Shown here in pieces: positions 1-64,000 of a DNA stretch of 64,000 nucleotides. How positions within the stretch are numbered: position 1 is the stretch's first letter; every line of letters starts with the position of its first letter. Source of the DNA: Barthelona sp. PCE. Its lineage: Eukaryota. The stretch covers positions 1,984,001-2,048,000 of the forward strand of contig JAUFOR010000008.1 in assembly GCA_040285745.1 (NCBI GenBank), in the 5' to 3' direction. The position numbers were made by a program, and so were the translations under genes. The notes beneath the pieces are model-generated. The model made no database searches and was not told the origin of the DNA. It was given only the letters and a program-made list of their open reading frames with translations.

Positions 1-634
1 GAAGACTGTTTGCCTTAAATGCATACTTTAAACAACACAACTCATATAGAACACAACCCAAACTCCATATATCACTCTTATCGTTGTACGGTTTGTCCTC
101 ACAAATTTCCGGAGAAAGATAATATGGAGTCCCTATTGAGGTTTTGGCAAAATCACCAGGCTCAAGTACCCGCGAAATTCCAAAGTCTCCAAGTTTGATT
201 ACACCACCTGAGCACACAAATATGTTACTGGTCTTTAAATCTCGATGTAAAATTCTGTTTTCATGCATATGTGCAAGTGCAAGAACAATTTGGATAAAAA
301 CATCCATGATTTGATCTTCAAGCAGGTATCTATTGTTCTTTCGGCGCTTTTTAAGGAGTTTTGAAAGATCTCCAGAATCTGCAAAGTCCATAACAATAAC
401 AAAGTCTGCCTCATTTTCATCAAAGAACGATTCGTAAAAGGAGATAATGTTTGGGTGGTCAAAGCGGCTAATGACCTCAACTTCGTTGAGAACTGCAGCC
501 AATTCATCATCACTCATTCCATCCGTGCAAATTTTTTTTAAGCAAACGTATCTCTTAGATTTTAGGTCCCTAGCAAGCATGATGAGCCCGTATGCCCCCT
601 GGCCGAGTATCCTTATCTCTTCAAAGTTATCCAT
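1..634 (-). CDS. NEK-family (NIMA-related) Ser/Thr kinase, 5' part; runs off the window start
   Basis: Manual translation from ATG 634 (missing from the ORF track): MDNFEEIRILGQGAYG..VCLKKI..HPNII..HRDLKTSNIF..KLGDFGISRVL..GTPYYLSPEICEDKPYNDKSDIWSLGC. Confidence 0.93.
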   Translation of the reverse strand, partial: MDNFEEIRILGQGAYGLIMLARDLKSKRYVCLKKICTDGMSDDELAAVLNEVEVISRFDHPNIISFYESFFDENEADFVIVMDFADSGDLSKLLKKRRKNNRYLLEDQIMDVFIQIVLALAHMHENRILHRDLKTSNIFVCSGGVIKLGDFGISRVLEPGDFAKTSIGTPYYLSPEICEDKPYNDKSDIWSLGCVLYELCCLKYAFKANSL

Positions 635-914
635 TGTCTGAAAGGAGTGAGATTAGTAAAACACTTTTAGTTTAGCGAACAAATGATATATTATTGAGTG
701 TCTATACCAGTAAACATTCTGTAAAAGCGATGTATGAAAAAGGCTTTTGCGTTAAAATGCTTTGGGACTTGCCTGTTTAGTATGTTTTTCTAATTTCATT
801 TTTTATGGGAAAATTGATGTCTTATAATGTTTTTTGTATCTCATCTCGTTTTACCCGTACAGTTGGTTCTAAATCTGCTTTAAAATATTTCTTTCCTTAC
901 AAACTTACTTACAT

Positions 915-2108
915 ATGTTCAAGCCGGGGAACACACCTGCAAGTGGGCTTTCAGGGGTTCGAAACAATGGAAAGTTTGGAAATCCAAGTTTTATTCAAAA
1001 TAGAAATTTAGCAATCCCTTTAAGTGATACTCTACCTAACGCACTCACCAGCCCTTCGGAATCAAAAGTTAAGAACCCTTTTGTAGGAGATAGCTTTGAG
1101 GAATTGCCTAGTCCCAAGAATGAATCTGATATTATTGTTGAGGACCTTGAAGATGAAAGAATGCGTCAAAACCTGGATGCACGCAAAAAGCGTCGGTTGG
1201 GGGTAAGTTTTGGTACACCAAAAGTACAGTACAGTGTAGCTAATTGTTCATCTCCAAGCCGTTTTCATGTACCAGAGCCTGAAGACAGAGATGGACTTCG
1301 CATATTCATGAATAGTGTTGTTCCAGAGGGTGTAACCTTCCGTTGCACCATCATCCGAGAAAAAAAGGGATTTATCAAAACTAAGAACACTTTTTTTCTT
1401 TACTCTGAGATGACAAAGAGTTTTCTTTGTGGTGCACAAGAACGTAGTGGCCAGACATCCACGAACATAGTGTTTTCTGTTGACAAGCAAGATATTTCTA
1501 GAGATAGCGAATATTTTCTTGGGAAATTACGTCGTCATCTTTTTTCCAAAAATTTTGTCTTATATGATGATGGAGAAAACCCTGAAACTATGAGAAAGGT
1601 TCATGCTAAGCTTCGAAAATCACCACAAGAGATTCATAATATAATCGAAGCCGAAGCGAGAACAGAGCTTGGTTTATTTTGTTATACACGTTCAGCCAAT
1701 AAGGGCATAATGTCAAGCCCAGAACCTGTTGCAAATGAGATATTCCTCCCCAATAGTAGATTGTTTAGACCTACCCATGATATAACTGATGAGTCCATGG
1801 GTCAAAGTTTATATCAATTTTGGGATGACAGAAAGAACGGTAGACAAGTGAACGAATCGCAATGTATGCATTTTGTCACCCGCGAACCCATCTGGAATGC
1901 TGAATATCATGCTTTTTCTCTTGATTTTAAAGGAAGAGTTAGTGAAGGAAGTGTTAAAAATTTTCAATTGGTTAGTGCCAATAATCCGACTGGTAACAGT
2001 ATTTTACAGTTCGGAAAGACGTCTTCGGATTCATTTGTTCTTGATTTCGGATATCCTTTTACACCTATGCAAGCATTTGGATTAGCCACCAGTGTATTTT
2101 ATGTATAG
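915..2108 (+). CDS. Tubby-like protein
   Basis: C-terminal Tub domain motifs: P.WN..LDFKGRVSEGSVKNFQLV, LQFGK..D.F.LDF.YPFTP.QAF. Confidence 0.9.
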   Translation: MFKPGNTPASGLSGVRNNGKFGNPSFIQNRNLAIPLSDTLPNALTSPSESKVKNPFVGDSFEELPSPKNESDIIVEDLEDERMRQNLDARKKRRLGVSFGTPKVQYSVANCSSPSRFHVPEPEDRDGLRIFMNSVVPEGVTFRCTIIREKKGFIKTKNTFFLYSEMTKSFLCGAQERSGQTSTNIVFSVDKQDISRDSEYFLGKLRRHLFSKNFVLYDDGENPETMRKVHAKLRKSPQEIHNIIEAEARTELGLFCYTRSANKGIMSSPEPVANEIFLPNSRLFRPTHDITDESMGQSLYQFWDDRKNGRQVNESQCMHFVTREPIWNAEYHAFSLDFKGRVSEGSVKNFQLVSANNPTGNSILQFGKTSSDSFVLDFGYPFTPMQAFGLATSVFYV

Positions 2109-2115
2109 TGGTATT

Positions 2116-2772
2116 TTATATATATAGAACAATAACAGCAACAACTGCGACAACAGCAAATAAAAGAATTGATATTAAAAAGCATAAACTCGAGTTAAAT
2201 GTCTTCTTATGAATTTCATCTGCATCAACCAGTTGTTTGTTACCTCTCTTTAAAGTTTGATGTACTTCTGTCACCGTGTCTTCGATGCTTATGATGAGTT
2301 CATCATGCTGTTTAATGTGTTGTGCAACATCATTCATGGCATCCTGTGTTGTTCCCAAATCCTTAACAAAATCGGTAATTTGCTCATTACGAGATTTAAC
2401 CATGGCAGCAACCTGTTCAGCTTCGTTGTGAATGTAAGTCTTTTGACGATGTTGATGTGTGGATGAACGCAAAGCGTTTGTGTGTGCTACAACTGTGCTA
2501 TTGGTTTTGTTCTGGCTCAGTATCTGTTGGCAACGAGACAAAGTCTCCTGATCTGCCCGGAACTTACGTTCCTGTTCATTAAAGTCTGACATAGATAAAA
2601 CAAGTTGGCTCTTGTTTGTTTCAATAGTTTGGTGAATCTCACGACTGACATTTTCGCACCTCTGTGCTAATTTGATAGCCCTTTGTAATGTTCGAGCATT
2701 TAAACTACTGCAAAACTGATTCAAAGTGTGAACAAGCTCTGATAATGATTGTATGTCCTGGATGATACTCAT
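2116..2772 (-). CDS. Syntaxin-like t-SNARE, tail-anchored
   Basis: Coiled SNARE-like segment (DVAQHIKQHDELIISIEDTV..LKRGNKQL) followed by a C-terminal hydrophobic anchor; first ATG at 2772. Confidence 0.7.
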   Translation of the reverse strand: MSIIQDIQSLSELVHTLNQFCSSLNARTLQRAIKLAQRCENVSREIHQTIETNKSQLVLSMSDFNEQERKFRADQETLSRCQQILSQNKTNSTVVAHTNALRSSTHQHRQKTYIHNEAEQVAAMVKSRNEQITDFVKDLGTTQDAMNDVAQHIKQHDELIISIEDTVTEVHQTLKRGNKQLVDADEIHKKTFNSSLCFLISILLFAVVAVVAVIVLYI

Positions 2773-2854
2773 GCTTACAGTTTCTCCCTTAAGGTAAAGA
2801 ATGAAAAGGTGCAAAATAATACTTACAAGAACATTAGTTTATTTAGGATGCTTT

Positions 2855-4378
2855 TTAGCTACAAAGAGTCAAAATAGGTTTCTTTGTGGCACGTACATCA
2901 TCAGCACGTTTAATGGGGGCATGCATAGGAGCTTTATGTAATTCTTCAGGATTATTCTTAATCGTGTCGATAATCTCCTTCATTGCATCAACATATGTGT
3001 CAAGGGCTGCCTTTGTTTCAGTCTCAGTGGGTTCAGTTAACATAGCACCTGAGACGACTAACGGGAAATAGACAGTGGGGGGATGGAAACCCTTGTCAAT
3101 GAGAGTTTTTGCAACGTCCATAGTTGTAACACCTGTTCCTTCAAGCCATTTGTCAGAAAAGACGCATTCATGCATACAGTCTTCTTCAGGGAGTGCGGGT
3201 GTAATACCTATCTCTTCAAGTTTGCGCATAAGATAATTGGCGTTAAGAACTGCATCACCGGATACCAGACGCATACCTTCACCACCCATAGCCATAACGT
3301 AGGCGAGGGAACGAAGAATAACACCAAACTGACCAACAAATTGCTTACAACGACCACATGATATATCATTAAGGCCTTCGTTAATAGTGAAGGAACCATC
3401 AGGTCCCTTGACAACGTCTGTGATTGGTGCATGTTGTGCCAACCTGTGAGAGAAGACGACAGGACCAGAACCAGAACCACCACCGCCGTGAGGTGCAGCG
3501 AAGGTCTTATGAAGGTTGATATGCATAGCATCAGCACCAAGGTCGCTTACCTTGACTCTTCCGAGAAGAGCGTTGAGGTTAGCACCATCCATATACATGT
3601 AAGCACCACCATCATGAATAATATCAGCAATCTCCTTACAATTAGTCTCGAAAAGACCGAGTGTTGATGGATTGGTAAGCATGAAACCGGCAACAGTATC
3701 GTCCATCTTAGCGCGCAGATCGTCAAGATCAACACGGCCATCAGGAAGACCCTTTACCACCTTTACCACATATCCAACTTGAGCAGCAGATGCAGGGTTT
3801 GTTCCGTGTGCAGAATCGGGTACGAGCATGATTCTACGCTTCTTATCTTCACCGCTCATCTTATGAGCTTGTTTGATAGCCATGAGACCAACGTGTTCAC
3901 CGTGAGCTCCTGCTGCAGGAGCCATGGTGATAGAGTTCATACCAGTGATATCAATGAGCATTTCTCCCAGGGTATGAATTGCTTCAAGAGCACCTTGAAC
4001 GGTTTGTACAGGTTGAAGGGGATGAACTTCAGCGAAACCGGGCATGCGAGCAACCTTTTCACAATTGACAGGATTGTACTTCATTGTGCATGATCCTAAT
4101 GGATAAAGAGCAGAGTCAAGCGCGTAGTTCAAACGGCTAAGACGATGGTAGTGCCTTTTAACTCGTGGTTCAGGAATTGAAGGTAAGCCCACTTCTCCCC
4201 TGTTTAGATTGCCCAGCATATCTGTGTCGAACTGAGGAAATTCAGGAATACGAACAGCACCCAGACCAGGTTGATCAATCTCAAAAGTTAAGTTTTCTTC
4301 GATATTGAGACCTTTGGTGCGGTTAGAAAGGGCACGTGTCACGTTGGCAGTGATATTAAACGCAGACTTTGGTTGCAT
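2855..4378 (-). CDS. gcvPB: Glycine cleavage system P protein subunit 2 (glycine dehydrogenase beta chain)
   Basis: YPLGSCTMKYNP, AGAHGE, PDSAHGTNPASA, DGANLNA, PLP-lysine motif HINLHKTF..PHGGGG, EPTETE; 507 aa, the size of the split P2 subunit. Confidence 0.95.
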   Translation of the reverse strand: MQPKSAFNITANVTRALSNRTKGLNIEENLTFEIDQPGLGAVRIPEFPQFDTDMLGNLNRGEVGLPSIPEPRVKRHYHRLSRLNYALDSALYPLGSCTMKYNPVNCEKVARMPGFAEVHPLQPVQTVQGALEAIHTLGEMLIDITGMNSITMAPAAGAHGEHVGLMAIKQAHKMSGEDKKRRIMLVPDSAHGTNPASAAQVGYVVKVVKGLPDGRVDLDDLRAKMDDTVAGFMLTNPSTLGLFETNCKEIADIIHDGGAYMYMDGANLNALLGRVKVSDLGADAMHINLHKTFAAPHGGGGSGSGPVVFSHRLAQHAPITDVVKGPDGSFTINEGLNDISCGRCKQFVGQFGVILRSLAYVMAMGGEGMRLVSGDAVLNANYLMRKLEEIGITPALPEEDCMHECVFSDKWLEGTGVTTMDVAKTLIDKGFHPPTVYFPLVVSGAMLTEPTETETKAALDTYVDAMKEIIDTIKNNPEELHKAPMHAPIKRADDVRATKKPILTLCS

Positions 4379-4944
4379 GGTTTGATAAGGGAAAGATAAC
4401 CTTTAACATTTGAATTTTAAATCTAGAAACATAATGACCGAAATAAATCGGAGCCTTATTGGCATATATGTTGTTTAAATAAGCATACTTTGTATTGATA
4501 TACGATTTCCAAGTGGTTCTTCTTTTGTGAGGTATTGACCGCAATGTTACTTTGCAGGAAAGGACTATATATAGTATAGCTCTTGTGAACAATGAATAAA
4601 ATAGTTTTACAGGTGAACGAAGCAGTTTGTCAAATAAGCAGGGAAACTTTTTGTTTTCGTACCATATTGAACATGGGCTTTGTGAATTGTACAACAGAAG
4701 TCTTTGGAGCAATACTGTCCCAAAATATGATAATGAACGTTTTTTTTTGTAATTCATCAGTTTAGCAAAGAAAGACCTTTTTCATACCTAATTTAGGGAT
4801 TTTCAGTTTTGTTCAGCCTGTTAACCATGACCAACAATGTAAATTTCTACTGCAACAATATTTTTTTTTCATTGTTGTTGTTTTATCAAATATATCCTAT
4901 TTCTACACAGGTCAACGTTTTTCGGTTATACTATCATAATCTCA

Positions 4945-5868
4945 ATGTCAACAATGGATTTATCGAACATGGTGTTCCCTTTATCGGACGATGATGCGTC
5001 CAAGCTTCTTCAGAAGCTACTTCTCAGCAGTTGGTGCATGAGAGCAGAAAGCTGCAGTACATGTCCTTATCCTCTCATGGGACATCCTAAAAGAAAGCAA
5101 GAACTTTGGTGTGTTAAGTGTGGCTCTATCTATAGAGCTTGTGTTATCGATGACCAACCTGCTTTGGAGGTTATCCGCGACGGTCAAACATTTGAGTTTG
5201 TTAAACCTGATCCCGAACAACTCAAGAAGGAACAAATAGAGGCTGAGCGTAAGAAAGAAGAGGAAGAAAACGAACGACTCTTGAATGAAGGTAAGAAACA
5301 TGCACAGTTTGAAGTCAGTGACAACGTTATCAATCCTCACACTGAGAATAGTGAGATGATGCGCTCCATTGAGCATTATAAGCGTGAAGTTGCTAAGCAA
5401 GAAGCTCATGACAAAGAGGTTGCTGCCAAACAAGTTGCTCGTGAAACAGTTCAAAAGCCACAACCTGAACCTACCAGTGACTTTGAGGAAGCTGATATTA
5501 TTGATACTGATACAGACGATAGTTATGATCCCACTATTGTTAAGCCCAAGACAAGACCTGCCGTCCGCCGCCGTAGAGGTAGAGCTAACCGCCGTAACAG
5601 ACGTAAAATGCCTCAACAACCTATTGCTTTTACTGAAATTCCCCCAGTTCAACCTCTCCACTTTCCAAGTGTTCGTCCTTCTATTGAACCACCTATCGAG
5701 CCAATTCAGCCTCAGGTAGTCATGCCATTGCCCTCATTTGATACTTTAAGCCAGATGCGTTATGAATATCTCGTAACCAGTTATCAACAGTGTTTAAATC
5801 AGCCTTGTTTTATTGAAAATCTTGAGCTCATGGATAAGATTGAGGACATGCTTGCCAAACCATGGTAA
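4945..5868 (+). CDS. Protein with N-terminal SSSCA1/Auto_anti-p27-like zinc ribbon
   Basis: LLLSSWCMRAESCSTCPYPLM...LWCVKC matches the family pattern LL.GW.M....C..C..PLM...CV.C; charged/Pro-rich remainder. Confidence 0.65.
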   Translation: MSTMDLSNMVFPLSDDDASKLLQKLLLSSWCMRAESCSTCPYPLMGHPKRKQELWCVKCGSIYRACVIDDQPALEVIRDGQTFEFVKPDPEQLKKEQIEAERKKEEEENERLLNEGKKHAQFEVSDNVINPHTENSEMMRSIEHYKREVAKQEAHDKEVAAKQVARETVQKPQPEPTSDFEEADIIDTDTDDSYDPTIVKPKTRPAVRRRRGRANRRNRRKMPQQPIAFTEIPPVQPLHFPSVRPSIEPPIEPIQPQVVMPLPSFDTLSQMRYEYLVTSYQQCLNQPCFIENLELMDKIEDMLAKPW

Positions 5869-5926
5869 TTTATTATTAATTAATCAAGGTTGTAATTTGT
5901 TTATTTGTTTATTTTGTAAATAAAAA

Positions 5927-7735
5927 CTATACTCTGCTCATCATATTCTTTGCAACAGCATCAAAATATGGATCTTCTTCATCGTCCTCCTCAAAAAACA
6001 TATCAAAAATTCCTTCATACTCTTTTGAATTGATAAAACGCATTGCTTTCATTTGCAATAATAGTAGCAATACCTTAAATCGTTTCAATAGAACTAAATC
6101 AAGTATAAATTCACTTTGTGTTGCAAAATTCATTAATCGCTCTAATATTATATCGTATATACTACTTACTGTTTCTTCTTGAATAATTGCATGCAAATTT
6201 GACTTTAACATCTTTGGCGGATTTAAGCATATGAACTGAAATAACTGATTAAATGCCTTGAGCCTTAATCTTGATGAATAAAAGTGTCGTTTAAGTGTAG
6301 AACTTACATTCCTCTTATACATTGGAATACATCTTGAAATTGTTTTGTCATGAATATCAATGTCTAATACACAATGATTTCCCTTATTAAAATAGGAATA
6401 TCCTTGATATAAGCCGATTTGATACAGTAAAACAGTCTTCTTCTTGTGCATTGGTGCGAAAAGGTTCAACACCTGACTCAAATGATCACTGGACGGATAT
6501 AATGGGCTCTGTGAGATGGTATATACACCCGCGATGATGTATTTGTGCAACTGACAAATGAGATTAAGATGAGCCAGTTGGTCAACAGCAAGATGAAAGA
6601 ATGACGGTTGACTGAGACATGGCACAATCATTTCAACACGAACAACGTTTCCTTCACGTGTACCGAGTAAGAAACCTGTTGCGTCAATCATCAGACTACA
6701 ATGAAGCTCCATCATACACGCGACATCACCTGATATGTACGCATGCGTAACCTTGTTGCCTTGAATAGAAGGAACTGTGTACTGTGGGAAGAAAAGCGGA
6801 TTAAGGTATCCCGAAAGAGGTATGTCAAATGATGATCTGATCAGTTTAGGATGAATCACTGGATGCTTAAAGTTCTTCATGTGTAATTCCTCACCATGTA
6901 ATGGCACACATCCCTCTGTGTTCTTTAATACTGTCTGACCATGATTAACATAACCGCAGAATTCTTGATACAAAAATGTGCTATTGATGGAAACATTACC
7001 CACAGAACGCTGAAGCCGTGGCTCATGCATTGTTCTGGGTTGTAAATGTGCGTATAGATAATAGCCGATTGATGTTGGTACAAAAACATTTCCACTAAGC
7101 ATCATTAAAAATGTATTTGTAACCTCAGACACGGCCCAAGAATCAGCGTCTAAACTTAAATAGAATCTTCGGGAGAAGTTTTTGACCTGTAACGCTGAAC
7201 GTGTACCTACAAATGCTGAGATATCCTTCCAAGCTCCTTTTCCATACTTGATGAGTGCATTGGAAAAACGTATTTTTTCACTTTCTGTCCATGCCATGTT
7301 GTGTGATGCGTTCTTATCACCAACTACAATGCCACCCTGGAACTTTTGAAGATGTGATCTAACTTGCCACACTTCTCTAGTACCCAAATATTGTGCAATG
7401 AGTCTGGGATCTGTTCCATATACATTAATAGCAGTTGAGAAACGGCGCTCTTCGTTCAATCGCCACGGTCGACGTTGTTTAGTCTTAGTACGCTTCTTTT
7501 TTTTGCTTTTGGAAGTTGGCATTCTTTGTTTTGGTAAGAAGCCATAAGTCTCTATTAGATGCGGTTCGAGCAAAGGAAAGATACCAGTACGTGGTTTAAC
7601 AGGTGAATAGTCATCTTTTGTGGCATATTTGTTGTTAATGCATCTCATGTGATAAGGAGTGTGATATCCCCTTGGATTTAACACGTTTAAGTGGATTTCT
7701 GGCTGCTCCTCCTCAGCAGTGAGCATTATTTCCAT
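5927..7735 (-). CDS. MYSM1-like Myb/SANT x2 + SWIRM-like + degenerate MPN protein
   Basis: Two Myb repeats (..GTREVWQVRSHLQKF; WTESEK.RF..AL.KYG..W..IS..VGTRS..QVK), SWIRM-end-like FLYQEFCGYVNHG, MPN-like MMELHCSL..ATGFLLG..VRVEMIVPC. Confidence 0.65.
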   Translation of the reverse strand: MEIMLTAEEEQPEIHLNVLNPRGYHTPYHMRCINNKYATKDDYSPVKPRTGIFPLLEPHLIETYGFLPKQRMPTSKSKKKKRTKTKQRRPWRLNEERRFSTAINVYGTDPRLIAQYLGTREVWQVRSHLQKFQGGIVVGDKNASHNMAWTESEKIRFSNALIKYGKGAWKDISAFVGTRSALQVKNFSRRFYLSLDADSWAVSEVTNTFLMMLSGNVFVPTSIGYYLYAHLQPRTMHEPRLQRSVGNVSINSTFLYQEFCGYVNHGQTVLKNTEGCVPLHGEELHMKNFKHPVIHPKLIRSSFDIPLSGYLNPLFFPQYTVPSIQGNKVTHAYISGDVACMMELHCSLMIDATGFLLGTREGNVVRVEMIVPCLSQPSFFHLAVDQLAHLNLICQLHKYIIAGVYTISQSPLYPSSDHLSQVLNLFAPMHKKKTVLLYQIGLYQGYSYFNKGNHCVLDIDIHDKTISRCIPMYKRNVSSTLKRHFYSSRLRLKAFNQLFQFICLNPPKMLKSNLHAIIQEETVSSIYDIILERLMNFATQSEFILDLVLLKRFKVLLLLLQMKAMRFINSKEYEGIFDMFFEEDDEEDPYFDAVAKNMMSRV

Positions 7736-8391
7736 GTATCAGTCAAGATCTTATAAATTAGATTGTGAAATGGGAAATTATACTGATAACAAACGTTTTG
7801 ATTTATTTACACGCCGGATACGCACGTAAATGCCGTATGATGTGCTTGAATTGTGTGAAATATGTTTCTAGAAAGGAGAATTTCATTGCACTTTATGTTC
7901 AATGGATAAGGAAGTATTAACTTGAAAATGAACTCAATGTATCTCATTTATGCTATTTGATACATATGTTTTAAAATCTGACGTGCCAACGTTGTAAAAA
8001 CAGTTTGACGGATAACCAATGACATAGAGCAGTTTGTATACAGGTTACTATTGGTCTATATTATGTATGTGGTGAAATTCAGGTTGCAAAGTTGAGAACA
8101 TGTGTAGCTGAATATATAAAACGTTTTGAGTTCTGTAGCATAATATTCATAATTTAGTATGTTAACGAAGGATGATATGTGTGAAAAGGGCAATTTGCAA
8201 CCCATTTATGTGTTTATACGCCTTACAAAATTACCTGCTTTCATATATTTCGAAACTTTAAGTATTAGAACATTTGACATGTGGTGTAAGCCATCCTTTC
8301 AGAATACAAACCTTTGAATAAAGAAAAACTCAAAAAAATGGAAATAACGTTGGTTTAATATTTTATTTCCTTTTCAAACCATACTCTTCAA

Positions 8392-11300
8392 ATGAACGTT
8401 GCAGATGCAACCGCAGAGTATGATTTTCTCGGCAACCAACTGGTATCAACATCGTGTCTCGGGGCTGCAAAAAAGTATTTCAACTTTACATACTTTAACT
8501 CCATTCAGAGCGCTTGTTACAACACATTGCTCTACTGCAACGACAACATGGTCATATCCAGTCCTACTGCAACAGGAAAGACCACTCTATTCGAACTTGC
8601 CATTATCAAGAACATGGATCAACAGAAAAGTAATAAGACTATTTATATTAGTCCATTAAAGGCTCTGTGCTATGAAGTCTACCAGAACTGGAAACAGAAG
8701 TTCAATGGCCTCAATGTTATGCTTTTAACAAGTGACAAGGATAAAATAACGCAGACTGATGTTCAACAGAGTGATATTTTCATAACAACACCTGAGAAAC
8801 TTGATAGCCTCACTCGTCACGAAACTAGCTATAGCGCCTTTAAACTTAGTGACATGAAATTGGGTCTTGTCTGCATTGATGAGATTCACATTCTCGGTGA
8901 TAGAAGAGGAGCAATTTTGGAGATACTAGTAACCCGTATGAAGATGAGAAGGGTCCAGCCGCGGTTCATCGCAGTCTCTGCAACCATCCCAAATATACAA
9001 GACGTTGGTTTATGGTTGAACTGCAGTTCCAGCAATATCCTTCACTTTGGAAAGGAGCATCGTCCAGTCAAGCTTACCCACGTAGTGCACTCTGCACAGA
9101 TGCGTGACGAGGACAACATATTCCAGTTCAATAACTTCTTGAGATATCGTGTTCCAAACATAGTTGAGAAGTACAGCAACGGAAGCCCTACACTCATATT
9201 TTGCTCCGTGCGGAAGGAGACTACAAGCCTAGCCAATTTTCTGATGGAAAAATTGTCTCGTAACGGTCTTGATCGTCCTACACTTAACAGGATCGCTTCC
9301 GATATTAATGATGTTTCACTAGCAGACCTTGTTCGCAGTGGAATAGCATTCCATCATGGCGGGCTGAACTATCAGACGCGATCCGTTATCGAAGATGCGT
9401 TCCGTCAGGGGAAGATTAAGGTACTGTGCGCTACGTCAACTCTTGCTGTTGGGATAAATATGCCAGCACATCTCGTTATTATCAAGGGCACGTGGAAGTA
9501 CGACTCTCATAGCGGGCAGTACGTTCCACTCAGTTATTTGGAAATAGAGCAGATGTGTGGTCGTGCTGGTCGCCCTCAATATGACCAAAGTGCCACAGCC
9601 GTTATTATGACGAGCGATAGACTTGCCCCACAATACGAGCGAATGAGTCTCGGCCGTCAACCCATTGAGAGTCACTTGCTTGATCAGAGCATTAGTACTT
9701 TCATAAATGCAGAGATTGATAATAACTACATTAAGCATGTCCAGGATGCGCTTGACTGGATCAGCTCATCATACCTTTACGTTCGCATGCAAACGAACCC
9801 TTACTCCCTACATACTATTAACAAACCTGAAAAGAAGGTGGATTTGATCGAGGTTGTACATGAGGCTCTGAGCAAACTTGAGAAGATCGACGCAATTGTT
9901 ATTGATGATGGCACTATCCTCCCAACCAAGCTCAGCAACATTATTTCGCGTCATAAGCTTGATGTCGAGTATGTATCAGTGGCAATCCAAAAGTTTGAAA
10001 AGGAGATTGTCCAAACTACTCTCAACGTACCTGCAGCGATGAAGAGCAAGGTGTCACTTGATGCTGTGTACAGCGCCTTACAATTGTACACTGAGTCTCA
10101 GGAGTTTGAACTTCGTTTCAACTTACGTCGCCGTCAGAAGAGTATCTTGAATAAGCTCAATGGAGGCAGAAACAAGCGTAAGAAGGACCGAAACGAGAGT
10201 ACCATCCGTCACCCATATCCAGGCCCCGTTACAACAACATCGACCAAAATTGCAGTACTGTTACAGGCAATGTTTGACGAGAAGCTGCGCTATGTCGACC
10301 ACGACCTGAAGCAACAGGCCATTGCTCTACAGAGATTGCTTTCCGGCTACTACATTGGTCTTTGTAAGACTGTCATATATATGTTCCAGAAGCGTCGCGA
10401 TTTCACCAACATGAATCACATACTCGCATTGATTCGAGCCACACAGTCTATTAATGGGCGTATTTGGTTTGATGAACACGCAGTGTTACTACAGTTTGAT
10501 GGTATTGGTTCACAAAAGGCTAGAACTCTGAGTCAGAGTGGTATCTCAACAATTCAACAATTGAGAGACCATGTAACTCGCTCTTTAATTCAAAAAATCA
10601 GTGGATTCGGGCCCAGTATTGTCAATAAGCTCGGTGTGCAGTTGTCAAGCGTACCACAGTTGACAGTTGACGTTAGTGCTAGCAGCTCATGTGATATTAT
10701 CATCAAGGTCACAAAGGAGAGGCACGTGCCTCCCCAATTACACCGTTCTAACATTCAGAAGTACACCTATAATGGATGTGTCGTTGCCTCCATTGGTGCA
10801 CACGTCATCACTCTTCAACACATTCTTCTAACACCACGAGGGCAGTCATTCACTGTTAGTGTTCCGTTAGCTGCAGCCGTTAAGCATGCTACCATGGACG
10901 ACAAGTGGGACAGTGACACTGTTGTTGTTGATATTGGTGTATACATACTTGAGGTTCTGGGTATTGATGTACATATTCAACATATTCAAACCATTGAGGG
11001 GGTTGAACACGTGTCCAGATCAACTATTCCACGTCCTGTGCTCATAGAGTCCGACTCAGATTTTGAGCTCTCTCCAACTATTCCCAATCTCAAGATTAAT
11101 GCTTCCGGTTTAACGTTCAGCACAGATAGTGAGGATGAGACGAGCGTTCATGTTGAACCTCCAAAACAAATTCATGAGGAAAAAAATGTCAAAAACGTTC
11201 CTTCCAAGAAGAAAAAAGTTAAGCAGTACAAGCTTACTGATTTACCCATCGTTAAGAAGGGCAGTCGAGACTACCCTATCCACCGTGGCCCCGGCGAAAC

Positions 11301-12057
11301 GTCTCCATTTGAGAAGCGCAAGGCCAAGAAGATCAAAAAAAAGGTGAGGGAGAAGCTTGTTGACCTATCAAAGTACAAATTTCAACAACAGCCCACCGTA
11401 CAGGATCAGACGCCCATGGAAAATGTCAGTACTATCCCTATCACTGTTACACATTCGGCTCACACTAGTCATCAACGTACTGACGTGCTACTACCGCAAC
11501 GCACTGTTCAACCCACATCTCTTTGGCATTTTGGAAGCCAATATGAGCAACAACCGAGCCAACATGCACCCATGTATCAGCAAGATTTCGTATACGACGC
11601 ACCACAGCAACATTTTCAGTTCAACCATATGTTCCACAATAATGCAACCTACAATCATTCGAACTATCAGCAGCATAACCCTCATTCGCAGCCGCATATA
11701 CAACCTCAACCACAAATGAGATTTACATTCCCTGCTGCAACTACACCAGTACGCAGCAAAGTAAGTTTCCCTTCTCAAGTACTTCAAGTCGCGCATCCAG
11801 CTAATTACCAAATGCAGATGCCCCAACACCACCACCACCAATTGGCCCCTATACCTGTTCAATACATGCCCATAAACCACCACCAGTTTGATCACCAGCA
11901 AAATCATCACCAAAGTTTCAATTGCACAACTGACATGTCTCTTGTTGATGACAAGCGTGCTAGATCTCTACTCTCGATAAATCAAGCCCAAATCTCGCAA
12001 AAATCAATGCCAACACATCATCAACAATACCAAAACTCTGCAATTATGACTTTATAA
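8392..12057 (+). CDS. MER3: Meiotic Ski2-like DExH helicase Mer3/HFM1 with Sec63-like region and Q/H-rich tail
   Basis: SPTATGKT, DEIH, SAT, HHGGL, TSTLAVGINMPAHLVIIKGT, QMCGRAGRPQYD; RPVKL..V..F.F...L...V..YS...PTLIFC..RK is typical of Mer3/HFM1. Confidence 0.82.
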   Translation: MNVADATAEYDFLGNQLVSTSCLGAAKKYFNFTYFNSIQSACYNTLLYCNDNMVISSPTATGKTTLFELAIIKNMDQQKSNKTIYISPLKALCYEVYQNWKQKFNGLNVMLLTSDKDKITQTDVQQSDIFITTPEKLDSLTRHETSYSAFKLSDMKLGLVCIDEIHILGDRRGAILEILVTRMKMRRVQPRFIAVSATIPNIQDVGLWLNCSSSNILHFGKEHRPVKLTHVVHSAQMRDEDNIFQFNNFLRYRVPNIVEKYSNGSPTLIFCSVRKETTSLANFLMEKLSRNGLDRPTLNRIASDINDVSLADLVRSGIAFHHGGLNYQTRSVIEDAFRQGKIKVLCATSTLAVGINMPAHLVIIKGTWKYDSHSGQYVPLSYLEIEQMCGRAGRPQYDQSATAVIMTSDRLAPQYERMSLGRQPIESHLLDQSISTFINAEIDNNYIKHVQDALDWISSSYLYVRMQTNPYSLHTINKPEKKVDLIEVVHEALSKLEKIDAIVIDDGTILPTKLSNIISRHKLDVEYVSVAIQKFEKEIVQTTLNVPAAMKSKVSLDAVYSALQLYTESQEFELRFNLRRRQKSILNKLNGGRNKRKKDRNESTIRHPYPGPVTTTSTKIAVLLQAMFDEKLRYVDHDLKQQAIALQRLLSGYYIGLCKTVIYMFQKRRDFTNMNHILALIRATQSINGRIWFDEHAVLLQFDGIGSQKARTLSQSGISTIQQLRDHVTRSLIQKISGFGPSIVNKLGVQLSSVPQLTVDVSASSSCDIIIKVTKERHVPPQLHRSNIQKYTYNGCVVASIGAHVITLQHILLTPRGQSFTVSVPLAAAVKHATMDDKWDSDTVVVDIGVYILEVLGIDVHIQHIQTIEGVEHVSRSTIPRPVLIESDSDFELSPTIPNLKINASGLTFSTDSEDETSVHVEPPKQIHEEKNVKNVPSKKKKVKQYKLTDLPIVKKGSRDYPIHRGPGETSPFEKRKAKKIKKKVREKLVDLSKYKFQQQPTVQDQTPMENVSTIPITVTHSAHTSHQRTDVLLPQRTVQPTSLWHFGSQYEQQPSQHAPMYQQDFVYDAPQQHFQFNHMFHNNATYNHSNYQQHNPHSQPHIQPQPQMRFTFPAATTPVRSKVSFPSQVLQVAHPANYQMQMPQHHHHQLAPIPVQYMPINHHQFDHQQNHHQSFNCTTDMSLVDDKRARSLLSINQAQISQKSMPTHHQQYQNSAIMTL

Positions 12058-12172
12058 TGTATTGAAAGGTGTAACTCCTCAATTAGAAAGCATATCTACG
12101 GAATAAAAGCATTAGAAGAATGAATGTAACACGAAAATAGTTTATCACCTATTCCTCACAAAGCTATCCATT

Positions 12173-14140
12173 ATGAGAGACTTTTCCACCCCACAGCCGC
12201 AACCAGGCACAGATTTCATTTACAACAATACAGGTGCTTTTGTTCCTGAAACTCGTACTACTGTTTTTAAAAGTTTTGCAACAAGCGCAAAATTATGCCC
12301 TGATGCTTTCTTCTGTCGTTATCGTCAGCAACAGTTGAGTGAAGAAGACGGAAGCGTTGAATATTTGCCTATTGAAGCTATGACATATGGCGAGGCTTTA
12401 GATACAGTTAAAAAGCTCGCTCGTTCCATCCACGCTGCAGGCCTAAAGCCTGGTGATCGTATGTGTATCTACGCAGCCAACAGACCCGAATGGCAATTGA
12501 CTGATATGGCATGTCAGCTTCTTGGTATTGTCACCGTTCCTCTGTTCGACAACTTCAGCCTTGATGATGCCAACTACGTCATCACACACTCTGATGCTAT
12601 TGGTATCATTGTTGATCCCAAACGTTGTGTTAACCTCAAGAAAATTGTTGATCAGTTCGATCTTCAACTTGACCACATCTTCCTTATGGATATGTACGTT
12701 GCCGATAAACAATGGTTTTGTGATGAAGTCAATGCTGAGTTCACTGATATTCTTACCAACACCTTCAATGTTCTCGTTGAGGATGGAAGCAAAAATCCCG
12801 AAGTATTACCACATAATTGTGACGTTGAGGACCTTGCCACCATCATTTACACGTCAGGTACCTCTTCTCGCCCCAAGGGAGCTATGCTTTGTCACCGTAA
12901 CGTTATGTCAGGTGCAGCTTCTGTCGCTGAACGTATGCCTGCACCCGAGGATGCCGAGAACTTTATTGAGGAGTCGGTTTGTTCTTTCCTACCCCTTGCT
13001 CACATTTTTGAACGTGCTGTTGAGCAGATGGTGATTTTAATGTGTGGATGTATCTGTTTCTTCTCAGGTACAACAACTATGCTGTCAAAGGATCTGAACG
13101 ACTACGCCCCCACTATCTTCTGCGGTGTTCCTCGTCTCTTCAATAAGCTCTATTCATCCATTGTTGGAGCAATGAACGAGAAGGGTTTCATCTCTCGATT
13201 CCTCTTCAACTGGGGTCTCTCCAGAAAGAAGGCTCGTCTTCAGCAAGGTTTAGATACTCCAACATTCAACAACATTGTTTTCCAAAAAGTCAAGGATAAG
13301 TTCGGCGGTAAGTTTAGATTAGTTGTTTCTGGATCAGCCCCTCTCGACCCAGCTGTTCTGGAGTTCTTCCGCTGTGTTTTCTGCAACTCATGTGTTATTG
13401 AAGGCTATGGAATTACAGAAACGGTTGCCGCTCTCAGTATCATGAAACTCAATGATCGCGGTTACGGTCATGTTGGTACTGCTATTGGTGCCATGGATAT
13501 GAAGCTTGAAGACGGTGAGGTCATTGAGCCTTTTAAGGCTAATCCGAACTGGGAGTACGGTGAAGTTCTCGTTAAGGGTCCCAACATCTTTAAGGGTTAC
13601 TATAAGAATCCTGAAGCCACTGCCAAGGCTGTCAACGAAGACGGGTATTATCACACTGGTGATATCGGTGCATTTGATGAGGATGGAAATCTTCATATTA
13701 TTGATCGTATTTCTTCAATCTTCAAGTCTCCCCAGGGTGAATTTATTTGTCCTGAGTCAGTTGAAAAGGTATTCCTTAACAACGATAAGGTTACTGAGAT
13801 GATTGTTTTCGGAGGAGCTCCCAAGCTGGTTTCGATCGTAATTCCTGCCGAGTATCCTGAGACTGAAGAAGCTGCTGAAGATCTAAAGAATGAGCTTCTC
13901 TCTGATTTTGAGCTTCTTGCTATCGAACATGGTCTCAAAGGTTATGAAAAGGTTGTTGATCTTGTATTTGTCAAGGAATTCTCGATTGAAGATGGTACCC
14001 TTACTCCTTCTATGAAAAAGAAGCGCCCTGCTATCCGTAATTTCTATCGTGAATTGGTTGATGAGATGGTTATGAGTGCCAACCAACGTTTTGGAAACGT
14101 TATTGGTAATGTTAACCCTTGTTTACCATGTGCTAACTAA
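12173..14140 (+). CDS. Long-chain fatty acyl-CoA synthetase
   Basis: IIYTSGTSSRPKGAML, SFLPLAHIFER, EGYGITE, YHTGDIG..IIDR. Confidence 0.93.
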   Translation: MRDFSTPQPQPGTDFIYNNTGAFVPETRTTVFKSFATSAKLCPDAFFCRYRQQQLSEEDGSVEYLPIEAMTYGEALDTVKKLARSIHAAGLKPGDRMCIYAANRPEWQLTDMACQLLGIVTVPLFDNFSLDDANYVITHSDAIGIIVDPKRCVNLKKIVDQFDLQLDHIFLMDMYVADKQWFCDEVNAEFTDILTNTFNVLVEDGSKNPEVLPHNCDVEDLATIIYTSGTSSRPKGAMLCHRNVMSGAASVAERMPAPEDAENFIEESVCSFLPLAHIFERAVEQMVILMCGCICFFSGTTTMLSKDLNDYAPTIFCGVPRLFNKLYSSIVGAMNEKGFISRFLFNWGLSRKKARLQQGLDTPTFNNIVFQKVKDKFGGKFRLVVSGSAPLDPAVLEFFRCVFCNSCVIEGYGITETVAALSIMKLNDRGYGHVGTAIGAMDMKLEDGEVIEPFKANPNWEYGEVLVKGPNIFKGYYKNPEATAKAVNEDGYYHTGDIGAFDEDGNLHIIDRISSIFKSPQGEFICPESVEKVFLNNDKVTEMIVFGGAPKLVSIVIPAEYPETEEAAEDLKNELLSDFELLAIEHGLKGYEKVVDLVFVKEFSIEDGTLTPSMKKKRPAIRNFYRELVDEMVMSANQRFGNVIGNVNPCLPCAN

Positions 14141-14159
14141 TTTACAATTATCCTTCAAA

Positions 14160-15284
14160 TTAACCGTTGATATCACCATCCAATAAAACTCTTCGTCTTC
14201 TCTCTTGATGTAGTTCCGTTAATTGATCAATTATCACGTTACTACGATAATCATTCCAAACTCTCGTTCCATGATAAGCATCGACAATCATTTGACGGGT
14301 TGGTAATCTATTTAAAAACGTAATCATATCATCCTTCAAATCCTTATTAACCAAACTTCTCCATATTGATGGTTGCACAGAATAAATCTCACATTGTGTC
14401 TCACAGATTATAGCTGCGTATTTTTGGCAATTCTTCAACAATGAGTAATCTCCAAAGTACGATCCACGCGTCAAATGTCCAATTTCAAGCGGTACTAACT
14501 GTTCTTCATCGGTGATTACCTTCACAACAGAACATTTACCGGATTCCACTAAAATAAACGGTCCTGGATCTGTATTTTGCTTAAGTATGATTTCACCACT
14601 GTCATACTTTTCGTTTTCTGCTACTCTAACCCATTCAAAGAGCTCATCGATGCGCAGTGTATCAAAAAGTGGAACACTGCAAAATAGACGCATAGCTTTA
14701 CGTAATTCAAGTGGACAGATCAGGGTAGCTATCCTTGTCCGACTTAGATAACCCACTGTTATGGATTCTTCCGTGGAACGCAAACTATTCGGAGAAGGTG
14801 TTGCAGTTATTACATCATGAAATCCAACAATCTGCACATTGGAAACAATCTCATCGTTACATAACATCGATCCCTCAAATAAAATGATACAAGACTGAGG
14901 AATGACACCGGCATGGACAGAAAAATCTGTCTTTTTCAGTTCAACTCCACAACAAATAGCAAGCTGCAATTTCTTGGTCAAGTTTGCGTATATGGGGACA
15001 TTTTTCAATATTTCGTGTATTACACTGATGTGTTTGTCTGTTCTATACAAATATGGCAACTGTAAAATTTCCCTCAGCGGAAGATCATCCTGTAGGATTT
15101 TTGACTGCATTTGAATCCTCCTCTTCATGTTAAACTGCGACCTTGTACGGGTAGTCATGCGAGAAGTCTCTGAAACTTCACGCTTGAGATCTCTACTTAG
15201 AGAGTTCAATAGATTAAGAGACGCTGCTCCAGTAGGCTTGAGCTCATCTATTTTAAGAATTGGGACCCTTTTTTCTTTTGACAT
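14160..15284 (-). CDS. Cyclic-nucleotide-binding domain protein
   Basis: cNMP-domain pattern GEIILKQ..PFILVESGKCSV..L.RGSYFGDYSLL..AAIIC. Confidence 0.75.
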   Translation of the reverse strand: MSKEKRVPILKIDELKPTGAASLNLLNSLSRDLKREVSETSRMTTRTRSQFNMKRRIQMQSKILQDDLPLREILQLPYLYRTDKHISVIHEILKNVPIYANLTKKLQLAICCGVELKKTDFSVHAGVIPQSCIILFEGSMLCNDEIVSNVQIVGFHDVITATPSPNSLRSTEESITVGYLSRTRIATLICPLELRKAMRLFCSVPLFDTLRIDELFEWVRVAENEKYDSGEIILKQNTDPGPFILVESGKCSVVKVITDEEQLVPLEIGHLTRGSYFGDYSLLKNCQKYAAIICETQCEIYSVQPSIWRSLVNKDLKDDMITFLNRLPTRQMIVDAYHGTRVWNDYRSNVIIDQLTELHQERRRRVLLDGDING

Positions 15285-15336
15285 AGCCCTGAAAAAGGTA
15301 TAAATATTTGTAACACCCTTTTCATCAACGACATAA

Positions 15337-16609
15337 ATGCATTTATCGTTCTATGTTGTGTTTATAACGCTTGCATGCGTGGTTACAGGAACAATTGTAA
15401 GGGGAATTGAGCCAAAACACGAAGACTTGTATAGTCAAGATGAATTCCACTGTTTGGATGGATCGGGCTCGTTTTCAAGAAGTGTCATTAACAACGGTTA
15501 CTGCTCATGTAATGATTGTTCAGATGAACCAGGAACAAGTGCAGGAATACAGTTTTTCTGTGAGGAATATCCACTAGGTGGAAGATATATACATTCTATG
15601 TTTGTAGATGATGGCATCTGTGATTGTTGCGATGGAAGCGATGAAGCATTAGGTGTATGCCCGAACACATGTAACGTTGAATTGAGAACCCGATTAAGTG
15701 ACATTCAGGAAAGAATTTCAGATGTTAGAAAGGGATTAATTGCCAAGGAAGATTTGCTGCTGCGAGCACAAGCAATTAAAACAACCAAAGAAAAGGAGTT
15801 ACTGGAGAAGCAAACTCGTAAAGCAATTGCTCAAAAAGCTGTAGAGGCTTTAAATTCTGAAAAAGAAGAGCTTGAGGCAGAAAGAAAACTCGTAACTGAA
15901 GAAGAAGAAGGAAAAGAAGAAGATATTCAACGTGTTCAAGATAGTATGGAATCAACAATGAAAATTCGCAGTGGATTTGGTCGTCATCGGGTGCGTGGAA
16001 AGCGCTCCTTCCTTTCTAAGCTTCTATTTTGGAAAAAACAACCAGATTTACGTATATTTCATTATTCTTTTATATTTGATAAACTAACTTTTAGAAATTG
16101 ATTCAGTTGAAAAGTACGTGAGCAACGAGGAGAGTGAACTGGAAAGAATCAAAAATGAAATTGCTGAGATTACAACTTTCCTCAACATTGATTTTGGTGT
16201 TGAAAATGTATTTATGCCTCTTTATGACACAGAAATTTCTACAACAACACAATACAAATACGTAATTAATCCTTTCCGTGAAGCGTTTCAGAAAGAAAAA
16301 CATAACAACCATGGCTCAACATCCTTGGGAAAGTTTTCTGCTGATCAAAGTGATGCAACCACTTGGTCATTCATAAATGGACAGAAGTGCTGGGGTGGGC
16401 CGGATCGTAGCCTTCGGGTTAGTCTCATATGTGGTACTCATACAGAAATAGTAATGGCTGATGAAGAAAGTATGTGCGTATATGTCATGGACGTAAAAAC
16501 ACCAGCAGTATGCTCAACTGAACAGTTAAGTGAGTTAGAAGCGCAACTTGGATTTTACAGAGAAGCATATGAAAAAAACTTGAACTATGACTACGCTGAA
16601 GATTTGTAA
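15337..16609 (+). CDS. Glucosidase II beta subunit (PRKCSH-like), two exons 15337-16051 and 16095-16609
   Basis: Signal peptide, Cys-rich N-domain (DGICDCCDGSDE), MRH domain (GQKCWGGPDRS..V.LICG), ER-retention-like end AEDL; removing the intron joins the two ORFs in frame (PDLQIDSVEKYVSNE). Confidence 0.9.
16052..16094 (+). other. Spliceosomal intron, 43 nt
   Basis: GTATAT...ACTAAC-TTTT-AG; removal restores the reading frame. Confidence 0.88.
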
Positions 16610-16647
16610 TATAATTTTTCACCGTAGTCATATAGCTAGTATTTTAT

Positions 16648-17766
16648 TTACAATAAATCAACAATAATGTTTCCTTTGCTCGTGATATCAAGCGTACTTT
16701 CACCTAATGGTATGACAGAAGAAGAAACACTTCCTTCTATGGTTGTCATATTACTTGTACCTTCAAAACGATCATTTATATCAGAAATCATATTTTGATT
16801 GGCGGTTGAGTGAATTAAACCCGAAAAATTTGTTGGAAGATATATTCTTGCCAACTTCTTACTGTCTAAATTAATTTTCACGTCACCATATTGCAATAAT
16901 GAAACAAATAGTTCACCACCTTTTTGTTCAAAATCAATTGTTGTATTGACTACTGTTGTTATTGACGAAGATCCTTGACTTTTCACAATAATATTTGAAG
17001 AAAATAAACGTGCTAATTCAACGGAATTCTTTTGATTAATATTTAGATCACAATATTCACAGTTTCTTACCAAAACAACACCTTTACCTGACACAACAGC
17101 TTTGTGCTTCATTGCATCAATACGAATCATATCATCAACTACATAGTTACCAAACAATATGTCACCAGTCACACTCGATACTCCACGTTTAATAAAAAGA
17201 TTTAAAGTAGAAATTCTGCATTCATCAAAGAAAAATACATCCTCTTGATAGAAACTTAACCATTCAAAGGGTAAGAAAGGATTATAATAACCTAACGGTC
17301 GTATCACACTAACATTAACAATTGCATTAAGGAATGTGTTTGGGAGAAAGACGCGCACTGTAACCTGGTCAAAGCCTAAAAAAGACTTTCGTTGCTTGTA
17401 ACTGAATTTACCCTCTTCAATTTTGGGTTTTAAAAATGAACTTAAAAAACTTGTTCTTTCAATTTCTATCCGTGTCCTGGCGGTCATTCTATCAACATTA
17501 AAGTCAACCTCGGCCATATCCAAGTCAAAATCAATTGCAGAAAGATTTTCTATCTCATAATTGTGTGTGTTATTGGAACTAAGTAAAGATATGAACAAAG
17601 GATACAAAAACAAGAATATTATGATGATTGCAATGATGATAATACAACATAAATGCTTGGGCAACCTTTGAACACGCTTTTTATCGTTTTTTTTTGAGAA
17701 AAATAGCCTTGAATTTATGAGGAGTGGGTGCGAGGCAGACTCCCGCGAGAGGCTATGGGAGAACAT
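16648..17766 (-). CDS. Hypothetical type II membrane protein with beta-rich ectodomain
   Basis: 372-aa ORF with a basic N-terminus followed by one hydrophobic helix (CCIIIIAIIIIFLFLYPLF). Confidence 0.6.
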   Translation of the reverse strand: MFSHSLSRESASHPLLINSRLFFSKKNDKKRVQRLPKHLCCIIIIAIIIIFLFLYPLFISLLSSNNTHNYEIENLSAIDFDLDMAEVDFNVDRMTARTRIEIERTSFLSSFLKPKIEEGKFSYKQRKSFLGFDQVTVRVFLPNTFLNAIVNVSVIRPLGYYNPFLPFEWLSFYQEDVFFFDECRISTLNLFIKRGVSSVTGDILFGNYVVDDMIRIDAMKHKAVVSGKGVVLVRNCEYCDLNINQKNSVELARLFSSNIIVKSQGSSSITTVVNTTIDFEQKGGELFVSLLQYGDVKINLDSKKLARIYLPTNFSGLIHSTANQNMISDINDRFEGTSNMTTIEGSVSSSVIPLGESTLDITSKGNIIVDLL

Positions 17767-17863
17767 AACTGTAGAAAGAGATTTAAATGCTACTACACGC
17801 CGTTTTACACATTATTCTCATTTACACATATATTTGGGGTACAACTTACTGTTTTTGTTCAGA

Positions 17864-19009
17864 ATGAGCTTTAGTGTTAAGGTCAAATATAAGGATTTAA
17901 AGGATACTGCCACTATAACTATTGAAAATGATATCCTACAACTGAGCGGTAAAAAAATCAACCTTCAGATTACAAGGGCATCGATCAGCGGCCTGTCCAA
18001 AACTGAGAAGGAGAAGGGTGGTAAGAAGATGGTAAAAATCGTGTTTCAACCTCAAGCAGAGACACTTCGACTAATGGTTCCCACTCATGAAGTAGAAGGG
18101 CTCATGTCGTGGTGCGAATCGAAACCTCAAACCCCTGAAATGATCCCCGAGATAACAAAAATGGAATTGATCGATGATCACCCTATGCTTTTGCAGAATG
18201 TACCAATGTCTTCAGTTCACAGACAAGACAGGATGATAGTGGCAACAGGCAGTGAGAATATTGAGGAAAGCGTACCTAGTTCTATGAATCACATCTATCC
18301 GAATTTGCGTAGCATTTTGGATCATGATAGAGGTTTGCAAAAACTGTTCAGAACACTTGTTTTAAAGGAAAAATTAATCACAGAGGATGATTTTTTCAAT
18401 ATATATTTAAGTTTTACTCATGTATTTGTACCAACAGAACGAGTAGAAAAAGGAGAAAAAGATATTTGTATTGATCAAATTCAACAACATATATTTCAGA
18501 CACCTATATTCTCTGATTATTTACAAAAGGATGTTGAATCGGATATAAATACCTTTGCAATGGACAGATTTACAAAAAAAAGTGTATCGTCTGATCTAAA
18601 TTTTTTACCAGAACTAGTTGAAAAGACAGTATCATCGATGCCAAAAGGAATTAAACTTCATGATTTTGAAAGACTGAGTGCAAAACTTGAACAATGCAAT
18701 CCTATATCGGTAAATGTCTCATCTGATATCGATTACGTTATTCCATTCAGCTCTGTTAATATAACGCAGCTTTCTGTCGGTAAGACATCAGCTTCTGTAA
18801 GGGACTTGGTCAAATCTGTTAAAGTTATACTGCACCACGGCTATTGTCTATTGCATTTAGGCGCTGAAGATGCTATTGTTCTTCTTGTTGAATGTTTAGA
18901 CCGTTACGTCACATTGCTTTCTGAAGAAGTTACACAAAAAAATACTCAATATGAGGTAGCAAATGCTCTTGACATGATTGCTGCTTTTAAACACATTCTC
19001 GATTCATAA
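17864..19009 (+). CDS. TFIIH subunit p62/Tfb1-like
   Basis: N-terminal PH-like segment (VKVKYK..ATITI), BSD-like LQKLFRTLVLKEKLITEDDFF; ATG 17864 preferred because the upstream ORF extension overlaps the opposite gene. Confidence 0.6.
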   Translation: MSFSVKVKYKDLKDTATITIENDILQLSGKKINLQITRASISGLSKTEKEKGGKKMVKIVFQPQAETLRLMVPTHEVEGLMSWCESKPQTPEMIPEITKMELIDDHPMLLQNVPMSSVHRQDRMIVATGSENIEESVPSSMNHIYPNLRSILDHDRGLQKLFRTLVLKEKLITEDDFFNIYLSFTHVFVPTERVEKGEKDICIDQIQQHIFQTPIFSDYLQKDVESDINTFAMDRFTKKSVSSDLNFLPELVEKTVSSMPKGIKLHDFERLSAKLEQCNPISVNVSSDIDYVIPFSSVNITQLSVGKTSASVRDLVKSVKVILHHGYCLLHLGAEDAIVLLVECLDRYVTLLSEEVTQKNTQYEVANALDMIAAFKHILDS

Positions 19010-19024
19010 TTTTTATTTTTCGTA

Positions 19025-21331
19025 TTAGAAGCGGTATGCTCTGGTTCTACCACCCTGCTTTCTCTGGACATTCTTACGTCCATATGTCTTGGTATTAGTC
19101 TCAGTGGCTTGTACCTCAGAAACATCAACAGCAATAGTTGTATGCTTGGTCTTGCTCTTCTTCGTCTTACTAATCTTTGAGCTGCGGAACTTAGTTGATG
19201 TAGCACCATAGAAGTGTACATCGTTGTTAACGGTTCCGTTTCTTGAGAAGTATAACTTCTTACGGCCAAGCAGTTTTGAAACAGCGGGAATAGCCGGAGG
19301 TAATGACTTATCAACGTCAATAAATCTGTATAGATGACCTTGGCTAAGAACGTTAAAACGCTGATCACGGTGATAACGATGCTTCTTACCTTTACGCTTC
19401 TTGTGCTGAACAAGTCTGCTAGAAAGATCCTTAAGCATTCTGAGTTTGGAATAAATGTGCGTGAAAGATCCACAATAAATGTTCTTCATCTGGACATCCT
19501 CGAGAGTCAGATAGTTATCTTTGAGAGTACCGACAATTTCTCTTGACAATAACATACGACGAAGAATACAACGAACGTCTCTTTGAGAAAGAGTAAACAT
19601 TTCGCTTAATTCTTCAACAGAAACGGTGTCGATGAATGAATTCTGAATAAGCATAATACGGAGACCAAGCAAACGAATATCATTCTCAAGTCGCTCAATA
19701 TCAACACTCATTTGTTCCCAAACAGGAAGATTGCTAACATACTCACAGGCCTCTTCAACATTACATTCAAGGAGAGCAATAGCGGTTGCAACAATGCTCT
19801 CTCTGTTGCTATCTGGCTTTGAACGGATGACAGTGGATCTCTTCTGCTGAAGCGTGTTGTCAAAAATATTGGACATGTAGAATTCCGTCTGCTTATCAGG
19901 GTATTTTGAGAAGAGTGGCAGATCAACAAAGACAAGTGAGAGATGGAACATGATATCCAACTGCTCGTATGTAGTCCACAGGAAGAAGGGAATACGTGCT
20001 TTCATCTGTGAGAAGTATAACTCCTTGATGTTGGCGTTCTCATTAACGTCAAGGTACTCAATCTTCTGACCGAGCAACTCGAGCGATCTAGTTCTGGTGT
20101 GGAAAAGACCCTTGAGATGATTGAAGACATCAGTATAACGGCTTTCCTTAAAGGCATTCATGGCAAACTCAATTAGAATATGATTCCAGATGTAGGCGGC
20201 ACGGCACTGGAGAGAGTTCGGAAGACCATCTTGGTTACGGTTAGTAACGCTGAGGTAAAGATAATCACGAACACCACCAAAAGTAATCCACTTCTCAGCA
20301 TCCTTGACAGCCCCCTGTTTCATGAAACGGAGGATTTGATACAGCTTGACCAAATTCTTGATGTCATCATCGGGATTATTTGAAAGAACTGCCTTAACGC
20401 ACTCGTCCATGATTTCGTTGTTATCTAAGTTTCTGTACCAATGATTGTCGATGATAGCATAGTTATACTGGATCATGAACTTGCGCTTATCCTCGGCATC
20501 TTTCAGAACAGAAGTGAGATCCATAAACATACGAACAAGATCGGTGAGCTTGGCAACATATCTGAGTAAACGAATCTGGTGAGAAGGAAGACGCTCTTCA
20601 CAACAACATAACAGAACACCAAAGAATCTGTTGAAACGGACCATGAGGTTAAATACACTTAGCATCTCAAATGTAAGCTTCTCTTCAGCAAGAATAACAT
20701 TCATGTCAGTCATAAACTGAGTTCCGAAAACTTCCTTACATTGTGTGATAAAGCTATACAGAGTATTGTAGAAATACTCAAACAGGTCCAGGTTCTCCAA
20801 TGAAACATTGTTCTCAAGAACCTTCATACACTGAGATAAAAATGACATCTTGGTGTAGAAAACCTTTTCAGGAACTTCAACAACATCCTTAGTGAGTTTT
20901 TCAAAGATAGAAGTGAAGGTAACCTTCTCCTTCTCATCAGTAGTAACCTTCAAACGTAAGAGCTCTTCAATACGTTCAGCAAAGGTAAGCTCCTTAATAA
21001 CTTCTTGAACTTGACGCTTCTCCTTTGTTTTCTTACCCTTTGTGCGCTCACGCTTCTTTTTGGAAGTGTTTTCATCCTGTACAACCTTAAGCCACTGCAA
21101 ACGACGTTTGGCACGCATTCTTTGTTCAGCACCAAAATCTTCATTTGTGAGATCCTCCTCGTCGATTTCATCGATTTCCTCGCCTTCAACTTCTTGATCC
21201 TCATCGTTATCGAAGATATTATCGAGATCTTCAACGTCGATCTCGATATCATCATCTACGTAGTTAAAGAACGTCCAAATGACCCCTGCTCCCCAGGTGA
21301 GTTCCGGAATGCGAATATCCTGAATAGACAT
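19025..21331 (-). CDS. Translation initiation factor eIF3 subunit c (Nip1)-like
   Basis: ELLGQ..RIPFFLW..E.L.....S....DLP and KPDSNRESIVA.A.AL..VW resemble eIF3c; C-terminal PCI-like helix-turn region. Confidence 0.72.
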   Translation of the reverse strand: MSIQDIRIPELTWGAGVIWTFFNYVDDDIEIDVEDLDNIFDNDEDQEVEGEEIDEIDEEDLTNEDFGAEQRMRAKRRLQWLKVVQDENTSKKKRERTKGKKTKEKRQVQEVIKELTFAERIEELLRLKVTTDEKEKVTFTSIFEKLTKDVVEVPEKVFYTKMSFLSQCMKVLENNVSLENLDLFEYFYNTLYSFITQCKEVFGTQFMTDMNVILAEEKLTFEMLSVFNLMVRFNRFFGVLLCCCEERLPSHQIRLLRYVAKLTDLVRMFMDLTSVLKDAEDKRKFMIQYNYAIIDNHWYRNLDNNEIMDECVKAVLSNNPDDDIKNLVKLYQILRFMKQGAVKDAEKWITFGGVRDYLYLSVTNRNQDGLPNSLQCRAAYIWNHILIEFAMNAFKESRYTDVFNHLKGLFHTRTRSLELLGQKIEYLDVNENANIKELYFSQMKARIPFFLWTTYEQLDIMFHLSLVFVDLPLFSKYPDKQTEFYMSNIFDNTLQQKRSTVIRSKPDSNRESIVATAIALLECNVEEACEYVSNLPVWEQMSVDIERLENDIRLLGLRIMLIQNSFIDTVSVEELSEMFTLSQRDVRCILRRMLLSREIVGTLKDNYLTLEDVQMKNIYCGSFTHIYSKLRMLKDLSSRLVQHKKRKGKKHRYHRDQRFNVLSQGHLYRFIDVDKSLPPAIPAVSKLLGRKKLYFSRNGTVNNDVHFYGATSTKFRSSKISKTKKSKTKHTTIAVDVSEVQATETNTKTYGRKNVQRKQGGRTRAYRF

Positions 21332-21962
21332 AGCAAAAAAAGTGACAATTGGTAAAGTAAGCTTTACTGAACTGAAAACTACGATGAATACGCTTAACTT
21401 CTCATATGTATGTGATTACGGGCTATGTAAATGCGAAACTCTCTTTATTTATCGTTTTATACATATACTTAGTACATTCTATCAGACGGGTATTCTTCCT
21501 TTTTTCAATTCAGTTCAATATATCAATTAAGTCCTTAAAGTATGTTTCGAAAATCAAAACTCTTATCACACAGTGAAAGAATTAAAAACAAAACTATCAG
21601 GTTTTTTTAGGGTGAGTCACTGTCTTTTACACAATATACAGCATATAGACTGAGAATTTGGAGTTAAAGAACCATATTATTAAGTTTACAATGATTTTTT
21701 TCTACGTTTCATCATATTACACGGCCATACTATATTTGACACTATATTGTACATTCGTTCCCAATAAATAACTGCTTTATGCTGCTGAATATATGCTGAC
21801 ATTGTCAAAGGAAAAACAGGGTTCATTTTTCAGTCACGATTTATGTTTTGAGGTAAAAATGCCCTGGAAAATCCTCATATTATTATTTATATCATCATTT
21901 ACAAAATGCGCATGCCCAAAATTCCGGAAAAAACACGCTTTACATATTTTACTCGTTTTTAA

Positions 21963-24233
21963 ATGTGGCAAGAAATCATAATTCCACCTGAGGGGCCTAA
22001 AGCACGCATGGGGTGCACTCTAACATGGGTTGGACAAAGTTTCTGCGTTCTTATAGGGGGTTACACTTCAACACCTGCAAACACTGCCGAAAGATCATGG
22101 ATATATGATGTATCAAGAAATTCTTGGTTCATTATTCCCCCTGGACCTGATTTTAGATCAAATCATTGCGCTGTTGTATATGAACAATTTTTATACGTGT
22201 TTGGTGGAAGATCAGGGGCTAAAGACGTTCTTTGCGACACTTGGATTCTAAATTTGGAGACCTTTGAGTGGACTGAGGTTTCTCTAACTGATCAATTTAC
22301 ACCAAGAAGTCATATGTCATGCAGTTTGCTTGGTAACAAGTTGGTCATGTACGGTGGTGTCGACACGGCCAACGGCCACGTTTTCGATGATATGTGGTTC
22401 CTTGACTGTTCTGTCCCATCAAGTGAACAACAATGGTTGTGTCTTCAGAAACATACAGATGGAATTGAGCCAAGATTCGATCATGTTTCATTTACATGTG
22501 GAGCATTTTTATTTATTCACGGTGGATATAATCAGCACAGAAAGATATGCAGCGATATGTTTGTTCTCGATCCAGTCAACATTCGTTTTTTCAAGGTTGC
22601 TACCCAATCCATTGATGGGCAATCACCACACCTACACCTCGCTAGTCACAGCGTGTGCTCTCTCAGTGAGCAATCGTTCCTGATCTGCGGAGGTCAGAGG
22701 AACGCGCAACGTGGTATGAATGCAAGCTTTTACCACTTCTTTGTCCCTGATTCCATTTATAATCTCAAAGATCTCAGCACTATTGTAATTGATGAACATA
22801 TTGTTAAATTTGATGATATTGCTGGTATTGAACTGTCAAACGGTGAACTCATTCGCCCTCGAAGACATTTTGGTCTTTGTGCTTCCGATTCAACTGTATA
22901 TCTGGGGTTCGGTTGTGCTGATCAGAAATCAAAACTTGGCGACTTACACCGTGTGTCAAAAGCTTTGCTCTTTGACAGTCAGGATGAGAGCGATGATGAA
23001 GATGCATTTGAGTCAAGTGAACCTTCGGGGTTAGTTGTTGCTTTCCGTGACTTCTTCAAAGGTCGTTCGCCAGTTGACGATATTGCTGTTGCTGTTGCTA
23101 AAATAATTGACGAGAAGACTAAGACATGTGTTAATACAATCAATGCTGCAGCGGCTAAACTTCAAACGCAAATGTCTGAGTTTGATACTTTACGTGAAGA
23201 ATCATTGGCAGAGCTGAAAGACATTTTCGATGTCGAGAAGTTACGCTATCTTAAGAGTACTGAGGAATGTATGGAAGCAGTGTGGAAGGCAGAACGTGCT
23301 CGTGAAAACCTCATTTCGCAGTTTAATTCCGTTGAATCATCACATGCTGAACTTAAGATCGTTGCTACTGATATACAGGAGTCTTTCACAACATGGAATG
23401 ACCGGTTGTTTAAGGTCGACGTGGAGCTAAGCGGTTTAAAGGAGCTTGGACTGAAACACACTAGTCAAATTGAGGATCTTAACATAAAGAATACAGATAC
23501 GCTTTCCAGTTTTGATACTGTGAATAGCGATATTAAGACCCTTGAAAAGACTATGTATAAGCGCTTTGTTGAGTCCAATGAGGACATCATGAAGATGGGT
23601 AACGATCTGACAGCACTCACAACACTCACAACATCATTGAAGGAAAAGAATCTTGCAATGATGTCTGAAAAAATCAACTTGCTCGATGAGGAAGTTAGCA
23701 CCGTTAAGAACAATGCCAAATCAATGGCTGATCAGTTAGAGAAATTGGAACAGTTGTTCACAGAGGGTGAAGTACTACACCGTCTTGAGCGTATGACTGA
23801 GGGAATGGCTGACGCAGACTCACAGATTGCTCAATTGCAGAATAGAGTCAATAGTGTAGATGGTACGTTAGACTCTCTTGGTATCCGTATGGATAACTTT
23901 GATATACAAGATTTTGATTTTATCTACAGTGAACTTGATCGAATTGAAAATTTAAATACTCTTGTAATTGAAAACAGTCAGGAAATCGGTAAACAGGATG
24001 CAGTAGTCAAGCACATGAGTGATTTGATTGAAAGTAACAACAAAGATATCGTCAATCGTCATGATCAATTATCTGAGTTCGTTCGAGACCATATGGATAA
24101 GCTTGTTGGAGTACATGTTGACATTGCTAAGTTACAAGCTGCTATTGTATCAACACCTTCTACCAAAGAAACTGCTATTGATGAAGAAAATGATAAGGAA
24201 AAGGAAGAGTACATTGAAGAAGTACATGAATAA
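21963..24233 (+). CDS. Kelch-repeat protein with C-terminal coiled coil
   Basis: Repeated GG-containing kelch blades (LIGG, VFGG, MYGG, IHGG, ICGG) then long heptad-rich region. Confidence 0.85.
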   Translation: MWQEIIIPPEGPKARMGCTLTWVGQSFCVLIGGYTSTPANTAERSWIYDVSRNSWFIIPPGPDFRSNHCAVVYEQFLYVFGGRSGAKDVLCDTWILNLETFEWTEVSLTDQFTPRSHMSCSLLGNKLVMYGGVDTANGHVFDDMWFLDCSVPSSEQQWLCLQKHTDGIEPRFDHVSFTCGAFLFIHGGYNQHRKICSDMFVLDPVNIRFFKVATQSIDGQSPHLHLASHSVCSLSEQSFLICGGQRNAQRGMNASFYHFFVPDSIYNLKDLSTIVIDEHIVKFDDIAGIELSNGELIRPRRHFGLCASDSTVYLGFGCADQKSKLGDLHRVSKALLFDSQDESDDEDAFESSEPSGLVVAFRDFFKGRSPVDDIAVAVAKIIDEKTKTCVNTINAAAAKLQTQMSEFDTLREESLAELKDIFDVEKLRYLKSTEECMEAVWKAERARENLISQFNSVESSHAELKIVATDIQESFTTWNDRLFKVDVELSGLKELGLKHTSQIEDLNIKNTDTLSSFDTVNSDIKTLEKTMYKRFVESNEDIMKMGNDLTALTTLTTSLKEKNLAMMSEKINLLDEEVSTVKNNAKSMADQLEKLEQLFTEGEVLHRLERMTEGMADADSQIAQLQNRVNSVDGTLDSLGIRMDNFDIQDFDFIYSELDRIENLNTLVIENSQEIGKQDAVVKHMSDLIESNNKDIVNRHDQLSEFVRDHMDKLVGVHVDIAKLQAAIVSTPSTKETAIDEENDKEKEEYIEEVHE

Positions 24234-24379
24234 GCTCAAACACTGATAATATTGATTTATTTCACTTAATCATACTGTAGAAATCCAAACGACGCTTATT
24301 TGCGGTGGATCACCGTGTGATATGATGATACGAGCAAGTAAAACTCTATATAAATAATGCAAACTTTCATTTCATTTCA

Positions 24380-24907
24380 CTAAAGAAATAGACGAGCGGT
24401 GTTGTTACGTGTCTTTACGCTCTTTTTGTCATTCAACTTCTTTTCTCTGCACTGTCGACATTCGTAATTTGTAACGTTAATAAACGTTGGATCAGGTTCC
24501 CTAAGGCGTGATACCCACTTTTCACACACTGTACATTGATGAACACTTCGGGACGCATCTTTAAGAACGCTTTGCTGTTTGAAGAAAGAAAAGGATTTTT
24601 CAATCAAACCATCATTTTGAATTGCAACTGCTTGCTTATTCAAAATTATTAGAGAACATTGTTCCGACAGTTGTGATACGGTAGCCCCAAGTCTTTCAGC
24701 TTCTTCCTCATTACCCAAAACTATAGCATCATTAAGTAGAGCATGTTGACGTTTTAGCTCATCTATATTTATAGAGTACTTCTTATCTAAATCTTGAATT
24801 GTATATAAATTGGCATACAACTGATAACTGAGAATTTCTAAATGTTCAATGAGTTCAGCCGGTTCAAACATTTGCTTTTTGACATTTTCCTGCTGTGGGT
24901 GCCCCAT
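24380..24907 (-). CDS. Hypothetical protein, coiled coil plus CxxC...CxxC zinc ribbon
   Basis: ORF from ATG 24907 (MGHPQQ..), CTVC..CRQC near the C-terminus. Confidence 0.55.
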   Translation of the reverse strand: MGHPQQENVKKQMFEPAELIEHLEILSYQLYANLYTIQDLDKKYSINIDELKRQHALLNDAIVLGNEEEAERLGATVSQLSEQCSLIILNKQAVAIQNDGLIEKSFSFFKQQSVLKDASRSVHQCTVCEKWVSRLREPDPTFINVTNYECRQCREKKLNDKKSVKTRNNTARLFL

Positions 24908-24984
24908 TTCAAAGAAAAATACAGAAAATTTGTGTGAAAGAGGTGATAAAAAACAAAGTAGCATACCATTTATTGATTAATGAA

Positions 24985-26250
24985 CTAAATTAGGCAAGCG
25001 TAATAAATGTGCCATTTCCAGTGTTCCACGGCACAGACTAGCTGATTAATGATTCGTTTAGACATTTTTTTGTTAGGAACTCCATTTGTATTACGTTCAA
25101 CAAACAAATTTCTAGTTTCTTCGTTAGTTTTGATCTTATGCAAGACCTTTTTGACAGATGAAATAGTCATATCACTCACTCCATAATCGCTCCACTTATA
25201 ACTGTGTTTCCAGTGAGCTTTTGATTCTTCAACACTATATTCACTCAGATCAAGGTAGTATTGGTCATAGTCCATCAGGTGAACTCCCTTTTTAGGAGTG
25301 TATCCGATGTGAAAGACTCGGATACCAGGATTGTTACCGCTGTAAAGAGGTTCTTCATCCATTGGAGAAATTGCTGGTGTCATCCAAATACCATGAGTAT
25401 CACCTACAATGAATGTATCAGTATGAAGATGACCATAGATCTGACCAATAATGTTTTTGTTATTCATATTTTGCATCAAAATCTTAGCTCCCTCAGCCCA
25501 CATCATAGGCATGTCATTATTGCCCATCACGCCCGGGGGGTTGTGCCCGAGGACGAGGATCTTGAAGGGGCAGTCCTCGACGAGAGACTGGAACCACTTC
25601 CACTGCCCCAGCACATCCTTGTTAACATGAGGAAGGTTGGTCGAAGAATACAGGTTGGTATTGATAACGATAACACGGAGCCCAATCTTGTAAAAGTCGC
25701 GGTAGTAGAAGGCACCCTTTGCGAAAGAATCGCGTTCGTTGGGATGGAAAAAGTCCTGCCAATATTTGTGGGCAACACGACTGTACAACCATGTCGATTT
25801 GGCGTTGTGGTGGTAGAGTGGTACCATATCGTGATTGCCAAGAGACAGCATGACATCGCGGCCGGCGAGGTGCTTGCGCATGACACTGCCCATCTTGTCG
25901 ATAGACTCTTCGAGCTGATCGCGTGTGAACTTGAGATCCTCCTTCTTTTCAGTGGCCTTTTGAGGGAGGATGTCGCCAAGAAAAGCGTAGAAATTGACAT
26001 CGGGGAGCGAAGCGGCGAACTCAACGGCACTGTCAATCAATTGGATTGGTGCGTCACAATGCGTGTCTCCGAAGTATGCAGCGCTACCAGTTCCCTTGAT
26101 GCACAAGGACTTTGGGTCAGAGCCAGCGTGGTACTTGTCGGCGAGATGAACGTCTGTAAAAACAGCGAAACTGCCGATTTTCTCTGCGTGGCATGCAGAA
26201 ACGAGTGCCACGAGCAAAATGAGCCCGCTACAAAGTATGTTGAACTTCAT
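24985..26250 (-). CDS. Secreted acid sphingomyelinase-like/Ppn1-family metallophosphoesterase, copy A
   Basis: Signal peptide MKFNILCSGLILLVALVSACHA; motifs TDVH, LGD, GNHD, GHNPPG, GHLHTD, NNPG.R. Confidence 0.88.
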   Translation of the reverse strand: MKFNILCSGLILLVALVSACHAEKIGSFAVFTDVHLADKYHAGSDPKSLCIKGTGSAAYFGDTHCDAPIQLIDSAVEFAASLPDVNFYAFLGDILPQKATEKKEDLKFTRDQLEESIDKMGSVMRKHLAGRDVMLSLGNHDMVPLYHHNAKSTWLYSRVAHKYWQDFFHPNERDSFAKGAFYYRDFYKIGLRVIVINTNLYSSTNLPHVNKDVLGQWKWFQSLVEDCPFKILVLGHNPPGVMGNNDMPMMWAEGAKILMQNMNNKNIIGQIYGHLHTDTFIVGDTHGIWMTPAISPMDEEPLYSGNNPGIRVFHIGYTPKKGVHLMDYDQYYLDLSEYSVEESKAHWKHSYKWSDYGVSDMTISSVKKVLHKIKTNEETRNLFVERNTNGVPNKKMSKRIINQLVCAVEHWKWHIYYACLI

Positions 26251-26340
26251 AACAACAACCAAATAATGAAAGTGAAAAGAAAACTTTTTACAATACAAAT
26301 TACACAATTCCGTGATAAAGCACGGTTATTAAGATTAATT

Positions 26341-26356
26341 GGTGTTTAAGAACACC
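26341..26356 (-). terminator. Histone-type 3' stem-loop, copy A
   Basis: GGTGTT-CTTA-AACACC on the minus strand, ~50 nt after the H3 stop and preceded by an A-rich run. Confidence 0.7.
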
Positions 26357-26407
26357 TGTTTTTTTGATGTTTTTTTTAGTTATATATATGTTTGGATTTG
26401 AAGTTGA

Positions 26408-26843
26408 TTACTCGCGCTCCTCCTCAGCACCGACAAGGAAGGGATCATTGCGGATACGGAGAGCAAGACGCATGTCATCAAGGAAAAGGGTGACACGCTT
26501 GGCGTGGACAGCACAGAAGAGGGACTGCTCGAAGAGGGAGGTGAGGTAAGACTCAGCAGACTCTTGAAGGGCGAGAAGAGCGGTCTTCTGGAAACGGATA
26601 CCAGAACCGTGATCGGAAGCGATACGACGGACGAGCTTCTGGAAAGGAAGCTTACGGAGAAGGAGCTTCTCAGAGGCCTGGAAATCACGGATCTCACGGA
26701 GAGCAGCCATGCCCGGGGGGGATACGCTGCTGACGCTTGTAACCACCAGCGGAAGGGTTCTTGGTGGACTTCTTGGCGGAAGTATCGGTCATGGGGTGCT
26801 TGACGGCGGAGGTCTTGTTAGGTAAAAGCTTGGTTCTAACCAT
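26408..26843 (-). pseudogene. Divergent histone H3 variant, copy A, apparent +1 frameshift (possibly a sequencing error)
   Basis: Identical to 30585-31019 except for G7 (26715-26721) versus C6 in copy B, which splits the ORF at the IPPG codons. Confidence 0.75.
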
Positions 26844-27650
26844 TGTAATGTTTTGACAAGGATATGTACTCTGTAGTAAAAAAATAAATTGAGTAGCTAC
26901 CCCCGGTTGGGCTTGAGGGCTGCAACCGAGATTTTTATTTACACGCAAACCAAGGCACGTGTTTGGTGCTATATCCAGGTATCAGTTGTGTATAAGTGGT
27001 GTAAAATGCGTTAACGGTGAGAAATCTTTTTGTCAATGTTGCGTTTTGTCTTTGTACATATTTTAGTTCACCGAGCAGGGATCAATCGTGTGCGTGCATG
27101 AGCTGCTGCGGATGCAGGATGCTCAAATACGGAAAATGTGCATTTGAGTTTTCTTCCTTCTTTGCCTTTTTGTGTATCGGGGCTTGGGTGTTGTTTTGCG
27201 GGCATGGGGACTGGTTGCTGCCGCTGGGGCTTCAGGCTCATCGTCGTCGTGTTTTTGTGACGTGATCCATGTTGGGCTGTTTTTTGCTGTGCGTTCTGCA
27301 TGCTTGTGCTCTTGGACGCGATCCGTGGTTTGTTGCTTGTGGTGTTTTTGTGGATTTTTTACAACATTTTGCTTAAGCAAAATGTTGAAATTTGTATACT
27401 TTTACCCATAAATAATAAGGGTGATTGTATTCAAGTGCAATATGCTGCTAAAACCATTGGAATTCAGAATAATTGTAAGAAATTGCAAGAACCATCATCC
27501 CCTAATAAAAAAATTTTTTTTATCTTTAAAACTCATTATGGAGCAACTTAATTATATACATGTCCATATAGATAATCTAATTCACTTTATTAGTTTGTTA
27601 AACTATTTATCCACCTTTTCATTTTTTTGTTTCGTTAAGGGGCTATTATC

Positions 27651-28869
27651 ATGTCAAGAACAGTAATTATCGACAATGGAAGTGGTGTATGTTTGCTATT
27701 TTAGTAATTTGGGCTGTTCTAACATTCAGTATATTAAATGTGGTTTCCCCAGTGATCGTTTCCCGCATTCTACATTCCCTAACGTGGTAGGCCGACCCAT
27801 AGCTCGCTCAGGTGCTAATCTGAAGGGTCTTGAAGAAGTTCCAGACCTACTGCTGGGTGATCAAGTTGAACCTTATTTATCAGCACTTCAGCTCACCAGA
27901 CCGATCGATCATGGTATTATCACTCACCTTGATGACCAAAAACTCATCTGGGATTATGCATTCAACAAAAAACTTGTAGTTGACCCTTCAGAGACAAAGG
28001 TTCTGTTAACAGAAGCTCCTTTAAACCCAGTAAGGAACAGAGAGAACATGTTGGAGGTATTATTTGAGAATTTTGATGTTCCTGCCGCGCAAGTATATGC
28101 ACAAGCTGTGCTTACTCTTTACGCTAGTGGTCAAGAGACAGGGTGTGTCGTTGACTCAGGTGACGGTGTCACTCACGTTGTCCCAATCTCCAATGGTATG
28201 ATCTTCCATCATCAAGTGAAAAGATTGAACGTTGCAGGTAGAGATATCACTAGAAATCTTCTTAAATTGATGTGTGATCGTGGTTTCTACTTAAATGAAG
28301 GTTCTGATCTGGAACTAGTCAGAAAAATCAAGGAAGAAGCTTGTTACATTGCCTATGATTTAGATTATGAGAAGAAGCTAAACCGTGAGACCACTGCAAT
28401 CAGTGAAGATTACCGTCTGCCTGATGGTTCATTTTTAAATCTCAGTCATGAGCGATTTTTGGCTGCAGAGTGTCTGTTCCAACCTCATCTGGTTGGATTG
28501 AATGAACTACCGGGTGTTGATATGATGACGTTCAACGCAATTAACGAATGTCCTATTACTGCACGAAAAGGACTATATGAAAACATTTTCGTATCAGGTG
28601 GTACATCAATGTATCCAGGTTTCCCTACTCGTCTTGAACGATCAATTAAGAGCATTTATAAGCGTATTGTAAGAAAGGGAGGTAATGAAGGACGTGTTAA
28701 GATTAAGGTTAAGGCTCCAGCAAACCGTAAAAACTCTGTATTTATTGGTGGTGCAATTCTTGCACAAGTTGCCGAGGCATCAGCAGATTTTTGGATTCAG
28801 AAGAGTGAGTATGAAGAATGTGGAGCAAATTTTGTTGCGAAGAATCGTTGTGGACAGCTTGCTTTTTAA
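27651..28869 (+). CDS. ARP2: Actin-related protein 2, two exons 27651-27686 and 27730-28869
   Basis: Spliced N-terminus MSRTVIIDNGSG|YIKCGF; LLTEAPLNP..NRE, QAVLTLYA.G..TG.VVDSGDGVTH, GGTSMYPGFPTRLE are Arp2-type. Confidence 0.9.
27687..27729 (+). other. Spliceosomal intron, 43 nt
   Basis: GTATGT...TCTAAC-ATTC-AG; removal restores the actin-family DNGSG-x-IK motif. Confidence 0.92.
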
Positions 28870-28889
28870 TTTTCTGCTATTTACAAAAG

Positions 28890-29879
28890 TTAAACTTTTT
28901 GTTTCAATTCTTCCTTTTTGCTATTCTTACCCTTATTGAGTTTGCTAAAGATTGAATCGTAAAGCACACCACCGAACACAAGAGTCATACCAATCCATTG
29001 AATAGGTTTGATAGTGTGTCCGTTCAGTAAAATACTGAGTAAAATTGTAAAGAACTTACGCGTAGTTGTCACAATTGTAAGCACAACACTATTGAAGTTT
29101 GTGATAATTAGGTAAATGAAATTCTGACCTACAACACTTGTGCAACAGAAAACTAATAACTTTGGAATATGCGTTGGATGTCTGAGTAAAAAGTACACTC
29201 CACCAAACAATTGACCTGAGAACAGAGCAGCAATCATTGTGGCGATACCTCCCCAGAAGTTAACACGTAGCATCATCTCTCTGGAATGAGGTTTGTGTTC
29301 TGCAACAACATTGTCTTGGAATGCTGCATAAATTCCGTCTGAGAATAATGAAATAAACACAAGCACGATTCCAAAAGAGCTTGCTTCAAGGGCTACATTG
29401 CTTGAACGTCCTAACAAAAACAAAGCAAGACCACCAGAGATACAAACACTACATATGTACTTGTAAAGAGGATACTTAATCTTTCTGATCAAAACAGATA
29501 CAAGAAGAACAGCGAGTAGCTTACAACACTTTGCTAAAACCTGAGTAGGGTAATCAACAAATAAAATTGCAGCGTTTGAGCAGCTCATTGATAAACCATA
29601 GAAAATACCAATCTTTGCAAACTGTTTACGTGGTGGCTTTTTGATCATTGGTGTTTTGATAAACTGTAACATAGCTCTGGACAATAAATGACAGCAAATG
29701 CATTGTAAAGAAATAGCTAGCAATGGATAGCTAAACTTCTCTTTGTTTGGCCCATATGTCGTCTTGAATACAGCCTCTTGAAATAGTCCAAATACTAAAT
29801 ACGAGGCATAAATTCCAAAAACACCTATGAAAAATAACAGGTATGATTTTTTCTCTGATTTGGTAAACTTGAGTTTCAT
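28890..29879 (-). CDS. UAA-family nucleotide-sugar transporter (SLC35B1/HUT1-like)
   Basis: GIYASYLVFGLFQE, YPTQVLAKCCK, GQNFIY, TTTRKFFTILLS; multiple TM segments. Confidence 0.88.
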   Translation of the reverse strand: MKLKFTKSEKKSYLLFFIGVFGIYASYLVFGLFQEAVFKTTYGPNKEKFSYPLLAISLQCICCHLLSRAMLQFIKTPMIKKPPRKQFAKIGIFYGLSMSCSNAAILFVDYPTQVLAKCCKLLAVLLVSVLIRKIKYPLYKYICSVCISGGLALFLLGRSSNVALEASSFGIVLVFISLFSDGIYAAFQDNVVAEHKPHSREMMLRVNFWGGIATMIAALFSGQLFGGVYFLLRHPTHIPKLLVFCCTSVVGQNFIYLIITNFNSVVLTIVTTTRKFFTILLSILLNGHTIKPIQWIGMTLVFGGVLYDSIFSKLNKGKNSKKEELKQKV

Positions 29880-30584
29880 GTGAGTATATTTTAAGTGTAC
29901 TTAACAAAATGAATAGTTGCAAAAAACAAACCGAAAGAGGAATGATATAAGAAACCAAGTAACAACATATTTAACACATTTATTTTGTTGGAAATTCATT
30001 GACTTCCATGCAAAGATACTTTTCTTCATAATAATGACTAAAATTTCGATTGTATGAGTATACCACCGAAAAAATCCACAAAAACACCACAAGCAACAAA
30101 CCACGGATCGCGTCCAAGAGCACAAGCATGCAGAACGCACAGCAAAAAACAGCCCAACATGGATCACGTCACAAAAACACGACGACGATGAGCCTGAAGC
30201 CCCAGCGGCAGCAACCAGTCCCCATGCCCGCAAAACAACACCCAAGCCCCGATACACAAAAAGGCAAAGAAGGAAGAAAACTCAAATGCACATTTTCCGT
30301 ATTTGAGCATCCTGCATCCGCAGCAGCTCATGCACGCACACGATTGATCCCTGCTCGGTGAACTAAAATATGTACAAAGACAAAACGCAACATTGACAAA
30401 AAGATTTCTCACCGTTAACGCATTTTACACCACTTATACACAACTGATACCTGGATATAGCACCAAACACGTGCCTTGGTTTGCGTGTAAATAAAAATCT
30501 CGGTTGCAGCCCTCAGCCCAACCGGGGGTAGCTACTCAATTTATTTTTTTACTACAGAGTACATATCCTTGTCAAAACATTACA

Positions 30585-31019
30585 ATGGTTAGAACCAAGC
30601 TTTTACCTAACAAGACCTCCGCCGTCAAGCACCCCATGACCGATACTTCCGCCAAGAAGTCCACCAAGAACCCTTCCGCTGGTGGTTACAAGCGTCAGCA
30701 GCGTATCCCCCCGGGCATGGCTGCTCTCCGTGAGATCCGTGATTTCCAGGCCTCTGAGAAGCTCCTTCTCCGTAAGCTTCCTTTCCAGAAGCTCGTCCGT
30801 CGTATCGCTTCCGATCACGGTTCTGGTATCCGTTTCCAGAAGACCGCTCTTCTCGCCCTTCAAGAGTCTGCTGAGTCTTACCTCACCTCCCTCTTCGAGC
30901 AGTCCCTCTTCTGTGCTGTCCACGCCAAGCGTGTCACCCTTTTCCTTGATGACATGCGTCTTGCTCTCCGTATCCGCAATGATCCCTTCCTTGTCGGTGC
31001 TGAGGAGGAGCGCGAGTAA
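30585..31019 (+). CDS. Divergent histone H3 variant, copy B (intact, 144 aa)
   Basis: [53 protein letters not shown]...[17 protein letters not shown]. Confidence 0.93.
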   Translation: MVRTKLLPNKTSAVKHPMTDTSAKKSTKNPSAGGYKRQQRIPPGMAALREIRDFQASEKLLLRKLPFQKLVRRIASDHGSGIRFQKTALLALQESAESYLTSLFEQSLFCAVHAKRVTLFLDDMRLALRIRNDPFLVGAEEERE

Positions 31020-31070
31020 TCAACTTCAAATCCAAACATATATATAACTAAAAAAAAACATCAAAAAACA

Positions 31071-31086
31071 GGTGTTCTTAAACACC
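31071..31086 (+). terminator. Histone-type 3' stem-loop, copy B
   Basis: AAAAAACA-GGTGTT-CTTA-AACACC-AA: perfect 6-bp stem beginning GG with a 4-nt loop, 51 nt after the H3 stop. Confidence 0.72.
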
Positions 31087-31176
31087 AATTAATCTTAATA
31101 ACCGTGCTTTATCACGGAATTGTGTAATTTGTATTGTAAAAAGTTTTCTTTTCACTTTCATTATTTGGTTGTTGTT

Positions 31177-32442
31177 ATGAAGTTCAACATACTTTGTAGC
31201 GGGCTCATTTTGCTCGTGGCACTCGTTTCTGCATGCCACGCAGAGAAAATCGGCAGTTTCGCTGTTTTTACAGACGTTCATCTCGCCGACAAGTACCACG
31301 CTGGCTCTGACCCAAAGTCCTTGTGCATCAAGGGAACTGGTAGCGCTGCATACTTCGGAGACACGCATTGTGACGCACCAATCCAATTGATTGACAGTGC
31401 CGTTGAGTTCGCCGCTTCGCTCCCCGATGTCAATTTCTACGCTTTTCTTGGCGACATCCTCCCTCAAAAGGCCACTGAAAAGAAGGAGGATCTCAAGTTC
31501 ACACGCGATCAGCTCGAAGAGTCTATCGACAAGATGGGCAGTGTCATGCGCAAGCACCTCGCCGGCCGCGATGTCATGCTGTCTCTTGGCAATCACGATA
31601 TGGTACCACTCTACCACCACAACGCCAAATCGACATGGTTGTACAGTCGTGTTGCCCACAAATATTGGCAGGACTTTTTCCATCCCAACGAACGCGATTC
31701 TTTCGCAAAGGGTGCCTTCTACTACCGCGACTTTTACAAGATTGGGCTCCGTGTTATCGTTATCAATACCAACCTGTATTCTTCGACCAACCTTCCTCAT
31801 GTTAACAAGGATGTGCTGGGGCAGTGGAAGTGGTTCCAGTCTCTCGTCGAGGACTGCCCCTTCAAGATCCTCGTCCTCGGGCACAACCCCCCGGGCGTGA
31901 TGGGCAATAATGACATTCCGGTCATGTGGGCTGAGGGAGCTAAGATTTTGATGCAAAACATGAATAACAAAAACATTATCGGGCAAGTTTATGGTCATCT
32001 TCATACTGATACATTCATTGTAGGTGATACTCATGGTATTTGGATGACACCTTCAATTTCACCAAAGGATCATGAACCCTTCTATGACGGCAACAATCCA
32101 ACTGTTCGTATTTACCATATTGGGTATACCCCTAAAAAGGGAGTACACATGATGGATTACGATCAGTATTACCTTGATCTCACAAAGTACGGTCCAAATG
32201 ATAAGATAGCTGATTGGAAGCTACAATACAAATGGAGTGATTATGGAGTGAGTGACATGACCATTGAATCCGCTAAAAAGGTCTTGCACAAGATTAAAAC
32301 TGATCAAACAACCAAAGACCTATTTGTTGAGCGCAATTCGGTCGGTTGTCCTCGCTCAAAAATAACCCCTCGCATTGTTAAACAGCTGGTTTGTGCTGTT
32401 GAGAATTGGGCATGGCACAAGTATTACGCCTGTCTTTTATAG
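31177..32442 (+). CDS. Secreted acid sphingomyelinase-like/Ppn1-family metallophosphoesterase, copy B
   Basis: Same motifs as copy A; first ~246 aa identical, C-terminal ~175 aa diverged. Confidence 0.88.
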   Translation: MKFNILCSGLILLVALVSACHAEKIGSFAVFTDVHLADKYHAGSDPKSLCIKGTGSAAYFGDTHCDAPIQLIDSAVEFAASLPDVNFYAFLGDILPQKATEKKEDLKFTRDQLEESIDKMGSVMRKHLAGRDVMLSLGNHDMVPLYHHNAKSTWLYSRVAHKYWQDFFHPNERDSFAKGAFYYRDFYKIGLRVIVINTNLYSSTNLPHVNKDVLGQWKWFQSLVEDCPFKILVLGHNPPGVMGNNDIPVMWAEGAKILMQNMNNKNIIGQVYGHLHTDTFIVGDTHGIWMTPSISPKDHEPFYDGNNPTVRIYHIGYTPKKGVHMMDYDQYYLDLTKYGPNDKIADWKLQYKWSDYGVSDMTIESAKKVLHKIKTDQTTKDLFVERNSVGCPRSKITPRIVKQLVCAVENWAWHKYYACLL

Positions 32443-32472
32443 TAAAGTCTTATTTGTTTACTATTGATATAT

Positions 32473-35400
32473 TTACCAGTCATCATCATCTGAATCAGAG
32501 AAAAGTACGCTGTATTTCGTATTAGAAACTGAAGGTGATACAGATTCACTATCCGTTTCATCGAGAAGAAGAGGTTTTGATGCAACTTCTTCAACTGGCT
32601 CTTCCTCATCTTCGGTAAATGTTATTTGGATTTTTGTGTGCTTAGGAACTTCTTCCTTGACAATGGATGGACTTAACTCCTCAACCTGTTCAGGAACTTC
32701 AGCAGTAACTTCAGGCGATTCCACTACTTCTTCTGTAACTTCTTCAACAACCACAACTGTTTCCTCATCTTCTGTTACTTCCATTGTTTCATTAGGTTCA
32801 TCAAAAACTTCATGCTTTGGTTCTTCAACAACAGGTTCTGGTTCTTCAACAATAGGTTCTGGCTCCTCCTCAACAACAGGTTTTGGTTCTTCAACAACAG
32901 GTTCTGGCTCCTCCTCAATAACAGGTTTTGGTTCTTCAACAACAGGTTCTGGCTCCTCTTCAACAGGCTTTGGTTCTTCAACAATAGGTTCTTGCTCCAC
33001 CTCAACAACTGGTTCAATGACCTCTGGCTCTGATTCGGATTCAACACCAAAAGATGAATCACTGGGCTCTTCAACAGGCTCAACCTCAGGTTCGGGAACA
33101 TACTCATCATTAACAAATTTCTCAGTTTCCTTAGGCTCAGGTTCCTTGGGCTCAGGTTCCGAGTCGGTGTCCCATTCACTGCTGTCGGTGAAAGGTACTG
33201 CAACCTTGTCTGCAACTGGTGGAATGTAGTCATCATCTTCAACACTGTCATTTTCAACAACGGCAGTGTTAACAGCCACACCTCCAAAATCAAAGTCACT
33301 CTCCTCATCACTTTCCACCGTCGGTTCAACGGCAGTGGGCTCAATGTAAACAGGCTCTGGCTCTGGTTCATAGACTTCTTCATCTTCAACCAACTCTTCA
33401 GCTAATTGCTCAGGTTCCGACTCCTCAAAATCTGACTCTTCCTCCTCATAATCTTCCTCATCATCTTCAGGTTCGGGGAACTCACCATACTCTTCGTAGT
33501 GCTTGAACAAAACCCCAATCTCAGATTTGAGAATTAAAGCAAACGAACCAACGACCGTATCATCATCGATAGAGTCGGCAACAGCAAAGTAAAGGTGGTT
33601 AACAACATGCTGGATCTTTTCCTTGGTTCCTTCCCAGTCATCTCTGGGTTCAGCCAAGGTAACCTGATAGTTGGCAATCTCATCCTTGTAGGTATCAACC
33701 TGTAGCTCAAGGGAGTTTGCATGACTTGACCATTGAGTCACAGCGTCCTCATATGATGACAGTGAAGCTTCGAGGGTTGTGATTTTCTCGGTCAGAGCGT
33801 TCTCATTCTCGATCTTTGCCTGTGCTTCCTGACGCAACGAGCTAATGTACCCGTTCAACTCCTCGATCTTCGCAAGATGCTGCTCCTCATCACTTTCCAG
33901 GCGAACAATCTTTTCGTCGCAGTGAGCAAGACGCTTCTCCAATCCACCAATAGTGTCGTTCGAAATCGCAAAATCCGTCTGAACCTTTGACATTTCAACA
34001 CGGAGGGTGCTGGTGTTGTGCTCCTCTGCCGCCAATCTACCGTTCAGTGTTGTGATTCGCTCATCTTTCTGCTTAATCTCTTCGCGTAAATAAGCAACCT
34101 CACCACGGAGCTTGTCAACTTGCTCTAGTTCCATCTTCATGTCACGGACAGTCTGCTCTTCTGCCTCCAGTTGGCCCTTGAGAGCCTCCATTGCTTCTTG
34201 TTTGGCTTCAAGACGTGAATGCATGAAACGAAGGCTGTCATCACGCTCTGTAACCTGCGATTTGAGTTCTCCGACCTGTTTAATCAGAGTTGTTAGACTG
34301 GAAATCACACTTGCTACCGTTGTATCAGCATCAATCTCAAGCGAAAGTTCACTGTTGATACGATCAAACCCGCTGTCAACACGGACTCCAAGATCTTGGA
34401 CGCGCTCAGTAACACCCCTTATCTCCTGAACCACACCGGTATTGGGCATGTTCATCTGGGCCTGCATCTGAGGTTGCATCTGAGGTTGCATCTGAGGTTG
34501 CATCATTGGTTGAGGCTGATAATTATTCTGATAGTAACCATTCTGATACATTCGTTGCTGCATCTGGGGATCCATGTGATGCGGCTGAGACATGTACTGC
34601 GGCTGACGACGATCGTACTGATGCTGCGGCTCAGGTTCATGGTGATACGGATTGCTACTTCCATAATAATGCGGCTGCACAGGTTGACTGTGTCTAGGCG
34701 CAGCTGAGTGATGTGAGTGTTGTGAATGTTGCCCAGTGTACTGCTCAGAGCGTGCTGTCTCACTGACTGGTGCCTCGTGCACATCTTGTTTGGGACTTTT
34801 TCCCGCTATTTCATCTGCAAAACGTGCTGCAGCCTCATTCTCAGCGTATGCCTGTCGCCTGATCTTCTCGATCTTTTCCTCATGGGAAAGCTCAGGTGCA
34901 GCGGATTCATCAGCGATAACTGCGACAGGTTGAGCTGTCGGCTTTTTAGGCATTTTAAACTTGAGTAAATCGACCTCAAAGATAAGATTAGAGTTGGGTG
35001 GAACGCCTGCTACCTCCTGATCACCGTAGCCAAAACGTGCTGGAACACGGACAATTCTTTTTCCGCCTCTCTGCATGCCAATCATTCCAATACTGAGTCC
35101 ACTGACAATTTTCTCACCGCCAATAACAAAGGCAAATCCCTTACTGGTCTTGCACTCATCAACGAGCCTACCACGACTGAAATGACCTTCATCAATGTAA
35201 ACTGCATAATTAACTTTTACCTTAAACCCATCACCAATAGCGGTTCCTTGACCTATGACTTCATCATTGAACTCAACCTCTGGCTCGACAAACGGCTTAA
35301 TGTGACCAATAAATGTCTGGGCAAGATCTTTGCTCTGGAATCCAAGAATATAATCGCTGCCTTGAAATTTAAACGACCAATAAACATCATCGTGGATCAG

Positions 35401-35688
35401 GTCTAGCTTTAAATTTGCACCAAGAACTAACTCTAATACTCCTCGGCCTTGAATGAAAAAGCGAATCATTCCTTTACCTGATGTTTGTTCTTTAACAACA
35501 TTAAAAGCATCTGCAACCTGATGATAACCGTTGTTGGTCACGTACAGCGTCGCAGGTGAACTGAAAAGTGTTGTAATTAATGGTGCTGCATTGCCAGACT
35601 GAACTACTGGTGCTTGAGGTCTCTGATATGAAAAATCTGGGTCCTCATCGGACTCATCGAAGAGACTATCGAATTTGTTAGGTGCCAT
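32473..35688 (-). CDS. FKBP15-like protein (FKBP domain, coiled coil, acidic tail)
   Basis: FKBP domain (F.F.IG..KIVSGL..GM.GM..GGKR.V.VP..FGYG....GVPPNSNLIFEVDL); acidic N-terminal SLFDESDEDPDF and C-terminal LFSDSDDDDW resemble FKBP15 ends. Confidence 0.78.
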   Translation of the reverse strand: MAPNKFDSLFDESDEDPDFSYQRPQAPVVQSGNAAPLITTLFSSPATLYVTNNGYHQVADAFNVVKEQTSGKGMIRFFIQGRGVLELVLGANLKLDLIHDDVYWSFKFQGSDYILGFQSKDLAQTFIGHIKPFVEPEVEFNDEVIGQGTAIGDGFKVKVNYAVYIDEGHFSRGRLVDECKTSKGFAFVIGGEKIVSGLSIGMIGMQRGGKRIVRVPARFGYGDQEVAGVPPNSNLIFEVDLLKFKMPKKPTAQPVAVIADESAAPELSHEEKIEKIRRQAYAENEAAARFADEIAGKSPKQDVHEAPVSETARSEQYTGQHSQHSHHSAAPRHSQPVQPHYYGSSNPYHHEPEPQHQYDRRQPQYMSQPHHMDPQMQQRMYQNGYYQNNYQPQPMMQPQMQPQMQPQMQAQMNMPNTGVVQEIRGVTERVQDLGVRVDSGFDRINSELSLEIDADTTVASVISSLTTLIKQVGELKSQVTERDDSLRFMHSRLEAKQEAMEALKGQLEAEEQTVRDMKMELEQVDKLRGEVAYLREEIKQKDERITTLNGRLAAEEHNTSTLRVEMSKVQTDFAISNDTIGGLEKRLAHCDEKIVRLESDEEQHLAKIEELNGYISSLRQEAQAKIENENALTEKITTLEASLSSYEDAVTQWSSHANSLELQVDTYKDEIANYQVTLAEPRDDWEGTKEKIQHVVNHLYFAVADSIDDDTVVGSFALILKSEIGVLFKHYEEYGEFPEPEDDEEDYEEEESDFEESEPEQLAEELVEDEEVYEPEPEPVYIEPTAVEPTVESDEESDFDFGGVAVNTAVVENDSVEDDDYIPPVADKVAVPFTDSSEWDTDSEPEPKEPEPKETEKFVNDEYVPEPEVEPVEEPSDSSFGVESESEPEVIEPVVEVEQEPIVEEPKPVEEEPEPVVEEPKPVIEEEPEPVVEEPKPVVEEEPEPIVEEPEPVVEEPKHEVFDEPNETMEVTEDEETVVVVEEVTEEVVESPEVTAEVPEQVEELSPSIVKEEVPKHTKIQITFTEDEEEPVEEVASKPLLLDETDSESVSPSVSNTKYSVLFSDSDDDDW
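32815..32995 (-). repeat. Coding tandem repeat (V/I-V/I-EEPKP / EEEPEP units, 21-24 bp)
   Basis: Alternating ggttcttcaacaacagg / ggctcctcctcaacaacagg units. Confidence 0.85.
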
Positions 35689-35853
35689 TGTGTTGTTAAG
35701 CACGTGAAAGGAAAGATAAAAAAAAACAACCAAACTCTGAAATGAAACTCCTTTGTAGAACTAAGAACGACATATTCCATGGGTATACGTCTCACCAAGT
35801 TCAATATTTTGGACAATATGTCATACTTATTTATCCACCCTTTTCACTAACAA

Positions 35854-37614
35854 ATGAGTAACCCAGGTAAAAGAACATTTAAGCCATTCATTCCACAGGG
35901 CGATCTCCCCACCTTTACACCATCAGCACAACCTGCACTCAACCCCCAACAGATGCAACAAATGCTGTTGAACTTCAACATGCAACAACAGAATAGACAA
36001 CCCGTCACTGCTGCACAACAACCTGCTCCTGCTCCAAAGAAGCGTAAGTTGGTTCTGAAAAAGACTAAAAAGAATGCTGTTAATGAAGCACCTGTTCCTG
36101 TTGTTCAGGAAAAGGTTGAAGAGAAGCCAAGCAACTGGGAAGAAGAGGCCCAGAAGGCTGAGGAAGCTCAGCAACAAAAAATTCAAGAAGAAGCTCAGGC
36201 TAAAAAAGAAGCTGAAGAGTTGGCAAAGCTTGCTGAAGATCTTCAGAATAAGGTCGATGAAAAAGCTGAAATCGAGGAGAATGATATTGAAATCACTACT
36301 GATGAGGAAGGCGATACTCGTAAGCACATGAATGTAATTTTCATCGGGCACGTCGATCACGGCAAGTCCACATTATCAGGTAGAATCATGGTTTCGACTG
36401 GCAACATTGAAAGTCGTGATTTCCAACGTTTCGAACGTGAAGCAAAGCAAAAAGGTCGCGAAAGCTGGTTGTATGCTTATGCTTTTGATACTGACGAAGC
36501 CGAGCGCGAGAAGGGAAAAACCATTGAGGTCGGACAAGCACAGTTCGAAACCGAGCACAAGAGATACACCATCCTTGATGCCCCTGGTCATGCTGGTTAT
36601 GTCAACTACATGATTGGTGGTGCCTCACAGGCTGACTCCGCTGTATTGGTTGTTTCTGCCAGATCTGGTGAATTTGAAGCTGGTTTCAAGCGTGATGGAC
36701 AAACCCAAGAACATGCAATGATCGCAAAGACTGCCGGTGTCAAATCTCTTGTTGTTGCCATTAACAAGATGGATGATGCTACTTGCCAATGGAACGAGTC
36801 TAGGTATGAAGAAATTAAGTGCAACCTTGAGGAATTCCTGCCAAAGATTGGTTTCAGAAAGAATGATGTTAAGTTTCTTCCCGTTTCTGGTCTCCAAGGC
36901 GTAAATATCACAAACAGAGCACCCGATAGTCACCCAAGCAAGGCATTCTATGATGGTCCCTGTTTGCTAGAAATTCTCGACAACACCGAACCCCCACAAA
37001 GACTTTTCGATCAACCCTTCCGTATGCCCGTCACCGCAAAGATGCGTGAGGGTTCATACTGTTCCGTCATTGGAAAAATTGAAACGGGTTGTGTGGCTCC
37101 TGGTGATCACCTTATCATCTCTCCCGATAACAGCGAAGTTATTGTCCAAGATGTCTATTATAGTTATTCTAACGCACGTGTCGAACGCGGTGAGCCCGGT
37201 GACTCTGTTCGCATTAAGGTTAAAAATCTTTCCTATGATCAAGTTCATGAGGGATCAGTAGCTTGTGCTGTTGACAGTTACTGTAAGACTGCCAGAGCAT
37301 TTGTTGCACAAACTAACATTATCAAACTGGATACAATTCTTTCTAACGGTTTCTGCTGTGTTATGCACATGCACTCCATTCAAATTGAAGTGAGTGTTGA
37401 TCTAATCCTTGCTACACTTGATAAACGCACTAGAAAGATTGATAAGAAGTATCCTAGACAATTGATGGAGGGAGATTCCGCTCTAATTCGTTTCAAACCT
37501 GATTCTCCCATTGCACTCGAATTATTCGATGAATTCCAACAATTAGGTAGATTTGTACTTCGTAGTGGTGGTGTTACCCACGGTTTCGGTATTGTTAAGA
37601 AGATTATTGAGTAA
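35854..37614 (+). CDS. SUP35: Eukaryotic release factor 3 (eRF3/Sup35)
   Basis: NVIFIGHVDHGKST, EREAK.KGRESW, EREKGKTIEVG, DAPGH..MIGGASQAD, GQTQEH, NKMDD; Q-rich/charged N-terminal extension. Confidence 0.93.
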   Translation: MSNPGKRTFKPFIPQGDLPTFTPSAQPALNPQQMQQMLLNFNMQQQNRQPVTAAQQPAPAPKKRKLVLKKTKKNAVNEAPVPVVQEKVEEKPSNWEEEAQKAEEAQQQKIQEEAQAKKEAEELAKLAEDLQNKVDEKAEIEENDIEITTDEEGDTRKHMNVIFIGHVDHGKSTLSGRIMVSTGNIESRDFQRFEREAKQKGRESWLYAYAFDTDEAEREKGKTIEVGQAQFETEHKRYTILDAPGHAGYVNYMIGGASQADSAVLVVSARSGEFEAGFKRDGQTQEHAMIAKTAGVKSLVVAINKMDDATCQWNESRYEEIKCNLEEFLPKIGFRKNDVKFLPVSGLQGVNITNRAPDSHPSKAFYDGPCLLEILDNTEPPQRLFDQPFRMPVTAKMREGSYCSVIGKIETGCVAPGDHLIISPDNSEVIVQDVYYSYSNARVERGEPGDSVRIKVKNLSYDQVHEGSVACAVDSYCKTARAFVAQTNIIKLDTILSNGFCCVMHMHSIQIEVSVDLILATLDKRTRKIDKKYPRQLMEGDSALIRFKPDSPIALELFDEFQQLGRFVLRSGGVTHGFGIVKKIIE

Positions 37615-37647
37615 GCAAACAAATAAACTGATTTATTTAATTCATCT

Positions 37648-39843
37648 TTAATTAAAGCTGAGTGTTGTTGTGTTAAGATCAAGATCGGTTTCACTCAATA
37701 TGAAATCATCTTCATTCAGCTCTAAACTATCATCTTTCGGCTTCTCCTCATTTGTTGCTCTGCTCTTTAAATTTAACTTAGAAAAATCAAATTTGGGGAT
37801 CTCAGGAGACACATCAACATTACCACTTGATTCTAACTGGACTGTTGGGGTGTTGTTTCTTGGTGTGTTCAGATCAGAATCAAGCTGAATATTTTCATCA
37901 TCGAGTGACTCGCTCAAGTTGAGTCCCTCATTAACAAGGTCTGCCTTGAACAATTCCAATGACGGGGGCTCGGCAGGTGTCATATTCAAGGCACCTAGAG
38001 ACTTCTTGTCAACGTCACTAACAACTGAAGTTGATAGCGGTTCCACTTTCTCCTGTTCGCCGAGATTCTTCACATAATCAGTCATTGGCTCTATATCAAG
38101 CCCACCACTCCCCTTATCAACGGGAAGTACTGTGTCTGTTGTATCAACTGGCTTATCCTCTGTTACATTTGGAATATCAACTACTTCAACAGGATCATCA
38201 TTCACCAAAGTATCAGTTTTCTCTTCCTCAACATCGCTTGTCTTCTCCAATGCTGCGTTGGCTCTAACAATAACATCATCGGACTGTTCCTTGTTCTCTC
38301 TCTCTTGCTCAATTGCGAGCAGACGATCGAACTCATCTGAGCTGTAATCGTGAACATCATCTGTGCCACCAATTGCTGGAATATAAAAATCTTCATTGGT
38401 CTCCTTCTCTTCGCTCTTAACATCTTCCAAATCCAGACTGGGAATGTCAATACTAGGCATTTCTGACACCGTTTCTGGCTTTTTGAATACAGCGCTGTTC
38501 TCTGGATCATGATCATCCTCGTTATCTGTACTTTGCAATGGAGTTGTGGGATTTCCCCTGACTGACTTCTGTGATTCGGGAGATTCTGACTTTTCTGAAC
38601 CAGTTAGTGACTCTGTTTTGGGTGTTTGTGGAGATGCAGGACCTAAAACACTACCAATTACAACCTTCTTCCGAGGTAAAGTAACAGTTGGAATATCAGT
38701 TCCTTTTTCGGATTTTTCTTCTCCTTCTGATGATGTTACAACGCTACCAACGGTGCGCTTGGCCGTAGTCGGTTGTTTAGTAGACTTGATGTTCTCTGCC
38801 CGCAAAGGCTCAACAATGGTGGATTCCTCTTCCTCTACAACAGTGTTGACAACAGGAATATCGTTCATAACAACAGGCCGCTTCTCATGCACAAAATTAT
38901 TCTCCATAAAACCTCTCCAAGGTGCTTGTGAAGCGCTGTTAGCATTAATTAATGATACAGTTTGTACTTGTGTATCCTTAATCTCTCTCATCGAACGCTC
39001 AACTGATGCCGTAACGTTCTGCTCCATGCGACTGAACATGTCCGACATAAAGTCTCTGATGTCACACTTGAATTCCCTCAGAGCAATTGGCATCTGAGAC
39101 AATGACTGTAAATCGCTCAACTGCTGTACGTTATATTTCATCTCCATCATACTGGATGCGAGAGAGTCTATGCTGCTGTTGGCTGCTGTGATCCCTTCTG
39201 TTAATCCGGAAACATCAGTGGGTTGGTAAGAAGTTTGGACAGTGTGTGTGGGTTGTGCAACTGATACAACTGGAGCTATTGGTTCCGGTTGGGATGCAGT
39301 CCTCTTCCTCATCAAGGGGTTCCGCTCAAGAGGCTCTGTTGTTAATATAGGGACCATATTATCATCACAATGTTGCGGATGTGTTTTGGATATATGCTTA
39401 TAGAGATAATCCATCGAACCAAAGAGCTTCCCGCAGAACTCACATCTATAACTATCAACTATTTCGTCGCCACAAGGCTCCATGCCCTTTAATTCAAGAA
39501 TTTCACGGCGCAATCTTGTAAGAGCATTTTTCTGATCGCTTACTGTGGTCATAAGCTTCTCATTTTGTTCAGAAAGCTCCTCGTTCTCGTGCTGAAGATA
39601 ATACTGACCATGTAGCATGTATTCAATAATGTATTGACTCAATTGAAACAATTTTACGAGGTTGGGATCGGATTGTGCCATGGCTGCTTCGCTCTCAATA
39701 TCACTGAAAGCTACAGTGGGTAGAATTTCCTGCAATGCATCAACATCAACGTTGGATATCATTTCTGAAATATCAATGCCCCAAATCAAACTCCAATCCA
39801 CGCGCCCTGTGCGTGGCTTAAAATTAAACACTGGTGGTTCCAT
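37648..39843 (-). CDS. DZIP1/Iguana-like ciliary C2H2 zinc-finger protein
   Basis: N-terminal FNFKPR..RVDW..I..IDI..DVDALQE....F; LFQLSQYIIEYMLH.Q; CEFCGKLF....YL.KH...TH. Confidence 0.82.
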   Translation of the reverse strand: MEPPVFNFKPRTGRVDWSLIWGIDISEMISNVDVDALQEILPTVAFSDIESEAAMAQSDPNLVKLFQLSQYIIEYMLHGQYYLQHENEELSEQNEKLMTTVSDQKNALTRLRREILELKGMEPCGDEIVDSYRCEFCGKLFGSMDYLYKHISKTHPQHCDDNMVPILTTEPLERNPLMRKRTASQPEPIAPVVSVAQPTHTVQTSYQPTDVSGLTEGITAANSSIDSLASSMMEMKYNVQQLSDLQSLSQMPIALREFKCDIRDFMSDMFSRMEQNVTASVERSMREIKDTQVQTVSLINANSASQAPWRGFMENNFVHEKRPVVMNDIPVVNTVVEEEESTIVEPLRAENIKSTKQPTTAKRTVGSVVTSSEGEEKSEKGTDIPTVTLPRKKVVIGSVLGPASPQTPKTESLTGSEKSESPESQKSVRGNPTTPLQSTDNEDDHDPENSAVFKKPETVSEMPSIDIPSLDLEDVKSEEKETNEDFYIPAIGGTDDVHDYSSDEFDRLLAIEQERENKEQSDDVIVRANAALEKTSDVEEEKTDTLVNDDPVEVVDIPNVTEDKPVDTTDTVLPVDKGSGGLDIEPMTDYVKNLGEQEKVEPLSTSVVSDVDKKSLGALNMTPAEPPSLELFKADLVNEGLNLSESLDDENIQLDSDLNTPRNNTPTVQLESSGNVDVSPEIPKFDFSKLNLKSRATNEEKPKDDSLELNEDDFILSETDLDLNTTTLSFN

Positions 39844-40275
39844 AACTATTTTGGCGGAAGTTGTGTGATGGAGAAAAATTGTAAAGCATTGTTGAATTCT
39901 GGATACACGTTACATACTTTGCTAACGAGAGGGAAGTTGCTATATAAGCACATTTTTTTTTGCATATACTGAGCAAATAAAACAATGAAAAAAAACAAAA
40001 AAAGTGCAGGTCATTCTTTTAATGCGTTAACATATACTTGTATAGTGTTTTATATATGTGTAGTGCACCTTATTTAATCAATAAAATGTGCAAATATCTG
40101 CTTGAATAGAGCAACCAATACCCAGGTACACTCTATTTATCAATAACTATATTTAGCAGAGTGAACCAAGGTATAAAATTAATATGGAACATATACAATA
40201 AATTTAAACTTCGATATACGTCAATATATGTGCATTCTGTATTTCTTTCCTTTTCATAAGAAAAAAATTAGTAAG

Positions 40276-40869
40276 ATGACACAGATGTACCCGCAATACA
40301 TGCAGCAGGTCCAACAGGGGCAAATGGTTTACACACAACAAATACCTATGCAACAAATGCCTCAAACCATCCCAGTTTCTGGAATGACAATGAATCCCTA
40401 TGTCCAAACCGTGCCTCAATCTTTGCAAAACCAATATCATCAACAAGTTGCTGCAATGAATCAACTAAATATGGCCCGAACAAGCGCACAATTTCAATAC
40501 GCTAATCAAGGACTTCCTTTAAAACAACAGGCAACAAACATGAGCTATATGAACCAGCAGCAGCAACAGCATTATGTGCAAAAAAAAGACAGACCTTTGG
40601 CAAACAAGAAATGGGGATTGCTTCCTCAGATGAAAAATATTTGTGACAAAGCTAAACAGGAAATGATCTTCCTCTCCACTATGCGCGCTGAGCTTGATAG
40701 ACTCAAGGTATATTCAGGTAGGCGCGAAAGTACTGCACCAACAGTGAGTGTAAGTCCAAGCGTAAGACAGGTACAATCTTTAATGTCACGTCATCCTTAC
40801 TACGCATCGACTGTTCCTGCACTTCTATTGACAACAAAGAGTGGAGGAGCGTACCGTGCACTTGAATAA
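40276..40869 (+). CDS. Hypothetical Q/M/P-rich protein
   Basis: ORF preceded by the CCTTTTCA element at 40249; low-complexity N-terminus. Confidence 0.6.
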   Translation: MTQMYPQYMQQVQQGQMVYTQQIPMQQMPQTIPVSGMTMNPYVQTVPQSLQNQYHQQVAAMNQLNMARTSAQFQYANQGLPLKQQATNMSYMNQQQQQHYVQKKDRPLANKKWGLLPQMKNICDKAKQEMIFLSTMRAELDRLKVYSGRRESTAPTVSVSPSVRQVQSLMSRHPYYASTVPALLLTTKSGGAYRALE

Positions 40870-40878
40870 CGTTTCTAT

Positions 40879-41916
40879 TTACTCAAAAAGACCGGCAATG
40901 GCTAGGGAAAGTGCCATTATGAACATACCAATAACTATGCTGATTTTAGATCTCTTGCTGTCCAGGAAGCGGGATGTTGGGAGTAGCTGTTCAATAACAA
41001 CGTAAGTCATGAGTCCTGCTACAATACCCATTAGAGAACCAATCAAAAAGTGATTATCCGACGAACCATCAATTAAAAAGAAAGCAAGCAATGAACCAAT
41101 AGGTTCAGCTACACCACAGAGTACTGTTGCATTGAAAGCAAACCACTTTGATGAACCTGCAGCCATAAGAGGAAAAACAATTGCTAACCCTTCCGCAACA
41201 TTATGAATAGCAAGAGAGATAGCCAAAGCAACTGACTCACTTGTAGTAAAATGATCAGAAGCGCCTGAAAGCATGAGGACGAAACCTTCAGGAAGATTAT
41301 GTGCTAACAGAACCAAGAAAGAACTTACACCGATTGTAAAGAATGTGTGCGTCATGTTTTCTTTTTTATGCAACCTTGACGTCTCGTCCTGCGCTTCCAA
41401 ATCCAACGACTCTTTCTGGGAGAGCTCTTCATCCAAATTCATTTCATCGTTGACAACAATTTGAAACTCCTCCTCTTTGCCAATCACATCATCTGAAATT
41501 CTTTGTTCATCAATCTCATTGGCAAATTGGTTGTCGGCTGGGTTGATAACACGAGAAACAAAGCTCATGTCAGCATTCATTTCTACCTTGTCACTGTGTG
41601 TGTTCTTCTTATAAAAAGTGGATTGTTCATCTGGCAAAACAAGTTCGAGCACCCATCCAAGAGCAATCCCGATAAAAAACGATGCGTATGCTAAAATTGA
41701 ACCATATTTTTTGGAAAAAGATGTGAAATCCTCAACTGCTGCACTCAATAGTTCAGTAAATGAAACATATAGCATGGATCCTGAAGCAAGACCAGTTGCG
41801 ACACTCAAAAAGCTGTTACTAATCGACTTCATAAAGAAAACTGCAAAACCCGCAATAATACTGGAAAAACCAGCTACAAAACTAAGAAATAGTAGAAATC
41901 CCCCATTCTTTAACAT
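40879..41916 (-). CDS. ZIP-family zinc/iron transporter (ZupT/GufA/ZIP11-like)
   Basis: HNLPEG and HNVAEG motifs, GSMLYVSF.EL, AEPIG, about 8 TM segments. Confidence 0.9.
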   Translation of the reverse strand: MLKNGGFLLFLSFVAGFSSIIAGFAVFFMKSISNSFLSVATGLASGSMLYVSFTELLSAAVEDFTSFSKKYGSILAYASFFIGIALGWVLELVLPDEQSTFYKKNTHSDKVEMNADMSFVSRVINPADNQFANEIDEQRISDDVIGKEEEFQIVVNDEMNLDEELSQKESLDLEAQDETSRLHKKENMTHTFFTIGVSSFLVLLAHNLPEGFVLMLSGASDHFTTSESVALAISLAIHNVAEGLAIVFPLMAAGSSKWFAFNATVLCGVAEPIGSLLAFFLIDGSSDNHFLIGSLMGIVAGLMTYVVIEQLLPTSRFLDSKRSKISIVIGMFIMALSLAIAGLFE

Positions 41917-42102
41917 TGTGCAAAAATTCTACTGTGAAATATATAAATAAGTTAAGAGAAAGAGTATAATAATAAAATACCAGCTTCATTTCATTATTTC
42001 TCTACATCTTTTGTACTAACCCACTCAAAACCACACTTTAGATATGTTTAGCCTGTGATTTTATATTTACACCACATCAATTAAGAAAAATTCGATTTAC
42101 AT

Positions 42103-43332
42103 TTACATATAATTGGCAGTTAATCTCTTTAACATGTCCAAGTCCTCGTTGTGTTGATTTGTGAGTTTATCAAGCACAATCTCTTCACTCTGAATTGCTG
42201 TATTTTTTGGCTTTCTTTGATTTCTGAGATTAGTTTCACGAGATTTAACAGGTCTCTTTGCCACTCCCAATCGACTTGATGAACGTGTATTTGATCTACT
42301 ATTGGAACGGCTATTCGACCTACTCAAAGCGCGTTGTCTCACTCTCTCACTGTACTCCTTCTGCCGTTGTCTTTTCTCCATCGCATCGTCTCTTTCCTCG
42401 CTGTTCTTCATAACAGGTTGATCCCGAACACGAATATTCTCACGATTTCTCAATCGAGTCTCCTCAGCAAATCTTTTAGCGCGATCTCTCTTCTTTCTTG
42501 CTTTTTTATACTCTTCACTCTCCTTATTGATCTCCAAACCTCCTAATTCTACATATTTTTCTGACTTAATTCGTCGATAATCATCAATATTATATGCTTT
42601 ATAACCATGTTGTCTTGGTTTTCTAGAAAATGCCAATTTATCAAGCTTATTCATGGTCTTCACCTCATCTTCGTCCATTTTAACAGCTGATGGCAGACCA
42701 TACTTCTCAGATTCTTCATCACTAATTAGCTCTGACGACTCACGCGATAACAATCGTCTAGTTCTCTCTTTACGAAGCTGTATCTGACTCTTGCGGCGCT
42801 TTGGTGCCCCGCTAGATACTTTCCTTGGTGGTTTCTGATTTGAATTTTTGGGTGCACGAATCTTTGGTGGCAAGGAATGTTCTTTTCTTTTAGGGGGTTC
42901 ATATACAGGCATCTGTGGTTGTGCGAGTTTTTCATCGTCTGTGTGATCAAAATAATCGCTTTCATGTTCAGGAGAAAAGTCTTCCTCATATAAAAAATCA
43001 GATTCCAACCCACTTGATGATTCATCATATGCTCCAATATTAATATCATCGTCGTCAAATCCAAAATCATTGTGGTCCAAAACTGCTGATACAAAAGAAC
43101 TTTGAGCAGTAATTGAATCAGGCAGATGAAATCCTGATTTGATGTGTGTGTGTGATGGTTTTGGCTTATTGTTCCTTGTAGAGATCTCTGAAATACTCCT
43201 TCTGACGCCTTGACGTTGAATATTTGTCACAGAAGGTCTGTTAGGAGCTGAATGCAAAGAATTCGTGCTTCTAACTACACCTACCCTCTTTCGCTTTCCC
43301 ATAATGGGTCTAACTGGTGCCCTTGAATTCAT
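42103..43332 (-). CDS. Hypothetical protein, possible JHY-like ciliary protein
   Basis: YKAYNIDDYRRIK..VELGGLE..followed by a basic coiled coil recalls the JHY C-terminal motif (from memory, unverified). Confidence 0.5.
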   Translation of the reverse strand: MNSRAPVRPIMGKRKRVGVVRSTNSLHSAPNRPSVTNIQRQGVRRSISEISTRNNKPKPSHTHIKSGFHLPDSITAQSSFVSAVLDHNDFGFDDDDINIGAYDESSSGLESDFLYEEDFSPEHESDYFDHTDDEKLAQPQMPVYEPPKRKEHSLPPKIRAPKNSNQKPPRKVSSGAPKRRKSQIQLRKERTRRLLSRESSELISDEESEKYGLPSAVKMDEDEVKTMNKLDKLAFSRKPRQHGYKAYNIDDYRRIKSEKYVELGGLEINKESEEYKKARKKRDRAKRFAEETRLRNRENIRVRDQPVMKNSEERDDAMEKRQRQKEYSERVRQRALSRSNSRSNSRSNTRSSSRLGVAKRPVKSRETNLRNQRKPKNTAIQSEEIVLDKLTNQHNEDLDMLKRLTANYM

Positions 43333-43522
43333 AAATTTAACTTATGCTTTTGAATTAGTCAGAAAATAAAGAAAAAATATTACAGATATGAAAATTCCTC
43401 AAAAGCAAATATATTCATAATAAAGATAATCCAATAATATTGCAGACCATATTTATTGATAAATCAACGAAGAACGCAAAAGAAATCAATGCAGGTGGAC
43501 AAGCCATGTTTACTCGAAAAGC

Positions 43523-44066
43523 TTAGAAGCGGACGAAGGTAGTCTTCTTCAGGATGTTGGTGGCGACGGTATCACATACGCGACGGCCTTCAGAAGAGAG
43601 GACACGGCCCTTGGTGGATTGCTCGATCAAACCAGCCTTCTCGAAGTTCTGAATAATACGGCGAATGACACCGCGAGCGGCAAGAGCACCGTGGTTACGG
43701 GCGTGGCCGTTACGAGCCTTGGCACCGAAGTATTTAGCGAAACCGCCAAGACCAATACCAGGCTGAATGTAGACACGACGGAGAATGGCAGCTAAACGTT
43801 AGAATGTTACAATGATGGTTGTTCACGAATGAATAAGTGTAAAGAGAATATTTTCACTCAATGCTCCCTCCCCTTTAATCTTTCGGAACCAATCGCATAC
43901 CAGCACGCTTGAAGAACCAATCGGGATCCTGAGGACCAAGCTCTCTACCGGGAGCGCTCTTAATGTAGGTAATTTCGGTGGGCAACTCGAGGATGTTGGC
44001 GTTCTTGAGATGGAGACCACATGCTTGAATGAACTGGTCGGCGGTGACTTGCTTGAGACCGGGCAT
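43523..44066 (-). CDS. RPS19: 40S ribosomal protein S19e, two exons 44066-43901 and 43791-43523
   Basis: MPGLKQV.AD.FI..RELGPQDPDWFFKRA|AAILRRVYI.PG.G.G...GVIRRIIQ.FEKAGLI..GR.LS.EG; 435 nt spliced. Confidence 0.93.
43792..43900 (-). other. Spliceosomal intron, 109 nt, predicted long hairpin
   Basis: GTATGC...TCTAAC-GTTT-AG; removal joins the RPS19 exons in frame. Confidence 0.9.
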
Positions 44067-44519
44067 ATTTCTAGAGATTAGGTAAACAATGCAAAAGGAA
44101 GTAAATCCTTGTAAAGGTTTATTTTGGCACTTCAAAGAGTGTAGACGGGGAACAAACGCGACATTAGCCTTTGTTAGAATGTAAATAAGTTCAAAAACAT
44201 TGAAATAGGTTAAGTAATAGCTTTCAACTCATAATCTAAAGGCTATACATACACAAACTCGGTGATACGGGAAAACCACGTATACACCATGCTAAATCCT
44301 GTTGAAATACCACAAGTAGTTCAACAACAGAACCTGTTTTCCAAAACAAACTTTTCAAGTTTAAAAAGCACATACAGTCTATTTATGAGGTTGAGTGTCG
44401 TGTTTATATGCTCAAGTAACTGATTCAACAACTCAAAAACAAACAATTGCCAAAAACTTGTTTACCAACCATAAACATTAAAATTGCACTTTTTACACAT
44501 AAAATAACTTTTTTTGCGC

Positions 44520-45053
44520 CTAATTTCCGACTTCAATACCATGCTGCTTGAAATTCCTAGTCACCACATTAATGTCCAACAATACAGTGCCAGAACTTTC
44601 TGTATTCAGCTCATATCTGCTTGAATCTCCGAATACAAACTCCTCGTTGCTCAGCTGAGGTGTGTTACCAATGAAAAATGAGCTCCACTGCTGTGATAAT
44701 GTACCAATAGGTTTCCAAGTTGCTACCTCTACCTCATGAAAGCCCGGTTTTGTGGGAATATGATACACGCAGTACCCAACCAGGCTATCTGTTCCGTAAG
44801 CATCTCTTGTGAATACTTTAATGAATAATCGAGGCCAACCGGTTAAATTATGCAGGTTAAAATGTAAATCTAGTGGAAAACTCCACACTACCTCGTCTCC
44901 TTCTGGATAATCAATGTGTGATTGTCCTTCAAGATTCTCTTGGACACTATCCCAGCCTTCACCCTTATGAATGGAATAACGGCACCAAAAGCCCCTTCCT
45001 CCTGTGAAACCGACCCCACCGCGGATACGACCGACAACGTGCAACTCTGCCAT
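44520..45053 (-). CDS. B9D2: B9 domain-containing protein 2 (ciliary transition zone)
   Basis: MAELHVVGRI.GG.GF..EGQSH.D.P..VWSFPLDLHF....GWPRL..GY...IPT.PG.H....TW.P. Confidence 0.87.
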   Translation of the reverse strand: MAELHVVGRIRGGVGFTGGRGFWCRYSIHKGEGWDSVQENLEGQSHIDYPEGDEVVWSFPLDLHFNLHNLTGWPRLFIKVFTRDAYGTDSLVGYCVYHIPTKPGFHEVEVATWKPIGTLSQQWSSFFIGNTPQLSNEEFVFGDSSRYELNTESSGTVLLDINVVTRNFKQHGIEVGN

Positions 45054-45225
45054 TATTGAAAAAAGGATTGAAACGACAAAACGATTTTTCCTTTCATTGA
45101 TTCGATATCTGTAATTTCTGTTGCTTTCCAAAGGAATTTGCCCTCAACGCACTCTTGTTTTACACACTGCGTACGATAACAACTTACATCAGTTGATTTA
45201 CAATTAAACACACTATATATTATCT

Positions 45226-45909
45226 TCACTCTGTAATATTGTTCAATTTGTTCACCATGCGAAGCGCTATTTCCTTGGAGTCAATGATGAGATCAAGAAA
45301 TTGGGTTGAACTTAGCAACAAAATTTCAGGCAAATTACCAACGGAAGAATCACTTAAAATACGTAAATGAACGCCTTTAACAAGCACGTTGTTGGTCATT
45401 TCAGCACTTAAAATGCATCGAACATTTTTTAAATCAGCTTTTTTGTTTTCAACTGGGACAAATGGTAGTTCAATTATTAAATCATCGAATTTTGTATCTG
45501 GTGCCATCAAAATGTTCTCCAAAAGAGTTAGTTCACCTACTAACACATTCCAGCTGCTCAAATTATTTAGCACTTTAATTCGTCTAATTATCTTTAAAAC
45601 CTTTCTAGCATGTAAAATAAGAGCTTGAAACATGCTAAATGAGTGTCTACCTTCACCTAAACTACAATAAACAAGATTTTTATAGATTAAACATACATCT
45701 GATATTGAAGTATTTCGGAAGTCAAATGATAATTGGAATGGTGACTCAATGTCTGTGTTTTCATCCTTTTCTGTGCTCTGATATGAAAAATGGTTCGAAA
45801 CGTTATCTATAATAGCTGAGAAGAACATTTCTATCGTGTTTGCTTGGTCTACAGAGTCTTTTAATATATAATCTTCAAATCCATGCCCATTAAACGCATT
45901 CCCACTCAT
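45226..45909 (-). CDS. Hypothetical protein
   Basis: ~227-aa ORF with upstream CCTTTTTCA element; no motif recognised. Confidence 0.55.
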   Translation of the reverse strand: MSGNAFNGHGFEDYILKDSVDQANTIEMFFSAIIDNVSNHFSYQSTEKDENTDIESPFQLSFDFRNTSISDVCLIYKNLVYCSLGEGRHSFSMFQALILHARKVLKIIRRIKVLNNLSSWNVLVGELTLLENILMAPDTKFDDLIIELPFVPVENKKADLKNVRCILSAEMTNNVLVKGVHLRILSDSSVGNLPEILLLSSTQFLDLIIDSKEIALRMVNKLNNITE

Positions 45910-46005
45910 CACATTAATAAAATTTCTGTGAAAAAGGTAATATTTCCGTTAACTCATTTTTCTGTTTATACATGTAATTCTGGGCCCTTATTCTATTACT
46001 AAACC

Positions 46006-48867
46006 ATGTCGACAGTAGAGCCATTCAAGCTCCATCGGCTTCTTGAATGTTCAGAGGATGAAATTGTTAGTTTTGCAGTCTATTCCAACACTATTACGAG
46101 AATAATTGCTGTATTTACGCTCAACCACGAGCTTCACTTCCTAATATATGATAACAAACTGCATAAAGTACTCAGGAGCATGATTTGGTACAAATCCAGT
46201 CTTAAATGTGTTGTTGATATGCAATTCAATCAGTTTGGGAACCTACTTATGCTGGTTACATCAGATGCCAGTGTTTATTTGCTCAAAATTGATCCATTCA
46301 TTAAGAATGTTTTTGGTTCAGAAAGCGTATCGAAAGAACTGCAATTTTTAGGATTGTTCTCTGGTATAGACTATGACATAGCCAACGTTTTTACCAACGA
46401 TGATGATTTGTTTAAAGTATCCGTTATCACACATTTTTCAAACCCAAATACCAATGAAATTTCTCACACACAATTCATTCAGAACTCCAAATGCGGCGTG
46501 AATATGGGTTTTTTCCTGTGCAATAATGAGGAATTGTGCTTTTTTGATCTAACAGACCCTTCAAATTTCAGGACTCTTCGCCTACCTTCAGGTTACACGT
46601 TGGAGAATCTTGTAATCTACAATGATATCCCATATGTTTTTCTTGTTGTCAAAAGAAAATCAATATTCTCTTTGCTGAAATTACTAATGTATAATTCAGA
46701 TTCATCGATTGTTCATGGGGATAGGAGGTATAATTTTACAATCATGAATGATGGATTTGAGAAGGAAGATGGTTACCTGGCGTATAACTTTGACACATGG
46801 TGTGGTAAACCTGTTGTTCTGAACTATCAAGGCAATCATTTGATGCAGATACTCGCTATAATGCATGATAATAGCAGCGGAATCATTTCTTTCCTCCCCC
46901 TGATCAGTATTCATGTGCCTGCCAACCAAAAGAATGCAAATTTTATTCTTCTGAAAAATTTCTTTATCATCGTTATGGGACATGCACCCAGCCTTTATAT
47001 TCGCAACAATCAGCGTGAACAGAAGATTAGGAGACTCAAGAGCAACGTTAAAAAAATTCATATACCACTGGCAGTATTTGCTAATTCAAGGTTGAATAGT
47101 AAGAACTTTAGAATTAAAGCATTGCAGACATTGGACATCCGAGCGATGTCTGTTGAGGTGAAGACGATGCATGGGACCAACAACGGTGTATTCGAGTCTG
47201 ATATTATTGTACGAGGCGGAAAATGTTTGTACTTGTTGAAGGCTGACAAAAACTACGGTCTGACGTTCTACAACAATGTACAGGCATTAACCACCGTCGA
47301 TAGGTTTGAAGTTCACCTGGGTAATGAGATAGAGCGGCTACTAAGCTTTAAAATTCACTACACCGAATATCTTTTACGTGTTTTTGAAGAGAGAATGAGC
47401 TTTTATGGTCTGGATAATGTGTGTATTTCGATTTTGGCACGTATTAAAATGGCTGACAAAAAGACAAGAGTTAGAATCCTACATGCTGTCCTAAAAAAAT
47501 TTGCTACATCGTTAGTTTCACATAAACTAAGTAGTGATGCATATCTGCACGTGATTAAGTACCTTGCCGCGTCGAGAAGCGATGCAGTGCCGTTGTTAAG
47601 AGCAGTCTTGCTGAGGGAGAATATCCCCTTTTTATTCGACTATGAAAGCTTATTATCCCCCACGAGGATCCTTGAGAGCGAGAGTATCCCCAAGAGCGTG
47701 CTACATAGCCTCGTATACGAGCATAACAGACTCCCTGCGCCTCTCAACTTCCACGTGAACGAGAAGCTACTGTCTGTCCTGTTACACAACCAAGAAGATT
47801 TCTTTGTCCTCCTCAACCTTGTTCCATTGCGTAAGCTGCTCTCAACGGTTATTTCAAAACAATTTGCGGATTCAAAATTCCATATTTTTGTGAAGAGCTT
47901 CTTTTTTGTGCTTGGATCTCTTTCTGTGGAGCTTCTCCAGCGCCTCAAGACATTCTTGAACCCTAGAGGCGAGTACTTTATGCGCTTGATCACCAGAAAT
48001 CGTACGTTCAGCATACTCAAATCAAGGCCTGCTTCACCATCCCTCATTGATGAACCCGGATGGCAAGACATGAATCTAACCCCTGAGCTTGCCTCAGACC
48101 TATTCATGCTTTCGACAATTGAACTGATTAAAAAGAAGAAACCTGACTACGAACAGGAGTTGAAGTTGGCAACCGAATTTAGCACTATTATTAAGGACAA
48201 CTCGACACTGTGGCATGTGGATCGGGTGTACAGGTACTGCATAGATGCTAATCTTTACATAGTGGGTGCCATGGTGTTGTTCTGTGTTGGTGAGCTTCAT
48301 AGTGCATATGAATGTTTATTAGCTTCACCGTTAAAGAACGAACATACACGATTTTTTGAGATCCTACTGAATGAATTCTCCACTTCAACCGATTTTAAAT
48401 TGATTTCAATTATCCTGATTGATTTCCAATCAAAGTTCGGTGTGTTCCCTTTGTTGGTCAACTATATTGTCAGAAACTTATCACGTTTGTCGAAGTATCT
48501 AATCCCCTTGTTGCGCAAGAACAATTTATTAAAAGATTATGATCCTGCAATGAAATACAAACTGATCAGAAGTTATATTAAAGATCAGAATAGAAAGAGT
48601 GGTCTATATTTCAACAACGCACTTGAAAAAATCAAGTTTACACTATCTCAGAAACGTATTCCAAAACATTTCGAAGTAAGACGTACAAAAACAAATGAAC
48701 GTGATTTTTATTCGTTTACATGTGAGCACCAAATTGATAAACATGAATACCTGGTTGCTGTGAGCGGGATTACAAACGATTTAGTAGTCAACAACTTTAT
48801 GAACGATGCCTTCATAGGAAGTGCATGTCCACATTGTGTGATGGATCGAGTTTCAAGAAGTAAATAG
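46006..48867 (+). CDS. Hypothetical large protein (beta-propeller-like N-terminus, helical middle, partial RING-like C-terminus)
   Basis: 953-aa ORF; ends ..SFTCEH..ACPHC. Confidence 0.6.
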   Translation: MSTVEPFKLHRLLECSEDEIVSFAVYSNTITRIIAVFTLNHELHFLIYDNKLHKVLRSMIWYKSSLKCVVDMQFNQFGNLLMLVTSDASVYLLKIDPFIKNVFGSESVSKELQFLGLFSGIDYDIANVFTNDDDLFKVSVITHFSNPNTNEISHTQFIQNSKCGVNMGFFLCNNEELCFFDLTDPSNFRTLRLPSGYTLENLVIYNDIPYVFLVVKRKSIFSLLKLLMYNSDSSIVHGDRRYNFTIMNDGFEKEDGYLAYNFDTWCGKPVVLNYQGNHLMQILAIMHDNSSGIISFLPLISIHVPANQKNANFILLKNFFIIVMGHAPSLYIRNNQREQKIRRLKSNVKKIHIPLAVFANSRLNSKNFRIKALQTLDIRAMSVEVKTMHGTNNGVFESDIIVRGGKCLYLLKADKNYGLTFYNNVQALTTVDRFEVHLGNEIERLLSFKIHYTEYLLRVFEERMSFYGLDNVCISILARIKMADKKTRVRILHAVLKKFATSLVSHKLSSDAYLHVIKYLAASRSDAVPLLRAVLLRENIPFLFDYESLLSPTRILESESIPKSVLHSLVYEHNRLPAPLNFHVNEKLLSVLLHNQEDFFVLLNLVPLRKLLSTVISKQFADSKFHIFVKSFFFVLGSLSVELLQRLKTFLNPRGEYFMRLITRNRTFSILKSRPASPSLIDEPGWQDMNLTPELASDLFMLSTIELIKKKKPDYEQELKLATEFSTIIKDNSTLWHVDRVYRYCIDANLYIVGAMVLFCVGELHSAYECLLASPLKNEHTRFFEILLNEFSTSTDFKLISIILIDFQSKFGVFPLLVNYIVRNLSRLSKYLIPLLRKNNLLKDYDPAMKYKLIRSYIKDQNRKSGLYFNNALEKIKFTLSQKRIPKHFEVRRTKTNERDFYSFTCEHQIDKHEYLVAVSGITNDLVVNNFMNDAFIGSACPHCVMDRVSRSK

Positions 48868-48990
48868 CATATTATAAATACCACATATCAACCTTTTTCG
48901 TGGTTTAACTCCATAAAGTAAAAACACTGATTTCTTGTTTTCTGTTTTCTATTCTTCTTTGATCACTAAAAACACCGTTTTCACACTTAA

Positions 48991-50916
48991 ATGCAGACTA
49001 CAGTTCAGGGAAACGAACAGAAAGCTGCAGAGCAAGAGAAAGAATTGCAAAAAATTGAGCAAAGCACTTCAAACACAGAGTTTGGTAATAACATCATCAG
49101 TGTTGAAAGTGACTCCGATGACGATGCTCCAACAAATACCGTAGGAGCTGTTCCCACAGAATGGTATCAGGATTATGAACATATTGGTTACGATATCAGT
49201 GGTAAGCCTATCCAGAGGCCGCCACAACGTGACGACATACAGAAATTCCTGGATATACAGAGTGGAAAGGCATTCCGATTGGTTCGCGATGAAGTTGAAC
49301 AAAAAGACGTTGAACTCAGTCGTGATGATATTGATTTCCTCAAGAGGGCACAGAAAGGCCAGTATCCCAAGGGTTTCAAGGAATCCGAGTACAATTTCGA
49401 TTTATTGGGTGATAAAATGGTTACTTCTCTATCACGTGCACCTTTATCGAAGCGTAGTTTTGAGAAGGGTCGTTCCGAGTACCATGAGACAAAGAGAATC
49501 ATGAAGGCGATGAAGGACGGACGTTTCTTCCTTCCTGAACCAACTAGACCTCCGCAGTACGATGAAATTCTCATTTGGGATGACACTAAGCCAAACCCAC
49601 GCACCCGCAAGATCCTCCCTGCCCCCAAGCCACCACTTCCGGACACACACGAAAGCTACAATCCACCGGATGAGTACCTCCCAACTCCAGAGGAATTGGA
49701 GAAGTGGAAATACCTTGATCCTGACAAGAGGCCGCTCAACTTTATTCCACGTAGATACACATCGCTCCTTGATGTTCCTATGTATCTGCCGTTCATTGAG
49801 GAGCGGTATCAGAGATGCCTTGATCTGTATCTGTGTACTAGAGTCAAGAGACGTGTGCTTCCGAACTTGGTTGAAGAACTAATGCCTGATTTACCCAAGC
49901 CTTCCCAGTTGCGCCCATTCCCTCTCCGACTGGCACACCCAATTGCAAAGCACGAGGCATTGGTGAGGACGGTTTCATTCCACTCCAGTGGAAAGTACGT
50001 TGCCACCGCCGACAACGAGGGTACATTCATGGTGTCATGTGTTCGTAGCGGCCGCCAGCTGTTTGTGACTTCGTTCGATGAGGCCATTGCCCATATTGAA
50101 TGGAATCCGCTGGGTGATCTCTTTATGATTGGTGTTGCCCACGGCAAGACAGTCAGTTTGATCAAGCCAACGGTGGGCTACTCCTCCTTAGAGACGAACC
50201 CTGAGCTCTTCAAGGGCGCCAAGCTCAACTCCACGTGGTCCATAGATGACGAGGATGATATCGTTGTTGAGATTACGCATCGTGCCCCTGTTAAACAGAT
50301 TAGGTGGCATTATAAGGGAGACTATCTTGCTGTGCTATTGCATAAGGTAAACAAGAACCCTGTTGTCTTCCACCACCTTTCCAGCGGTAGATCTCAGAAC
50401 CCCTTCGATAAAATCCCAGGTATGCTGGAGGCTATAGCATTCCACCCATCCAGGCCTGAGTTCTTCGTAGCAAACAGGCAGCACGTCTACCACTTTGACC
50501 TTGAACAGCAGAGAGTTATTAGAAAACTCAAGACTGGCTGCACATGGATTTCAGACATTAACGTTCATCCATCAGGTGCACAGTTGCTTGTCAGTACATT
50601 TGACAAGCAGGTGCAGTGGTTCGAGATTGATATACAAGTGCTTCCATATAAGTCTCTCAGGCAACACAAAAAACCTGTGCGTGGTGCTCAGTTCCACCCC
50701 CAATATCCTCTGTTTTCTTCGTGTGATGACTCAGGTATCATCCAAGTGTTCCACGGTAAAGTTTTCAATGATGGTATCAAGAACTCGCTCATTGTACCCG
50801 TTAAGGTTTTGAAAACACCGGAGAATTCTCCTTGCACATGTTTAAGCTGGCACCCCATTCAACCTTGGGTTGCTGTTGGTGCTGCTGATGGTTGCTGTTA
50901 CTTATTCACACATTAA
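48991..50916 (+). CDS. BOP1: Ribosome biogenesis protein BOP1/Erb1
   Basis: NTVGAVP.EWY..Y.HIGYDI.GK.I, ESYNPPDEY, ERYQRCLDLYLC.R, LPKPSQLRPFP, C-terminal WD40 repeats. Confidence 0.95.
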   Translation: MQTTVQGNEQKAAEQEKELQKIEQSTSNTEFGNNIISVESDSDDDAPTNTVGAVPTEWYQDYEHIGYDISGKPIQRPPQRDDIQKFLDIQSGKAFRLVRDEVEQKDVELSRDDIDFLKRAQKGQYPKGFKESEYNFDLLGDKMVTSLSRAPLSKRSFEKGRSEYHETKRIMKAMKDGRFFLPEPTRPPQYDEILIWDDTKPNPRTRKILPAPKPPLPDTHESYNPPDEYLPTPEELEKWKYLDPDKRPLNFIPRRYTSLLDVPMYLPFIEERYQRCLDLYLCTRVKRRVLPNLVEELMPDLPKPSQLRPFPLRLAHPIAKHEALVRTVSFHSSGKYVATADNEGTFMVSCVRSGRQLFVTSFDEAIAHIEWNPLGDLFMIGVAHGKTVSLIKPTVGYSSLETNPELFKGAKLNSTWSIDDEDDIVVEITHRAPVKQIRWHYKGDYLAVLLHKVNKNPVVFHHLSSGRSQNPFDKIPGMLEAIAFHPSRPEFFVANRQHVYHFDLEQQRVIRKLKTGCTWISDINVHPSGAQLLVSTFDKQVQWFEIDIQVLPYKSLRQHKKPVRGAQFHPQYPLFSSCDDSGIIQVFHGKVFNDGIKNSLIVPVKVLKTPENSPCTCLSWHPIQPWVAVGAADGCCYLFTH

Positions 50917-50920
50917 GCGT

Positions 50921-52876
50921 TTACATTTTTTTTGACTTATGATGGTCAATTCGAATAAATCGAGATTCTTGGAGGAAATCACTAACAAAGAACAGTCTTT
51001 CAGAGAACAATTCTCTTCCATTAAATATATGACGGATGAAACAACGCGAGTCCTTTTCATACTGAATTGTGCAAATAGCCCCCTCATTGTTAAATTCATA
51101 AGGAGATGATGCTGTACCACACATCTCCGTTGGAAGATCTACCTCCTCAATAAGTTCCATTGTTATATCTTCAACAAGAAATGCACTGACCTTGTCAACC
51201 AAAAGGGTTGGTGTTGGAAATGCCTGCACAGCTATATACTTTGAACTCTCTGTAATAACAGTGCTATTGAATATCCCTTCACCAAAACAGCCCATTTTCA
51301 AGTGATACTTTGATCGGCTACTTCCTACAAGATATGAAAAAATGGAACTGTCGCTTTCACAAAACTTGACTGCAGTGAATTCTAAATCCAATCGAACACT
51401 GAGAACGTACTCTCCACCAACCAACTTAAATTGTAAAATACAATTTTGTGCAGAGATATTGATAACTCTATCATAAACACAAACATTTTCAATTGGTGTT
51501 GAATTATCAAAAATCTTTCCGTTAATCATTATCTTTTCCGTCAGGGAACATTGCGACACGGTGACACATTCATCAAAATGCATGATAATATCAAATGCTT
51601 CGAAATTAACCGACTTGCTTTCATTCTCAAATACTTCACAGAAGGTACCATAAGTCATTTTATCGTCACATATACCAAAACGTATTGTCCTTTCGATTGT
51701 TCTATGAATGAAATCCAGTTCAACATTGCAGTTATGTCCAAATACTGAGAAACACACTTTATCCTTCAAATCAAAACAACATATACACTTTGGAAACTCG
51801 AAATAGATGAAGTTGTCTTGGTATCTGAATCGAGAAAGGTGATTTGTAAAGAACATTAATGAAGAAATAGGTATAGGTTTGTACATTTTCATCGTCTGGT
51901 TCTCAATGCAGCACACATTCTCGTCAAACACCTCACAAAGGTCAGCTTCCTCCAAATTTTCCACCTGCTGTTTGGAAACTGGTAATGCCATTGGGAAAGA
52001 CCATTTTTTTAACTCACTGACACCTCCACTCTTTGAAAACACTAAAATTTCACCGTTGCTACCATTAAGCCACACTGTCTTCTGCATGTCGGTCCATGCA
52101 GCGATGATAACCCACTGCGGGTCAATGCGAAACTTGTCCGTGATTCCGAATTCCTCAAAAACATTAATATCCTCACCTGTTGCAATACATACCAAAGAAA
52201 ATTCAGTAATCGACTTGAATCTAAACTTAAAACATGAAATCCAATCAGGCGCATTCAATACTGTTGTTGAATGAGGTCCATACTGAGGACAAGAAATCAA
52301 ACACTGTTCAATACTCTTTCCATTGTACAAGTCTTCGAATGAATCCCTTAAGATGAACCCAAAATCCTTTGTGGACAGTGACATAACAACTATCCCAGAG
52401 GTGGAGTCCAGCATATGGCTGTTCACTTTCAAGGTATAATCTTCATCTAAAAGGCGAACAAGTTCATTTTCCACATGATACAGGTATAATCCAGGCTTTG
52501 CATCCCATATCCAAATATTTCTGGTTGCAATTCTCATCTCTGCCTTTTTAAACTTCTTAACATCTGGAAAAAAACTCATTGGAAAAACGTGCTCGAACAT
52601 CAGCCTCATCTTTATATCACTTACAAACATCTGGATCTCATAGAACTTCACAGTTCGCTCCTCAACAGTATAGCAAAAATGATCATCATGATGATTGAAT
52701 AAAAAATAATTACCATCATTACACGTGGTTACCTTATTCAAAAAGAAACATGGGTGTTCAAACCATGGAACAGATGATTCAACCTGAACAGAACAACTAT
52801 CAACACCCTGAGCTACATAAGCCCCTTTCACTGAATGCACAATAATACCATCATCAAACAGTTGTCTTCGTGGCAT
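50921..52876 (-). CDS. Hypothetical protein
   Basis: ~650-aa uninterrupted ORF, beta-rich composition, upstream CCTTTTTCA element. Confidence 0.6.
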   Translation of the reverse strand: MPRRQLFDDGIIVHSVKGAYVAQGVDSCSVQVESSVPWFEHPCFFLNKVTTCNDGNYFLFNHHDDHFCYTVEERTVKFYEIQMFVSDIKMRLMFEHVFPMSFFPDVKKFKKAEMRIATRNIWIWDAKPGLYLYHVENELVRLLDEDYTLKVNSHMLDSTSGIVVMSLSTKDFGFILRDSFEDLYNGKSIEQCLISCPQYGPHSTTVLNAPDWISCFKFRFKSITEFSLVCIATGEDINVFEEFGITDKFRIDPQWVIIAAWTDMQKTVWLNGSNGEILVFSKSGGVSELKKWSFPMALPVSKQQVENLEEADLCEVFDENVCCIENQTMKMYKPIPISSLMFFTNHLSRFRYQDNFIYFEFPKCICCFDLKDKVCFSVFGHNCNVELDFIHRTIERTIRFGICDDKMTYGTFCEVFENESKSVNFEAFDIIMHFDECVTVSQCSLTEKIMINGKIFDNSTPIENVCVYDRVINISAQNCILQFKLVGGEYVLSVRLDLEFTAVKFCESDSSIFSYLVGSSRSKYHLKMGCFGEGIFNSTVITESSKYIAVQAFPTPTLLVDKVSAFLVEDITMELIEEVDLPTEMCGTASSPYEFNNEGAICTIQYEKDSRCFIRHIFNGRELFSERLFFVSDFLQESRFIRIDHHKSKKM

Positions 52877-53156
52877 GTTCAACAAAAATCAACCAAAAAA
52901 TTTGAAAAATGACTGAAAAAGGAGAGTAAATAGAAAACAATGCCTGAATTATGAAATGTTAGTCCCTAGTCTTTCAAACCCAAACATATACTAGATTAGA
53001 CCAGTTAATACATATAAATAACTTGTACAGACTACTTACAACTTTTTTTAAAAGTCAGGCAGATTTTTCCACCCTTATTTTTCATATAAATTTATGGAAT
53101 CATCATATAGCTAGTTAATATGGTACTTTTATTTTATTTAGATATGCATAAAAGCA

Positions 53157-55169
53157 CTACTCTGATTTGATTTCAAAAGCATCAAAACCTGTGCTATCAT
53201 GGTTCAATGTCGTGTACCATGGAACTTTTTCTCTCTGAACCTGTTCAGGAACCTTCTCCATCACAGAATCCAAGTTATCTATCAATATCTGTCGATTAAT
53301 GTCCCAATTCGGCTTGTGACGCTCCAAAACCAGTACAGTTTCGAAGTGTGTGGTGTGTGGGAACATATCAACACAATAAACCTGTGTGGGAAAGAAAGGA
53401 GCACCTTGATACGAATTGCTCTTTGCTCTTGCGAAGTTGGGGAGCACATTCTTCAGGCTATCCGGACCGCAGCAAATATAGATAAGTTTATCAATAGGTA
53501 GTTGGCGAATCGCCTTTACCAGCTTGGCACCTACACCAGCACGCGGTGGGTCGATGATTGCCACAATATCGCTATTACCTGCAATGGACTGCAATACCCT
53601 GCCCTTCACAGACTCACATGGTGCAGCAAGATACTGACACTTATCACCGAATGGGAATTTCGTCTTGTTGATTTCGCATGTTTTGATTGCGTGAGGGTCT
53701 ATATCGACACCAAAAACAGCGTGGATCTTCTCAGGGTCGCTTTCATACAATCTAGAAGCGAGTAACAGACCCACAACACCTGATCCGCAACAGATGTCGA
53801 GGATCGTCGTTGGCTTGTCTTTGGTAACAATCAGGGACATTACGCTGTCAAAGAGAAGCTCAGATGCCTTAACATTAACCTGGAAGAAAGATCGGGGATC
53901 AACAGTGAAAGGAAATCCAAACAACGACTTTGTGAGTTCCGGAAAGTGCGGTTTGTGCATAACAAAAACATCACTATCGCGACAAACGTCATCATAACCA
54001 ACAGCTGCCAACCCAAGAATGCTTTCTGGAACATCAACTGTGAAGAAAGACAATAACGCCTCGTCAAACGCAGGGATATCTGAGATCTCGGCTAAATCTA
54101 AGCTAAACATGATTGCAATACCCTGGTCGTACTTATGCATGACTAGATTGGACATACACCCGCTTTTACCTGCTGGATTATATTTTGCAGGTTGTGGCGT
54201 GAACTTTCCAAGCCAATTATTAATCAGTTCCGCGTAAAACACAAACGAGGGGTCAATAATCTGTGAGAAATGACACGGATAAACTTTACCGGCGTTCATA
54301 AAACCAAAACCTGTTGACCCATCCTCGAATTCTCCGAAACTCAGATCAACCTTGTTACGATACTGTGATCTGCTGTTCTCTGGGGCGGGAAGGCATCCTC
54401 CAAATCGCATAGGAAGAAGACCTGCCTTGTACGACAAGGGGTGAAGACCCCCTTCAATGTTATCAAGCGAGCATTCAATTGGATGAAAGTACTCCGCAGT
54501 GGGTACAATGTATGGTGTGTCTGACAAAAACGTGCACATGTTCAACGTACGACGCAATTGTTTATCCATAAAGGGTTTGAATCCCTTGTAATTGGTTTTG
54601 GCAACACTCCTGAGTGCTACAGCCAGAATATCACATGCATAGTCGGCCTTTAAAACAACCTGCTCATCATATGGTAAGAATGCAAGTGGAGTAGTTCCCA
54701 ATGCAAGAGAGGGCAAAAATCGAGGAATCAACTTGTCATTCAAGCCAGAAGCCTCCTTCCAAAACTTGAGGGAGCTTCGCGAAAGGGTGGCCTTCATGCG
54801 CAAAGGAACCAAATCATCATCCTCATTTCTTGAAGATTTTGCTCTTCGAATCATTATTTCACAATCACACTCGCTCAGGCGCTCGGCACTCTTGTATGTA
54901 TCGACAAACTGCTGTCTTTCCTCCTCTGAATTGAAATCAACAACTGCAAAATTTTCACTTGCAACAAGTTTAACCTTTTTGCATACTATACCAACTTGTT
55001 CGGTGATGATATCGGTTATAGTAGCGACCTTCAGGTTCTGAAGACCTCCTCCCTTAATCTTAAGTGAATACTTTTTCTCAATTTTCATTTCCCGAACCTC
55101 GAATGCAAATGGCACCGGTATCGCTTCGGCTGCAGCTCTGCCGTAATGAATAATATCACAATAATCCAT
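53157..55169 (-). CDS. tRNA (uracil-5)-methyltransferase Trm2/TRMT2A-like
   Basis: YRNKV, SFFQVN, LDICCGSG, IIDPPRAG, YICC, VDMFPHT.HFE. Confidence 0.88.
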   Translation of the reverse strand: MDYCDIIHYGRAAAEAIPVPFAFEVREMKIEKKYSLKIKGGGLQNLKVATITDIITEQVGIVCKKVKLVASENFAVVDFNSEEERQQFVDTYKSAERLSECDCEIMIRRAKSSRNEDDDLVPLRMKATLSRSSLKFWKEASGLNDKLIPRFLPSLALGTTPLAFLPYDEQVVLKADYACDILAVALRSVAKTNYKGFKPFMDKQLRRTLNMCTFLSDTPYIVPTAEYFHPIECSLDNIEGGLHPLSYKAGLLPMRFGGCLPAPENSRSQYRNKVDLSFGEFEDGSTGFGFMNAGKVYPCHFSQIIDPSFVFYAELINNWLGKFTPQPAKYNPAGKSGCMSNLVMHKYDQGIAIMFSLDLAEISDIPAFDEALLSFFTVDVPESILGLAAVGYDDVCRDSDVFVMHKPHFPELTKSLFGFPFTVDPRSFFQVNVKASELLFDSVMSLIVTKDKPTTILDICCGSGVVGLLLASRLYESDPEKIHAVFGVDIDPHAIKTCEINKTKFPFGDKCQYLAAPCESVKGRVLQSIAGNSDIVAIIDPPRAGVGAKLVKAIRQLPIDKLIYICCGPDSLKNVLPNFARAKSNSYQGAPFFPTQVYCVDMFPHTTHFETVLVLERHKPNWDINRQILIDNLDSVMEKVPEQVQREKVPWYTTLNHDSTGFDAFEIKSE

Positions 55170-55308
55170 AAATAAACAAATAGTAATGAAATAAGTGAAA
55201 TACACAAAAACACACAATAAAATGATTACATAATCTTTAAATTTTACAAGGTCACAAAAAAATCATTTAGTAACGTATAAACCTCACAAATAAGACTAAA
55301 AAAAAAGA

Positions 55309-57027
55309 CTACAACTCAACATCATCGTAAAATTCACAAAAAACTTTAACAACCATTCCACTCTTTGTGCCCAACCAAAGATAATTATCTTCGATGTGCA
55401 TTGCAGAGATTTGAGTTGCACTTGGGTTAGCTACTAACCCAGCAACAAGAGCATCATCACAATTAGCATCAAAAAAATCAAGTACTAAAAACCATCTCAC
55501 AACTTCAAAATCTTTAACCACAAGTAACATACCTCCTGATGCAATTAAGATAAATCTCTTAAAACACTTCATACAGGTGACACGCTTGGCAAACGTATGA
55601 GCAAAAATTTCAGCATAACTAATAGGATCAATGAAAGTCATAATATTCCCGTAATCAATAACCACAGACAGTTTCTTATCGAATTCTTGTGGTGTATCAT
55701 TGAAATAAAAGGTGAAAGAATTCTCTTCTTTTGGTGGCAGACGACCCACACGAACAAAACCAATATCAAAAACACGCCAAGGAAATTTCCTGACAAAATG
55801 GGTAATACTTTTCTCTGCACGGTATGCTTTCTCGATATCTTCCCTCTCATCAAGTGTCCAATTCCTGTTATATCTGGCTGAACCATATGTAGTAACCAGT
55901 TTTAGATACGGGAACAAAACGTTATGAAAAATATGCACTGTATTAGCACAAGAAACCATTAAAACATCATCTTGTTTGGTATATACACATGAATAAGCAT
56001 GATGCATCAAGGATGGAATGATTGGAAATTCTATCAACATACTGTTGTTGTCAAAAACATTATTAACTCGAATCACATCACGCAAAACATTAATCACCAA
56101 TAATTGATTTTGAAATACAACAAAAGTAAATGCCCTAATAACGTCATTAACGCTTAAACTTGTATTTTCAAAACCTTTCTCGAGTGAAAAAAAACGTAAT
56201 TTGTCAACCTCTCCAAAAACAATGAGATCGATGTCCAAAACATCGAGGCAAACACGATGTAAAGGGTTGATTGTTGTGTAACGTATGTTTTCACCACCTT
56301 GAAATGGTGTGTTCAAACCCGTAACGACACTCTTAAATTTGACAGTTCTGTTGCTGAAAGAATGAAAGGAAGCACTGCTTTTTGTAGAAATGAAGTCGGA
56401 AGAAGTGGATCCACCTAAAACAGGGGGAGTAGGATCAGGACACTGAATATCTGACATTGATGGTTCTTGTGGAAGCGAAGGCAGTGCTGCACTTGTTGCA
56501 ATTTGACTTTGTTCCACGTTACTAATAGCAAATTCAGGAATATTAAAAGCAAAAGGATCTTCTTCCTCTAAACTACCAACACTAGAAGCTGGGGAAGCAC
56601 CAACCTCAGTTGGAAACGAGCTCCCTTGATCGAGAAAGCATCTCATATCAAGAACTTCTAAACTACTGACAAAAATTATACTATTCAGCACGTCATCTGT
56701 AACTTTAAGTCTAGATCGAATTTTTCCATTAACAGATTCTACAATATGAATATAATCTCCTCCACTAATCAAAATCAATCCATCATCTTTTGATGAAGAA
56801 ATATGAGTAATTGGACCATCAAGAACAATGTGGCTTTCGTAATTTAAATCAAGAAAATCAGCCTTCTTTTTATACTTAAGCATCGTAAACTGTTCAAGTG
56901 ACTCTTGTAATTTTGATTTATCATTTGATAAATCCAGTACAAAACTTATTGGTTGTTTATCTTGATTGATAGTTGCACACGATTCTGAACGCCGTTTTTT
57001 GGGCATTTCAGCGTGCGCAGGTATCAT
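55309..57027 (-). CDS. Hypothetical protein with WD40-like segments
   Basis: 572-aa ORF; ITHISSSKDDGLILISGGD and ISAMHI...LWLGTKSG.V blades. Confidence 0.55.
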   Translation of the reverse strand: MIPAHAEMPKKRRSESCATINQDKQPISFVLDLSNDKSKLQESLEQFTMLKYKKKADFLDLNYESHIVLDGPITHISSSKDDGLILISGGDYIHIVESVNGKIRSRLKVTDDVLNSIIFVSSLEVLDMRCFLDQGSSFPTEVGASPASSVGSLEEEDPFAFNIPEFAISNVEQSQIATSAALPSLPQEPSMSDIQCPDPTPPVLGGSTSSDFISTKSSASFHSFSNRTVKFKSVVTGLNTPFQGGENIRYTTINPLHRVCLDVLDIDLIVFGEVDKLRFFSLEKGFENTSLSVNDVIRAFTFVVFQNQLLVINVLRDVIRVNNVFDNNSMLIEFPIIPSLMHHAYSCVYTKQDDVLMVSCANTVHIFHNVLFPYLKLVTTYGSARYNRNWTLDEREDIEKAYRAEKSITHFVRKFPWRVFDIGFVRVGRLPPKEENSFTFYFNDTPQEFDKKLSVVIDYGNIMTFIDPISYAEIFAHTFAKRVTCMKCFKRFILIASGGMLLVVKDFEVVRWFLVLDFFDANCDDALVAGLVANPSATQISAMHIEDNYLWLGTKSGMVVKVFCEFYDDVEL

Positions 57028-57617
57028 CAATATTACAAAAACTGCCAGAAAGGGGAAGAAACTTTAAAACAATAATTCAGAACGATTACAAACTTTACAA
57101 GATGCTTGACTCGATATTCATTGATATTTGGACACGGGTGATGATAATGAATACGTCTAAATCAACAATGTATCAAAAATTTCAAGAATCTTAATCTCAA
57201 AAACTAAAAACTTTTTGAATGTGTACCATAACTCTCCTTCAAATAAAACTAAGAGCCAAACACATAACTTTCACCAAATTAGCAAATCTAAGAACTAACA
57301 AAAACGGAACTAACACTCACTTCAACTAAATAGTTGCAAAACTGTGTGTCTAAGATCCACATGGGGCTCAAAATATTTTGTTTAAGTTGTAAAGGGATAT
57401 GGTAGAAAACGAAGTATAAGGATATATAAGTGACACTTTTCAGGCATTGGTTTACATAAGAACACAGATCTGATTTGGAATTGCCAGCATACATATGTGA
57501 GTTTGTAAAGAGCGTTTAAAAATTCAATCTATGCTTTACAAGAACAAAATTGCTAATACTTTTCCAACCCTTTTCCATAACAGTTCTAAAACTTGTTTAA
57601 ATATCTGAGTAGACAAT

Positions 57618-58330
57618 ATGGGCAAAAAGAATGAATTCGTTAACAATATAAGATGAAGTTTAGAGGAAATATTAACGATGAAGAGGAATAACGATAAAAT
57701 TTAACATAACAATGTTGATTTAAACCTAATAATGACTGAAATTTGTAATGAAATTACTATAAGAAACCCTAAAGATGAATTACATTTTAGTGCTTTAGAC
57801 TTCTTTAAAGAACATATTGACACGCTTGAGTCTCGCAAGGATGGGCAATTTTCGTTGCCTCAATCCGCCGTTTCCCCATTTGGCAAGTATTCAAGCAAAC
57901 AAAATCAAATAGGCGTGATTTATGTAGATTCGAGTGATTTCAGTACAATATCTGATGATCTCAACTTTTTTGTAACCCAGGAAGCGAACATCAAGTAATT
58001 TGTTTGATATTATAAAATCTGGATCCGATGATTATATGCAACATTCTTTACTGGTTGAAAGTGATGATGAAAGTGGGTTTAAAGAATTTGATGGGGTATC
58101 ATGGTTCACTTTCGTGTTTGGAGGATCCAATTTTACTATTACTTGAACAATTGAATAGTATATTATCTTCATGTGTTTTGACAATAATTGCACACCATAT
58201 TCGATTCGAGTATATGTTGAAAATCGTATATTATCTTCATGTGTTTTGACAATAATTGCACACCATATTCGATTCGAGTATATGTTGAAAATCCGTTTGA
58301 CCTCTATCATTACCATTTGCAATAATAAAA
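57618..58330 (+). pseudogene. Decayed gene of unknown family
   Basis: ATG 57618 is in frame with ORF 57732-57998 but interrupted by TGA 57654 and TAA 57702; coding-like text continues through further stops and a frameshifting duplication; 3' end uncertain. Confidence 0.5.
58158..58293. repeat. Perfect 68-bp tandem duplication (2 copies)
   Basis: gtatattatc...gttgaaaatc at 58158-58225 and 58226-58293. Confidence 0.95.
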
Positions 58331-58834
58331 CTCGATGTAAACTCATTTGAATTTTTTCCTCCCTTTTACGTTTTTGCCATTTAACATTTACCATTGTAGG
58401 TTGGAGGATTTTGCATCGGGGCTATGTTTGTTGAGATGACGCATTGATTTTAGCATTCCGCATCATTTTTTCATAAAAAATTTTGTTTAAGGATTTACAC
58501 AGTCTACGAAGTATGATCTATGATGGCAAGTTGATCTCATGTTGCCGAACTACACTTTTTTGTTCTTACAGTGTGAGCACAAAGAAAAAAAGTTTGAGAT
58601 GTTTTACCACAAGTAAAGAGAGTTTGTTAATATCAACACCATATTCAATCTAACAGCAGTTTTTAGCTACTGTACAGCAACCATAGCCATCTATACATCT
58701 TTACGATGTACCAGAATTTTTCTCTCAAATATGTGGTTGAGTGATCATTTTTTTCATAAAACTGTGAATAAAACTTCGTTTTTTGATGTTTATTAAGCTG
58801 CATATTGTTAGAATAGCATGTCATGCGACAATGC

Positions 58835-59541
58835 TTAATCTTCCTCATCATCAGGAAGAGCAAAGTCGTCTTCGCCCCAACCATTGTTAAGTTCGGCAAG
58901 AGTCTCTTCATCAAGTTCTTCATCAACACGATGAGCAACTTCATCAGTGATTTCCAAATCATCAGTCTCAGTGACCTTCCTCATCAAGACTTCAAAAGGC
59001 TTCTCGTACTGGAAACCAGTCTTGGCAGAAATGGGAATGTACTTCATGCTGTAACGACGATGGAAAGAGATATCACGATTCTTAACACGACGATCAGTGA
59101 CCTCAGTCTTGTTACCAACGAGAACCATATCCAAATCATCACCAACAATACGGGTGATGTTGTCGTACCAATGTCCCACACGTTGATAAGTTGCTTTTGA
59201 AGTTAAATCAAACATAATAATGGCACAATCAGCCTTGAGGTAGTATCCGTCTCTCAGACCACCGAACTTCTCTTGACCGGCAGTATCCCAGACATCAAAG
59301 ATAATCTTACCGTAATTTGTTGTGAAATCTAAAGGAGAAATTGTTACACCGGTTGTAGCTAAATGTTAGCTCTAAAATTTGAAACCTAAAGCCAAAGGCT
59401 CTAAAACATACGCAAATAACGTTTCTCAAAGTGACCAGTCTTATGGCGCTTAACTAGAGTAGTTTTACCAACACCACCATCGCCTACGAGAACAAGCTTG
59501 TATCTGCCGACACATTCTTCATCAGTACCTTCGTATGACAT
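58835..59541 (-). CDS. RAN: Ran GTPase, two exons 59541-59412 and 59358-58835
   Basis: [42 protein letters not shown]; acidic end ALPDDEED. Confidence 0.95.
59359..59411 (-). other. Spliceosomal intron, 53 nt
   Basis: GTATGT...GCTAAC-ATTT-AG; removal gives YLP-TTGV in frame. Confidence 0.92.
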
Positions 59542-59742
59542 GTTTGAAAATCAGTGAAAAGGGAATAAATCTGAAAATGAGAAAAAACAATGATGTATGA
59601 TATACCAGTTACATTGAGTTACTGGGTGTGCTCTAAAACAAAAGGCGCATATATTTCAACTGAAGCATTCTTAAAAAAACAACACAGAAACACTTTTCTT
59701 TCCCTTCTCACATGCATCTTTTTTTTGAGGGCCTATTTATCA

Positions 59743-60189
59743 ATGTCTGATCTAAAAAGTGTTGCAATACACATAAACAAAATGTGTGATGCCATCCAAA
59801 GTGCAAACAAAGTGTTGAACATTTTGAGAACGTTAATTGTACAGGATAAAGTGCAAATCAGTGGGCCCACGCCGAAACAGAATTCAGATGCGATACGTTT
59901 AGAGGAGTTAATACTTCAATTTCGCAGCATTTGCTCATCTGCTTATGCTAACCTCGCAGACTTTTCTATTTCACATTTAAGTGAATTCATATCAAGCGAT
60001 CCTCTCATATCCAGCATCGTGGAGTCGCATCATAGAACGCAAAAGTGTTTTCAGCATTTTACTAACCTTGATCTGAATGCAATGCCTCTTGTTATTGAAG
60101 TTGATACCGTTATAGTCATCAACTATCTGAGAGATGAGCTGGTTCATTGGAATAGAATCAGACAGCAAATTGCATCCTTTGAAGCATAA
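59743..60189 (+). CDS. Hypothetical helical protein; overlaps the next ORF
   Basis: ORF from ATG 59743 (MSDLKS..) after an AT/pyrimidine-rich leader. Confidence 0.5.
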   Translation: MSDLKSVAIHINKMCDAIQSANKVLNILRTLIVQDKVQISGPTPKQNSDAIRLEELILQFRSICSSAYANLADFSISHLSEFISSDPLISSIVESHHRTQKCFQHFTNLDLNAMPLVIEVDTVIVINYLRDELVHWNRIRQQIASFEA

Positions 60190-61129
60190 GAATCCTACAG
60201 CTTCCCCTGCGTTAATTTCTCCGAAACCGTATTCACCCGAGTCGTTCACACCTATATCCTCTCCACCACAGAAAATGCAGGCAACAGGCAGTTCAGAGTG
60301 GCCAACATTCACGCCTTCTCTTCTCAACAAAGATTATGTTGTGCCACAAGTCGGATTCAATGAGCTCGATTTCGAGCCTATTGAAACCATTGATATTTTT
60401 AACGGACTGTACACTGACGGTATATCCGTGCACACTTCCACGCAGCAGACTACGCAGAGCACTATTGATGTGGAAGATAAAATGGAAAATGTCGTGGAAG
60501 ATCTTGATATAGAGACCCTAGTATCAATCGCATTGTTACAATCCAATGACGACCAAATTGTCGCACTCCACTTTGGCTTCCCTGAATACATTAGAAGTAG
60601 GTTGTCCATCCCTGATGATCACAGATTTTTGACGTTGCTTCATAACAACCCCAATGCCAAATTGAACGAGATCCGGGAATTAATGGATCGCTTCATGCAG
60701 CCGCATCTGGTGGGAGTATTCCCTCGGCACAGCGTGGAATTCCTTGCTGTTTCATCAGCACGAAGGTCAGCTAAAGAACTTGTGTTGAAGATTGTTGATG
60801 CTCTTCATGAAGAACCGTTGAAAAGAAATGATCTTTGCACCCGAATTGGTGAGGATCCTAGGCGTATATCATCCATTCTACCTGTTCTAAAGGCTTTGGG
60901 AATAATTAACCCAAAGATGAAGAGAGGTCAAAAATTAATCTACGACAAAAGGCAGACTCTTTTATTATGTAACGCAAACGCCTGGTGTTGGTATCTGAAG
61001 AATTTGAAAAATATGCGTGATAAACTAAGTGAGCGGGTTAAGATCCTTACAAAAATCCGCGATAAAAACTGGAGCAAGATTGATTCAGAAGATGAGAGAA
61101 TGCTTGAAATCCCTTCATTCCAATCATAG
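60134..61129 (+). CDS. Putative E2F/DP-like winged-helix protein; start uncertain
   Basis: RSAKELVLKIVDAL...NDLCTRIG..PRRISSILPVLKALGII followed by a heptad helix. Confidence 0.5.
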   Translation: MSWFIGIESDSKLHPLKHKNPTASPALISPKPYSPESFTPISSPPQKMQATGSSEWPTFTPSLLNKDYVVPQVGFNELDFEPIETIDIFNGLYTDGISVHTSTQQTTQSTIDVEDKMENVVEDLDIETLVSIALLQSNDDQIVALHFGFPEYIRSRLSIPDDHRFLTLLHNNPNAKLNEIRELMDRFMQPHLVGVFPRHSVEFLAVSSARRSAKELVLKIVDALHEEPLKRNDLCTRIGEDPRRISSILPVLKALGIINPKMKRGQKLIYDKRQTLLLCNANAWCWYLKNLKNMRDKLSERVKILTKIRDKNWSKIDSEDERMLEIPSFQS

Positions 61130-61131
61130 AA

Positions 61132-62991
61132 TCATATAAAATCTATCGGAGAACAAATGCGCGTCTCTGCCTCTTCCATGTCAGTAAACGAAATTCTAGA
61201 GAAGGACATCAGTGCTTCCACATCAGAATTATGAAGCATCAGAGGAGCACTTGAGTTATCCATTGAGGAATTCCCAATCGACGCGTTCTTGTTCCTCTTC
61301 ATGTAGCCTTGGAAGTCATTCATTGCCATCTCTGCCGCTGCGTGCGACAAAAGTAAATTCTTAATGTGAGAAACAATCGTCACATCCGATGGAGCGCAGC
61401 CGTATGAATCTTTTGCCGTTGCATAGGCACCATAACTCACTAATGTGTTAATTGTATCCTCATGGTTCTTGACACCAGGCATTGACACATTTCTCACACC
61501 GACGTTTCCTGCAACCTCGTGAAGTGGTGTCCAACCGTGATAGTCAATAACATTGGGGTTTGCGCCACCTTCCAGTAACAACTCCACGTTCTTCACCAAC
61601 CCGCTGCGCGAGGCAAAATGCAAAGGAGTCATAGCATACGAGTTACGTGCGTTAACATCACACCCATTCTCAATCAACATTTCAACAATGTCTGGTCCTG
61701 ACATCTGAGCAGCAATGTGCAATGATGTGTTCCCATCGACATCAACTGCTGCTATGTCCGCCTTCCTCATTAGAAGTTCACATATTGGTTTTAGATTCAT
61801 GGATACAGCAACATGCAATGGCGTTCTACCATCCTCATTCGGAACCTCAACACTCGACACGTCCATGAGCGCCTCGATGATTGGATAATTGTCAAGCTCA
61901 TCATCGTGATATGGTACAAGTACAGCGTAATGAAGCGGAGACTGCATTGAAATGTCAACAACATCAGCAAACTGTGTATATGGGAGTATGAGCTGAACAA
62001 CGGTCACTGCCTCAAGAATCACAGCTCTGTGGAGTGGTAACTGCCCGATATCATTGACCTCGTTGAGCAAAAACAACTCATTCTCGTAGCCCGGCGTTTT
62101 CAATCTTTTTAATAGTATATTGATAACTTCTGGTTCCCTGCTCTCCACCGCCAAGTGGAACAGATTGTTACCATTGCTGTCTTTAAGACTCAGAAGTGAA
62201 AATGTTACAGCTGACAGCAGTCTTTTTATGCGGTGAATTGAACCCGACTTGAAAGAATGGAATATTTGATTTCTAACAACCATCTCACTTGCAGAGAGTA
62301 GGTTCTCCGTTGATAACGTCGTTTGCACGCTGAATTCAAAAGGATTCTTGTTCTTTTTTCGATTTCCAACATTAGCTCCTTTCTTGAAACTTTTTCGACG
62401 ACGACGTGGTGTTCCCGTACTCTTTCTGTAAAAACGTTGCGACTTTCTTTCTGTCTGTCTTGACGAAGGCGAAGATCGAACAGATGCTGATGATACAGAA
62501 CGCTCCTTATGTGCGTTTGTAAAATTTGAAGATATGTTTCTTGCTTGACTAACTCTATACATGAGCTCATTCATCTTAAGTCTCTTTGTTGTTAGTCGCT
62601 TTTTCTGATCTGTTGCTTCCTGAATTGCATCAGAAATTCCATTGATGGCCGCGTCGACTTGCTGAATGTTTTTCTCAACCAAACGTCTACCCTTTGGCCC
62701 TGAGTCATCGTCAAAGAAAATTGTTGAATCATTAATCGATATTTGAAGACCTTGACCTGAGTCCTGCATCAAATCCAATAATTTCTTCTTGTTATTCGTA
62801 ATTCTTGATCTATGTTCGGTTAAAAAGTTGGATGATACCAAATCTACATCCTTTAAAAACGTTGTTATCTCTTGAGATGGGGAGGACTGAATTTCTTTTC
62901 CTCTATCCGGATCTGTTCGTTCCAGAAACTTCGAGAAGTCTTGGGTGCTTCCTGAAAATGAAGAGGATGAAGCGAGAGTTTTTCTATGCAT
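61132..62991 (-). CDS. Ankyrin-repeat protein
   Basis: Repeated G.TPLH.A-type units (GRTPLHVAV, GNTSLHIAA, MTPLHFAS, GWTPLHEVA). Confidence 0.92.
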   Translation of the reverse strand: MHRKTLASSSSFSGSTQDFSKFLERTDPDRGKEIQSSPSQEITTFLKDVDLVSSNFLTEHRSRITNNKKKLLDLMQDSGQGLQISINDSTIFFDDDSGPKGRRLVEKNIQQVDAAINGISDAIQEATDQKKRLTTKRLKMNELMYRVSQARNISSNFTNAHKERSVSSASVRSSPSSRQTERKSQRFYRKSTGTPRRRRKSFKKGANVGNRKKNKNPFEFSVQTTLSTENLLSASEMVVRNQIFHSFKSGSIHRIKRLLSAVTFSLLSLKDSNGNNLFHLAVESREPEVINILLKRLKTPGYENELFLLNEVNDIGQLPLHRAVILEAVTVVQLILPYTQFADVVDISMQSPLHYAVLVPYHDDELDNYPIIEALMDVSSVEVPNEDGRTPLHVAVSMNLKPICELLMRKADIAAVDVDGNTSLHIAAQMSGPDIVEMLIENGCDVNARNSYAMTPLHFASRSGLVKNVELLLEGGANPNVIDYHGWTPLHEVAGNVGVRNVSMPGVKNHEDTINTLVSYGAYATAKDSYGCAPSDVTIVSHIKNLLLSHAAAEMAMNDFQGYMKRNKNASIGNSSMDNSSAPLMLHNSDVEALMSFSRISFTDMEEAETRICSPIDFI

Positions 62992-63294
62992 GCATTCAGA
63001 ATAATGAAAAGGGTGAATATTTGCAAAACATCAATTTTTTTTGAATTATGCTCCTCAAACACATGGGAAAGGGGGCTTTTTACAACCTCAGATTATCTAA
63101 AAAGAGGAAATATCCATATCACTGTACCTGCAAACAAAATTATTTCCAAATATCGTTTCTTTAAGTATATAAGCACGTTTCTTGGTTTTTCTTGGTTTTT
63201 TAACCCGTTAAACTACTTTTTTATGAAAAACTACGTAACTTGTAATTCAGTTAAAACCTAATTGGTGATCCATTTTATTAAAAGATACTCTAAA

Positions 63295-64000
63295 TTATAC
63301 CCAAAGCTGGCCACTGGAAGGACCCTTTAGGTTTCTACCGCTTAGAGACGATAATCTTGATCTTGAATTAGTTGTTCGCGTCGATGCACCTCGAGAACTA
63401 TCACTTGAATTGGTCATCTGCATGACTCTTGTGTATATTTTCTGCGACACAGTCTGTGGAATAAAACCTGATACGCCGCACATCTTAAAAATATCGTTAC
63501 CTGTTACAGTGCTGTATGCATACCCCTGCTGCATGATAAATGAAGCTCTGTTTGCGAAGAAACGCTCCTCGGATGTGCCACGTGTAATAACAGAATAGAA
63601 AGAAGCCTTTTTCTTCTTTGGTCTCATGATACGTCCAATCCTCTGCGCCTCTTGCATTCGTGAACCGAACTTTCCTGACATCTGTATGCACACATTGGCA
63701 TCTGGAAGATCAATTGAATCATCACCAACGTTACTGATAATTATTGTCTGAATTTCACCATTTCTGAACTGTTGCAGCAGTTCCTCTCTCCTCTGTTTAT
63801 CTGTTTTTCCGTAGATCACCTGCTCAGCGTATTTATCGGCCATATACTCGCGTGCAAAGAAGAGTAGGGGTGCAATGAATTCAAAAAACACTAAAATTTG
63901 GTCTCCCCTCTGTTCGTGATACTCTACAAGTGTTTTTGCAACATGAAGCTTTTGTGAGTGACACTGTGGAAGTAACAGGCGCTTTGTAGGTTGTGAGAAG
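63295..64000 (-). CDS. XPB: TFIIH helicase XPB/Ssl2, 3' part; runs off the window end
   Basis: LVEYHEQRGDQILVF, IYGKT...R, ISNVGDDSIDLPDANVCIQ.S..FGSRMQEAQRIGRIMRPK, QQGYAY. Confidence 0.9.
   Translation of the reverse strand, partial: FSQPTKRLLLPQCHSQKLHVAKTLVEYHEQRGDQILVFFEFIAPLLFFAREYMADKYAEQVIYGKTDKQRREELLQQFRNGEIQTIIISNVGDDSIDLPDANVCIQMSGKFGSRMQEAQRIGRIMRPKKKKASFYSVITRGTSEERFFANRASFIMQQGYAYSTVTGNDIFKMCGVSGFIPQTVSQKIYTRVMQMTNSSDSSRGASTRTTNSRSRLSSLSGRNLKGPSSGQLWV

Follow-up and report, generated by a model that had tools for sequence, protein, structure and literature searches.

On Saccharomyces chromosome XIV, the flip/flop region consists of 4.2-kb inverted arms around a 24-kb spacer that occurs in both orientations across strains; by that account, non-allelic conversion homogenises the repeats, their boundaries are stable, and inversion is a by-product (PMC9731477). 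Primate X and Y palindromes have arms >99% identical around a unique spacer and GC-richer than their flanks by about 4 to 5 points, a bias polarised there by outgroups, and their inversions are described as rare (three in 378 Y chromosomes) (PMC8981503, PMC3723533). GC gain is also reported for the frequently converted part of mouse Fxy at the pseudoautosomal boundary (PMC3431222), for genes that relocated to the inverted repeat of plastids, where they come under conversion (PMC5010901), and for multicopy histone genes, whose dosage-sensitive copies are homogenised and GC-rich (Galtier 2003, via PMC8981503 and PMC3924837).

Here we describe a locus of this known kind, alongside the primate palindromes, the yeast flip/flop, and Fxy, in a metamonad, Barthelona sp. 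PCE (GCA_040285745.1, contig JAUFOR010000008.1). The window analysed comprises 64,000 nucleotides (1,984,001 to 2,048,000, forward strand), and all positions below refer to it. Like flip/flop, the locus has gene-bearing inverted repeats of a few kilobases with unique genes between them, in a compact microbial genome. However, flip/flop carries sporulation genes in its arms and histones in its spacer, whereas in Barthelona histone H3 lies in the arms; arms and spacer measure 1.85 and 2.7 kb instead of 4.2 and 24 kb, and inversion is predicted from one assembly while both orientations are documented in yeast (PMC9731477). The primate palindromes are far larger and sex-linked, and their GC excess compares with about 30 points at free sites in Barthelona (GC3; H2B non-coding DNA) (PMC8981503, PMC3723533). 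With arms of 1.85 kb, the locus works alike but is not a member of the strict class of mammalian sex-chromosome palindromes (>10 kb, sex-linked; 10.1101/800185). Fxy involves allelic X-Y recombination (PMC3431222), whereas conversion here would be non-allelic, in the nucleus of a protist, with two outer gene halves as internal controls; the plastid case concerns an organelle repeat (PMC5010901). Unlike in the histone genes of Galtier 2003, the informative signal comes from flanking DNA and a bystander gene, and the H3 codons follow a high-expression pattern.

An inverted duplication around Arp2 and a transporter gene

Self-BLAST of the window gave a single long inverted match (25126-27360 versus 32301-30069). 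Together with global alignment, it reproduced the arms given by the first-pass annotation, at 25511..27360 (1,850 bp) and 30069..31916 (1,848 bp), and the unique spacer of 2,708 bp (27361-30068). That annotation had described four 1-nt homopolymer indels as the only differences between the arms. In the assembly there are indeed 0 substitutions and exactly four 1-nt indels (left-arm positions 26359, 26370, 26715, and 26913), but a homopolymer context holds for three of them, in runs of 6 to 9, the remaining one being just T versus TT. All four are probably consensus errors. The locus thus has inverted arms >99% identical around a unique spacer, as expected of a gene-converted palindrome. Relatedness ends at once inside the inner boundary, the spacer being unrelated, and decays stepwise outward of the arms (93, 89, 73, 69, and 64% identity per 100 alignment columns), reaching noise beyond the phosphoesterase stop codons. 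A perfect 26-bp palindrome (27362..27387) lies in the spacer, starting 2 bp past the left inner boundary.

The whole structure spans 6.4 kb, in which Arp2 and a transporter gene are enclosed by an inverted duplication of a phosphodiesterase gene, H3, and the DNA upstream of H3; open reading frames and Pfam matches bore out the claimed order (phosphoesterase, H3, element, Arp2, transporter, element, H3, phosphoesterase). Arp2 (27651..28869, + strand) has a 12-codon first exon and a 43-nt intron (27687-27729) predicted from GT/AG and a 391-aa database record. The second spacer gene (28890..29879, - strand) belongs to the UAA family of nucleotide-sugar transporters according to Pfam, "SLC35B1-like" being the label first given to it. 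GC3 in the spacer is low (0.31 to 0.34). We also considered an inverted-repeat centromere of the Komagataella type, whose central core is gene-free, and rejected it on the two intact genes in the spacer.

Histone H3 and its upstream DNA

The right arm encodes an intact, divergent core histone H3 of 144 aa (30585..31019, + strand), while the left copy (26408..26843, - strand) is frameshifted in the assembly, a point absent from the first-pass annotation; the cause is one extra G at 26715 that probably reflects an error of the consensus. Behind the right copy lies a histone-type 3' stem-loop with a 6-bp stem and a 4-nt loop (31071..31086, + strand; Rfam Histone3, E = 0.0078, below the gathering score), with a mirror copy on the left (26341..26356, - strand). 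Genome-wide, the stem-loop pattern had six matches, all of them behind core histone genes (two H3, two H4, H2A, and H2B), and none in the control. The arm H3 is multicopy, colinear with H3.1/H3.3 (E = 1.6e-35), and shows high-expression codon usage, whereas two other H3-like genes lack both this usage and the stem-loop. Judged on these sequence features, it is most likely the bulk H3 of the genome, and the earlier reading as a histone variant is not supported. CenH3 typically has lost Q68 and F84 and has a longer loop 1; here Q and F are kept and the fold domain aligns without gaps, so this assignment was rejected. A metagenome scan for relatives of the H3 gave 355 pattern matches, 0 of them confirmed.

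Upstream of H3, at the inner end of each arm, is a C/A-rich stretch with a GC content of 0.505 (30069..30361, + strand; mirror copy at 27068..27360, - strand), probably regulatory DNA of H3. Three other identities were rejected: a structured RNA, since Rfam gave no match and the fold z was -1.5; a gene, since a 77-aa open reading frame has no Pfam match and the open frames are short; and a mobile repeat, since the stretch occurs in two copies only. A motif common to the upstream regions of the H3 and U3 arms has four exact matches genome-wide, although the pattern was derived from those very sites; a looser version matched non-coding DNA in 10 of 12 cases, seven of them known before the pattern was written, and is a lead only.

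A step in synonymous GC at the arm edge

The outer edge of the arms falls within a gene for an SMPDL3-like acid phosphodiesterase of 421 aa, present on the left (24985..26250, - strand; Pfam Metallophos and ASMase_C) and on the right (31177..32442, + strand; best PDB match SMPDL3A, E = 1.9e-32). Codons 1 to 246 are within the arm. The two proteins share 376 of 421 residues, and every difference lies after residue 246. Beyond the edge, an intermediate stratum of codons 247 to 294 (25368..25510, - strand; mirror about 31917-32058) has a dS of 0.34, and an outer stratum of codons 295 to 421 (24985..25367, - strand; mirror about 32059-32442) is synonymously saturated (pS 0.81, dN 0.23). Both outer halves are intact, diverged, and under purifying selection, in agreement with the first-pass view that the genes stay homologous but diverged past the boundary. 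Searches for relatives of the phosphodiesterase returned the paralog plus matches of ≤35% identity only.

Synonymous GC is raised only inside the converted tract, the pattern expected of GC-biased gene conversion: GC3s is 149/236 (0.63) inside the arm versus 56/161 (0.35; p = 2.9e-8) and 47/159 (0.30; p = 6.6e-11) outside, the two comparisons being non-independent because both outer halves are set against one shared inner half. Change-points fell at codon 243 (support 240-259) and codon 269 (240-272), with the arm boundary at codons 246/247. None of the background open reading frames, 143 on C8 (maximum 0.19) and 67 on C2 (maximum 0.15), shows a drop as large as the 0.34 and 0.29 measured here. 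Together with the pS of the outer part, this step indicates a duplication far older than the arm identity implies, and it backs the proposal of an old duplication with ongoing arm-to-arm conversion beyond what identity alone could do.

A single recent copying event that overwrote one arm, with nothing ongoing, would also yield perfect identity and sharp edges, and the 26-bp palindrome at one inner edge might mark such a break. However, the low GC3 of either donor (0.30 to 0.35 in both outer halves) would then persist, and the intermediate stratum, seemingly converted once, shows no GC gain (GC3s 11/42, right copy). We read this stratum as an older, rare reach of conversion; at least two events would be needed for three strata, and a single copying is highly improbable. 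If two saturated copies merged once and G/C won at each mismatch, however, the expected GC3 would be 0.57, which cannot be told apart from the observed 0.63 (p = 0.25).

It is also very unlikely that a real duplication with moderately diverged arms was made to look identical by assembly or polishing, or that the whole is a fold-back artefact. Repeats do retain uncorrected indels and are therefore not fully resolved, but the indels of the arms are independent and the arms of a similar H2B pair retain one substitution, so the copies were not simply pasted. A fold-back cannot produce a unique two-gene spacer, diverged intact outer halves under purifying selection, or the GC3 step. Since neither a fold-back nor a single recent copy would give this step, arm conversion appears long-running.

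The arms might instead be converted while the GC step comes from codon or chromatin selection near a strongly expressed histone, or from a GC-richer 5' donor. Non-coding GC is not raised throughout the arms: the distal element upstream of H3 has 0.505 versus 0.27, the proximal upstream DNA just 0.38, and the stretch between H3 and the phosphodiesterase 0.255. C accounts for most of the rise (C4 0.43; G4 0.14, equal to the background of 0.15), and GC3 varies regionally, single-copy genes elsewhere reaching 0.55 to 0.6. Against codon selection, codons with a purine at the end are kept (30/109 four-fold codons inside the arm, as opposed to 2/211 for beta-tubulin; p = 1e-13) and those ending in T become fewer (p = 0.005), unlike in H3 and tubulin, a profile that fits GC-biased gene conversion and not translational selection. 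Against expression or chromatin, upstream GC is 0.29 to 0.38 in dispersed core-histone and beta-tubulin genes (10/10) versus 0.61 in the H2B pair and 0.42 in H3. As for a GC-richer donor, the search revealed no third paralog of the phosphodiesterase, and we regard these alternatives as improbable. Conversion may be centred on H3, as first suggested; GC3 shows no decay with distance from it and increases slightly toward the outer edge.

Other near-identical gene pairs

The H3 layout is not unique, because H2B and U3 snoRNA also form near-identical inverted pairs and EF1-alpha a direct pair. The H2B pair has one mismatch in 897 bp, and its non-coding GC is 0.61/0.63 inside versus 0.31 to 0.36 outside (p = 2e-28); compared with a dispersed H2B copy, the twins carry G/C against A/T at 16 sites and the reverse at 3 (p = 0.004), a count unpolarised by an outgroup. 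EF1-alpha upstream DNA likewise has a GC of 0.46 versus 0.27/0.30, while the U3 arms show no rise (0.39 versus 0.37 outside, p = 0.49). Near pairs, 1.5 to 9.4 kb apart, differ by 0 to 1 substitutions, whereas dispersed histone and tubulin copies are 94.6 to 98.8% alike and showed no GC asymmetry in any of nine pair comparisons.

Palindromes are not the rule for multicopy genes, given that tubulins, H2A, and H4 are dispersed and the EF1-alpha pair is direct. None of the four HSP70-family and seven ubiquitin-family matches are neighbours, and on C3 what looked like an inverted pair of small-GTPase genes was dismissed, the DNA repeat being absent. Assembly frameshifts were seen in the H3 and EF1-alpha twins.

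Proposed mechanism and significance

We consider it likely that the locus is an old inverted duplication whose arms are kept identical by repeated GC-biased non-allelic gene conversion. The inner 1.85 kb would be converted between arms, probably within one chromatid and aided by the short distance. Mismatch repair favouring G/C would, over many rounds, have made free sites inside the arm GC-rich, and the unconverted outer part of the phosphodiesterase would have retained the AT-rich third positions of the genome. The arm edge may owe its stability to accumulated divergence that blocks strand exchange, and perhaps also to selection on two different C-terminal halves. The pair is probably maintained because two matching bulk-H3 genes are selected for, with the 5' 58% of the phosphodiesterase as a putative passenger of H3 conversion. 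An occasional crossover is predicted to invert the spacer without breaking a gene.

A broader picture, rather doubtful when taken as a whole, is that intrachromosomal conversion, possibly without meiosis, maintains dosage-critical genes of this metamonad (H3, H2B, U3, and EF1-alpha) as close twins, under a GC bias that could double local GC. Populations would carry the H3 spacer in flipped form, selection for two enzymes that share an N-half but differ in their C-halves would fix the phosphodiesterase edge, and bias would have replaced the histone stem-loop behind the H2B twins with GC-rich DNA, altering their processing.

GC-biased gene conversion is a known, textbook process, and here its edge is unusually sharp, giving an internally controlled footprint in Metamonada, with no earlier report among the top 20 of 153 and 15 of 18 open-licence papers listed. 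Twins of this type look young and bear frameshifts introduced by assembly, which calls for caution in reading such genomes. As converted, once-converted, and unconverted strata lie side by side in one gene, the rate, bias, and tract limits of conversion could become measurable.

Structure of the palindrome and its outer genes

In the window, which spans C8:1,984,001-2,048,000, self-BLAST returned a single long inverted match, and global alignment of the left (25511-27360) and right (30069-31916) arms gave no substitutions and four 1-nt indels around a 2,708-bp spacer of unrelated sequence, so that the arm coordinates of the first-pass annotation proved exact. The Arp2 encoded in the spacer is identical to a database protein whose record assigns it to Barthelona, a genus of metamonads. 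Outside the arms, identity drops from 93% to about 65% up to the phosphodiesterase stop codons. One indel, at 26715, puts the left H3 out of frame. The four arm indels are probably consensus errors, because the EF1-alpha twins (see below) show the same pattern, with no internal substitutions over about 1.5 kb and one of the two copies disrupted by a single homopolymer indel. A perfect 26-bp palindrome (27362-27387), the longest of five of at least 20 bp in the 778 kb scanned, abuts only the left of the two inner boundaries, starting 2 bp into the spacer.

The outer genes encode SMPDL3-like acid phosphodiesterases (Pfam; best PDB match SMPDL3A, E = 1.9e-32), the only two in the genome (10.23 Mb searched, 8 contigs). 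The copies are identical at 376 of 421 residues, and all differences lie beyond residue 246. Codons 247 to 294 have a dS of 0.34 and a dN of 0.04, and codons 295 to 421 a pS of 0.81 and a dN of 0.23. Both copies are thus old and under constraint, and each divides into three strata. The old duplication proposed from the sequence alone is thus borne out by a pS of 0.81 beside identical codons 1 to 246. Directly beyond the right phosphodiesterase (32473-35688, minus strand) lies a 1,071-aa protein with an FKBP domain, a coiled coil, and acidic 45-bp tandem repeats. A tandem duplication of about 68 to 72 bp (98.6%) was seen at 58154-58293, within a long ORF-poor stretch.

The arm H3 and its stem-loop

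Four of the 15 histone-fold matches in the genome are H3-like. The two arm genes have a GC3 of about 0.6 and a stem-loop (6-bp stem, 4-nt loop) 3' of the stop codon, while the other two are single, with a GC3 of 0.34 and no stem-loop. The stem-loop pattern occurs six times genome-wide, always behind a core histone (H3 twice, H4 twice, H2A, and H2B), and never in the reversed control; that of H3 folds as drawn (z = -3.1) and matches Rfam Histone3 weakly (E = 0.0078, below gathering). Histone stem-loops are reported as common across protists (214 of 310 species; 10.64898/2026.10.14.759114). Because of this stem-loop, its GC3, and its colinearity with H3.1/H3.3 in the alignment, the most likely reading of the arm H3 is as the bulk H3, in a lineage whose histones are very divergent, and not, as initially annotated, as a histone variant.

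The arm H3 (30585-31019) keeps lysines near positions 4, 9, 14, 27, and 36 of H3.1/H3.3, has other residues where S10, K56, and K79 would be, and is extended at its C-terminus by an acidic stretch; H4, H2A, and H2B are likewise divergent. The low-GC3 single-copy genes (L006, C3:117746-118051; L007, C1:1201420-1201767) are candidate CenH3 or other variants.

The C/A-rich element (30069-30361, mirrored at 27068-27360) is most plausibly DNA from the H3 upstream region, GC-enriched through the same process as the arm. An A/C-rich motif of 18 to 22 nt near the inner arm ends (27342-27359 and 30070-30087) is common to the H3 and U3 upstream regions (C2:148169-148186 and 149827-149844), with looser forms upstream of beta-tubulin, and is possibly an upstream activating site.

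GC3 step at the arm edge

Ongoing conversion, a recent copy, and an artefact cannot be told apart by identity alone, but they can by composition. Synonymous GC3 is 149/236 (0.63) in phosphodiesterase codons 1 to 246, against 56/161 (0.35) and 47/159 (0.30) in the outer halves (p = 2.9e-8 and 6.6e-11). Likelihood change-points fall at codons 243 (240-259) and 269 (240-272), and the identity boundary at 246/247; this coincidence supports the ongoing arm-to-arm conversion suggested in the first-pass annotation. The differences of 0.34 and 0.29 exceed the background maxima obtained by splitting mechanical ORFs (introns ignored) at the same proportion, 0.19 among 143 other ORFs of at least 300 aa in 406 kb of C8 (mean 0.005, SD 0.06) and 0.15 among 67 ORFs from a 200-kb stretch of C2.

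The inner composition is a weak-to-strong shift and not codon optimisation. Highly expressed genes favour T and rarely use purine-ending four-fold codons (beta-tubulin 2/211, H3 1/83), whereas the inner phosphodiesterase keeps purines (30/109 versus 46/126 outside, p = 0.16) and has lost T (32/109 versus 60/126, p = 0.005). The stratum apparently converted once shows no gain (11/42), and the GC gain therefore needs repeated rounds and a long-stable edge. Three observations speak against this. One merge of the copies, with G/C winning every mismatch, would give a GC3 of 0.57, which does not differ significantly from 0.63 (p = 0.25). Inside the arm the gain is mainly in C. The 157-bp gap between H3 and phosphodiesterase is AT-rich (GC 0.255), which we ascribe to putative constraint on stem-loop and promoter.

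Other near pairs in the genome

An inverted H2B pair (L022 and L023, C3:825,079-825,975 and 835,390-836,286; 9.4-kb spacer) has one mismatch in 897 bp. Its non-coding arm GC is 0.61 and 0.63 versus 0.31 to 0.36 just outside (p = 2e-28), and at 16 of the 19 weak/strong sites that set it apart from the dispersed third copy, the pair has G/C (p = 0.004, unpolarised). The twins lack the stem-loop present behind the dispersed copy, which is also absent behind two of three H2A copies.

The direct EF1-alpha pair (L092 and L093, C2:908795-910347 and 914667-916223; 5.9 kb apart) is identical, intron included, bar the homopolymer indel, and its upstream GC is 0.46 versus 0.27/0.30. An inverted U3 snoRNA pair (L086 and L087, C2:147552-148274 and 149739-150461; Rfam ACEA_U3, E = 4e-8, below gathering) is perfect over 723 bp but shows no GC rise in its arms (p = 0.49), being either a counter-example or a younger pair; its 1,464-bp spacer has no long ORF but includes a single copy of a dispersed repeat. 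Among dispersed histone and tubulin copies, similarity is 94.6 to 98.8%, with no GC asymmetry. Perfect identity goes with nearness, not orientation.

Pairs of this sort are uncommon: in the 406 kb of C8 the palindrome is the only inverted pair, and in the 200 kb of C2 there is none. The H2B, U3, and EF1-alpha pairs were found through family search or by accident, in a reading of less than one tenth of the genome, and no density is claimed.

A roughly 240-bp dispersed repeat (L069, L072-L078) has dozens of matches, some in LTR-like direct pairs 5.85 kb apart; one inverted pair (L113, C8:529516-529754 and 532300-532538; 2.5 kb apart, 99% identical) has in common a small variant that five other close copies lack.

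Proposed mechanism and significance

Beyond the palindrome structure, the strata, the GC step, and the replicate at H2B, all directly observed, we propose that the arms undergo repeated non-allelic conversion with repair favouring G/C. The edge would be held by heterology, and perhaps also by selection on the diverged phosphodiesterase C-halves, as described for opsins (PMC3924837), while the palindrome itself may be retained for H3 dosage. Rare crossovers are predicted to invert the spacer harmlessly; the yeast study gives about 4% as the share of conversions that end as crossovers (PMC9731477), and only three inversions are reported as seen for human P6 (PMC3723533).

In its workings the palindrome resembles the flip/flop inverted repeat of Saccharomyces (PMC9731477) as well as primate palindromes, whose arms are given as 46% GC versus 41% in flanks (PMC8981503); it is no member of the large sex-linked class. 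Its intragenic step parallels those described for mouse Fxy (PMC3431222) and for genes relocated to the plastid repeat (PMC5010901). Among top-ranked open-licence literature, there was no report of GC-biased conversion in such repeats in metamonads. The H3 palindrome is a real feature of a known kind; it brings no new mechanism, and what makes it valuable is its clean internal control and the lineage in which it occurs.

Follow-up and report, generated by a model that had tools for sequence, protein, structure and literature searches.

Few eukaryotic proteins are as conserved as histone H3. Protist H3s that diverge but keep their tail lysines are nevertheless already known, and in the part of PMC2939574 that treats them the long-branch H3s come from parasites and the H3s of free-living excavates are conserved. 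In the published passages cited here, the bulk H3 of Giardia is about 60% identical to human H3 in the histone fold (PMC9396995), the bulk histone genes are present as two identical copies with identical upstream DNA, the core histone genes are given as having no stem-loop (PMC1872034), and cryo-EM and MNase show a nucleosome of low stability that is loose at its DNA ends (PMC9396995, PMC8421212). A third H3, divergent and additional to the canonical and centromeric ones, is described in Giardia, where it is called H3B (PMC9396995), and in Carpediemonas (legend of a supplementary figure in 10.1101/2021.03.14.435266). For the naming of H3B and of trypanosome H3.V we refer to the relevant section of PMC3380720, and for histone gene organisation to that of PMC13525598. 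Histone hairpins are counted in 214 of 310 protist species, and SLBP-like proteins are reported from Monocercomonoides, in the portion of 10.64898/2026.10.14.759114 that deals with them. Here we describe a strongly altered H3 found in a 64-kb stretch of DNA, hereafter the window.

The duplicated H3 gene and its 3' hairpin

The intronless open reading frame at 30585..31019 (+) (copy 1, P0001) encodes 144 residues and matches the Pfam Histone family (PF00125) with E=1.4e-28. The PDB entries closest to the protein are H3.1 and H3.3 (E=1.6e-35 for H3.3). An H3-type fold with an alpha-N helix, the mark of the H3 family, is present. The ESM Atlas model has a TM of 0.65 to H3 clusters. The AlphaFold model is of low confidence (pLDDT 59.5, pTM 0.27), and its Foldseek matches, to nucleosomal H3 chains at a TM of about 0.3, carry no weight here. 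For a pairwise map the reference was one canonical H3 from the protein-representative search, with numbering from the residue after Met. Identity to this canonical H3 is 65/134 overall, 11/34 in the tail and 40/69 (58%) in the histone fold. All eight of the residues that we take to form the H3-H3' four-helix bundle (C110, H113, A114, D123, L126, A127, I130 and R131) are identical to the canonical ones. By these matches, 30585-31019(+) encodes a genuine, strongly altered histone H3, as the first-pass annotation had proposed in calling an unusual H3 at this place. The annotation had also given the protein an extra C-terminus of 12 residues; an extension is present, and its length is 9 residues, the preceding three aligning to E133-R134-A135.

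A second copy, absent from the first-pass annotation, lies at 26408..26843 (-). It equals copy 1 plus one C, since a run of C is 7 long in copy 2 (26715-26721) and 6 long in copy 1 (30707-30712). Copy 2 is frameshifted as assembled, and a truncated product of 100 residues is on record (P0002); the frameshift is probably a homopolymer assembly error. The gene is thus found as intronless, near-identical copies of the kind looked for in a bulk H3 (two copies, 0 substitutions, one 1-nt homopolymer indel), and no further H3 was found within the window. The copies lie in the arms of an inverted duplication that enclose Arp2 and a UAA-family transporter between them. The right arm (30069..32443, +) holds an upstream region, H3 and a phosphoesterase, and the left arm (24984..27360, -) is its counterpart. 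Across about 1.84 kb the two arms have no substitutions between them and are set apart by 4 single-base indels, 3 of which lie in homopolymer runs; the right arm is free of substitutions relative to the left up to 31916 and divergent past that point. The co-duplicated passenger gene (31177..32442, +) encodes an acid-sphingomyelinase-like metallophosphoesterase of secreted type. Its paralogue at 24985-26250 (-) is identical over residues 1-245 and matches at 131 of 176 residues (74%) thereafter, and in the passenger the arms differ at 24 of 47 four-fold sites past nt 741. An H3-containing tract that is still identical in an old duplication points to continuing gene conversion, by which the old H3 duplicate would be held identical. 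In the converted half of the passenger, third-position C is raised at four-fold sites (0.43 versus 0.08-0.22), in composition a signature of GC-biased gene conversion.

Upstream of H3, both copies have in common a stretch of 516 nt (30069..30584, +), presumably the promoter region; its GC content is 0.45, and that of 8 further intergenic stretches is 0.27-0.33. The 516 nt gave no match in Rfam or Pfam, and an unusual fold is absent from the upstream 185 nt (z=-0.53). An observation apart concerns the GC-rich (0.51) stretch common to both arms upstream of H3 (30058-30361 and 27068-27401), which holds a 77-residue ATG frame with no Pfam match as well as a frame that lacks an ATG and has an acidic patch with SP/TP-basic motifs after it. 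This stretch may be regulatory DNA, or a small gene that a homopolymer error obscures.

The codon use of the H3 gene is like that of RPS19, as the first-pass annotation had noted. On an RPS19 reference the CAI is 0.79 for H3 and 0.81 for RPS19, and lies between 0.27 and 0.48 for 33 other genes of the window. The 0.79 of H3 compares with a ceiling of 0.46 across 5000 recodings with background usage and with 0.55 for the top 140-codon stretch in the other genes. Within H3 the tail scores 0.69, the core 0.81 and the extension 0.90. Because the converted tract is GC-enriched, biased conversion was tested as the source of the codon bias. Purines occupy 1/83 four-fold sites in H3 and 3/77 in RPS19, in contrast to 30/109 in the equally converted half of the passenger (p=1.5e-7). 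GC-biased conversion was rejected as the sole cause on this difference, and the bias looks like translational selection. The RPS19-level bias across the rewritten tail and the extension implies sustained very high expression. With codon bias as the proxy we infer, in line with the first-pass annotation, that the gene is highly expressed, and its mRNA would be abundant.

A perfect hairpin with a 6-bp stem, a 4-nt loop and an A/C-rich 5' flank stands 51 nt past each H3 stop codon, at 31071..31086 (+) for copy 1 and, identical, at 26341..26356 (-) for copy 2. This histone-type stem-loop was likewise absent from the first-pass annotation. The top Rfam match of the region is Histone3 (RF00032), which covers 31066-31112 with the whole model at E=0.0074 and 23.1 bits, under the gathering score of 34. 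The 23.1-bit score is uncalibrated on true protist stem-loops, since the H3-encoding loci from viral contigs gave no Histone3 match in the 20 of 63 that were tested. The fold of the hairpin has a z of -4.36 and beats 200 of 200 shuffles. A histone-hairpin grammar, set post hoc, has four matches in the window, two of them the H3 hairpins, versus a null mean of 1.17; the expectation of the same post hoc grammar is about 0.001 per 100 nt after a given stop. The spacer from stop to hairpin contains no AATAAA. No hairpin of this type was found in the 58 H3 genes read from the 63 viral-collection loci, and metagenome scans with the 22-nt stem-loop stretch gave 0 matches. In being intronless and in the form and place of its hairpin, the gene is like metazoan-type replication-dependent histone genes (RF00032, SLBP pathway), and it is unlike them in the sub-threshold score. 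It also differs from Giardia, whose histone mRNAs are polyadenylated and without a stem-loop as far as the published descriptions cited go. The 3' end of the H3 mRNA would be handled via the putative stem-loop. If the lineage is near Giardia, a histone stem-loop here would help to date the loss of SLBP-type processing.

Tail and core residues

In the pairwise map K4, K9, K14, K23 and K27 stand at their exact canonical positions. Five of the six canonical tail lysines thus keep their register, for which 200,000 shuffles of residues 1-28 give p=0.00044, and 3 of 22 non-lysine tail positions are identical to the canonical ones (R2, T3 and P16). The tail changes include K18T, S10T and S28N, and R8, S10, R26 and S28 of both ARKS motifs are all altered. 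The lysine register and the losses of K18, S28, K56 (to A) and K79 (to G), together with S10T, had been described in the first-pass annotation and all reappear in the map; the ARKS losses were absent from it. Its K36 equivalent, in GGYK, is present as residue 35 by a one-residue deletion, whereas its exact place is ambiguous because the alignments put the residue at different positions (29 in the pairwise alignment, about 26 in the multiple alignment).

We take K14-x-P16 and the residues around K36 to be mark contexts, and K56 and K79 to be sites of acetylation and methylation, respectively. The tail contexts that survive would then be those of active marks, R2-T3-K4, K14-x-P16 and G33-G34-x-K36, and K56 acetylation and K79 methylation would be ruled out for this protein by K56A and K79G. 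Methylated K9 and K27 bind HP1-like proteins in an ARKS/T context, as set out in a passage of PMC2939574. With both motifs lost, K9 and K27 are likelier to be acetylated than to be read as methylated residues in the HP1 or Polycomb manner. Since the non-lysine survivors cluster at K4, K14 and K36 and the ARKS flanks are changed, the tail lysines are probably retained for acetylation and active methylation, and the marks predicted on this H3 are mainly of the active type. Across the species treated in the part of 10.1101/2021.11.30.470311 concerned, acetylation of K9, K14, K18, K23 and K27 is broadly conserved, and marks on K56 and K79 are sparser. A rewritten tail with a near-canonical lysine count is also found in trypanosomatid H3 and H3.V, as described in a section of PMC2939574; there is no sign of shared ancestry between these proteins and the present one. 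Where lysines stay and their flanks go, as here, selection for acetylation can be told apart from selection for methyl reading that depends on sequence.

The core has changed at the entry and exit DNA contacts (Y41I, R42P, T45M, R53D and K56A), at the dyad contact (K122D) and on the surface around K79 (E73R, F78H, K79G, T80S and D81G). Y41I, R42P, R53D and K122D were absent from the first-pass annotation. Of the residues that we take to be the inner DNA contacts (R40, R49, R63, R69, R72, R83, K115, R116 and T118), all are kept except for R69K, and F104 is retained as well. At R42P, R53D, E73R, D106Q, K122D and Q125R the residue of the query was found in 0 of 175 sampled cores (60 H3, 33 named cenH3 and 82 other cenH3-like). 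The net charge is +11, or +14 once the extension is removed, versus a median of +20 and a minimum of +13 for 127 other proteins whose N-terminus is of the H3 type; the minimum for the H3s of the viral collection is +12.

What would such a protein do to the nucleosome? An H3-H4 tetramer should still form because the four-helix-bundle residues are retained, and the inner DNA should still be gripped through the retained inner contacts. Passages of PMC9396995 assign the control of DNA-end flexibility to R42, R49 and R53 and a contribution to stability to Y41, and in the cited part of PMC11742582 K122 bonds the DNA backbone. With the entry, exit and dyad contacts lost and an acidic tail gained, loose DNA ends and low stability are expected. 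The Giardia nucleosome, whose H3 has milder changes, shows 125 bp of visible DNA and low stability in the account cited from PMC8421212. By analogy with this account and with that in PMC9396995, nucleosomes containing the present H3 would be loose-ended and unstable, and the altered nucleosome stability proposed in the first-pass annotation gains a basis in the DNA-contact substitutions. The alpha-N DNA contacts are altered in both proteins; according to the published descriptions, Giardia H3 carries R49K and R53K, whereas the present H3 retains R49 and has D in place of R53. Leishmania H3, whose nucleosomes are less stable in the passage on them in PMC9396995, also has Y41 replaced. The substitutions differ, however, in that Leishmania alters R63 and F104, both of which are kept here.

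Bulk H3, side variant or centromeric H3

The homologue search gave 171 matches among 219 candidates, and the top full-length non-self matches, at about 53% identity, are generic H3s. A search of representatives gave 13,619 matches among 1.84 billion, of which the best 150 are all generic H3. No orthologue of this H3 was found among the 219 candidates or these best 150, and none of 355 pattern matches in metagenome scans is a relative. A published description of this protein was not found in the literature searched, supplements aside, which may bear on novelty; the main text of 10.1101/2023.05.03.539051 has 0 occurrences of 'histone'.

Our preferred reading, to which we give a probability of about 0.55, is that the protein is the main, replication-coupled-type H3 of a flagellate that is single-celled, fast-evolving and probably a metamonad. 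The identical twin copies, the histone-type stem-loop and the codon bias at the level of a ribosomal protein favour it together. So does the fold identity of 58%, which resembles the roughly 60% of the Giardia intestinalis canonical H3 (PDB 7D69), a protein that, compared through published descriptions, is also encoded by two intronless copies with identical upstream DNA. It helps that the host is broadly divergent, with BOP1 matches of 31-39% identity among the 120 listed and no near relative among them. Several results weaken the reading. The drastic core changes are those absent from the 175 cores, and Giardia H3B and the third Carpediemonas H3 sit beside canonical H3 and cenH3. The long-branch H3s of PMC2939574, in the part cited, belong to parasites, and the free-living excavates there have conserved H3s. 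The stem-loop is sub-threshold, its grammar is post hoc and the core histone genes of Giardia are described as hairpin-less; copy 2 is frameshifted as assembled. A stem-loop is in any case no proof of bulk status, since human variants such as H3.T are replication dependent in the relevant passage of PMC11742582. The first-pass annotation had proposed a variant and had itself named the case against this, that the protein is the main H3 of its lineage; on the evidence above that case has become slightly the likelier.

If this H3 is the main one, it would be a natural experiment on which of its residues a cell can do without. Dot1, Rtt109/Asf1, SUV39/HP1 and PRC2 would be predicted to be lost as well or rewired, and H4 and H2A to carry compensating changes. 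Tentatively, and at somewhat less than even odds, an H3 that has lost K56, K79, K122, R42, R53, S28 and the two ARKS motifs would package the entire genome of the flagellate. Loose DNA ends would then be a constant feature of its chromatin, which would do without K56ac-guided assembly, Dot1 methylation and the canonical reading of K9/K27 heterochromatin; selected tail lysines would be kept, as would control of histone mRNA through the stem-loop. Bulk status, if proven, would make the protein clearly more interesting.

The main alternative, which we consider a real possibility although a lesser one, is an abundant, lineage-specific, non-centromeric variant that exists beside a conventional H3, as do Giardia H3B, the third Carpediemonas H3 and trypanosome H3.V. 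At certain regions or stages of the life cycle it would form nucleosomes of low stability. The core substitutions found in none of the sampled H3 and cenH3 cores fit such a variant, and so does a net charge below the minimum among the proteins compared. Third H3 types are recurrent in fornicates, in the parts of PMC9396995 and 10.1101/2021.03.14.435266 that describe them, and by these descriptions the present H3, whose lineage is probably related to theirs, is like them in being divergent and neither canonical nor clearly cenH3. Lineage-specific variants were found by proteomics in all the species studied in the cited part of 10.1101/2021.11.30.470311. The stem-loop would be carried over by descent from a replication-dependent gene, and dosage need not explain the duplication, which also holds an unrelated gene. 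Against this alternative stand the RPS19-level codon bias over the rewritten tail and extension, and the combination of twin identical copies with a stem-loop. As a side variant the protein would be one more lineage-specific protist H3, unusually acidic and otherwise of a well-known class.

It is improbable that the protein is the centromeric H3 of the lineage, with an unusually H3-like tail and a short loop 1. This identity was examined because cenH3-like homologues from Skoliomonas hold several residues in common with the query. The proteins in question, from three Skoliomonas strains (P0030, P0275 and P0276) and listed as 'hypothetical', are cenH3-like and form one clade (100/96) within the cenH3 group. 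A46, L62, L119-F120 and M124-type residues of the query occur in some or all of them. T107 is replaced by S, a residue found there in 10 of 33 cenH3 and 1 of 60 H3. We take T107 to be the diagnostic cenH3 threonine; the passage in PMC4359364 prints 118, and T118 is retained here. An overall identity to H3 of about 50% and the extended C-terminus are further likenesses to cenH3/CENP-A. AU tests did not reject the cenH3 placement, either for grouping with the three Skoliomonas proteins (p=0.163) or for grouping with all 38 cenH3-like rows (p=0.311). A long loop 1 is not obligatory, as Dictyostelium cenH3 is described without one in a passage of PMC2995078. In the ESM Atlas the highest-ranking cluster bears the automatic name CSE4, yet it has 32,102 members and carries the generic Histone family only.

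The diagnostic residues argue the other way. Criteria for cenH3, for which we also refer to a section of PMC8015243, include the absence of Q68 and F84 (as cited in PMC4359364, in the passage concerned). Both residues are retained in the query, whereas position 68 is Q in 0/33 named cenH3 and 60/60 H3, and position 84 is W in 33/33 named cenH3 and in 82/82 other cenH3-like matches. Loop 1 is unextended, with an F67-to-F84 spacing of 17, as in 63/66 canonical cores, in contrast to 18-25 in every scorable named cenH3 core (29/33). The H3 profile beats the cenH3 profile by 16.8 bits, a partly circular difference since the H3 training set was PFQ-filtered; the corresponding values are -20.6 to -26.3 for the three Skoliomonas proteins and at most +7.5 among the 82 cenH3-like matches. 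In a free tree of 69 rows and 97 columns (20 of 66 canonical H3s, 20 of 33 named cenH3, 15 of 82 unnamed ones, the 3 Skoliomonas proteins, 10 divergent H3s and the query), the query is placed outside the cenH3 clade (99/93), and its branch is very long (1.06). The tail can be aligned to that of H3, with the lysine register given above, and the codon bias and stem-loop would be unexpected in a scarce protein. The first-pass annotation had argued against CenH3 from a canonical loop 1 and retained PFQ/RFQ. These observations are reproduced, and its conclusion has the diagnostic residues behind it, although the two AU tests leave a cenH3 grouping unrejected.

Still less probable is a decaying pseudogene, to which the frameshift of copy 2 as assembled would fit, or a virus-derived histone, of which the divergent histones of giant viruses in the cited passage of PMC9396995 would be precedents: copy 1 is intact with host-optimal codons and surrounded by intron-bearing host genes, no close relative was found in viral contigs among 14 matches examined, the 63 H3-like loci of the viral collection match at no more than 53% full length, and none of the 58 loci read has more than 1 of 12 derived residues. 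As an observation in its own right, these 63 loci (L001-L063), many of them labelled as giant-virus bins, encode H3-like proteins with mostly canonical key residues, and some of the loci may be host contamination.

Genes and introns around the locus

The host is a eukaryote with densely packed genes and few introns, and the window contains the ciliary genes B9 and DZIP1. A stand-alone P2 subunit of the glycine-cleavage system (2855-4378, -; Pfam GcvP2_C) represents a split form of the P protein. A 68-nt tandem duplication (58154-58289, 99% identical) lies where no clear gene is recognised. Five sites strictly match a 3' splice site with a fused branch point, at 43792-43900 (-), 27687-27729 (+), 59359-59411 (-), 10634-10758 (+) and 16094 (+), and four of the five have a matching upstream donor. 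The RPS19 and Arp2 frames open once introns of 109 and 43 nt, respectively, are removed. It is from the shape of the introns that a metamonad host is judged probable. The candidate intron at 10634-10758, of 125 nt, lies inside a Mer3-like frame that is already open. A gene that by eye is glucosidase II beta-like (15337-16609, +) is divided between two frames; a motif like a 3' splice site ends at 16094, and the split is due to an intron or to an assembly error.
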